Source: an uncultured Rickettsiales bacterium
GTDB lineage: Bacteria; Pseudomonadota; Alphaproteobacteria; Rickettsiales; UBA998
Length of the DNA stretch: 30,102 nt
NCBI GenBank assembly: GCA_937982385.1
Contig: CALJMC010000024.1
Span: forward strand, 1 to 30,102
Direction of reading: 5' to 3'
Shown: in pieces, positions 1-30,102 of the stretch
How positions within the stretch are numbered: the first letter of the stretch is position 1
How the letters are laid out: each line of letters starts with the position of its first letter
The notes under the pieces: generated by a model
Told to the model about the DNA's origin: nothing
Database searches by the model: none
What the model saw: the letters and a program-made list of their open reading frames with translations, nothing else
Program-made: the position numbers and the translations under genes

Positions 1-2
1 GG

Positions 3-1412
3 GTTGCACAAGAATCTCTCGGATGTTCAGTGGTGGAAGTGAAGCAAGATGCCAATGCACAGTGGCATGTGATGGCCGATAGCAGCTATAACCGTCGTAT
101 CACCGCGACCACACCCATAGACATTTCAGGGCCAGCGCGAGGGCATAAACGCATGCAAACCGCAGCTGACCCAAAAGCCGAAGAGATATTAGGAACCTTC
201 GCTAATTGCGCAGGTGGAACGACTCCGTGGGGCACGGTGCTTACCGCTGAGGAGAACTTCAACTATCACTTCCGCGGGCTGCACAAACGCCACCCAGAAT
301 ATGAAAATTATGAACGCCTCGGCATCCCCGAAGACCCTGAATATAATGCATGGTGGAAGGTCGATACGCGCTTTGATATCAACCAACATATCAATGAAGC
401 GAATCGCTTTGGCTGGATTGTTGAATATGACCCGTATGACCCATCCAAAAAGCCCGTAAAGCGTACGGCGCTTGGGCGCTTCAAACATGAATGCGCCAAC
501 ACAACTATTGCCCCTGACGGACGCGTGGTGGTCTATTCAGGCGATGATGAACGCTTTGAATATGTTTATCGTTTCGTGACGAAGAATGCCTGTGATCCGA
601 ATAATCGTGATGCGAATTGGGGACTGCTCGATGAAGGAACGCTGAGCGTTGCACGTTTTGATGATGACGGCACCGTGACATGGCTACCGCTCATTTTTGG
701 TGAGGGTAGTTTGACTGCTAATAATGGATTTACTTCTCAAGCAGATGTCATGATTGATGCGCGCAAAGCGGGTGATATTGTGGGTGCAACTCCGATGGAC
801 AGACCAGAAGATGTGGAGGTTAATCCGCACACCAAAGAGCTGTTTATTGCACTGACCAATAATAAAAAGCGCAGCACAGACCAGCGCGATGCTGCCAATC
901 CGCGCGAGAAGAATGTTTATGGGCATATCCTAAAACTCACCGCACCCGATGGCAACCATGCTGCTAAGCGTTTTGAATGGGAGATATTCCTTAAAGGTGG
1001 CAACCCGAAAGATCAGGGCGATGCTGCCTATTATGAGAATGAACCATCCAAGCATGGCTGGCTCGCAAACCCTGATAACGTGACCTTTGATAACAGCGGA
1101 AATCTATGGATATGCACCGACGGGCAAAGCAAATCAATTGGTAAGAATGATGGTATTTACGCGATTGCGCGCGAAGGAAAATATGCTGGCGTGCCGCGTT
1201 CCTTCATGACCGTGCCGCTTGGTGCAGAAGTCACAGGTCCTGCCTTCACCCCCGATGGCAGCACATTATTTGCCTCCATTCAGCACCCCGGAGAAGCAAG
1301 AGACGGCTCAACCTACGCCACCCCCTCCACCCGCTGGCCAGATTTCCGCGACGATATGCCTCCACGACCATCCGTGATTGCGATTACTAAAAAAGGTAGT
1401 TCAGTCGGTTAG
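3..1412 (+). CDS. phoX: PhoX/DUF839-family alkaline phosphatase, 5'-truncated by the window edge
   Basis: Frame is open from position 3. Motifs NCAGGxTPWGTxLTxEEN, LGRFKHE, YSGDD, MDRPEDVE, NPDN, CTDG, GAEVTGPAF and SIQHPGE are typical of PhoX. Confidence 0.88.
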   Translation, partial: VAQESLGCSVVEVKQDANAQWHVMADSSYNRRITATTPIDISGPARGHKRMQTAADPKAEEILGTFANCAGGTTPWGTVLTAEENFNYHFRGLHKRHPEYENYERLGIPEDPEYNAWWKVDTRFDINQHINEANRFGWIVEYDPYDPSKKPVKRTALGRFKHECANTTIAPDGRVVVYSGDDERFEYVYRFVTKNACDPNNRDANWGLLDEGTLSVARFDDDGTVTWLPLIFGEGSLTANNGFTSQADVMIDARKAGDIVGATPMDRPEDVEVNPHTKELFIALTNNKKRSTDQRDAANPREKNVYGHILKLTAPDGNHAAKRFEWEIFLKGGNPKDQGDAAYYENEPSKHGWLANPDNVTFDNSGNLWICTDGQSKSIGKNDGIYAIAREGKYAGVPRSFMTVPLGAEVTGPAFTPDGSTLFASIQHPGEARDGSTYATPSTRWPDFRDDMPPRPSVIAITKKGSSVG

Positions 1413-2251
1413 GCTGATTTTTGATAATGCCGCGAAAGCGCACAAAATTCCTCAACAGATAATGTTTCTGCGCGGCGGGTGGGGTCTATTCCTACGGCTT
1501 CCAAAAATGTTTCACCACCGAACGCTTTGAGTGATTGGCGGAGCATCTTGCGGCGTTGATTGAAGGCGGCTGCTACGACTTTTTCGAGCGTTGCGAAATC
1601 GGCATCATGCAGTGGTTTCGGGCGTGCATGTAAGGTGACAATGGCGGAGGTTACTTTGGGCGCGGGGAGGAATGCGCTTGGTGGCACCTCAAAGTTATAT
1701 TCTACATCGCACAGCCATTGGGTGATGATGGAGAGACGACCATAGCTTTTTGTATTGGGCGCTGCAGTGATACGTTCTGCGACTTCTTTTTGGAACATCA
1801 GCGTCATGCGGTTGATGCTCTCAGGGTTCTCCCCAATCATTTTGAGCCAGCCAATGAGCAAAGGTGTCGCGACATTATAGGGTAGGTTGGCGACAATCAC
1901 GCGTGGAGCCGGGACCTCCGACTCCACGTCAATTTTCATTGCGTCACCATGCATGATTTTTAGCTTTCCGTCGCTCACATTGACGAATTCTTGCAGGAGC
2001 GGTAGGCAGCGTTTATCGAGCTCAATCGCGGTGATGGATGCGGCATCGGTGGTGAGTAGCTCGCGGGTGAGTGATGCAGGACCCGGCCCAACCTCTATGA
2101 CATGCTCGCCGTCTTTTATAGCGGCGGTACGCGCAATCTTACTGGTGATATTACTATCAATTAGAAAGTTCTGGCCAAGCGCACGCGCAGCACGCAGCTC
2201 GTACTTATCAACCAGTGCACGGGTGGAGGGGAAATTAGATACGGACGTCAA
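1409..2251 (-). CDS. rsmA: 16S rRNA m6,2A1518/1519 dimethyltransferase (KsgA)
   Basis: LGQNFL, EVGPG, IELD, VANLPYNV, MFQKEVAERI, YGRLS, FNQRRKMLR. TTG start overlaps the surA stop; stop overlaps the phoX stop convergently by 4 nt. Confidence 0.95.
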   Translation of the reverse strand: MTSVSNFPSTRALVDKYELRAARALGQNFLIDSNITSKIARTAAIKDGEHVIEVGPGPASLTRELLTTDAASITAIELDKRCLPLLQEFVNVSDGKLKIMHGDAMKIDVESEVPAPRVIVANLPYNVATPLLIGWLKMIGENPESINRMTLMFQKEVAERITAAPNTKSYGRLSIITQWLCDVEYNFEVPPSAFLPAPKVTSAIVTLHARPKPLHDADFATLEKVVAAAFNQRRKMLRQSLKAFGGETFLEAVGIDPTRRAETLSVEEFCALSRHYQKSA

Positions 2252-3518
2252 TATAGGCCTCGCGACGCATCTTGCGTAGATGTTTCAATGCTTGCAATTC
2301 CATCTTCTGCGATACCAAATCTTGACGAACACGATTTTTGTCTTTGTCCGTGAAGGGCAGCTCTGCGCGTTCACAGAGCATCAGCAAATGAATGCCATCG
2401 GGAGCGGCGAAAGGGTCTGAAATTTCACCCACTTTCAAATGACGCACCAGTGGCAGAATTTCACCTGACATTTGTGAATAGCGCGTCGGGGTGTAATCCA
2501 CATTAATGCCCAAACCGTCGAGTTCTTTCATGCCTGCAATTCCCTTTTGGGTGCAGGGTCCAGGATGTTTCGCGACATTGCGTGCAATATCCATCAATAT
2601 ATCCACATCTTGTTCACCGGCATTATTCTCGAGTGAGAGCATAATACGTTTGAACAATACTTCGGCATCATGCAGTTTTTTTCCTGTACGACGTTTGTGA
2701 AGTTTGACAATTTCATAGCCTTTAGATGATTGCACGGGGCGGCTAATACCATCTTCTGGTAGGTTGATAAGTGCGCCAGCAATAGCAGGCTCCAAACGGT
2801 TGATGTCTGCCCAGCTCATTGCGGAATTTTGTACGCCCATTTGCGAAAGCTGAGACGCTAATACTTGAAAATCGGCGCCGTTGTTCAATTCTTTGGTGAT
2901 GCGAAGCGCGACTTTTTGCATTTGTTCTGAGGTCTCTACGGAATGGATGGGTAATACGATGCTAGAGGTGAGGACTTCCTCGATATTGCTGCCTGTGCGT
3001 TTGATATAATCGACCTCTTGCAGCACATCTTGTTCTGTGACAGTGGCTTCGGAGGCAAGGCGGCGTTGTACAAACCGGCGCCATGCAATTTGTGCTTTCA
3101 GTTGGTTCGTGAACGTGGAGGGGGTAATACCCTGCGATGCGAAATAGCCGAGTAAGCTGCCTGCTGTTTTCCCTCGTTTTTGTTCAATGCTTCTGACAGC
3201 ACCATCGATTTCTTCTTTGCTTATGAGAATATTGGCTTGCTTGGCGGCAGTGATTTGCAATGTTTCATCCACCAGTGCCTGAATGACTTGTGCCGCCAAC
3301 TCTTGGCGCACCTCAGGACTGTTGCCGAGGCCTGTGGTTGCAATCACCATATTGATACGTTGATTGACGTCCTCGGTGGTAATCATTGCGTCATTCACAA
3401 CGGCTGCAATTTTGAGTTTCCCCGTTGATTTGGGAGGCGTTGGTGCGTCTTGCGCAAATGCATTATGTGCAAGGGTCAGGCTGAGAATCAATGTTAGAAT
3501 ATATTTCATAGGGTACAT
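2235..3518 (-). CDS. surA: SurA-type periplasmic chaperone/PPIase
   Basis: Signal peptide, IAAVVNDAMIT N-terminal SurA domain, parvulin-like segments, C-terminal LRKMRREAYIDVR. Canonical position downstream of lptD. Confidence 0.85.
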   Translation of the reverse strand: MYPMKYILTLILSLTLAHNAFAQDAPTPPKSTGKLKIAAVVNDAMITTEDVNQRINMVIATTGLGNSPEVRQELAAQVIQALVDETLQITAAKQANILISKEEIDGAVRSIEQKRGKTAGSLLGYFASQGITPSTFTNQLKAQIAWRRFVQRRLASEATVTEQDVLQEVDYIKRTGSNIEEVLTSSIVLPIHSVETSEQMQKVALRITKELNNGADFQVLASQLSQMGVQNSAMSWADINRLEPAIAGALINLPEDGISRPVQSSKGYEIVKLHKRRTGKKLHDAEVLFKRIMLSLENNAGEQDVDILMDIARNVAKHPGPCTQKGIAGMKELDGLGINVDYTPTRYSQMSGEILPLVRHLKVGEISDPFAAPDGIHLLMLCERAELPFTDKDKNRVRQDLVSQKMELQALKHLRKMRREAYIDVRI

Positions 3519-5678
3519 CTAATTTAAGTTGCTGAGTGAAAGGCGTATGAGGTAGGAAACGTCAGGTTCAATATCACGGTCACGAATAAAACTACGTTGC
3601 ATACGGGCGGTGACTGTAACACATTCATTACTATAGGCAAGCCCTGCACCAACATAGGTTGTGCGATCGGCGGTTAAGTTGCGTTGCCCATTGGCAAAAA
3701 CACGCCATGTATCGGTGAGTTGCAATGAGCTGGCGCCTGAGATCTCTTCGCGTGTGCCAAGCAGTGGATCACTTTGTAGTTGGATATAATCAGTGGAAAG
3801 CGATAAGCCTTTATAGTCAAATGCGGCACTAACTTCGTTACGATGCAGCTCTAATGTTTCATCATCCACTCGAAAGCCATAAGCGAGAGAGAAGGGGGTG
3901 TAATCGACATTCAGCTGTCCAACAAAATCAGATTGATCGCCTGAACCTTCTAAATTCGAGGGATAGGTGCGCTCGCCGGCGAGTTGAATTTCTTGCCCTA
4001 ACATCAGGTTAATATAGTGATTAGAGGCAGTTTGATACTGTGTGCGAACGCCATAAATTCCGCGTGTGCCATTCTCCACCAAATCGAGTCCTGCATAGCG
4101 ATTGGATGAAAAGAGTCCGATGGCAGAAAACTCGTTGATGCGGCTGTCTTCATTACTGATAACGCTCGCATTATTTCCGTTTGACGTGACAATCAATTTT
4201 GCATGCGGTTCCAAGACCAAGCTGGCATTATTGATTTGTTTTACTAATGGGTAGCGCCATGACACTGCTATTTGTGGTATGGCGCGCACAGCATCTTCAG
4301 TTGGCTCCCCTGTGCTGGATGTCTGATCACGCTGGGTAATGCTATAGGCATCTGCACGTATGGAGGCATCTGCTTCGAAAGCGTGGCCACCATCGGTCGT
4401 GTAAGGCACGCGATAGCCACCTGTGAGCGATAGTCGCGCGGTTTCAGCTCCTTGCTTGCGCGTTAGGAATAATGCGTTTTGATCCAAATAGAAGCGTGAA
4501 TTAAGTGCCAAGGTTTCAGATTCTATATGGGTGTCAATCGCAGGAACAATAAGGGGCGTGGTGTCGGGGTCATCATCTTCTTCTAGTCCCTGAAAACCAA
4601 TGGCGCGCACTCGGAAATAATCGCGGTTATCAAACCGTTCCACGTCTAACGATGAGGTGAGCAAATCTTGATAGCCATAACCATAACGTTCCAAATAAGT
4701 GTCATCTGAGCTATGCTCAATATCAAAGCCCCAACGCCATTTTTCATCAATTTTGGCTTCACCTTTTGCAAAAAGATGGCCACGGAAGTCACGCCCGTCC
4801 ACTTCTACGCCATCCTCGTTTCGACGGTTTGGGTAGGTTCCGCTTCCATTAAACTCGAAATAACCATTATCAGTACGCATACGATATTGTCCTTCTAGCA
4901 CAGGGCCTTCCCCAGAGGTGAGGCGAGGGGTGACGGTGGCGTCCATCGTTGGCGAAAGCGCGGCATAATAAGGAATGCGTGCTGCCGTGCCCAGCTGTGA
5001 TGAGCTTTCATATTCAGGGACTAGAAAGCCAGATTTGCTAGATGCATTCGGCATGGCATGAGAGAAATACGGGCTATAGAGTAGCGGAACGCCCATCACT
5101 TCCATGCGAGCATTACGATAGGAAATTTGCTCTTCATCTTCGTCAATCGTCACCGTATCTGCTTTGAGTTGCCACAATGGCGTGCCATCGGTGCCATCAT
5201 CATTAACGCAGACTTTACATGGTGAAAAGACTGCTTTGGTTAATTCTGTTTGTGTCTCTGAAATGCGATTCGCTTCACGGGCAGCAAACACAGCATCATC
5301 TTTCATACGGATACGAATATCATTGATGAGTCCTTGCTTCATGTCATCTTGCAGCTCCATTTGGTCTGCAAACATCACGTTTCCATCAGGTTGAAGCAGG
5401 CTGATATTGCCCTCTGCCTTTACCTGATTTATCTGTTGGCTGTAGGTGATTTTATCGGCAAAAAGGACATATTCCCCCTGCACTACCTCTACTTTTCCCA
5501 TCGCCACCACCACGCCATGATCACGATCATAGCCAAGTTTTTCAGCTTCCATATAGATGGGCGTGCGGCTTGGTCCAGGGATGTTGGCAAATAGGTGCAG
5601 AGGCGTCATCACCCCTAGCATCACACAGCAAAACAATAGCCTCTGTTTTATGAATAATTTTACACCAATAACCATCAT
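3519..5678 (-). CDS. lptD: LPS assembly outer-membrane protein LptD
   Basis: OstA-like N-terminus (LFADKITY), FSPCKVC, PLWQLKA, PLLYSPYFS, SGFLVP, DDTYL, C-terminal NECVTV. Lies in the lptFG-lptD-surA-rsmA operon. Confidence 0.95.
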   Translation of the reverse strand: MMVIGVKLFIKQRLLFCCVMLGVMTPLHLFANIPGPSRTPIYMEAEKLGYDRDHGVVVAMGKVEVVQGEYVLFADKITYSQQINQVKAEGNISLLQPDGNVMFADQMELQDDMKQGLINDIRIRMKDDAVFAAREANRISETQTELTKAVFSPCKVCVNDDGTDGTPLWQLKADTVTIDEDEEQISYRNARMEVMGVPLLYSPYFSHAMPNASSKSGFLVPEYESSSQLGTAARIPYYAALSPTMDATVTPRLTSGEGPVLEGQYRMRTDNGYFEFNGSGTYPNRRNEDGVEVDGRDFRGHLFAKGEAKIDEKWRWGFDIEHSSDDTYLERYGYGYQDLLTSSLDVERFDNRDYFRVRAIGFQGLEEDDDPDTTPLIVPAIDTHIESETLALNSRFYLDQNALFLTRKQGAETARLSLTGGYRVPYTTDGGHAFEADASIRADAYSITQRDQTSSTGEPTEDAVRAIPQIAVSWRYPLVKQINNASLVLEPHAKLIVTSNGNNASVISNEDSRINEFSAIGLFSSNRYAGLDLVENGTRGIYGVRTQYQTASNHYINLMLGQEIQLAGERTYPSNLEGSGDQSDFVGQLNVDYTPFSLAYGFRVDDETLELHRNEVSAAFDYKGLSLSTDYIQLQSDPLLGTREEISGASSLQLTDTWRVFANGQRNLTADRTTYVGAGLAYSNECVTVTARMQRSFIRDRDIEPDVSYLIRLSLSNLN

Positions 5679-5681
5679 CTA

Positions 5682-5709
5682 GTTATAAGTGAATTTGACG
5701 GTGACGCAA
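5682..5709 (-). promoter_or_regulatory. Candidate internal sigma70 promoter for lptD, possibly leaderless
   Basis: Minus strand TTGCGT-N16-TATAAC, followed 6 nt later by the second ATG (5675). No SD is visible. Confidence 0.4.
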
Positions 5710-5738
5710 CTATATTAGCCATCAAAAGAGGCAGAGAT

Positions 5739-7079
5739 TTACGAGTGTTGCTTATAGTCTAAACTGGGTTGAAATGGCTCAGGGGATTGAGTGCTCATTT
5801 GATGCATGAAGCGGATAATATCCTCATCAACTCTGATATCGCTGGCTTTGAGAGGGCAGACGAGCTTTACGCCGTTTAATGTACGGCATCGGCTGAGCGC
5901 GACATAAGCCTGTCCCTTGGTAAACGCACCATTGCCCAAGTTAATCACCACATTGTCAAAGGTTTTTCCTTGGCTTTTATGGATGGTGATCGCCCAAGCG
6001 AGCTGCAGCGGAAATTGCTCATAACTGCCAACGACTACTTCCGCCATTTTCTCAGTCTTTGCATCATATTCATAGCGAATCGCCTCCCATTTTTGACGCT
6101 CCACCACATATTCGTCGCTCTCAACACGCACGGTAATCTTTTGGTCTGCCAGCTTGGTGACTTCACCAACGGTGCCATTGACCCAGCGTTTGTCTTTGTC
6201 ATTCTTTGAGAACATGACATGGGCACCGACTTTTAATTCCAAATCGAGCGGCGCGGGTAACTTCTCATTCTCTTTAGCAAAGCTGCCTTTTGCTGCACCA
6301 TCATAATTGTGTGAAGGTGTGCTGAGGGCATCTAGTTTATTGAGGTTGTTATAATCTGCTACTCTGTTGGTGGTGGTTAGAATGATGGCATCAGAGGCTT
6401 CTGCATCGGGTTTGCAGTGATGCGCATTGAACCAGTTGAGCATTTTGGGGGTGAGGGTGTTTTCACGCAAATGGTTCAAAAAGCGAATGAAGGCATCATC
6501 GGATTGTCTGAAAATCTGGGTCAGTTCTAAAAATTGAAAATGGATGTTGGCGAAGCTTTTTGCTTCGAAGAAATAGGGCGAGGAATAATAGGAATGAAAT
6601 GCCTCTTTCTCGTGATGCGTCAAAACGGGCGGCAGCTGATATAAGTCACCAATTAAACAAAGCTGCACGCCTCCAAGCGGGTGCCCAGAATCTTTGCCGT
6701 TAAGTGTGAGGAAGGTGCAAATGGCGTCCATCATATCGGCGCGCACCATCGAAATTTCATCAATAACTAGAATATCGACAGCCTTATAGAGCTTGCGCAA
6801 ATCTTTACGCGCATGGCGCGGTGCATCAGGATCCATAAACCCTGGGCGAAACCCGAAAAAAGAATGAATCGTCTGCCCTTTAACATTAATCGCCGCAACC
6901 CCTGTGGGCGCAACAACAGCAATATTTTTTTCAGTATTATTTCTAAAATAATCGAGAAAAGTGGATTTTCCTGTCCCCGCCTTGCCAGTCAGAAATACAT
7001 GTGCATCAGAATGTTCCAACAGCTCATAGGCGTTTTTATATTCATCCGTGAAAGTGATGTTCTGTGGGCTGTTATCCAT
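5739..7079 (-). CDS. Pif1-family (SF1B, RecD-like) DNA helicase, 446 aa
   Basis: GKAGTGKS, APTGVAAINVKGQTIHSFF, DEISMV, GDLYQLPPV, LTQIFRQ, QFPLQLAWAITIHKSQGKTF, GQAYVALSR. Start moved to ATG 7079, which overlaps the lptG stop by 8 nt; the ORF-track extension to 7181 lies inside lptG. Confidence 0.9.
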   Translation of the reverse strand: MDNSPQNITFTDEYKNAYELLEHSDAHVFLTGKAGTGKSTFLDYFRNNTEKNIAVVAPTGVAAINVKGQTIHSFFGFRPGFMDPDAPRHARKDLRKLYKAVDILVIDEISMVRADMMDAICTFLTLNGKDSGHPLGGVQLCLIGDLYQLPPVLTHHEKEAFHSYYSSPYFFEAKSFANIHFQFLELTQIFRQSDDAFIRFLNHLRENTLTPKMLNWFNAHHCKPDAEASDAIILTTTNRVADYNNLNKLDALSTPSHNYDGAAKGSFAKENEKLPAPLDLELKVGAHVMFSKNDKDKRWVNGTVGEVTKLADQKITVRVESDEYVVERQKWEAIRYEYDAKTEKMAEVVVGSYEQFPLQLAWAITIHKSQGKTFDNVVINLGNGAFTKGQAYVALSRCRTLNGVKLVCPLKASDIRVDEDIIRFMHQMSTQSPEPFQPSLDYKQHS

Positions 7080-8208
7080 CTTCAAGCTGCAATAAAAGTG
7101 CGGTGCCAGCGATGAGAGCCATGACGGGTGGCGTCCAGCTTGCAAGCATAACTGGAAGCCCGCCTGAATAGCCAAATGCATGAAAAATATTGAGCAAGAA
7201 ATTCATCATGAACCCAACCGCAACACCGCTAATGATGAGCACACTCACGCCACCTCTGCGATGCTGCCGCAGTGAGAAAATAGCTGCGACAAGTACCATG
7301 CCTGCGAGCAGCAAGGGTGACGCGAACATCGCATGCCAATGGACTTTGTGACGCAGCGCTGAGAAGCCTGCATTTTCCAACGTGTTGATGAACCCAGTCA
7401 GCTGCCAAAAAGATAAGGTGGAGGGATCAGCAAAGCTATCTTGAATTTGCGAGAGATTCAAATCTGTCGCTAGTGTGTAGCGCGATTGTGTCGAAGGCGC
7501 GCCTCCCACTCTGGTGAGCGCAATATTTTCCAGTTGCCATAAGCCATCACGCAGATAGCCTCGTTCTGCGTCAATGCGCCCGATAAACTGATTGTCCATA
7601 TCATAGCTAAACACAGTCACTTCTTGCAACACCATCTCACCTTCATGGCTGATGCGTGAGGCATGTAAAATATACTCCCGCATTTGGCTGCCGAAAATTT
7701 CAGTAATCCCGGAACTTTCATTGCTTTGGCGTAGCCACAAACCCGATGAAGAGACGGTCAATTGACTGGATTTTCCTGCAATATAGCGGTCTTCTAGCAT
7801 TTCATAACGCGCGGTGAGGGCGGATGATACAGGGTTGAATACGAGCAGCACAAATATACCAATCAGGAATGCAAACGCACATAATGGGGTGAGAAATTGC
7901 CACACTGAAATGCCAGAGGCACGCGCAATAACGAGTTCTTGTGAGCGGGTGAGCTTAGTGAGCGTCATCATCGCGCCAATCAAAATGCCATAAGGCAAGA
8001 TTTCTTCCATCATGTTTGGGAGTTTGAGAAATGCCATTTCAACGACCGTTGTAAAACTGACATCTGCCTTGTTGGAAGTGCGACGAATCAGTTCGACAAA
8101 GTCAATCATACCAACCACGGATAACACCACACCAAGCGCTATCGCAACGGAGCTGAGGAAATGTTTGCCGATATACCATGAGAAAGTAAGAGGGAATTTC
8201 ATATTCAT
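7072..8208 (-). CDS. lptG: LPS export ABC transporter permease LptG
   Basis: YjgP/YjgQ layout, SQELVIARASGISVWQ, GLWLR, LSFWQL, six TM segments. ATG 8208 overlaps the lptF TGA (ATGA). Confidence 0.92.
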   Translation of the reverse strand: MNMKFPLTFSWYIGKHFLSSVAIALGVVLSVVGMIDFVELIRRTSNKADVSFTTVVEMAFLKLPNMMEEILPYGILIGAMMTLTKLTRSQELVIARASGISVWQFLTPLCAFAFLIGIFVLLVFNPVSSALTARYEMLEDRYIAGKSSQLTVSSSGLWLRQSNESSGITEIFGSQMREYILHASRISHEGEMVLQEVTVFSYDMDNQFIGRIDAERGYLRDGLWQLENIALTRVGGAPSTQSRYTLATDLNLSQIQDSFADPSTLSFWQLTGFINTLENAGFSALRHKVHWHAMFASPLLLAGMVLVAAIFSLRQHRRGGVSVLIISGVAVGFMMNFLLNIFHAFGYSGGLPVMLASWTPPVMALIAGTALLLQLEDG

Positions 8209-9332
8209 ACGCTCCCTGATGCAGCGGGGATGTCCTGCTGATTTCTTGGCGTCATGGCGCGTTCTTTGATCAGGATGGTGAAGCATAGCGCAATCACACC
8301 AAGCGACAAAAGATAGATGGCGGGTACAAGTTCGGGCTGTTTTACCATCGCATTGGCCACGCCAAACATCGCAATGACAAACATGATGGCGCTGAGTGAT
8401 ATTTTCGCAGTAAGCTTCCAACTGCTGCGACGATTAAATTCGCTTTTAAGCAAAGCTGTCGCGGCGAGCAACCCTAGTGCGAGTGATACGAGCGGCCATG
8501 TCAGGCGTTGATGGGCTTGCGCGAGCAATGCGTTCTTTTTTCCTGAGTCAGTATGATTGGCTGGGTCGAAGAGTTCATGAATCAAATATTCATCTTCCCC
8601 TTTTTTGCGTTTGCCTGCCCGATTGGTGTAGAAGCTTAAATCCAAACCATAGCTATCAAAATGCAACCAACTCATTTGCCCCTTCGCATTGCGTTCTTGT
8701 CGCAAGCCTTTCGTCAACTGAAAGCGCGGCCCTTTGGAGGTTTGAATAAGTTTTCCCTCATCTGCCATCATGGTGGTGTTCATGCCTTTGAGGCGATTAT
8801 CATGTACCAATATTCCCTTCATATTTCCTGCCTCATCACGCTCACGCACAAATACAGTTAATCCTGGAATTGGGCTATTAAACACTTCCTCTTGCAGTAA
8901 CACAGAGGAATAATTATCACGCAAAAAATTCTGCGTTTCTTTAAACTGATGCTTGGCAATCGGCATAATATAGAAGGCAATAAGCGCAACCAACGCAGTG
9001 ACGGTTACTCCCGTTAGTATGGCTGGGCGGGCAAGCTGTATACTGCTCAACCCTGATGCTTTAAGCACTACCAGCTCGCTATCAGAAGCGAGTTTTTGAT
9101 AGGCAAACATCACCCCAATAAAGAGCGATACGGGCAGTACCACCATCAATAATGATGGCAAAAGCAACATCGCTAGATACATAAAATCACCAATCGACAA
9201 CCCGCGATTGACGATAAAATCAATATAGCGAAGGGCCTGCGTCAACCAGATGATGCTCGTCAGGCACAGTGTGACGAGCAGCGTTGGCCAACCAATCAAT
9301 TTTACCATATAGAGGTTGTATCGTTTGAACAC
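8205..9332 (-). CDS. lptF: LPS export ABC transporter permease LptF
   Basis: WLTQALRYIDFIVNRG, DSELVVLKASGLS, LLQEEVFN, HQRLTWPL. GTG start; divergent from pepA as usual in proteobacteria. Confidence 0.92.
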   Translation of the reverse strand: MFKRYNLYMVKLIGWPTLLVTLCLTSIIWLTQALRYIDFIVNRGLSIGDFMYLAMLLLPSLLMVVLPVSLFIGVMFAYQKLASDSELVVLKASGLSSIQLARPAILTGVTVTALVALIAFYIMPIAKHQFKETQNFLRDNYSSVLLQEEVFNSPIPGLTVFVRERDEAGNMKGILVHDNRLKGMNTTMMADEGKLIQTSKGPRFQLTKGLRQERNAKGQMSWLHFDSYGLDLSFYTNRAGKRKKGEDEYLIHELFDPANHTDSGKKNALLAQAHQRLTWPLVSLALGLLAATALLKSEFNRRSSWKLTAKISLSAIMFVIAMFGVANAMVKQPELVPAIYLLSLGVIALCFTILIKERAMTPRNQQDIPAASGSV

Positions 9333-9364
9333 TGTGCGTTATAGTCTCTCTATTAATTTCCCAA

Positions 9365-9428
9365 CCCGTGCCAGCGCATGGGCGCCGACCATTCGGCGGA
9401 TTAAAATTTGTATGATTTTAATCTTAAA
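9365..9428. repeat. Triple-hairpin intergenic repeat, copy 1
   Basis: 9383-9428 matches 23998-24043 at 44/46 nt. Hairpins: CCCGTGC-cagc-GCATGGG (one G-T pair), CGCCGA-ccat-TCGGCG, GATTAAAAT-ttgtatg-ATTTTAATC. Confidence 0.9.
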
Positions 9429-9458
9429 ACATTATTGAACACTACAGAAAGGTTCCCC

Positions 9459-10976
9459 ATGACACCAGTATTTTCCGCCCTAGGCACCCAGAAAAAAGAA
9501 GCAGCCACCGCAGGCAAGGATGTTGCCAAAGCGTTTTTGGTCACTGACGCGAAGAAACTATCCGCATCAGCAAACGAACTCGATAAAATTGCAGCTGGGT
9601 TGATTAAGAAAGCCATCACGACAGGAAAATTCGAGGGTAAAAAGGGACAGGTACTTCATTTCGTGGCGCCAGAGGGCTGTGGTGCAGATCATATTTTAGT
9701 TGGCGGTTTGGGTGCAACAAAAGACATCACGACACTCACCTATGAAGAAATTGGTGGTGCATTCGTACAAAAATCTAATGCGCTGGGCGTCAAAATATTG
9801 GAAGTGCGTGTTGATGATGCAGCTGGCAAAAAGATTGATGCAGGCGAAGCGGAAGCGCATATCGGATTGGGCGCGGCGCTAAAATCCTATCGTTTCGACA
9901 AATATTTTACCAAGGAGGAGGCAAAAGACAAGCCAACCTTGGCGAAAATTAAGGTTCTTACGGTTGATGTAGCTAAAGCGCAAAAAGCCTACGGGCCGCT
10001 GGACGCGCTCTATCAAGGGTCGGTTCTTACGCGCAATGTCGTGACCGAGCCGGGCAACATTATTCACCCTGAGTCACTTGCGAACGTGTGTAAAGAGCTG
10101 TCAAAAGATGGCCTCAAAGTTGAGGTGCTCGGTGAAAAAGCAATGGAAAAACTTGGCATGGGCTCACTTCTCAGCGTGGGTGATGGTTCGCAGCGCGAAT
10201 CACAGCTTGTGGTGATGCAGTGGAATGGCGGCAAAAAAGATGACAAGCCGCTTGCATTTATCGGCAAAGGTGTGACCTTCGATACAGGTGGTATCAGCAT
10301 CAAGCCAGCTGGCGGTATGGAAGAAATGAAATGGGATATGGGTGGCTCAGGTACTGTCATTGGTCTCATGAAAACCTTAGCCCTCCGTAAAGCTAATGTA
10401 AATGTGGTTGGTGTTGTTGGCTTGGTTGAAAATATGCCAGATGGCAAGGCAACCCGCCCAGGTGATGTGGTGACGTCGATGTCGGGTCAAACCATTGAAG
10501 TGTTGAATACCGATGCTGAGGGTCGTCTTGTGCTCGCTGATGCCCTGTGGTACACGCAAGATCGCTTCAAACCCGAATTCATGATTGATCTCGCCACTCT
10601 TACAGGTGCAATTATCGTGTCACTCGGCAATGAACATGCAGGATTGTTCTCTAATGATGATAAAATCTCTGAGCGCCTTGTGAAGCTCGGCCAGACAACA
10701 GGTGAGAAGACATGGCGCTTCCCATTGAGCGATGCCTATAACAAGCAAATCGACTCCCCAATTGCAGATATGCAAAATATTGGAAATGCCAAAGGCGCGG
10801 GTTCTATCACCGCTGCACAGTTCCTTCAACGTTTTGTGAATGACACCCCGTGGGTGCATCTTGACATTGCAGGCACTGCATGGACCAAAGAAGACAAGCC
10901 AACCTGCTCAAAAGGTGCGACTGCCTTCGGTGTGAAACTGCTCAATGAATTTGTATCAAAACATTACGAAAAATAA
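9459..10976 (+). CDS. pepA: Leucyl aminopeptidase (M17)
   Basis: GKGVTFDTGGISIK, MKWDMGG, NTDAEGRLVLADAL, DLATLTGA, HLDIAGT. ATG 9459 with GAAAGG upstream is preferred over TTG 9408, which lies inside the repeat. Confidence 0.96.
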   Translation: MTPVFSALGTQKKEAATAGKDVAKAFLVTDAKKLSASANELDKIAAGLIKKAITTGKFEGKKGQVLHFVAPEGCGADHILVGGLGATKDITTLTYEEIGGAFVQKSNALGVKILEVRVDDAAGKKIDAGEAEAHIGLGAALKSYRFDKYFTKEEAKDKPTLAKIKVLTVDVAKAQKAYGPLDALYQGSVLTRNVVTEPGNIIHPESLANVCKELSKDGLKVEVLGEKAMEKLGMGSLLSVGDGSQRESQLVVMQWNGGKKDDKPLAFIGKGVTFDTGGISIKPAGGMEEMKWDMGGSGTVIGLMKTLALRKANVNVVGVVGLVENMPDGKATRPGDVVTSMSGQTIEVLNTDAEGRLVLADALWYTQDRFKPEFMIDLATLTGAIIVSLGNEHAGLFSNDDKISERLVKLGQTTGEKTWRFPLSDAYNKQIDSPIADMQNIGNAKGAGSITAAQFLQRFVNDTPWVHLDIAGTAWTKEDKPTCSKGATAFGVKLLNEFVSKHYEK

Positions 10977-10998
10977 CGCATCTATAAGGAATAAAACC

Positions 10999-11076
10999 AT
11001 GACTAAAATTACCCTAGCACTCACAAGCCTCCTCATCCTCACTGCCTGCGATATACCGTTCATTCCGTTTATTTAA
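10999..11076 (+). CDS. 25-aa micro-lipoprotein MTKITLALTSLLILTACDIPFIPFI (below the ORF-track cutoff)
   Basis: AAGGA SD at 10986-10990, 8 nt before the ATG. Basic n-region, hydrophobic h-region, lipobox LTAC, TAA at 11074-11076. Confidence 0.7.
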   Translation: MTKITLALTSLLILTACDIPFIPFI

Positions 11077-11106
11077 AAAATATTTTAATATAGCGGTTAT
11101 TTTCAC

Positions 11107-11135
11107 TTGACTTGGGGCGGTCAAATGTGGATATT
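11107..11135 (+). promoter_or_regulatory. sigma70 promoter for tRNA-Glu
   Basis: TTGACT-N17-GATATT, 38 nt upstream of the tRNA. Confidence 0.55.
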
Positions 11136-11173
11136 GCCAATTCGCTTTTTAAGCGAGTCATTCTTGACAGAGT

Positions 11174-11248
11174 GGCCCCTTCGTCTAGCGGTTAGGACGC
11201 GGCCCTTTCACGGCTGAAACACGAGTTCAATTCTCGTAGGGGTCACCA
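11174..11248 (+). tRNA. tRNA-Glu (anticodon TTC), 75 nt, encoded CCA
   Basis: Acceptor stem GGCCCCT/AGGGGTC, anticodon arm CGGCC-CT-TTC-AC-GGCTG, T-loop GTTCAATT, 3' ACCA. Confidence 0.97.
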
Positions 11249-11360
11249 TTTTACTCTTCTCATATCATCCCATAGCAGTAGAATCTACGCAGATTCGTGA
11301 TCGTTCGTATCCAGAAATGTCCAATAGGGTTTTCATTTGCGGGTATCTATTTATCGCGTT

Positions 11361-12128
11361 TTAATCCTGATGTGTACTAGGCATGATTTTGGTGGTGGTG
11401 CAATATATCGCAATGCTGGTAATGACGAGTGTACATACCAAGACGGGACCTGCCGGGAGATCTGTGATCATGGCAATATAGATGCCCAATAAGACAGATA
11501 AAGCACCGCACAGAAACGCATTCCTCAGGGGGTGTTGTGCCTTGACTGCCGCTAATGCTGGTAACATTAAGCTAGCGAATACGACATAGACGCCTACCAA
11601 CTGCACGGACGACGTAATGGCGAGCGCGAAGAGCATATAAAAACCTATGCCGCTTCGTAGGGTGGGCTTCCAGAACCATAATGTTAGGATGAGTGCGTAG
11701 ATGGGCATATGTGTTCCTACATCCTGCCATGTGATAAAGAGCATCTGGCCTGAGAGCAAATGTTGAATCTCTTCGCCGCCATGAGGGTGATCGGCTAGCA
11801 ATAAAATGGATAATGATGCCGCCAATATGAAACTGACACCAATAATTGCCTCTTGCTGCTCTGGTGCTGTTTTTTCAATTTTTCGAAAAAATAATGCAGC
11901 TAAAATGGCGCTGGTGAGTGCGACGCCCTGCAACATCCATGCGGTGGGCGCATGTAGAAATGTACTTGCTGCGACCAGCCCAAGCCCTGCAATTTGCGCT
12001 ACGGCTAAGTCAATGAAGATAATGCCACGCCTCAGCACCTCAATGCCAAGCGGGGCATGGGTAAGCGCAATCATGAGCCCAGCAACTAAGGCTGGTGCTA
12101 CAATCGTCATCATTTCACTACTTATCAT
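11361..12128 (-). CDS. Metal ABC transporter permease (ABC-3/ZnuB-like)
   Basis: LGIEVLRRGIIFIDLAVAQIAGLG, EQQEAIIG, multiple TM helices, GVYVVFASL, DLPAGPVLV. Overlaps the SBP stop. Confidence 0.88.
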   Translation of the reverse strand: MISSEMMTIVAPALVAGLMIALTHAPLGIEVLRRGIIFIDLAVAQIAGLGLVAASTFLHAPTAWMLQGVALTSAILAALFFRKIEKTAPEQQEAIIGVSFILAASLSILLLADHPHGGEEIQHLLSGQMLFITWQDVGTHMPIYALILTLWFWKPTLRSGIGFYMLFALAITSSVQLVGVYVVFASLMLPALAAVKAQHPLRNAFLCGALSVLLGIYIAMITDLPAGPVLVCTLVITSIAIYCTTTKIMPSTHQD

Positions 12129-13029
12129 CGACAGCTCCTTTTAAGAGGCTAATGGACTGATTAAACAGCGCAAACAAATCTCCACTCTTTGCATCGCCAT
12201 CAATCGTGTATGGCAGTACTAAAGCGGGTGTTTTGGTCTTGCCAGAAAGCCACTCGCTGGCATCATCAGGCTCATAGGCTGTGCGTAAAATTGCATTGGC
12301 AGGTGTCGCGTTAAGTTGTTGAAGTAGTTTTCCCAAATGTGACGCTGTAGGGGGAATACCTGGTTTTGGCTCTAAAGATGCTACGGCTTCCATGCCCAAC
12401 CAATCGAGCAAATAGCTGAGCGCACGGTGATGCACGACAATTTTTTTGCCTTTCAGGCTTTGTGCTTGTGTTTCCCACGTCGCTATCGCTTGCTGCCAAC
12501 GTGCAGTAAAATTTTGCAAATTGCTGTGATATAGTGCTGCGTTAGGCGCATCAATGGTTGCAAGTCGTTTGGTAAGTTCGTTCGCTACAAGCACTATATT
12601 ATGCGGATTAAGATGTACGTGCGGGTTTCCCTCTGGGTGAACATCTCCCATGCTGCGGTCTATTGTGACGGGCGTTTCCAATATAGGTACAAATTCTGAG
12701 GCCATCAGATAGCCAGCAGCCCCGGGCTGCACGTTCGCCCCTGCTTTTTGCAGCAAGAGTGGCAGCCAACCAGCCTCAAGCCCCGCGCCAGAACATAGCA
12801 AGAGGTCAGCATGGCGCGCTTTAGCAATCAAGCTTGGGCGAGCACGAATATGGTGAGGGTCTTGCTTGGCGTGAGTGGCTGCAAACGCTTTCACCGTATC
12901 GCCGCCAATTTCTTCTGCGAGCGCTGCCCATTCAGGTTCGCATGCAAAAATATTCACTTTTGCTTGTGCCATGAATGGGGCTGCACTGAGCAACCCCACC
13001 ACGATTATACTAAGGAATTGTTTCATCAA
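12118..13029 (-). CDS. Metal ABC transporter substrate-binding protein (TroA/ZnuA cluster A-I)
   Basis: Signal peptide, QDPHHIRARPS, GAGLEAGWLP, DVHPEGNPH, LEPKPGIPP. Confidence 0.9.
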   Translation of the reverse strand: MMKQFLSIIVVGLLSAAPFMAQAKVNIFACEPEWAALAEEIGGDTVKAFAATHAKQDPHHIRARPSLIAKARHADLLLCSGAGLEAGWLPLLLQKAGANVQPGAAGYLMASEFVPILETPVTIDRSMGDVHPEGNPHVHLNPHNIVLVANELTKRLATIDAPNAALYHSNLQNFTARWQQAIATWETQAQSLKGKKIVVHHRALSYLLDWLGMEAVASLEPKPGIPPTASHLGKLLQQLNATPANAILRTAYEPDDASEWLSGKTKTPALVLPYTIDGDAKSGDLFALFNQSISLLKGAVDDK

Positions 13030-13050
13030 TTATCTTCCATTGCTTTATGT

Positions 13051-13081
13051 AGAAGAACGCGGTCAGGAGACCGCGCCTTCT
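13051..13081 (-). other. Intercistronic GC-rich hairpin between the barrel and SBP genes
   Basis: mRNA strand AGAAG-GCGCGGTC-tcct-GACCGCGT-T-CTTCT. The G-U wobble is valid only on the minus (coding) strand. No poly-U tail. Confidence 0.55.
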
Positions 13082-13133
13082 CTCGCGAAGCGTTAGGCTC
13101 ATTGCACAGGACAGGAGTCCGTAGCAGGAGCGA

Positions 13134-14495
13134 TTAAAATTTATGCGCACCATGAGCACCAAGACTCATGATATATTGCAAGATAACCTGATCATCATCC
13201 TGTGAGTTTGTTAATTCCTCGCGGTTATATTGCACACGCACACGGCTAAATTCGCTGTTTGTCCAGTCTAGCATGGCTGCATAAGCGATAGGGTCATGTC
13301 CCTCAGAATCAAGAGCGCTACCGATGAGTCCTGTCGGCGTATCGGGTGCATCAAGCTGACTATAGCGCGCACCTACGCGCCACTGAGGCGCAAATTTATA
13401 GGCTGCTTGGGCATACCACCCGCTAGAGGAGTCATCAAAATTGACGACACCCGTGCCAGCATCAGTATCTTCATAAGTACCGTCTTCATCGCGCCAGAAA
13501 TATTCCCCCTGAAGGATAACTTCTTGCTGACGTGCATTGCCTGTGGGCGCCCATGTGTAGCGCATGTCGGCAACATATAAATCGCTGTCGCCTGTGAATG
13601 TCACTGCATCTTCATTGCTTGCGCGACCACCCGAAGCTTCGCCTGAAAGCACAGAGGCACCTAAACGCCAGCTTTGGTTGCTACCGATATCATCGCCTAT
13701 GCGAGCAAACGCCGTCCATGCGCCAATGCCTTCGCCATCACTACCACCAAGCGGGAAATCATCGCCACGGAACAAGCCGCCCCCAATTTCTGCATAGATG
13801 TCTGTAGGCAGCACATAGGAAACCTCTGCACCATCATCGTTGAAAGCGCCATCTAGGAACACGCGATAAGGCAGTGGGCGATCTGCAAAATCATCCGCAT
13901 GGCTGTGATGTTCATTCAAATATCCTAGCGTCCAAAACGCACGACCTGCCTTGATGCTCATGCCACTCGGCAAGCCCATCCCGGGAAGTGTTTGAATGAA
14001 GGCTTCCTCAAGCTCGACCTCTGTTGAGCCTTCATGCTCCGCGATGGCTGCGGTGGTGCTACCGAAGAATTTATCATCCACATTGGCTGAAAAGTTCAAC
14101 TCAGTATGGTCTACGGCAAAGCCTTCACGGCCACGCTCACCTTCTTCTCCCACGCCGAAACCAGCGACATCGCCTTCATCGGAAGAGTAGTTGCGATATT
14201 GCCCATTAAGAATCACACCAATGGATGGATTGAAGCTGTTATCCTTTACCGCGCGTCGTGCTGTGGCCGGCGTTGCGGGTGCGGGTGCTGCTGCGGTTGC
14301 TGATGTTTTTGCTTGGGTGCTCTCCACCTTGTTGAGTTTAGATTCAAGCTCGACAATGCGTCCCTCATAGGCTTGTTTCATGTTTTGAATCTCTGCACGC
14401 AGTGCATCAATGTCATTGGGTGATGCAGCGAATGCAGAATTGCTAGATAACAGGCCGATAAATGCGACAGACGTCGCGAGTGCAGTTTTTAACAT
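13134..14495 (-). CDS. Outer-membrane beta-barrel protein associated with metal ABC loci, 453 aa
   Basis: Signal peptide, coiled coil, Ala/Pro linker, FNPSIGVILNG, ELEEAF, GYLNEHHSHADDFADRPL, EFSRVRVQY, terminal GAHGAHKF. Start ATG 14495 with AGGAGA SD. Confidence 0.8.
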   Translation of the reverse strand: MLKTALATSVAFIGLLSSNSAFAASPNDIDALRAEIQNMKQAYEGRIVELESKLNKVESTQAKTSATAAAPAPATPATARRAVKDNSFNPSIGVILNGQYRNYSSDEGDVAGFGVGEEGERGREGFAVDHTELNFSANVDDKFFGSTTAAIAEHEGSTEVELEEAFIQTLPGMGLPSGMSIKAGRAFWTLGYLNEHHSHADDFADRPLPYRVFLDGAFNDDGAEVSYVLPTDIYAEIGGGLFRGDDFPLGGSDGEGIGAWTAFARIGDDIGSNQSWRLGASVLSGEASGGRASNEDAVTFTGDSDLYVADMRYTWAPTGNARQQEVILQGEYFWRDEDGTYEDTDAGTGVVNFDDSSSGWYAQAAYKFAPQWRVGARYSQLDAPDTPTGLIGSALDSEGHDPIAYAAMLDWTNSEFSRVRVQYNREELTNSQDDDQVILQYIMSLGAHGAHKF

Positions 14496-14502
14496 AAGTG
14501 TA

Positions 14503-14590
14503 TCTCCTAAATACGATATGGGATCGCGCTTGCGAAAATCACAAGGCGACATATAAAAATAATGATAAGTTAGTTTGGTAGCTTAGGAGA
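14503..14590 (-). promoter_or_regulatory. SD/anti-SD pairing between the leader 3' end and the barrel-gene RBS
   Basis: mRNA TCTCCTAA (14590-14583) is the exact complement of TTAGGAGA (14510-14503). An inner hairpin TCGC-CTTGTGA-ttt-TCGCAAG-C-GCGA lies at about 14524-14549. Confidence 0.7.
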
Positions 14591-14867
14591 AAATAGGGGG
14601 CGCACGCGGCGCAGATACACGATAATGTTCCGACACTATTAATGTCAGTGCTGGCAAAACAGCTTTGAAAGCATAATGTTCTGGATGCTCAACTGTTGGC
14701 GCTTCATCACCATCGCTATATTTTACGTTTTCATGATGCAGATACACATCGCAGAGCCGATCATTATGCTCATGTTCCTCAAAGCCAAACTCCGCCATAT
14801 GCAGAGAGGAAAACGCCTGCATAGCGAGAAAACTAAGGATTAAGAATATGCTTAATGTTCTGTTCAT
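14583..14867 (-). CDS. His-rich DUF2946/DUF2607-like leader peptide with C-terminal RAPP arrest motif, 94 aa
   Basis: N-terminal hydrophobic signal/anchor, HEHNDRLCDVYLHH, C-terminal SAPRAPPIFS. Directly upstream of the metal-uptake genes. Confidence 0.8.
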   Translation of the reverse strand: MNRTLSIFLILSFLAMQAFSSLHMAEFGFEEHEHNDRLCDVYLHHENVKYSDGDEAPTVEHPEHYAFKAVLPALTLIVSEHYRVSAPRAPPIFS

Positions 14868-14974
14868 TTTATATCAGTTGTCGCGCATGGGTGAGTAAGA
14901 TTTCGTATATAACACAGTTCACGCATTATACAAATTATTCTAAGGACAATACGTATTAATGTCTTTTAAGAAGA

Positions 14975-15001
14975 TTGACTATTCGCAGTGCATGCCATAC
15001 A
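14975..15001 (+). promoter_or_regulatory. Candidate sigma70 promoter for rhlE, giving a 5' UTR of about 140 nt
   Basis: TTGACT at 14975 followed by the alphaproteobacterial-type -10 region GCCATACA. Confidence 0.4.
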
Positions 15002-15143
15002 AGGGCGGCACAATTCTTATGATGGCGCGAAGTGGTAACCACGTAAAGCCCTCATCTCATCCCCAAAAACTCTGCCTCCTTCGCGCGGTCTGCAGCGCAA
15101 CGCCTCACCTTGTTTAGCAATGTGAGCAAAAGGAAATAGCATC

Positions 15144-16436
15144 ATGACGACAACTAGTTTTTACGATCTTGGTCTCATAGAGCCACTGACACGAGTTCTT
15201 GCCGAAAATAACTACACCACACCAACCCCCATTCAGCTGAATGCCATACCTGCCCTGCTTGAGAACCAAGATTTGTTGGGTATTGCACAAACAGGAACGG
15301 GTAAAACGGCAGCTTTTTCACTCCCTATTTTACAGTTCTTGTCTGAGAATCACTGCAAACGCAAATCACGCACCACACGTGCATTAGTGCTGGCCCCTAC
15401 CAGAGAATTGGCCATTCAAATTGCAGATAACTGCGAAATATATGGTAAATATCTGTCACTACGCCAAACCACCATTTACGGTGGAGTAGGGCAAAATCCA
15501 CAAGTGAACGCGATGTCCAAAGGAGTCGATATGCTTATCGCAACTCCAGGGCGCTTGCTTGACCTAATGCAGCAAGGTCATGTGGATCTTAGCACGGTGT
15601 CACATCTGATTTTGGATGAAGCAGACCGCATGCTGGATATGGGATTCATTAACGATATCAAAAAGATTATCGCCAAGATTCCTAAGAAAAGACACACATT
15701 GCTTTTCTCTGCCACCATGCCCAGCTCTATTGGTAAACTTGCGAGCAGCTTGCTGCATAATCCGAAAACGGTTGAAGTGACACCTGCGGTGGTGACGGTC
15801 GAAAAGATTGATCAAAGCCTCTATAAAGTGGCGAGAAAAGATAAGCGTGCATTGCTCGTGAATTTACTTCAGGATGAAAATATTAACAAAGCAATCATCT
15901 TTAGCAAAACCAAACATGGTGCAAACCGTATTGTTCGCGAGCTTGAGTTTTCCGGTATTTCTAGCGCAGCTATTCATGGCAATAAGTCACAAAGCGCACG
16001 TCAAAAAGCGCTCGCCGCATTTAAAGACGGTGAAGTGAGAACGCTTGTTGCTACAGACATTGCAGCACGTGGGATTGATGTGGATAATATTAGTCATGTG
16101 ATCAATTATGATCTGCCGTCTGAGCCAGAAAGCTATGTCCACCGCATTGGGCGTACTGCGCGCGCCGGAACGCAGGGAACTGCCATTTCGTTCTGTGATG
16201 AAACAGAAGCCAAAGAGCTGAAGGCTGTAGAAAGAGTCATTAAGTTCAAAATTGCATTAGTACAAACGCCAAAACTCGAAAAGATGGAACCTGTTCCTAA
16301 AGAAGTTAAAGTTCCTCAGGCTCCTAGTAAAAAGAAGAACAATAACCGTTCGAGAAATAATAAACCAAAAGTCGAAGGCGAAAACAGTGGACCAAGAACT
16401 CCTCGTAATCGCCGTAACAGAAGAAACTCAGCATAG
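15144..16436 (+). CDS. rhlE: DEAD-box RNA helicase (RhlE-like)
   Basis: Q motif TPTPIQ, AQTGTGKT, PTRELA, TPGRL, DEAD, SAT, HGNKSQ, TDIAARGID, HRIGRTAR, basic C-terminal tail. AAGGA SD. Confidence 0.9.
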   Translation: MTTTSFYDLGLIEPLTRVLAENNYTTPTPIQLNAIPALLENQDLLGIAQTGTGKTAAFSLPILQFLSENHCKRKSRTTRALVLAPTRELAIQIADNCEIYGKYLSLRQTTIYGGVGQNPQVNAMSKGVDMLIATPGRLLDLMQQGHVDLSTVSHLILDEADRMLDMGFINDIKKIIAKIPKKRHTLLFSATMPSSIGKLASSLLHNPKTVEVTPAVVTVEKIDQSLYKVARKDKRALLVNLLQDENINKAIIFSKTKHGANRIVRELEFSGISSAAIHGNKSQSARQKALAAFKDGEVRTLVATDIAARGIDVDNISHVINYDLPSEPESYVHRIGRTARAGTQGTAISFCDETEAKELKAVERVIKFKIALVQTPKLEKMEPVPKEVKVPQAPSKKKNNNRSRNNKPKVEGENSGPRTPRNRRNRRNSA

Positions 16437-16515
16437 TATTTTATGTAGGAGTTTCTTCTTCAGGCTGTTACGATGTAGCTGCGTAATCTTTTAAACAATA
16501 TCATAGGTGGACATA

Positions 16516-16620
16516 ATGGGCGACAAAGGCAAAAAAGATCAGAAAAAAGAATCTAAGAAAGCGCCACTTCTTACTGCCAAAGAAAAGAAGCAGGCTAAAA
16601 AAGCAAAGAAGAATGCTTAG
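16516..16620 (+). CDS. 34-aa lysine-rich small protein MGDKGKKDQKKESKKAPLLTAKEKKQAKKAKKNA
   Basis: AGGTGG SD 5 nt before ATG 16516, open frame to TAG 16618-16620. Occupies an otherwise unexplained gap after rhlE. Confidence 0.7.
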   Translation: MGDKGKKDQKKESKKAPLLTAKEKKQAKKAKKNA

Positions 16621-16650
16621 TTGCGCCTAATGTTCTGAAGCCTATCTTTT

Positions 16651-17259
16651 TTAAAATAGTAAAACCACGTCGTCACCCATACACCATGGTGTATGCTTGT
16701 GCATGATCGCCTCATAGGCGGGGCTGGTGAAAAAGCTCTGTAGCCAACGTGTGATGTGTGTGTAGTGCGATTGCTCGAACCAGCTTGAATCGACTAATGA
16801 AAATTGCCTGATATGGGGGAAGAGGGCGATATCCTCTGCGCGCAGTTCGTCGCCTGATAGGAATGTACTGTCCGCAAGTCGTTGTTCCATTTCATTTAAT
16901 AATTCGGTGCCGCAGGCATCACGATAGTCTTCTTGAGATGCGTCAGGATAGCGGTCATGATATTTATAGCGATGTAATGCTGTGGAAAAAACGGTGTCGC
17001 ATTGTATGATGAGGGGGGAGCTAATTTCCTGCCCAAATGCATGGGCAATGATCTCGAGGCTTTCATCAATAACGCGACCATCGGGCAGCACGAGCACGGG
17101 CACAGTTCCTTTGGGTGAGACATCTAGCAATGTTTGAGGTTTGTTCTTTAGATGCACTTCACGGAGTTCACACTGAACACCCTTCAGCGCCAACGCATAG
17201 CGCGCACGCATGGCCCAAGGGCAGCGTCGAAAGCTATAGAGAATGGGGTGCTGTTTCAT
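16651..17259 (-). CDS. Glutathione S-transferase family protein
   Basis: LYSFRRCPWAMRAR, SPKGTVPVL, IDESLEII, LHRYKY, DIALFPHIRQF. Confidence 0.88.
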   Translation of the reverse strand: MKQHPILYSFRRCPWAMRARYALALKGVQCELREVHLKNKPQTLLDVSPKGTVPVLVLPDGRVIDESLEIIAHAFGQEISSPLIIQCDTVFSTALHRYKYHDRYPDASQEDYRDACGTELLNEMEQRLADSTFLSGDELRAEDIALFPHIRQFSLVDSSWFEQSHYTHITRWLQSFFTSPAYEAIMHKHTPWCMGDDVVLLF

Positions 17260-17271
17260 AGAGACATATAC

Positions 17272-18189
17272 TTATTTAGTTAGAGTCTGACTAGCAACAG
17301 TATGCACTAATGTATCTGGCGATACAGTGCTTTTTATATTTTCTGTTAGTATGTCGCGGTAATCATGGGTGCGCTGATGTGCTTTTGCATATTCTGCCGC
17401 TTCTGTGACAACACGGCGTGCAATGGCAGGGCCTAACTCACTAGCGCCATATTCAGGGTGCCACTGTACGCCTAACATAAACTGATTGCCATAGCATCCC
17501 TCCGGGTCGGCTTCAATTGCCTCGATAAGTTTCGAGCCATCAGGTTTGGTATCATCAGCCACGGCGCATGCACGAAGCCCGTTCCCCAGCTTATTGACAG
17601 CTTGATGGTGAAAAGAATTCTCTTCAAAGCGCAGGGGATCATCATCAGGAATGTAAAAGCATTGAGCGCTGGGTATTGATGCCCCAATCTCTGCTAATGT
17701 AGTGTCTGCTATAAGAGAAATGGGGTGAACTGGTGAAAAAGAAGGGATGTCGAACTTCTTCTGATTGTGCTTGTCGTCAGCAATTATTTCAGGGATATGC
17801 TGTGTTAGTGTGCCTTCCAACAACACATTGAGCCGTTGCATGCCGCCACAAATACCAAGGATGGGCATTTTTTCATCAATGGCGTTTTGCATTAGTGCGT
17901 ATTCATAGTTCGCACGGCTTTTGCCAGCGTCCGTCATCTCTTCACTTTTCGTGTGCGTGTTGTTCGTTTCAGAATAGTGCCTCGGGTCAATATCGTGCTT
18001 ATTGCCCATAAAAGCGATAGCGTCTATTTTGTTAAAATCAGCATGTGCATCACGACTGCCATGATTGCCCAGAAAGACGGGCACACCGCCAGCGCTGCGA
18101 ATCTGTGTCATCATCGCATGAATGGCAGGGTAGGGCTTGTCTTCTCCGCAGATACCGATGACAGGACGTTTTTGTTGTTTTTGTTCCAT
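17272..18189 (-). CDS. Peptidase C26 / gamma-glutamyl-gamma-aminobutyrate hydrolase family (class I glutamine amidotransferase-like)
   Basis: DIDPRHY, nucleophile elbow GICGGMQRLNV, NSFHHQAV, GVQWHPE triad. C-terminal extension of about 40 aa. Confidence 0.85.
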   Translation of the reverse strand: MEQKQQKRPVIGICGEDKPYPAIHAMMTQIRSAGGVPVFLGNHGSRDAHADFNKIDAIAFMGNKHDIDPRHYSETNNTHTKSEEMTDAGKSRANYEYALMQNAIDEKMPILGICGGMQRLNVLLEGTLTQHIPEIIADDKHNQKKFDIPSFSPVHPISLIADTTLAEIGASIPSAQCFYIPDDDPLRFEENSFHHQAVNKLGNGLRACAVADDTKPDGSKLIEAIEADPEGCYGNQFMLGVQWHPEYGASELGPAIARRVVTEAAEYAKAHQRTHDYRDILTENIKSTVSPDTLVHTVASQTLTK

Positions 18190-18307
18190 GCAGCCACCAT
18201 AGCAGCTATGCCGGGCTCTGCTGTGAAGATTGAATGAAATAACTACACAAAAAATTTGTTTGTTAAATACACTAGCATCTGTCCATGGTTTTGCTTAAGG
18301 TGCGACT

Positions 18308-19120
18308 ATGCTCAAAGAATTTATGTTATCCCTCACTACCCCATGCTCGCCGAGCGCCAAAAAGCTTGGCTATCTGCGCGAAGCGATTGCTACATGGCAG
18401 CGTTATCAACGGTGCAAGGATGCGTGGCAGCCGCATTTGGAGCAGAGCAAAGCGTTTATATTAGATGCCACAAAAGAATGCTCGTTACACCGTACAGCAC
18501 TTATTTTGGGTGCAGGGCAATGTGCGGATATTCCATTGGAAGAATTAACACGGACGTTTGAAAAAATACTGTTGGTTGATGTGGTGTTCCCTAAGAAAGT
18601 ACGACAACGTGCCGCACAGCTAGGTGCCGAATGCGTGGAATGCGATATCACCGATATTGTTACGTTTCTTGCCACGACGAATAGTTCGCCCTTGCCCGTG
18701 CCCGTGCCACAGCATTTTTTGGAGGATGCTACGATAGATTTTGTGGTATCAGCAAATATCGCCTCGCAGCTGCCGTTACTGCCCCGGGCATGGCTCTCCA
18801 AGCATGGTGCCATATCAGAGGATGAACTCATGGACGTGTCCCAAGGACTGATTGGGGCGCACTTCTATTATCTCTCATTGTTTGAAGCGCAGATTGTATT
18901 GATGACGGACAGGCATTATCAAACGCGCAATAAAGAGGGCCTCGTTATTTCTGAAAAAAGTGCGCTCTATGGCGTGGCACTGCCCAAACACCATAAAACG
19001 CGTTGGGATTGGCACCTCGCCCCCGCGCCTGAGCTTCATCCCGAATATGACAGAGTGCATCAGGTTGTGGCGCAATCATGGAAAGCAGAGGGAGTGTCGT
19101 ATGATGAAACTGCTGCGTAG
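18308..19120 (+). CDS. Conserved hypothetical protein with class I SAM-methyltransferase-like motifs
   Basis: Gly-rich motif I-like LILGAGQC, acidic residue at the end of the next strand (LLVDV), CDIT, VVSANIASQL. AAGGTG SD. Confidence 0.55.
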   Translation: MLKEFMLSLTTPCSPSAKKLGYLREAIATWQRYQRCKDAWQPHLEQSKAFILDATKECSLHRTALILGAGQCADIPLEELTRTFEKILLVDVVFPKKVRQRAAQLGAECVECDITDIVTFLATTNSSPLPVPVPQHFLEDATIDFVVSANIASQLPLLPRAWLSKHGAISEDELMDVSQGLIGAHFYYLSLFEAQIVLMTDRHYQTRNKEGLVISEKSALYGVALPKHHKTRWDWHLAPAPELHPEYDRVHQVVAQSWKAEGVSYDETAA

Positions 19121-19790
19121 AGTATTTGCATTCCCACTTCTCATAATATTGTTCTGTGGTTTGGCCTATGGCGGTGCACATCTGATGCACGCAGTGAAGC
19201 CAAGTTTATTGGACTATCAAAAAACGATTATTGTTTCAGGCGAAGCACGTAAAATATATCTTGTGAATTTGGGCTGGCATAGTGACATTGTTGTAAGACT
19301 ATCCGATATTCCATTTAGCGTCCTGCCAGAGAAAAAATATTTTTCGGATAATGAGTATCTGGCAATAGGGTGGGGAGACGCTGCCTTTTACCCCGCTACA
19401 GAAATGCCACCAGAATTCATCTTAAAAACACTGTTCTCGCCCACCGAAACGGTTATGCATCTCGCGGGATTTGTGGGCACACCGAAGGAGACCTTTGCGT
19501 TTACGAATGTGACAGCGTTGCATGTGAGTAAGGTTGGGTTCGATAAAATGTTGCAACAGATCTCTGATACAATTGTACGAGATAATGCAAGGGCAGCGGC
19601 GCCTCTCAGAGAAGGTCTGTATGGAAAAAGCTACTTTTTTGCAGGAAATGGCTCGTATCATGCATTGAATAACTGTAACCATTGGACCGCTCGTATGTTA
19701 GCATCTGCCGATATACCGTTTAATGAAATGTCAGCACTTAGTGCGCAGTCTGTCATGTGGCAGGCAAAAAAATATGGAAGTGAAGAATGA
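19101..19790 (+). CDS. DUF2459-family protein, paralog 1 (N-terminal TM anchor)
   Basis: GWHSDI, IGWGD, YHALNNCNHW. Start moved to ATG 19101 (GGGAG SD), overlapping the upstream gene by 20 nt. Confidence 0.75.
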   Translation: MMKLLRRVFAFPLLIILFCGLAYGGAHLMHAVKPSLLDYQKTIIVSGEARKIYLVNLGWHSDIVVRLSDIPFSVLPEKKYFSDNEYLAIGWGDAAFYPATEMPPEFILKTLFSPTETVMHLAGFVGTPKETFAFTNVTALHVSKVGFDKMLQQISDTIVRDNARAAAPLREGLYGKSYFFAGNGSYHALNNCNHWTARMLASADIPFNEMSALSAQSVMWQAKKYGSEE

Positions 19791-20548
19791 ATTTCATTCG
19801 TAAAATATTGGGACTCACACTTATTCTCGGCGCGATTACAGCGTTCGTGATGGGCATGTTGTTTGCCTCGCACGAGATGAAGCCAAAGCGTTCTGATTAT
19901 CAAAAAACGGTGGCGGAATCGGGTGCAGTCAAAAAAATATTCCTTGTAAATAATGGGTGGCATACCGACATTGTACTCAAAATGGATGATATTTCCAAAC
20001 GGGTGTTGCCGGAGAAGCGTCTCTTCCGCGACAAAGAATTTGTGGTTGTTGGTTGGGGTGATGCAGGATTCTATCAGGCAAAAGAAATAACCACCAAACT
20101 TGCTGCAGAAGCATTGCTCAGGCCTTCAGAAACCGTGGTGCATATGGTGGGGCTAGATAAAACACCTGCAGAATCATTTCCTGACTTAGAGGTAATAGCA
20201 GTGCCTGTGTCAGAGCGGGGGTTCGATAAGATGATGAATAAGCTGTCACAGTCAGTGAAGCGCTACAGCACGCTATCGGCCAAACCGCTCAGAGATGGAC
20301 TGGAAGAAAACAGCCATTTTCTGCGCGGGATGGGGAAATATCATTTTTTTAACACGTGCAACCATTGGACTGCACGGTTGTTGAAAGCCGCCGAATTGCC
20401 TTTCAATGTGACCACAGCCTTTACCGCAAAGAATGTGATGTGGCAGGCCCGCCGCTATGGTGACGATGCTGAAGACTCCGCTATCGATGCATCAATGGCT
20501 ATCGTTGAGGAGCAGTTGAATCTGTTTGTTGATGAGTACGCTCAGTAA
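19787..20548 (+). CDS. DUF2459-family protein, paralog 2
   Basis: GWHTDI, VGWGD, YHFFNTCNHW. ATGA overlap with paralog 1; gap-free manual alignment gives about 48% identity over about 190 aa. Confidence 0.75.
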   Translation: MNFIRKILGLTLILGAITAFVMGMLFASHEMKPKRSDYQKTVAESGAVKKIFLVNNGWHTDIVLKMDDISKRVLPEKRLFRDKEFVVVGWGDAGFYQAKEITTKLAAEALLRPSETVVHMVGLDKTPAESFPDLEVIAVPVSERGFDKMMNKLSQSVKRYSTLSAKPLRDGLEENSHFLRGMGKYHFFNTCNHWTARLLKAAELPFNVTTAFTAKNVMWQARRYGDDAEDSAIDASMAIVEEQLNLFVDEYAQ

Positions 20549-20960
20549 ATAATTCATCAGGGTTTTTGCCTGTTTTTTCAGCCCATTGTGATTTTTCTTC
20601 AAGCACTGTTTTTTCAGCTTCAAGCACTTTATTCTGTGATTCTAGTTTTTCTTGCTCCTGTTGTGCCGCATGTTCTGCGCGCGGGCCATCGCCCGCTTTT
20701 CTTTCGCCATAAGCTGAACCACCAATCACTGCGGCAGCAAAAGTTAAAATACCAGTATAAAAACGAGTTTTGGAACCTTTAGCTAGCTCTTTTACAAATG
20801 CTTTGCGCTGATTTTCTGGTAAAGCTTCCCTTTCTTTATAAAGATCATTAGCAATAAGATTTGCTCCTAAAAGACCTGCCAGTCCTCCTAGTCCACCACC
20901 TAATGCTCCGCCGACAAGGCGCCTCAGGAAGCCTACTTCTACATCATCATTATTAGCCAT
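20499..20960 (-). CDS. Orphan hypothetical protein: Gly-zipper TM segments, coiled coil, polar C-terminal tail
   Basis: 153-aa ORF with GGALGGGLGGLAG, a second hydrophobic segment, an E/Q/K-rich coiled coil and its own promoter candidate. Confidence 0.65.
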   Translation of the reverse strand: MANNDDVEVGFLRRLVGGALGGGLGGLAGLLGANLIANDLYKEREALPENQRKAFVKELAKGSKTRFYTGILTFAAAVIGGSAYGERKAGDGPRAEHAAQQEQEKLESQNKVLEAEKTVLEEKSQWAEKTGKNPDELFTERTHQQTDSTAPQR

Positions 20961-20993
20961 ATTCTCTACTTTCTATTACGTAACGTTAACTTG

Positions 20994-21027
20994 AGCATAG
21001 CAGACATATGTGACAGTTTAATGAAGG
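20994..21027 (-). promoter_or_regulatory. OmpR-family (PhoB/CtrA-like) direct-repeat box plus -10 element
   Basis: Minus strand CCTTCAT-TAAA-CTGTCAC-N10-TATGCT, 33 nt upstream of ATG 20960. Confidence 0.5.
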
Positions 21028-21077
21028 ATAACGGTGTTTTCTGTAACGATTCTGGGATATTATACGAATGAGTTGGT

Positions 21078-22103
21078 ATGAAATGGATTTTGATAGCATT
21101 AATGAGTTTAAGTTTTTCTGCACATGCAGGGGAAGAGGTGTCAGTGTCTGATTATCAAGATGCGATTAAATCGCTTAATGCGCTGCAATATCGTGTGACG
21201 CAAGAGAATGGAACTGAAACGCCATTTAATAATAAATATTGGGATAATAAGGCGGAGGGCATCTATGTCGATGTCATATCGGGAAAACCGCTTTTTTCTT
21301 CCATTGATAAGTTCGATTCGGGCACAGGGTGGCCTAGCTTTAGCAAACCGATTGATGCGAGTGAGATTGTTTCAAAGACGGATAGTACTCATGGTATGGA
21401 ACGCACTGAAGTACGTTCAGATTCTGCCGATGCACATTTGGGGCATATCTTTAATGACGGACCGCCAGAGACGGGCGGGGTGCGCTATTGCATCAATTCA
21501 GCGTCCCTACGTTTTGTACCGAAAGAAGATTTGGAGAAGGAAGGCTATGCTAACTATATTAATTTATTCACTACGGTTGAGCAACAACCTCTTGCAGCTA
21601 CACAGACATTTCACAAAGCCATCCTTGCAGGTGGCTGTTTCTGGGGCGTGGAAGAGCTGATACGTCAAGAAAAAGGCGTGATCGATGTGAAGGTCGGCTA
21701 TACAGGCGGTACAGTCAAAGACCCTACCTATAAAGACATCACGACTGGCAGATCAGGTCATGCTGAGAGTGTTCATGTGACCTATAACCCAGAGGTTATT
21801 TCTTATGAAGCATTGTTAAAATTCTTCTTCACCATTCATGACCCCACAACCCTCAATCAACAAGGAAATGACCGAGGCACGCAATATCGCTCCGCGATTT
21901 TTGTACAGTCTGATGAGGAACGTAAAATTGCGAAGCAGGTGATTGATGCTGCGAATGCGTCGGACAACTGGCGCAACCCTATTGTCACCGAAATCCGTGA
22001 TGCGGGTGTGTTTTATGATGCGGAAGAATATCATCAAGACTATCTACAGAAAAACCCGAATGGCTATACCTGCCATTCTGTGCGCGAAGAATGGAAGTTT
22101 TAG
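21078..22103 (+). CDS. msrAB: Exported bifunctional methionine sulfoxide reductase, MsrB-MsrA fusion
   Basis: Signal peptide [17 protein letters not shown]. MsrB domain first ([27 protein letters not shown]), then MsrA ([32 protein letters not shown]). Confidence 0.92.
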
Positions 22104-22115
22104 CTGTGAGTGACA

Positions 22116-22149
22116 TTGTCATGAAATCGTAACATTTATATTGTATGCT
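22116..22149 (+). promoter_or_regulatory. OmpR-family (PhoB/CtrA-like) direct-repeat box plus -10 element
   Basis: TTGTCAT-GAAA-TCGTAAC-N10-TATGCT. An alternative plain sigma70 reading TTGTCA-N17-TATTGT also fits. Confidence 0.5.
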
Positions 22150-22153
22150 AGTT

Positions 22154-22183
22154 TGAACCTCTGGAGGACTGAACCTCTGGAGG
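22154..22183 (+). repeat. 14-bp tandem direct repeat containing the SD
   Basis: TGAACCTCTGGAGG at 22154-22167 and 22170-22183. Confidence 0.9.
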
Positions 22184-22191
22184 GTATTATT

Positions 22192-22536
22192 ATGACTGAT
22201 ACAACTGCTTTTGATGCGCTGCCTTCAAATGAACGTAATGCAATAGATCATTGGATACGAAAAAATTATGAAGAGGCTGACCTAGCTAACCACTTGACTG
22301 GTGCAGCACCGATTCGTTCTGATATTAGCAAGCCTGAAGTAATGGCAAATCTCAGAGAAGGGCACGCAAATAACTTTAATAACCCAGATAAATCTAATAT
22401 TAAAGAAACGATTATGGGCGAATATGAGGCGCATTTAGCGCAAATTGCGCAGCAACAAGATTCAACAAAGATAGAAGGTTTGGGGTTTGGTTCTCAAGGA
22501 GTTGCACCCGAGAAAGAGTCTGGCATTAATCGCTAA
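22192..22536 (+). CDS. Orphan hypothetical protein, 114 aa
   Basis: ATG 22192 with GGAGG SD 8 nt upstream. Hydrophilic, no signal peptide. Confidence 0.7.
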   Translation: MTDTTAFDALPSNERNAIDHWIRKNYEEADLANHLTGAAPIRSDISKPEVMANLREGHANNFNNPDKSNIKETIMGEYEAHLAQIAQQQDSTKIEGLGFGSQGVAPEKESGINR

Positions 22537-22547
22537 TTCTTTCTGGT

Positions 22548-22582
22548 GTAGGTTTTGCTACACGATCTGCAACAAAACCTAC
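22548..22582. repeat. GTAG...CTAC-bounded inverted repeat (REP-like element or bidirectional terminator)
   Basis: GTAGGTTTTG-N15-CAAAACCTAC, 10-bp perfect arms, between two convergent stops (22536 and 22592). Confidence 0.55.
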
Positions 22583-22591
22583 GTAAGAAAA

Positions 22592-22738
22592 CTAGTCCGT
22601 CGCTCTAGCTACACATTCTTCTTCTTTAGGAAGAAGGCTCTCGAGACCCGAGTTTTGAAGGTCGCGATAAAATTGATTTGCAGAAGGTTTGATAGAGGTT
22701 GTGCCTTCTTGTGGCTTCATTACAAGTTCATCTGTCAT
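22592..22738 (-). CDS. Candidate 48-aa small protein MTDELVMKPQEGTTSIKPSANQFYRDLQNSGLESLLPKEEECVARATD
   Basis: GGAG SD 8 nt upstream of ATG 22738, TAG at 22592. Fills an otherwise empty intergenic region. Confidence 0.45.
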   Translation of the reverse strand: MTDELVMKPQEGTTSIKPSANQFYRDLQNSGLESLLPKEEECVARATD

Positions 22739-22832
22739 GACGGTTGCTCCGAGATATTAATAACTGCCAATTAGCAGTTGTCACAGTGTATCAAAAAAAG
22801 AGAGTAAACGCAAAATCTTAAACAGAAACTTG

Positions 22833-22886
22833 TTGTGCGCCGCACCATCATGTTCGGTTATGAGTCAATTTCGCTGCAGCGCACAA
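22833..22886 (-). terminator. Inverted repeat just downstream of asd, possible terminator or stabilising stem
   Basis: TTGTGCGCCGCA / TGCAGCGCACAA (11/12 match, G-U on the minus strand) with a 30-nt loop, followed by a T-rich tract on the minus strand. Confidence 0.4.
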
Positions 22887-22892
22887 ATTACC

Positions 22893-23930
22893 TTAAGCGG
22901 CTTTTTTCTTAGGTTCTACACCATAATTGATGATGAGCTCTTCAGCAATTTGCACTGCATTGAGAGCGGCACCTTTACGTAGATTATCAGACACACACCA
23001 GAGCGCCAAACCGTTTGGTACGCTCGTATCAGCGCGTAGGCGTGAGATATATGTCGCATCTTCACCCACACATTCCATCGGAGTGATATAGCCACCATCT
23101 TCTTGGCGATCCATCACGACAATGCCATCAGCAGCTTCCAAAGCCTCATAGGCTTCATCGACAGAAAGCGCGTTTTCAAACTCAACATTAATTGATTCTG
23201 CATGCCCAACAAACACAGGTACGCGCACGCAGGTTGCGGCAACTTCAATGGAGGAATCGAGCATTTTCTTGGTCTCGTTAATCATCTTCCATTCTTCTTT
23301 AGTCGAGCCATCTTCCATGAAATCATCAATATGCGGAATCACGTTAAACGCGATGCGTTTGGTGAACACTTCAGGCTCTTTAGGATTGTTCACATAGATA
23401 GATTTGGTTTGGTCGTACAGCTCGTCCATCGCCGCTTTGCCTGCGCCACCAACTGACTGATAGGTGCTCACCACGATGCGCTTAATCTTTGCGATGTCAT
23501 GCAATGGTTTTAGTGCTACCAGCATCTGAATGGTTGAGCAGTTTGGGTTGGCAATGATATTGCGCTTAGCATAGTCCTTGAGCGCCTCAGGGTTCACCTC
23601 TGGCACAACAAGCGGCACATCTTCGTCCATACGGAAGTGCGATGTATTATCAATCACGATGCAGCCTTGTTTTGCGGCTATCGGTGCAAACTTTGCCGAG
23701 ACTGATCCGCCCGGTGAGAAGAGCGCGATATCGGTATCCGAGAAATCATACTCATCGAGTGATTGGCATTTGAGAATGGTCTTGTCGCCAAAGCTCACTT
23801 CTTTGCCTTTAGATCCGCTGGATGCCAAGGCCACCACTTCACCCACAGGGAAGTTGCGTTCCGCCAATATGCCTAAAATTTCTTGCCCTACATTTCCAGT
23901 CGCGCCAACAACGGCTATTTTATATCCCAT
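22893..23930 (-). CDS. asd: Aspartate-semialdehyde dehydrogenase
   Basis: VVGATGNVG, VIDNTSHFRM, PLVVPEVN, IIANPNCSTIQM, STYQSVGGAG, CVRVPVFVGHAE, DNLRKGAALNAVQIAE. ATG 23930 preferred as start. Confidence 0.97.
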   Translation of the reverse strand: MGYKIAVVGATGNVGQEILGILAERNFPVGEVVALASSGSKGKEVSFGDKTILKCQSLDEYDFSDTDIALFSPGGSVSAKFAPIAAKQGCIVIDNTSHFRMDEDVPLVVPEVNPEALKDYAKRNIIANPNCSTIQMLVALKPLHDIAKIKRIVVSTYQSVGGAGKAAMDELYDQTKSIYVNNPKEPEVFTKRIAFNVIPHIDDFMEDGSTKEEWKMINETKKMLDSSIEVAATCVRVPVFVGHAESINVEFENALSVDEAYEALEAADGIVVMDRQEDGGYITPMECVGEDATYISRLRADTSVPNGLALWCVSDNLRKGAALNAVQIAEELIINYGVEPKKKAA

Positions 23931-23979
23931 TTTTATTCTCTCTTTATGTTCAGTCATTTTAACATGGCGGCCTAGCTAA

Positions 23980-24043
23980 GCCTTGTGACTACAAGGCCGC
24001 CGACCGTTCGGCGGATTAAAATTTGTATGATTTTAATCTCAAA
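23980..24043. repeat. Triple-hairpin intergenic repeat, copy 2
   Basis: GCCTTGT-gact-ACAAGGC, CGCCGA-ccgt-TCGGCG, GATTAAAAT-ttgtatg-ATTTTAATC. Same orientation as copy 1. Confidence 0.9.
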
Positions 24044-24056
24044 TAAATATATGTCC

Positions 24057-25178
24057 CTATGCTGCAACGCCGTGCGCTGCTTTTAGTTTTTCTAGCGATG
24101 CGATAACGGCATCACCCATTTCGTCTGTGCCAACTAAAGTCGAGCCACCTTCTGCGATGTCACCTGTGCGGATATTTTGCGCTAGCACATCATTCACTGC
24201 GGCTTCGAGCAAGTCCGCTTCAGCCCCCATATTGAATGAATAGCGAAGCATCATCGCTACTGACAGAATAGTCGCCAGTGGGTTTGCTTTGTCTTCACCT
24301 GCGATGTCTGGCGCTGATCCGTGTACTGGTTCGTAGAGTGATGCACGTTTGCCGTCTTTCTCTTCGCCTAGTGATGCAGATGGAAGCATGCCGAGCGAGC
24401 CTGTAAGCATTGCGGCGCAGTCGGACAAAATGTCACCAAACATATTCGTCGTCACCATCACATCAAACTGACCAGGGTTGCGAACGAGCTGCATGGCTGC
24501 ATTATCAACATACATGTGGGAAAGCTCGATAGATGGGAACTCTTTCGCCACCACTTCTACTTCTTCACGCCACATTTCTGTCGCTTCCAATACGTTGGCT
24601 TTATCCACTGAGCAGAGGCGTCCACCGCGCTTGGCAGCAAGGTCGAACGCCACGCGAGCAATGCGATGCACTTCAGGTGCTGAATATACCAATGTGTTGC
24701 GCCCCACGCGCACGCCATCTTCCATCGCCACGCCACGGGGCTGACCAAAATAGATCCCGCCTGTGAGCTCGCGTACAATCATCACATCCAAACCAGCAAT
24801 GATGTTGCGTTTGAGCGTCGATGCATCAGCCAATGCTTCAAAACAAATAGCAGGGCGCAAATTGGCAAACAAGCCAAGCTCTTTGCGAATGCCGAGCAAT
24901 CCCTTCTCTGGGCGCACAGCGATGTCGAGCGCTTCCCATTCAGGGCCACCCACCGCACCGAGCAACACAGCATCTGCCTTGTGGGCCTTGTCGAGCGTTT
25001 CTTGTGGAAGGGGCGAGCCAGTCTCATCATATGCTGCGCCACCAATGAGCGCCACATCTGTGGTGAAACTCACCTCTGAATTGTCAGAAAACCACGCCAT
25101 CACCTTGCCAGCTTCTGCAATCACCTCAGGGCCAATACCATCACCAGGTAATAAAAGAATATGTTTATTGCTCATCAC
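24057..25178 (-). CDS. leuB: 3-isopropylmalate dehydrogenase
   Basis: [68 protein letters not shown]. Confidence 0.97.
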
Positions 25179-25217
25179 TATGCCTTACTCTATCTTATAG
25201 GTTCAATTCGGGCGCGG

Positions 25218-25246
25218 AATATAGCGCCATAAAGCCTTATGGTCAA
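25218..25246 (-). promoter_or_regulatory. sigma70 promoter for leuB(-asd)
   Basis: Minus strand TTGACC-N17-TATATT, 39 nt upstream of the ATG. Confidence 0.6.
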
Positions 25247-25282
25247 TAGAGTTAAGAAGCGATAATCGTGGTGTAGTACAAG

Positions 25283-26128
25283 CTATCTTTTGTAGTGACC
25301 GCGATGTGTGTCGAAAACTTCCAGAACTTTCCCAAGGAATGATACAAAACGGCACTGTATGTTGAAAGGAATGAAATAGAGAATGATTGCAGGATAGAGT
25401 AGGTGATTAATGTCACCATTCATGCGTAGCATGATGCCATAAACAAGAAAAAGAATGAGAGAAAATACCAGCATATTTCGTGCTGCCTTCCAATAAATGA
25501 TTTGAATGCGGTGCATTTCCATTGCATGCTTATGTTGCCATATGCACCGTCCAAACTGAAGTAAGGTTACGAAAATGAGAGCAAGATAGTGTTGTGCTAA
25601 AAAAAATATTTTCACTGCCGCAATTTCTATCACGAAAATTAAGATGCCTAATAGTGACGTATTTTGAGGGCAGTCTATCGCGTAACGCGTGGTGGGAGTT
25701 TTATATTGACTGGCTTTGCATTGTTCTCCTATAGAGGTATAAAATAACTCTGCTTGCTCATTCACGGTTGCTAATACAGGAAATATTCCTGTGATATAAA
25801 GAAAAGATAAAACATATATTATAAATAAGGGAAAGAAAGAAGCGCACCCTGACAAAAACATAAAAATCAATCGTTGTACGGGAGAGGGTGGTTTTTTGTA
25901 ACTAGGTACACCATATGATTCTTTGATACGCTTTTCGCGAGGTAGTAGATAAAAATACACTATTGGAAAATAAAAGAGCGCTGCAGCTAGCGTTGCGCAC
26001 CAAATGCTCCACAAAAATTCATTCAATTGCCATTGCTCATTATATGCTAATAGCATTGTCATTAGAATGAAGCCGGCATTTTGCAAAGTGGGGTTTTTGT
26101 AAAAAGCTTGTTTTGTGGACAATTGCAA
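25283..26128 (-). CDS. Hypothetical polytopic membrane protein, visibly AT-rich
   Basis: 281-aa ORF with TTG start, about 6 hydrophobic segments, WQLNEFLWSIW segment. No function recognised. Confidence 0.65.
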   Translation of the reverse strand: MQLSTKQAFYKNPTLQNAGFILMTMLLAYNEQWQLNEFLWSIWCATLAAALFYFPIVYFYLLPREKRIKESYGVPSYKKPPSPVQRLIFMFLSGCASFFPLFIIYVLSFLYITGIFPVLATVNEQAELFYTSIGEQCKASQYKTPTTRYAIDCPQNTSLLGILIFVIEIAAVKIFFLAQHYLALIFVTLLQFGRCIWQHKHAMEMHRIQIIYWKAARNMLVFSLILFLVYGIMLRMNGDINHLLYPAIILYFIPFNIQCRFVSFLGKVLEVFDTHRGHYKR

Positions 26129-26231
26129 GGTGGCAACCTACTATATACACTAATGTTTCGTTAGAAACGAGTATATCCTAAATGATGCTATTTGGCTAGT
26201 GGCGGTGATAGGAGTGCAAAGAGAGAAACCT

Positions 26232-29200
26232 ATGAATAATCTGTTAGATAAAATAAGTGGTTATGCGTTGGCGGATGAGACGGAAGCGGTGGCGCATCTG
26301 CTGAGTGAATTGGGTGATGTTGAGGCGGCATATCCTAGCATTTATGCAGAGGCGAGAGCGTCCGTTGAGCGCTTGCGTAAAGAGGGGCTGGGGCTGTCTG
26401 TTGAGGCGTTCTTGCAGGAATATGGATTGTCGAGCAAAGAGGGCGTGTCAGTGATGTGCTTGGCGGAGGCGCTGCTGCGTATTCCAGACCGTAAAACTGC
26501 TGACAAACTGATTGATTCCACCTTTGACGGCGCGAATTGGAATGATCATTTGGGCAAAAGCTCGTCCTTCTTTGTGAATGCGTCCAGTTGGGGGTTGCTG
26601 CTGACAGGCAAAGCGCTGGATTATGGCGTGAGTGATGATGGTGAGCCTGAGGGCGTGTTTGGCAAGCTAGTGCATGGGGTGTCGGAGCCTGTCGTGCGTA
26701 GCTCGCTCAAAGCCGCGATGAAGATTGTCGCTTCACAATTTGTGATGGGTGAGGACACTAAAGAGGCGCTTAAAAAGGCAAAATCATTTGAGAAGCAGGG
26801 CTATATGTTCTCCTATGATATGCTGGGTGAGGGTGCGCGGTCTGCCGCTCAGGCGGAGCGATATTATGCCTCTTATAAAAAAGCAATTGAGGACGTGGCG
26901 AAATCTGCCAAGTCGGGAGGGCATCTCTTCGAAATGCCGAGTGTATCAATTAAGCTGACGGCACTGCATCCGCGTTATGAGATGGCGCAAAATGAGCGGG
27001 TGATGACCGAGCTTCTGCCAAAAGTGCGTGAGTTGGTGCTGCTAGCGAAGAGCAAAAACATTGCCGTATCCATTGATGCGGAGGAGGCGAGCCGCCTCGA
27101 TATTGAGCTGGAACTCTATGCGGCACTCTTTCAAGATGAGGCGCTTGCCGATTATGAAGGGCTAGGCTTTGTGTTACAGGCCTATCAAAAACGCGCGATT
27201 CATGTGATTGACTTCTTGGGCGACCTATCACGCAAAACGGGCAAGCGTATGCCAGTGCGTTTGGTAAAAGGCGCCTATTGGGATACCGAAATTAAGATGG
27301 CGCAAGTGGAGGGGCTGGAGGGTTATCCCGTCTTCACCACTAAGGCGCATTCGGATGTGGCATATCTTGCATGCGCGAAGAAAATGCTGGATAAACCAGA
27401 GCAATTCTATCCACAATTTGCGACCCATAATGCGCTGACTATTGCTGCAGTGCGTCATATGGCGAAGGGCGCGGGGGGTGAGCAGCCTTACGAGTTCCAG
27501 CGTCTGCATGGCATGGGCGAAAAGCTCTATGAATCTGTGGTGGACGCTGCACCGTGCCGTATTTATGCACCCATTGGAGAGCATAAAGATTTGCTGGCCT
27601 ATCTCATACGTCGCTTGTTGGAGAATGGTGCGAACAGCTCGTTCGTGCATGTGATGATGGATAAGAATGTGTCGATAGATAAAGTGCTACGCGACCCGAT
27701 TGCAGAGTCTAGAAAATCAGATGCTTCCATGTTGAAGCTGCCGAAAAATCTCTATGGCAATCATCGTGTAAATTCGATGGGATTTGATACGGGCTATCGC
27801 ACTCAGCTTGCACAGTTGGAAGCGGGCCGCACACAGTGGAATGCCGATTCTTGGAAGCAACCAAGACCTACATCCATTGCTGCGCTTGATGGCATGATGG
27901 CGACTGCCAAAACCGCTCAAACTGCGTGGGATAAACGCCCAGTTGCAGAGCGTAGAGCGATTTTGGAAAATGCAGCAGATGCGATGGAGAACGCCAGCGC
28001 AGAACTGATGACACTACTCGCACATGAAGCAGGAAAAACCATCGGTGATGCCATTGCTGAAGTGCGTGAGGCGGTGGACTTTCTGCGTTATTATGGCGCG
28101 AAAGCTACCGAGCTATTTCACCCGCAGAATCTCGATGGTCCAACGGGTGAGCAGAATATTTATCAACTGCAAGGGCGCGGTGTGTTTGTGTGCGTCAGTC
28201 CGTGGAATTTCCCGTTTGCCATCTTCATGGGGCAGGTTGCTGCCGCATTGGTGGCAGGCAATGGAGTGATGGCGAAACCAGCCGAACAAACCCCTAAAAT
28301 TGCTCTACGCGCAGTGGAGATGCTGCATGAGGCGGACATCCCAGAAGAACTGCTGCAACTCGTATTTGGCGATGGTGCGAATGTCGGTGCGGCATTGGTT
28401 GCGCATCCCGATGTGGCAGGGGTTGCCTTTACGGGGTCTACCAACACAGCGCGCCATATCAACCGCGCATTGGCGGCCAAAGACGGTGCGATTGTCCCGC
28501 TGATTGCCGAGACAGGCGGACAAAACTGCATGATGGTCGGCTCGTCTGCGCTACTAGAACAAGCGGTGGATGACATTGTGTATTCCGCTTTTGGTAGTGC
28601 AGGGCAGCGTTGTTCGGCATTGCGCGTGCTCTATGTCCATGAGGCGATTGCCGATAATCTCATAACCCTCATAAAAGGTGCGATGGATGAGCTGAAGCTC
28701 GGAAATCCCTATGATGTCAGCACCGATATAGGCCCAGTGATTGACCAAGGCGCCTATGATATGCTGCAAAATCATGCGAGCAAGCTTGATACCGCAGACT
28801 GGGCGCAAAAGCTGCACCGTTGCCACCCATCCAAAGACGTACCGCTTTTGTTTGAGCCAAGGCTCTATGAAATTGATGATATTAATCGTCTTCAAGGGGA
28901 AGTGTTTGGACCAATCCTGCATGTCATCCGCTATAAAGGCACAGAAGAATATCAAGTGATAGATAAAATTAACAGCACAGGCTATGGGCTGACCTTCGGC
29001 ATCCATACCCGCATCCCTGATTTCTACGAAAAAGTGGTCGAGGGCGCCCATGTCGGCAATGCCTATATCAACCGCTCCATGACAGGCGCCGTCGTAGGCG
29101 TACAACCCTTCGGCGGTGAAGGACTCTCAGGCACTGGCCCTAAAGCAGGTGGGCCGTATTACCTCTTACGCTTTGCCTCTGAGAAGGTGATATCCACCAA

Positions 29201-29243
29201 CACGGCAGCGATTGGTGGAAATATTGAGTTGTTGAGTGGGTAG
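26232..29243 (+). CDS. putA: Bifunctional proline dehydrogenase / L-glutamate gamma-semialdehyde dehydrogenase, no N-terminal RHH DNA-binding domain
   Basis: LMCLAEALLR-like segment, SYDMLGE, SIKLTALHP, RLVKGAYWD, QFATHN, FQRLHGMGE, RRLLENGANSSF, SPWNFP, FTGS, AETGG, GQRCSALR, EVFGP. ATG 26232 preferred over GTG 26199. Confidence 0.96.
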   Translation: MNNLLDKISGYALADETEAVAHLLSELGDVEAAYPSIYAEARASVERLRKEGLGLSVEAFLQEYGLSSKEGVSVMCLAEALLRIPDRKTADKLIDSTFDGANWNDHLGKSSSFFVNASSWGLLLTGKALDYGVSDDGEPEGVFGKLVHGVSEPVVRSSLKAAMKIVASQFVMGEDTKEALKKAKSFEKQGYMFSYDMLGEGARSAAQAERYYASYKKAIEDVAKSAKSGGHLFEMPSVSIKLTALHPRYEMAQNERVMTELLPKVRELVLLAKSKNIAVSIDAEEASRLDIELELYAALFQDEALADYEGLGFVLQAYQKRAIHVIDFLGDLSRKTGKRMPVRLVKGAYWDTEIKMAQVEGLEGYPVFTTKAHSDVAYLACAKKMLDKPEQFYPQFATHNALTIAAVRHMAKGAGGEQPYEFQRLHGMGEKLYESVVDAAPCRIYAPIGEHKDLLAYLIRRLLENGANSSFVHVMMDKNVSIDKVLRDPIAESRKSDASMLKLPKNLYGNHRVNSMGFDTGYRTQLAQLEAGRTQWNADSWKQPRPTSIAALDGMMATAKTAQTAWDKRPVAERRAILENAADAMENASAELMTLLAHEAGKTIGDAIAEVREAVDFLRYYGAKATELFHPQNLDGPTGEQNIYQLQGRGVFVCVSPWNFPFAIFMGQVAAALVAGNGVMAKPAEQTPKIALRAVEMLHEADIPEELLQLVFGDGANVGAALVAHPDVAGVAFTGSTNTARHINRALAAKDGAIVPLIAETGGQNCMMVGSSALLEQAVDDIVYSAFGSAGQRCSALRVLYVHEAIADNLITLIKGAMDELKLGNPYDVSTDIGPVIDQGAYDMLQNHASKLDTADWAQKLHRCHPSKDVPLLFEPRLYEIDDINRLQGEVFGPILHVIRYKGTEEYQVIDKINSTGYGLTFGIHTRIPDFYEKVVEGAHVGNAYINRSMTGAVVGVQPFGGEGLSGTGPKAGGPYYLLRFASEKVISTNTAAIGGNIELLSG

Positions 29244-29248
29244 CCTCT

Positions 29249-30037
29249 TTAGAACGCCTTTATGAAGCGCATGCTGCAGCCTATATCGGGGTTATCGAGT
29301 TGATAATCACCAGTAAAGTCTGTGTCGTTCGCCGAGGTCGTGCAGTTGGCAACGCTGGCAGAGCCATCAATGGTTATGTTGCCTTGTGCAGGCTTGCCAT
29401 CATCTATTTTCTTATCAATATTCCATGCTTCTTCAGGTGCGAAATAAGGGCAGCGTGAGTAGTGCGTGTTAAAGCTACATGCTTCGCCAAGAATTAAATT
29501 ATTTCCAAAGTTCAAGTGGAATGGCCAGGTGAGTGACCCTGAGCTGTTGTCATGCGTCTCGACGGACCATGTGGCGCCGCTCAATTTGGATGCAGGGCTA
29601 TTATCGTCAGGGTCGGTATTGCTACCTGAACCTGCTCCAGCCATGCCCGTGAATGTTCCATTAATAAGGCCTGCATTTGCAAGATGTTGCCAAAACATAT
29701 ATTCTTCAGAAAACTGAGCGGCAGAACCGCTATCGATGCTTCCATCCCCATTTCCATCACATGTTTCTGTGCTTGTACCCGCTGTGGTTGGGCAATTTGA
29801 TGCGCTGCTGCTTGGGTATTCCCAGAATGCGCCTGCATTTTTAAGGTCGCCTGGCAGCCCTAAATATTTATCCCTAAAGGTATTGATAGCTGTTTTATAT
29901 TGCTGGAGTTCAGTGATGGCAGCGCGCAACTCAGCGGCACGAATCATCGAGCTTCCTGCGACGATGCCGCCAGCAATGAGTCCTATAATAACGAGTACGA
30001 TAGAGAGTTCTAGAAGAGAGAAGCCTTTGTTACACAT
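29249..30037 (-). CDS. Prepilin-type N-terminal cleavage/methylation protein (type IV pilin-like), 262 aa
   Basis: KG|FSLLELSIVLVIIGLIAGG class III signal with Glu+5, followed by a Ser/Gly/Thr-rich, Cys-containing C-terminal domain. AAGGA SD. Confidence 0.88.
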   Translation of the reverse strand: MCNKGFSLLELSIVLVIIGLIAGGIVAGSSMIRAAELRAAITELQQYKTAINTFRDKYLGLPGDLKNAGAFWEYPSSSASNCPTTAGTSTETCDGNGDGSIDSGSAAQFSEEYMFWQHLANAGLINGTFTGMAGAGSGSNTDPDDNSPASKLSGATWSVETHDNSSGSLTWPFHLNFGNNLILGEACSFNTHYSRCPYFAPEEAWNIDKKIDDGKPAQGNITIDGSASVANCTTSANDTDFTGDYQLDNPDIGCSMRFIKAF

Positions 30038-30102
30038 GTAATGTCCTTTTAAGACATATTATCAATGCCTTATCAGTGAAAAAGAGTATCGGGACATCGA
30101 TC

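What the first reader, a model, noticed from the sequence alone, without database searches (positions are those of the whole stretch)
10986..11076. 25-codon micro-lipoprotein whose mature form would be a 9-residue lipopeptide
A strong SD, a type II signal peptide and the lipobox LTA|C leave only CDIPFIPFI, an internally repeated (IPF)2 hydrophobic peptide with Asp at +2 (the Lol-avoidance residue in E. coli). This is much shorter than entericidins or LptM/YifL. It lies 22 nt after pepA, next to the lpt operon, so it could be an envelope-assembly cofactor, a membrane-active toxin/antitoxin peptide or a ribosomally made lipopeptide signal (inference).
Basis: partly seen in the sequence, partly recalled or inferred. 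Interest (0 to 1): 0.6.

Follow-up and report, generated by a model that had tools for sequence, protein, structure and literature searches.

The report
Conserved gene for lipid-anchored nonapeptide
A 25-codon gene that annotation pipelines skip is real: it belongs to an unnamed family, conserved in over a hundred alphaproteobacterial species, that should yield a fat-anchored peptide only nine residues long whose job in the cell envelope is still unknown.

Summary
The ORF is there as described: window 10999-11076 (+), MTKITLALTSLLILTAC|DIPFIPFI, with an AAGGA ribosome-binding site 7 nt upstream, 22 nt after pepA. Alone it is not beyond chance, since 7 comparable ORFs occur in this 1.55-Mb genome. 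Conservation settles it. The same micro-gene occurs in 18 of 401 genomes of the window's own order of small-genome Alphaproteobacteria. It also occurs in about 25 of 151 Rhodobacteraceae genera and in more than 110 species-level genomes overall.

Family signature: signal peptide, lipobox L-[AST]-[AG]-C, 0-4 spacer residues, then D-[VI]-P-[FL]-[VI]-P-x-I-stop. Third codon positions vary freely and all three stop codons are used, so selection acts on the peptide. No Pfam or NCBIfam model and no paper covers it. Databases hold about 20 copies, unnamed or "hypothetical".

Gene neighbours differ between lineages, so the pepA/lpt position here is incidental. It is not LptM and co-occurs with LptM. 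Asp is fixed relative to the C-terminus, not to Cys, which weakens the Lol-avoidance reading.

Best guess (inferred): a triacylated nonapeptide acting as a membrane-tethered ligand, as the nine-residue lipidated N-terminus of E. coli LptM does. This scan found other ultra-short lipoprotein families before on other DNA, but not this one.

The parts
10987..10991 (+). Shine-Dalgarno core AAGGA, 7 nt before the start codon
   Evidence: Read directly. 94 of 111 family members have a 4-mer SD core within -18..-4.
10999..11076 (+). Micro-lipoprotein gene: 25 codons plus TAA
   Evidence: Family membership shown.
10999..11046 (+). Signal peptide MTKITLALTSLLILTA: n-region MTK, an 11-residue hydrophobic core, and the first three lipobox residues
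   Evidence: The peptide passes the PS51257-like rule. Pfam LPAM_1 scores 17.4 bits, E 0.0059, below its cut-off of 20. Cleavage before Cys17 is inferred.
11038..11049 (+). Lipobox L-T-A-C
   Evidence: In the family, position -3 is Leu in 106/110, -2 is A/T/S, and -1 is A/G. None of these positions was part of the search pattern.
11047..11073 (+). Predicted mature lipopeptide CDIPFIPFI. Family motif: C-(0-4 spacer residues)-D-[VI]-P-[FL]-[VI]-P-x-I-COOH
   Evidence: C17, D18, P20, P23 and I25 are invariant in alignments A1 and A3. The stop codon always follows the Ile directly, and all three stop codons are used.
9408..10976 (+). pepA (leucyl aminopeptidase), the upstream co-oriented gene. The micro-gene is probably co-transcribed with it. 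Context only.
   Evidence: NF002077 scores 691 bits. No promoter-like or terminator-like site lies in the 22-nt gap. Co-transcription is inferred.
11107..11135 (+). Promoter-like site downstream of the micro-gene, probably serving tRNA-Glu. Context only.
   Evidence: TTGACT-17-GATATT, 9 of 12 positions matched. This is a consensus match only.
11174..11248 (+). tRNA-Glu(UUC). It sits where relatives carry holC. Context only.

Best explanation
Window 10999-11076 is a real protein-coding gene for a 25-residue prolipoprotein. It belongs to an unnamed, almost never annotated family of single-copy, stand-alone genes of 24-31 codons.

Family definition: M-[KR]-containing n-region, a hydrophobic core of about 10 residues, lipobox L-[AST]-[AG]-C, 0-4 hydrophobic spacer residues, then D-[VI]-P-[FL]-[VI]-P-[LGFM]-I, followed at once by a stop codon.

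Inferred pathway:
- The short precursor inserts post-translationally with its N-terminus inside.
- Lgt adds diacylglycerol to the Cys.
- LspA removes the 16-residue signal peptide.
- Lnt N-acylates the new N-terminus.
- The product is a triacylated nonapeptide at the periplasmic face of a membrane.

Inferred mechanism: the invariant tail acts as a membrane-tethered ligand or minimal accessory subunit. Its register is fixed from the free C-terminal Ile. It would dock onto a conserved envelope protein, in the way the nine lipidated N-terminal residues of E. coli LptM are enough to act on LptD. The partner is unknown and is not implied by pepA or lptFG.

My odds:
- Real selected coding gene: about 0.93.
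- Processed as an SPII lipoprotein: about 0.8.
- Tethered ligand or subunit, rather than another role: about 0.35.
For: Shown:
1. A single-sequence search of 201 genomes of the own order found eight further 28-36-codon open frames ending ...AC-D[VI]P[FL][VI]P[FLG]I*.
2. The core DNA pattern occurs in 19 of 401 genomes of the order, against 0 of 401 for the reversed control pattern. 18 of the 19 have a lipoprotein signal.
I expected about 26 chance hits by my own arithmetic.
   - 111 of 117 matches carry ATG, K/R, a hydrophobic run and a lipobox. These give 108 different peptides, and 82 are exactly 24 aa.
   - 105 of 111 pass a strict PS51257-like rule, which only 0.66% of random TGY positions in the same loci pass.
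4. Selection is on the peptide.
   - Third codon positions are near saturation.
   - TGA, TAA and TAG are all used.
   - The one position left free in the pattern holds only L/G/F/M (89/11/9/1).
   - The lipobox was not in the pattern and is conserved.
5. No longer or fused forms exist. The longer database entries are over-extended gene calls.
6. No Rfam family or unusual RNA fold overlaps the ORF.

Precedent for the mechanism: an LptM truncated to C20GLKGPLYF28 keeps its function, and only C20-P30 is ordered on LptD in the cryo-EM structure (bioRxiv 10.1101/2025.01.03.631273).

Inference: near-invariance across two orders points to a conserved target rather than a diversifying signal. Variable spacing after Cys with fixed spacing to the C-terminus fits a tether plus a ligand.
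Against: - There is no expression, lipidation or localisation data for any member.
- No conserved neighbour or fused form points to a partner.
- The distribution is patchy: about 5% of the own order and about 17% of Rhodobacteraceae genera. The function is therefore dispensable or lineage-specific.
- A 24-25-residue precursor is unusually short for Sec/SPII handling.
- Pfam LPAM_1 scores below its cut-off, 17.4 against 20 bits.
- The peptide could act on the bilayer itself rather than on a protein.
- The family set was largely gathered with a pattern that fixes C, D, P, P and I. Their invariance is therefore partly ascertained. The similarity searches found no deviating members, but they are also biased towards look-alikes.
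Confidence: 0.55

Rival explanations
1. The lipopeptide acts on the membrane itself or is exported. It would be a structural, lipid-like envelope component, or cargo of outer-membrane vesicles that mediates vesicle docking or host interaction (a TLR2-type lipopeptide), rather than a ligand of an endogenous protein.
For: - The mature part is almost entirely hydrophobic.
- The small alphaproteobacterial lipoprotein Atu8019 is surface-exposed, is exported on vesicles and mediates docking (PMC7296081).
- Many carriers are eukaryote-associated lineages. They include roseobacters from squid, sponge and algae, and genomes labelled Rickettsiales with an ankyrin-repeat neighbour.
- There is no conserved partner gene.
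Against: - Strict invariance of D, P, P and the terminal I, and of the exact stop position, is more than a bulk lipid-like role should need.
- Planktomarina-type free-living pelagic bacteria also carry the gene.
- There are no data on export.
Confidence: 0.2
2. It is a minimal functional replacement for LptM: a lipidated nonapeptide that assists LptD/E maturation. This would fit its place beside pepA and lptFG in this window.
For: - The mature part has the same length as the functional LptM fragment.
- G000 and G013, the two carriers in the window's own family, show no LptM-model match, while 11 of the 17 other genomes of that family that were searched do.
- The gene lies about 1.7 kb from lptF in this window.
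Against: - The LptM model NF047847 scores 10.4 bits against a cut-off of 27.7, and matches only the signal and lipobox. The CGxKGPL motif is absent.
- In the own order, 9 of 18 carriers also have an LptM-like match, 6 of them at or over the cut-off. The background is 155 of 400, so there is no complementary distribution.
- In Rhodobacteraceae most genera lack both.
- Proximity to lpt genes is not seen in other members.
Confidence: 0.06
3. It is an entericidin-like membrane-active toxin, or a toxin/antitoxin peptide.
For: It is a very small lipoprotein. Entericidins are the classic small lipoproteins proposed to be bacteriolytic (as cited in PMC7296081).
Against: - There is no match to the entericidin family (Pfam PF08085) at E up to 10.
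- Eight residues with two prolines cannot form an amphipathic helix or a pore.
- The gene is single-copy, with no conserved adjacent partner.
- It often sits behind housekeeping genes.
- It is almost absent from the mobile-element collections searched: 1 of 2.9 million viral contigs and no plasmid match.
Confidence: 0.05
4. It is not a gene. It would be a chance ORF, a remnant of a longer lipoprotein gene, or a conserved DNA/RNA element that merely happens to be open.
For: - Seven comparable ATG+SD lipobox ORFs of 40 aa or fewer occur by chance in this genome.
- The nearest relatives carry holC, not this ORF, after pepA.
- The ORF lies at a synteny break next to a tRNA gene.
Against: - More than 110 genomes carry it, with 108 different peptides and free third codon positions.
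- The lipobox and signal character were not in the search pattern and are conserved.
- The stop position is fixed, with three different stop codons.
- The reversed control pattern gives 0 of 401.
- No longer homologues exist.
- There is no RNA family match or stable fold.
Confidence: 0.03

Closest known systems
LptM (YifL) of E. coli, specifically its lipidated N-terminal nonapeptide C20GLKGPLYF28 (PMC10567701; bioRxiv 10.1101/2025.01.03.631273)
   Same: It is a small Sec/SPII lipoprotein. A mature segment of exactly nine residues beginning with the acylated Cys, with Pro and a hydrophobic or aromatic C-terminal end, is enough for function, by docking with its acyl chains onto an outer-membrane protein. 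It is the best mechanistic precedent for a working lipo-nonapeptide.
   Different: - Natural LptM has 48 mature residues. The 9-mer is an engineered truncation.
- The motif differs: CGLKGPLYF against CD[VI]P[FL][VI]PxI.
- The LptM models do not reach their cut-offs.
- Position +2 is Gly rather than Asp.
- This family co-occurs with LptM in at least 6 genomes.
- The free C-terminus is conserved here.
Entericidin A/B family small lipoproteins (Pfam PF08085), e.g. Agrobacterium tumefaciens Atu8019 (PMC7296081)
   Same: These are very small stand-alone lipoproteins of Proteobacteria, including an alphaproteobacterial member. They are poorly understood and membrane-associated.
   Different: - Atu8019 is a 53-aa precursor with a 32-aa mature part. 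This family has 24-25 and 9.
- There is no sequence match.
- Entericidins are Gly/Ala-rich helical peptides (my own knowledge). This peptide is a Pro-containing extended one.
Other ultra-short lipoprotein families noted earlier by this scan (Dickeya 23/26-codon pair; Serratia/Burkholderia/prophage 24-codon gene ending YYR; Bacteroidota 39-codon Cys-Asp-Cys gene)
   Same: They share the same architecture: a signal peptide, a lipobox and a mature part of 5-15 residues. They are unannotated and conserved (these are AI notes that I did not check).
   Different: The mature motifs and host taxa are unrelated. Those families have fixed neighbours or regulators. This one is stand-alone, with changing neighbours.
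Short natural or synthetic bacterial lipopeptides derived from larger lipoproteins, such as MALP-2, FSL-1 and Pam3Cys peptides (my own knowledge, not checked here)
   Same: The chemical species is the same: an acylated S-diacylglyceryl-Cys carrying a short peptide.
   Different: Those arise by proteolysis of large lipoproteins or by synthesis. Here the short peptide is encoded directly, and its sequence is under strong selection.

Membership tests
Bacterial Sec/SPII prolipoproteins (PROSITE PS51257 rule; Pfam LPAM_1) | Positively charged n-region, an uncharged hydrophobic core, and a lipobox [LVI][ASTVI][GAS]C with Cys at position 15-35 | tested here: met
   The window peptide has K3, the core ITLALTSLLIL, the lipobox LTAC and Cys17. 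105 of 111 family members pass the same rule, against 0.66% of random TGY positions.
Bacterial Sec/SPII prolipoproteins (PROSITE PS51257 rule; Pfam LPAM_1) | Pfam LPAM_1 score at or above the gathering cut-off | tested here: not met
   17.4 bits against a cut-off of 20, E 0.0059. 3 of 9 members match at E up to 10. The model has 18 positions, so this is a weak test.
Bacterial Sec/SPII prolipoproteins (PROSITE PS51257 rule; Pfam LPAM_1) | Diacylglyceryl modification of the Cys by Lgt and cleavage by LspA (globomycin-sensitive) | not testable with these tools
   This needs labelling or mass spectrometry.
LptM (Pfam PF13627 LptM_cons; NCBIfam NF047847) | HMM score over the curated cut-off, and the conserved C-G-x-K-G-P-L motif after the lipobox | tested here: not met
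   NF047847 scores 10.4 bits against a cut-off of 27.7, over positions 1-17 only (the signal). PF13627 reaches E 0.98 in 1 of 9 members. The motif reads CDIPFIPFI.
LptM (Pfam PF13627 LptM_cons; NCBIfam NF047847) | If it were a functional replacement: a distribution complementary to LptM | tested here: not met
   9 of 18 carriers in the own order also have an LptM-like match, 6 of them at or over the cut-off. The background is 155 of 400.
Entericidin A/B (Pfam PF08085) | HMM match, and a mature peptide of about 20-30 residues able to form an amphipathic helix | tested here: not met
   No match at E up to 10 in any of 9 members. The mature part has 9 residues with two prolines.
Unnamed CD[VI]P[FL][VI]PxI micro-lipoprotein family (defined here) | 24-31 codons; signal plus lipobox; 0-4 spacer residues; D-[VI]-P-[FL]-[VI]-P-x-I directly followed by a stop; single copy | tested here: met
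   The window ORF aligns over its full length, with C17, D18, P20, P23 and I25 invariant. It scores E 3.3e-12 against the family profile. There is one copy in G000.

The most novel reading that the evidence does not exclude
A directly gene-encoded triacylated nonapeptide is a new class of minimal envelope cofactor. It would be the first natural lipoprotein whose entire mature part is one docking motif (D-x-P-x-x-P-x-I-COOH), serving an envelope machine other than LptDE in roseobacters and small-genome Alphaproteobacteria. It would be one of a wider, overlooked layer of micro-lipoprotein genes below the annotation threshold.
Probability: 0.3. Interest if true: 0.8.

Novelty: new variant of a known kind. 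Interest (0 to 1): 0.66.

Why it matters
- **Size limit.** It would set the practical lower size limit for a bacterial lipoprotein at nine mature residues. A functional lipo-nonapeptide has so far been shown only as an engineered LptM truncation; this would show that nature encodes one directly.
- **Missed by annotation.** The gene is missed by gene callers. About 20 entries exist among 5.8 billion database proteins, and most have wrong starts. Yet it is conserved in cultivable, genetically tractable marine bacteria such as Ruegeria sp. KLH11, Leisingera and Sulfitobacter, so the question can be tested directly.
- **Payoff.** Finding its partner could reveal an unknown step in alphaproteobacterial envelope biology. 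A natural lipopeptide ligand of an envelope machine is also a possible lead for probes.
- **Annotation practice.** The result argues for adding profile models of micro-lipoproteins to annotation pipelines.

Tried and rejected
1. **Synteny with pepA.** I examined 30 relatives' pepA loci and three closer partial ones. pepA is followed by holC, and none has the micro-ORF there.
2. **Paralogues in G000.** None found by tblastn.
3. **Direct protein-database search.** I used stop-to-stop 45-codon frames instead.
4. **Fused or longer forms.** Only over-extended gene calls turned up.
5. **A 186-aa lipoprotein with C-ADE-DVPFIPP after its lipobox (G429, G257).** Its family has about 1,100 representatives, and the motif appears in 1 of 150. 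It is a coincidence, not a Rosetta stone.
6. **An OMP-like 227-aa ORF ending in DVPFVPFI (G094).** It has no Pfam family and occurs once, which equals the number of chance hits expected. I did not pursue it.
7. **LptM displacement.** Not supported.
8. **Conserved neighbours.** None is shared across lineages, and orientation is mixed.
9. **Mobile elements.** One provirus call and no plasmid match.
10. **RNA element.** No Rfam match, and a folding z-score of -0.25.
11. **Literature.** No paper holds the peptide strings or describes such a lipoprotein.

Full report
**1. The observation.**
ATG is at 10999 and TAA at 11074-11076, and the product is MTKITLALTSLLILTACDIPFIPFI. AAGGA lies 7 nt upstream, and the pepA stop ends 22 nt before the ATG.

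The neighbours are lptG and lptF (minus strand), pepA (plus strand) and tRNA-Glu(UUC) at 11174-11248. The genome is a 1.55-Mb, 83%-complete MAG with 46.6% G+C. Its pepA relatives are alphaproteobacterial, and several are labelled 'Rickettsiales bacterium' MAGs.

The peptide meets a PROSITE PS51257-like lipoprotein rule, but so do other ORFs. In this genome 296 six-frame ORFs of 60 aa or fewer meet it, and 7 of them have ATG plus a Shine-Dalgarno core and are 40 aa or shorter. The features alone do not exceed chance.

**2. Synteny does not help, but similarity does.**
In 30 relatives, and in three closer partial loci, pepA is followed by holC and not by this ORF. In G000, holC is not at this place; there is only a weak tblastn hit on another contig.

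A search of 201 genomes of the same order with the 25-aa peptide found eight further open frames of 28-36 codons. All end in ...L[TS]AC-D[VI]P[FL][VI]P[FLG]I-stop. Examples are MKTIIITLSLLALTACDVPFVPFI and MKMTILLALSTLFLTACDVPFIPGI.

**3. Size of the family.**
- *Species genomes.* I scanned one genome from each of 185,579 species with a degenerate DNA pattern for C-D-[VI]-P-[FL]-[VI]-P-x-I-stop.
My arithmetic predicts about 26 chance hits in the whole collection.
  - Of 117 matches with a true stop, 111 carry a start codon, K/R, a hydrophobic run and a lipobox directly upstream. They give 108 different peptides, and 82 are exactly 24 aa, that is 15 signal plus 9 mature residues.
  - 105 of the 111 pass the strict lipoprotein rule. 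Only 0.66% of random TGY positions in the same loci do.
- *Hosts.* Most are Rhodobacteraceae: Ruegeria, Sulfitobacter, Leisingera, Tritonibacter, Pseudooceanicola, Planktomarina and strain KLH11. There are also MAGs labelled Rickettsiales or Alphaproteobacteria. A few contigs are labelled Burkholderiaceae, Flavobacteriaceae or Desulfovibrionaceae; I did not verify those labels.
- *Own order.* The core pattern occurs in 19 of 401 genomes, against 0 of 401 for the reversed control. 18 of the 19 have the signal peptide.
- *Rhodobacteraceae.* With one genome per genus, a family profile gives about 25 full-length matches in 151 genera.
- *Metagenomes.* A scan for the window's own variant added five more members.

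**4. Selection acts on the peptide.**
Across 110 distinct DNA versions, third codon positions are near saturation: about 1.0 bit at two-fold sites and 1.45-1.77 bits at four-fold sites. TGA, TAA and TAG all occur at the same stop position.

The one codon left free in the search pattern encodes only L, G, F or M (89/11/9/1). The lipobox was not in the pattern, yet it is L (106/110)-[A/T/S]-[A/G]. An SD core precedes 94 of 111 starts.

No Rfam family overlaps the ORF, and the region folds no better than shuffled sequence, with a z-score of -0.25. Chance ORF, gene remnant and nucleic-acid element are thereby excluded.

**5. Anatomy of the family.**
C, D, P, P and the terminal I are invariant. Part of this invariance is ascertained by the search pattern. 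The similarity-based searches found no deviating members.

Between Cys and Asp there may be 0-4 hydrophobic residues: C-L-D, C-I-D, C-II-D, C-SF-D, C-IPFV-D and CC-D. The distance from Asp to the C-terminus never changes. Asp is therefore part of the peptide motif, not a '+2 sorting residue'. In G000's crude lipoprotein set, Asp at +2 is rare, at 4 of 101 including false positives.

**6. Context.**
Neighbours differ between lineages:
- pepA (this window);
- carB about 100 nt upstream in Ruegeria-type genomes (33 loci);
- an mscS-like gene and an enoyl-CoA hydratase in Sulfitobacter;
- aldehyde dehydrogenase, yggU-rnd, bipA, nadD, a sulfotransferase and an ankyrin-repeat gene in the window's order.

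Orientation relative to neighbours is mixed. In E. coli, the arrangement of lptFG divergent from pepA-holC is the standard map order (established knowledge). Nearness to lpt in this window therefore says nothing about the micro-gene. No promoter-like site lies between pepA and the ORF, so co-transcription with pepA is likely (inference).

**7. Is it known?**
- Neither Pfam nor NCBIfam has a model for it. Only generic lipobox models respond, and they stay below their cut-offs.
- A profile search of 5.8 billion proteins returned 17 entries of 24-79 aa and 4 longer ones. Four are correct unnamed calls of 24-25 aa. The rest are over-extended and are unnamed or called 'hypothetical protein'.
- No paper in the library holds the peptide strings, and keyword searches found nothing relevant.
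- Earlier notes of this scan describe other ultra-short lipoprotein families on other DNA, but not this one.

**8. Mechanism.**
What is shown is a conserved Sec/SPII-type precursor. The processing steps (Lgt, LspA, Lnt) and the final triacyl-nonapeptide are inferred.

The best precedent is LptM. A variant truncated to its first nine mature residues still supports LptD maturation, and only those residues are ordered on LptD in the cryo-EM structure (background). One of the scan's earlier notes pointed me to this paper, and I read the passage myself.

I therefore favour a membrane-tethered ligand or minimal subunit whose free C-terminal Ile and fixed Asp-to-end register are read by a conserved envelope protein.

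It is not LptM itself, and not a replacement for it:
- the LptM models fail;
- 9 of 18 carriers in the order also have an LptM-like gene, against a background of 155 of 400;
- most Rhodobacteraceae genera have neither gene.

An entericidin-like toxin is unlikely. There is no family match, no helix-forming length and no partner gene, and the gene is almost absent from the phage and plasmid collections. A lipid-like, vesicle or host-directed role remains a serious rival, with Atu8019 as precedent.

**9. Leads that failed.**
- A 186-aa lipoprotein with DVPFIPP after its lipobox looked like a fused form. The motif is not conserved in its large family, appearing in 1 of 150 members.
- A single OMP-like ORF ending in DVPFVPFI equals the number of chance hits expected.

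**10. Verdict.**
Its contextual inferences (the lpt link, Asp+2 Lol avoidance, toxin or signal) are not.

The finding is a real and widespread family of directly encoded lipo-nonapeptides that is effectively unannotated. It is a new and extreme variant of the lipoprotein kind. Its function is unknown, but it can be tested in cultivable roseobacters.

Noticed in passing
window 10977-11250: In relatives pepA is followed directly by holC (DNA polymerase III chi). In this genome that slot holds the micro-gene and tRNA-Glu, and holC gives only a weak tblastn hit on another contig (C44:3017-3106, E 0.008). This looks like a synteny break next to a tRNA gene.
   Followed up: partly
L216:844-1527 (+) (G094:C14): A 227-aa ORF with a signal-like N-terminus and no Pfam match ends in ...LPDVPFVPFI-stop. 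That is the family's motif at the C-terminus of a larger, OMP-like protein. It could be the one chance hit expected in 401 genomes, or a hint that the motif is read as a C-terminal tag.
   Followed up: partly
L240, L242, L243, L247, L251, L252, L256 (metagenome contigs, 17-24% G+C): Several very AT-rich contigs share an ORF end ...YT.PNK..I[IM]DIPFIPFI-stop with no lipoprotein signal. This appears to be a different conserved protein tail from one kind of AT-rich organism.
   Followed up: no
L056:1021-1581 (-) (G429:C4), next to hslO (Hsp33): A family of lipoproteins of about 195 aa has no Pfam domain and is widespread: 1,101 representatives at E<=0.001 and 432 at E<=1e-10. It has a Pro-rich linker after the lipobox and an F-x-x-x-x-P-I motif.
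   Followed up: partly
L217:1539-1841 (+) (G103:C44): In one member of the order, a second lipoprotein gene of about 100 aa starts 11-12 nt after the micro-gene's stop (MKKTLILAALILSSAC...). This is the only case of a lipoprotein neighbour that I saw.
   Followed up: no
L238:11698-11775 (+) (IMGVR_UViG_647533201_000001): The only viral-collection hit is a Ruegeria/KLH11-type copy (MLRLLLLLSLISALAACDVPFVPGI) inside a 48.9-kb predicted provirus. It is probably host DNA within, or at the edge of, the provirus call.
   Followed up: no
window 13134-14552 (-): A 472-aa ORF has no NCBIfam match at E<=0.001.
   Followed up: no
window 7072-8421 and 8205-9332 (-): The longest lptG frame (TTG start) overlaps lptF by 217 nt. 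The LptG model aligns only from residue 80, so the true start is probably downstream.
   Followed up: no
L128 and L122 (contigs labelled Burkholderiaceae MAG and Pseudomonadota MAG): Both have family members with a double Cys (…LLTAC-C-D[IV]PL[IV]PFI) in contigs not labelled Alphaproteobacteria. This could be lateral transfer or mis-binning.
   Followed up: no

Follow-up and report, generated by a model that had tools for sequence, protein, structure and literature searches.

The closest characterised relative of the leader described here is CruR (Bp2923) of Bordetella pertussis, a peptide of the DUF2946 family (PF11162) (PMC9426467) that arrests ribosomes in vitro (PMC12992588). Arrest at RAPP is robust and EF-P-resistant, and CruR stalls with Pro codons in both the P and A sites (PMC12992588). 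Other leaders are known from CutF-cutO of Rhodobacter capsulatus and the CutF-like proteins (PMC9973294; bioRxiv 10.1101/2025.02.05.636593), which are defined by a length below 150 aa, PP within the last 15 residues, an N-terminal signal peptide and, no more than 1000 nt downstream, a gene on the same strand (PMC9973294). In Vibrio, ZrgD (DUF2607/PF10795) is encoded at the head of the Zur-regulated zrg zinc-uptake operon (PMC9817125, PMC9820375), where zrgD directly precedes zrgA. Zinc limitation raises expression of the omr-znuAII-znuBII cluster of Vibrio parahaemolyticus 283- to 1033-fold (PMC9817125), and ZnuAII from this cluster is required for growth with the chelator TPEN (PMC3794297).

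The window analysed here is a stretch of 30,102 nt from an uncultured Rickettsiales bacterium (contig CALJMC010000024.1), in which the small gene P0001 lies ahead of genes for an outer-membrane barrel, a ZnuA-family binding protein and a ZnuB-like membrane protein (Table 1). P0001 is probably a stall-operated translational switch acting on the SD of the operon behind it. The arrest would be expected by analogy with the RAPP motifs of CruR, ApdA and ApdP.

Table 1. Features of the leader and its downstream operon (positions in the window)
Feature	Position	Strand	Basis or remark
Leader gene P0001, 94 codons + stop	14867..14583	minus	signal peptide, His/Cys site, variable middle, RAPP-IFS-stop
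Probable Sec signal peptide, residues 1-20	14808..14867	minus	sequence and conserved pattern in alignments A6 and A7
Candidate metal site H23...H32-x-H34...C39 (HMAEFGFEEHEHNDRLC)	14751..14801	minus	alignment conservation
Second complementary segment GUGUAUCU, just 5' of the predicted stall site	14613..14620	minus	window-specific
RAPP codons CGT GCG CCC CCT	14595..14606	minus	stop codon 14585..14583
Anti-SD strand UCUCCUAAG(C)UAC	14578..14590	minus	+11..+23 from first nucleotide of predicted P site; fold, conserved pairing
Inner hairpin GUCGCCUUGUGAUUUUCGCAAGCGCGAU, joins the two strands	14523..14550	minus	minimum-energy fold
SD strand GUAUUUAGGAGA of barrel gene	14503..14514	minus	SD core GGAG 14507..14504
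Outer-membrane barrel P0002, Omr-like, 453 aa	13134..14495	minus	36% identity to Vibrio campbellii barrel
ZnuA-family binding protein P0003, ZnuAII-like	12118..13029	minus	PF01297, E = 7e-39; 43% identity to Vibrio campbellii neighbour
ABC-3 (ZnuB-like) membrane protein P0004	11361..12128	minus	38% identity to Vibrio campbellii neighbour

The preliminary description of this locus reported a leader with an export signal, a His-rich site and a RAPP-IFS-stop ending, and all of these features hold on re-reading the sequence. The N-terminus of P0001, MNRTLSIFLILSFLAMQAFS, resembles a signal peptide as judged by eye, with cleavage predicted after A-F-S to give a mature N-terminus S-L-H, while the C-terminus reads PRAPPIFS-stop. 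In the public annotation the gene begins at Met16 (79 aa), but the homologues place the true start at Met1. The peptide contains HEHNDRLCDVYLHH, and the surroundings of its cysteine are C39-D-V-Y42; the single Cys with a His cluster in place of CxxC is thus as previously described. P0001 also matches the CutF-like definition, with PP at residues 90-91, a signal-like N-terminus and a spacer of 87 nt to the barrel gene, and in silico an RNA structure, supported by conservation, is predicted to shield the downstream SD.

The leader family comprises 722 clusters at 50% identity in the representative library, and homologues are present in 35 of 400 genomes of the order. H23, H32, H34 and C39 are invariant among 88 sequences, and an HxH motif stands 3-6 residues N-terminal of the Cys in 141/149. 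The Cys motif itself varies, being CxxY in 69 relatives and CxxC in 22. RAPP is present in 134 of the 149 representatives; RAPP or RGPP lies 2-6 residues from the stop in 139/149 representatives and 27/31 genomic homologues, and three residues follow PP in 86/145 relatives, as they do in P0001. Of the representatives 98 of 145, and among the genomic leaders 31 of 48, have 48 residues between Cys and RAPP. P0001 has this modal value (48 residues between C39 and R88), and the CxxC variants of the family show spacings of 48/45. The middle 45 residues of the leader are unconserved and conservation peaks at RAPP, whose Arg, Ala and Pro codons vary synonymously across the family, indicating selection at the peptide level.

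A word-based protein search with P0001 returned only P0001 itself, and searches of Pfam and NCBIfam gave no match to it. Against PF11162 (DUF2946; cut-off 23.7 bits) P0001 has no match even at E<=10, a six-frame search of the genome with this profile recovered only a gene on contig 23, and four of 88 relatives match weakly (best E = 2.6e-4). PF10795 (DUF2607) likewise does not match P0001, and 3/88 relatives match it weakly. Profile-profile comparison reaches further: hhalign of alignment A7 against 13 canonical alphaproteobacterial DUF2946 sequences gave 93.8% (E = 1.8e-7) over 87 columns, with the Cys and RAPP of both families in register, and the leader family against DUF2607 (ZrgD) gave a probability of 90.9% over 84 columns. 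This homology needed the 88-sequence profile. With a small alignment of 10 sequences, the signal peptide alone matched. Judged from these profiles, the leader family is a divergent relative of DUF2946, equally close to DUF2607 and outside Pfam recognition here; it is related to DUF2607/ZrgD and is not a member of PF10795. The kinship with DUF2946 leaders that had been proposed therefore stands over the full length, but it is distant. P0001 lacks the CXXC motif of DUF2946/CruR, and its spacing agrees with the CruR rule of 45 residues from the second Cys to RAPP (48 from the first).

At the RNA level, TCTCCTAA (14590..14583) is exactly complementary to TTAGGAGA (14510..14503), with 72 nt between them. 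The anti-SD begins 4 nt past the last Pro codon; its strand covers the final 2.7 codons and the stop and extends 5 nt past it. In the minimum-energy fold of 14615..14480, UCUCCUAAG.UAC pairs with GUAUUUAGGAGA around the inner hairpin (14550..14523); the energy is -29.6 kcal/mol (z = -2.99) and none of 200 shuffles is as stable. The exact 8-nt complement, its position after the Pro codon and the second hairpin that shortens the loop, all noted in the preliminary description, are recovered here. For the window alone, 2.9% of shuffles yield at least 8 nt complementary to the 22 nt preceding the start codon, so that the significance of the helix comes from its conservation. No Rfam family matches the spacer.

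A further segment, GUGUAUCU (14620..14613), pairs with AGAUACAC (14505..14498), which is the end of the SD plus spacer. As a conserved second clamp upstream of RAPP it was rejected (p < 0.05 in 3 of 30 loci). In this window it could hold the ribosome-binding site partly closed during a stall: with a footprint of -12..+15 imposed as a constraint on folding, AGGAG is 0.71 paired, versus 0.99 when the RNA is free, and the predicted opening is therefore only partial here.

Pairing of the codons right after Pro-Pro with the SD of the next gene was found in 35 of 42 related loci and is weak in 7/42 (L032, L038, L043, L017 and L057 among them); of 12 more distant loci, 10 pair. Mean duplex energy is -6.7 kcal/mol across loci and -11.1 within loci, the latter a value reached by 0/10,000 permutations, and the helix appears in the minimum-energy fold of 27 of 30 loci folded without constraint. 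Among synonymous alternatives the real tail codons rank in the top 8% (median) for pairing. Compensatory variants include UGUCCUAA/UUAGGACG, GUUCUUUCCU/AGGAAAGAAC, UCUCUUAA/UUAAGAGA and UUUCUUAUCUAA/UUAGAUAAGAAA. Moreover, the stop covaries with the flank of the SD (TAA/TTA to TGA/TCA), a TGA stop pairing with TCAGG. MAFFT and RNAalifold recovered no structure from 18 spacers of unequal length, because the helix strands are out of register; a subset of 8 close loci did work (92% of cells paired, 3 pairs changed on both sides; reached by 2/500 shuffles).

The helix is also anchored to the predicted stall site. In 22 of 26 loci the sequence that pairs best with the SD begins at +4..+15 relative to the P-site codon, and the helix edge is alike for tails of three residues (stop at +16) and five residues (stop at +22). 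Irrespective of how long the tail is, the helix sets in roughly 10 nt downstream of the first nucleotide of the P-site Pro codon. Comparable GC-rich hairpins were seen by eye in L003, L021, L022, L023 and L054 and are absent where the spacer is 39-47 nt. Covariation among homologous loci had been named beforehand as a check on the pairing, and the complementarity proves to be conserved, with compensatory changes. On this comparative evidence the tail-SD pairing is not due to chance.

The barrel protein (start codon ATG at 14495) has an N-terminal coiled coil and the C-terminus GAHGAHKF. No ATPase gene follows P0004, so the operon consists, besides the barrel, of binding protein and permease; of the Zn/Mn/Ni/Co-type ABC locus proposed earlier, these two parts are present and the ATPase gene is not. 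The same ATPase-less order recurs in genomes G010, G029, G153 and G050, and the arrangement barrel, ZnuA-like, ZnuB-like is homologous to the Vibrio cluster. PDB sequence searches found nothing for the barrel, and for the binding protein the best matches (E ~1e-10) mix Zn, Mn and Fe proteins, assigning no metal. A search of the window with a Zur-box consensus gave no match at <=3 mismatches, which is weak evidence; only one Fur-family gene, without paired CxxC motifs, was found in the genome (83% complete). Judged by what the cargo genes are homologous to, the signal is most likely zinc, a reading we hold with slight preference, since the operon matches an ATPase-less Vibrio cassette induced by zinc starvation. 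This homology and the kinship with ZrgD also support the earlier suggestion of a non-copper version of the regulatory class.

The switch may be pictured as follows. While the leader tail is free of ribosomes, its final codons would pair with the barrel SD, together with the stop and a few bases beyond it, and the barrel would be translated poorly. A ribosome on the leader would then stall once CCC (14600..14598), which encodes the first Pro of RAPP, occupies the P site and CCT (14597..14595) the A site, a position borrowed from the toeprints of CruR, ApdA and ApdP (PMC12992588). Its entry channel would hold approximately +11 to +15, which is exactly the CUCC that masks GGAG; the helix would thereby be blocked and other ribosomes could initiate on the barrel gene. 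How long the arrest lasts would depend on the N-terminal, exported portion of the nascent chain, where H23, H32, H34 and C39 stand at a fixed 48 residues before RAPP. As the likeliest course, zinc binding or folding at the translocon would pull on the chain and end the arrest, although for release by metal we see the chances as even. The uptake genes would then be expressed during zinc shortage and shut off once zinc is abundant. Export alone should already pull on the nascent chain, a point that speaks against this explanation.

In the zinc reading, RAPP arrest during translation would set the translation of an ATPase-less zinc importer. We raise, tentatively and with some doubt, the possibility that P0001 represents the first zinc-sensing nascent-chain arrest peptide, whose exported His3Cys site would read periplasmic zinc in small alphaproteobacterial genomes where no Zur was found, and that ZrgD is the same device.

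Control could instead be transcriptional as in CruR, with the stalled ribosome mainly blocking Rho, or else a pause or terminator, within the spacer, and with SD masking as a secondary effect. This seems unlikely. It has the precedent of CruR (PMC9426467), a rut-like stretch of 31 nt after the stop (14581..14551; 6 C, no G) and a structured inner hairpin conserved in many loci, and an untranslated barrel message would attract Rho polarity anyway. However, the element that is conserved and covaries is the pairing with the SD itself, which is kept in L007, L035 and L059, where the spacer is 39-47 nt and has no hairpin, and the spacer in the window contains no intrinsic terminator. Chance complementarity between a pyrimidine-rich tail and a purine-rich SD, as the shuffling frequency in the window alone might suggest, is hardly credible and already contradicted by the comparative data, namely the permutations across loci, the covarying stop codon and the synonymous-codon test.

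That helix and RAPP are real and yet no metal is sensed, the barrel being coupled to leader translation or to Sec capacity (SecM, ApdP-like) with metal control left to a transcription factor, is improbable as well. RAPP leaders of Sec/YidC genes do monitor export, not ligands (PMC12992588), the targets here are exported proteins, and the Vibrio cassette is Zur-controlled without a leader (PMC9817125). Against this stand three invariant His and an invariant Cys whose distance from RAPP is fixed, in an otherwise variable mature part, targets that are metal-uptake genes and not Sec components, and the finding of only one Fur-family gene, lacking paired CxxC motifs, in the 83%-complete genome. We regard it as very unlikely that P0001 acts in its own right in the periplasm, as a metal-binding peptide or chaperone serving uptake, with a C-terminus conserved for that role. 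The His/Cys site is there, the predicted N-terminus after cleavage, X-X-His, has the pattern of Cu/Ni-binding N-terminal motifs, and an accessory role has been considered for ZrgD (PMC9820375); but no conservation is seen across the middle 45 residues, the strongest conservation falls on a motif that is otherwise kept out of proteomes (PMC12992588), the tail codons are selected for RNA pairing, and zrgD knockouts have no growth phenotype (PMC9820375).

Control of bacterial zinc uptake is thought to lie almost wholly with the repressor Zur. If the proposed switch is real, a translational nascent-chain sensor of extracytoplasmic zinc would form a second and faster layer of control, the principle of CruR and CutF would extend from copper to zinc, and several hundred unannotated or miscalled small genes, possibly including ZrgD, would gain a function. 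The fixed geometry (metal site 48 residues from RAPP; anti-SD about 10 nt past the P-site codon) offers a simple search rule and would be a clean system for force-release experiments.

Compared with the omr-znuAII-znuBII clusters of V. parahaemolyticus, V. vulnificus and V. campbellii, the locus has the same three cargo genes in the same order and no ATPase (PMC9817125, PMC3794297), whereas the Vibrio barrel lacks the coiled coil and the Vibrio cluster is Zur-controlled without a RAPP leader (PMC9817125). ZrgD shares a length of about 100 aa, an N-terminal hydrophobic segment, an H...HxHH-C site, R(A/S)PP 2-4 residues from the stop and a place directly upstream of a zinc-uptake gene. It differs in a Cys-RAPP spacing of about 44 and in tail-SD pairing that is clear in only one of four loci examined, and the literature gives it as a protein of unknown function, not a leader. 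ApdA and ApdP are likewise small secreted proteins with a C-terminal RAPP upstream of the regulated gene, but they monitor Sec/YidC function and have no metal site (PMC12992588).

With CruR, P0001 has in common that it is a small exported gene upstream, heading a metal-uptake operon, that its putative metal-ligand Cys lies 48 residues from RAPP (C90-R139 in CruR; PMC9426467) and, in its likely logic, that metal would end the stall and switch uptake off. It has a CxxY and H-x8-HxH site in contrast to CxxC, lacks the ICTA segment of about 30 residues found in canonical DUF2946 proteins, and precedes an Omr-type barrel with ZnuAII/BII where CruR precedes a TonB receptor; its output is apparently SD masking and its metal probably zinc, whereas CruR uses Rho termination and copper, and the signal peptide of CruR is dispensable. 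CutF resembles P0001 in its signal peptide, metal motif and C-terminal Pro-rich stall site; as predicted for P0001, an RNA structure masks the SD of the following gene until a stalled ribosome opens it up. However, the CutF tail is PPP and EF-P-dependent whereas that of P0001 is RAPP, the anti-SD here lies inside the last codons and stop, and copper induces the CutF stall to turn on a detoxifying enzyme while the target here is an importer; hence the response of P0001 is probably opposite in sign to that of CutF.

As the preliminary description had it, the leader P0001 ends in RAPP-IFS-stop and its last codons are an exact complement of the Shine-Dalgarno (SD) region of the barrel gene; re-reading of the coordinates bears out these details, the leader ORF included. 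TCTCCTAA (14590..14583) and TTAGGAGA (14510..14503) are perfect reverse complements of each other, and in the fold of RNA 14615..14480 UCUCCUAAG.UAC is paired to GUAUUUAGGAGA with an inner hairpin enclosed (-29.6 kcal/mol, z = -2.99; equalled by 0 of 200 shuffles). A comparable complement appears in 2.9% of shuffles for the window alone, and the case for pairing therefore rests on comparison among loci. When the bases from just past Pro-Pro to 6 nt beyond the stop were set against the 25 nt 5' of the next gene's start codon in 30 loci, the mean duplex energy was -11.1 kcal/mol within loci vs -6.7 between loci, and the observed mean was reached by none of 10,000 permutations. In 15 of the 30 loci no segment pairs better with the SD region than the tail does, and folding without constraints gives minimum-energy structures with at least 5 tail-SD pairs (usually 9-15) in 27 of the 30, across spacers of 39-218 nt; tail-SD pairing is likewise found in 10 of 12 more distant loci recovered through the barrel. 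The predicted covariation is thus present, with compensatory changes that yield helix variants such as UGUCCUAA/UUAGGACG, GUUCUUUCCU/AGGAAAGAAC, UCUCUUAA/UUAAGAGA, ACCUCUUUUC/GAAAAGAGGU and UUUCUUAUCUAA/UUAGAUAAGAAA. For instance, a TGA stop goes with the SD flank TCAGG, not TTAGG (L054 and L058), and among 8 close loci 92% of cells are paired and 3 of 8 pairs have changed on both sides (matched by 2 of 500 shuffles). Moreover, when every synonymous recoding of the tail is ranked by pairing, the natural codons come within the top 8% (median).

Features of the leader and the genes 3' of it in the window
Feature	Coordinates	Strand	Remark
Leader gene	14867..14583	minus	encodes 94 residues
RAPP codons of the leader	14606..14595	minus	
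Leader stop codon	14585..14583	minus	
Barrel gene	ATG at 14495	minus	453-residue outer-membrane barrel
ZnuA-family binding protein	13029..12118	minus	3' of the barrel gene
ABC-3 membrane protein	12128..11361	minus	after the ZnuA-family gene

RAPP peptides, CruR among them, stall when the first Pro codon occupies the P site and the second the A site (PMC12992588). Counted from the first base of the P-site Pro codon (14600 in the window), the window's anti-SD occupies +11 to +23, and when the interval from -60 to 30 nt beyond the stop was scanned without bias, 22 of 26 loci had the start of their best SD partner at +4..+15. The helix starts at the same place in 3-residue tails (stop +16, median +10) and 5-residue tails (stop +22, edges +6..+12), and its position is therefore keyed to Pro-Pro. 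The bases that mask GGAG lie at the known location of the mRNA entry channel in a stalled ribosome, and this geometry suggests a stalled rather than a terminating ribosome.

A second perfect complement of 8 nt, GUGUAUCU (14620..14613, at -20..-13) with AGAUACAC (14505..14498) on the minus strand, lies on the 5' side of the stall site (GTGTATCT/AGATACAC, 14613..14620 / 14498..14505 (-)). In a longer fold it clamps the entire ribosome-binding site together with the tail helix, and with the footprint -12..+15 forced open AGGAG is still 0.71 paired vs 0.99 when free, so that the predicted opening of the SD is less complete in the window than in relatives. This clamp is specific to the window and not conserved (3 of 30 loci); it could have arisen by chance or as a reinforcement within the lineage.

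The leader, which reads MNRTLSIFLILSFLAMQAFS / SLHMAEFGFEEHEHNDRLCDVYLHH ... SAPRAPPIFS-stop, has no match in Pfam or NCBIfam even at E<=10. Of 400 genomes of the order, 35 have a homologue by six-frame search, and 1.84 billion representatives searched with the family profile yielded 722 clusters at E<=1e-3, of which 179 reach E<=1e-10. H23, H32, H34, C39 and P91 are invariant in an 88-sequence alignment and Q17, R88, A89 and P90 nearly so, while the 45 residues between the conserved ends vary freely. RAPP is present in 134 of 149 representatives and RGPP in 5, mostly 3 residues ahead of the stop (2-6 in all but two), and the Cys-to-Arg spacing is 48 residues in 98 of 145. The RAPP codons differ synonymously across the family (CGT/CGC/AGA, GCN, CCN), and selection therefore acts on the peptide. 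The single Cys described for the window, with a His cluster in place of CxxC, stands in CxxY, the commoner form (69 representatives vs 22 with CxxC). The proposed kinship with DUF2946 also holds, at the level of profiles: among 88 relatives, weak contacts are seen with DUF2946 (4) and DUF2607 (3), and the leader profile matches 13 canonical alphaproteobacterial DUF2946 proteins over full length (probability 93.8%, E = 1.8e-7), with Cys and RAPP in register, and DUF2607 at a probability of 90.9% (E = 1.1e-6). CruR has the same Cys-Arg spacing of 48 (45 from the second Cys where present; PMC9426467). A canonical DUF2946 gene (CPIC ... RAPPVFS, 40.7 bits) occurs in the same genome (contig 23, 1489..1875 (-)), so that the window's leader is not the organism's sole sensor but a second, divergent one. 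The contig-23 leader precedes a 339-aa His-rich outer-membrane protein (336..1355 (-), weak PF13557 match), and TTTTTCCT in its tail is able to pair with AGGAAAAA at the SD of that gene; the two form a second leader-barrel module, probably of copper type.

The public gene call begins the leader at Met16 (79 aa) and thereby loses the signal peptide (14823..14867 (-)). No SD is present 5' of either leader start codon, in the window or in nine homologues whose upstream sequence was inspected. A motif absent from the window, CTTGACAAGTGTGGTATAATG, is conserved 35-50 nt 5' of the leader ATG in L003, L004, L009, L021-L023, L025, L029, L030, L033 and L034; it holds a TTGACA-like hexamer just 7 nt from a TATAAT box, with the palindrome CTTGNCAAG inside, and may be a promoter with operator. 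The 266-nt leader-barrel spacer of L069 (a Rhodospirillales MAG) contains TTATAACAAATGTTATAA, a palindrome rich in A and T that recalls Fur/Zur-type boxes; similar ATAATATAACAT words stand 5' of the L008 and L043 leaders.

The leader precedes the same barrel, a family with >4,400 hits and no Pfam model, in 24 of 30 loci; the other targets are a TonB receptor, a P-type ATPase module, a His-rich protein with alkaline phosphatase, and an ABC ATPase. No ATPase gene follows the ABC-3 gene in the window, where pepA comes next on the opposite strand; the operon (11361..14495 (-)) lacks one in this genome and likewise in four relatives and in Vibrio campbellii (loci L044-L047 and L089). Chromosome 2 of the latter has the three cargo genes in the same succession (barrel, binding protein, membrane protein; identities 36%, 43% and 38%), and this cassette is the omr-znuAII-znuBII cluster. 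In V. parahaemolyticus zinc limitation induces omr-znuAII-znuBII 283- to 1033-fold (PMC9817125), and growth with TPEN requires its binding protein (PMC3794297). In four Vibrio-like genomes of one genus, the DUF2607 protein ZrgD, whose function is given as unknown in the literature (PMC9820375, PMC9817125), ends in R(A/S)PP directly 5' of ZrgA (PF10986) and an ABC ATPase, and resembles an arrest-type leader for the zrg zinc operon. Its C-termini in L091-L094 (leader at ~1450-1770 of each locus) read RAPPKLS, RSPPAS, RSPPVKMT or RSPPVKNT, with H...HxHH-C present; tail-SD pairing is clear in L091 alone of the four (8 bp at +4..+11).

The neighbouring genes favour a non-copper leader, as originally suggested. 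Zinc is the best inference for the sensed metal, because the cargo is homologous to a zinc-induced cassette, the leader is akin to ZrgD, the His3Cys site fits zinc, and, as weak negatives, the host genome (a 1.55-Mb MAG of an uncultured alphaproteobacterium, 83% complete) has one Fur-family gene, without paired CxxC motifs, and no Zur-like box was found in the window. Related genomes are labelled, for example, 'Rickettsiales bacterium' or 'Micavibrio'. A signal peptidase cut after A-F-S (residue 20) would give the mature N-terminus S-L-H (residues 21-23, 14799..14807 (-)); this X-X-His pattern with its invariant His23, kept in all homologues, conforms to the N-terminal motif that binds Cu(II)/Ni(II) and could be an alternative to the His3Cys zinc site. 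Copper or nickel hence remain candidates.

We consider it likely that arrest at RAPP opens the tail-SD helix and so allows translation of the barrel, probably with the rest of the operon. How long the arrest lasts would be governed by the exported His/Cys site, whose distance to the peptidyl-transferase centre is fixed, and metal would end the arrest so that uptake drops, an importer logic as in CruR. Chance complementarity of tail and SD is excluded by the comparative data. A less likely rival is Rho-type control as the main output, for which a 31-nt G-free stretch with 6 C just past the leader stop speaks (14551..14581 (-)); Rho might load there while the barrel gene is untranslated. Other rivals to metal-controlled arrest would make the leader a coupling or Sec-monitoring device without metal sensing, or P0001 a working periplasmic peptide.

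The copper principle is already published for CruR and CutF, and RAPP uORFs upstream of metal genes have also been noted (PMC12992588). Zinc is not mentioned in the CruR, CutF and RAPP-uORF papers (PMC12992588 among them), and our literature search found nothing with both 'arrest peptide' and zinc. Relative to these systems, what is new is a Pfam-blind subfamily with an H-x8-HxH-x4-C site, tied to an ATPase-less zinc cassette, whose final codons contain an anti-SD at a constant distance from the stall, and the link of this leader family to ZrgD.
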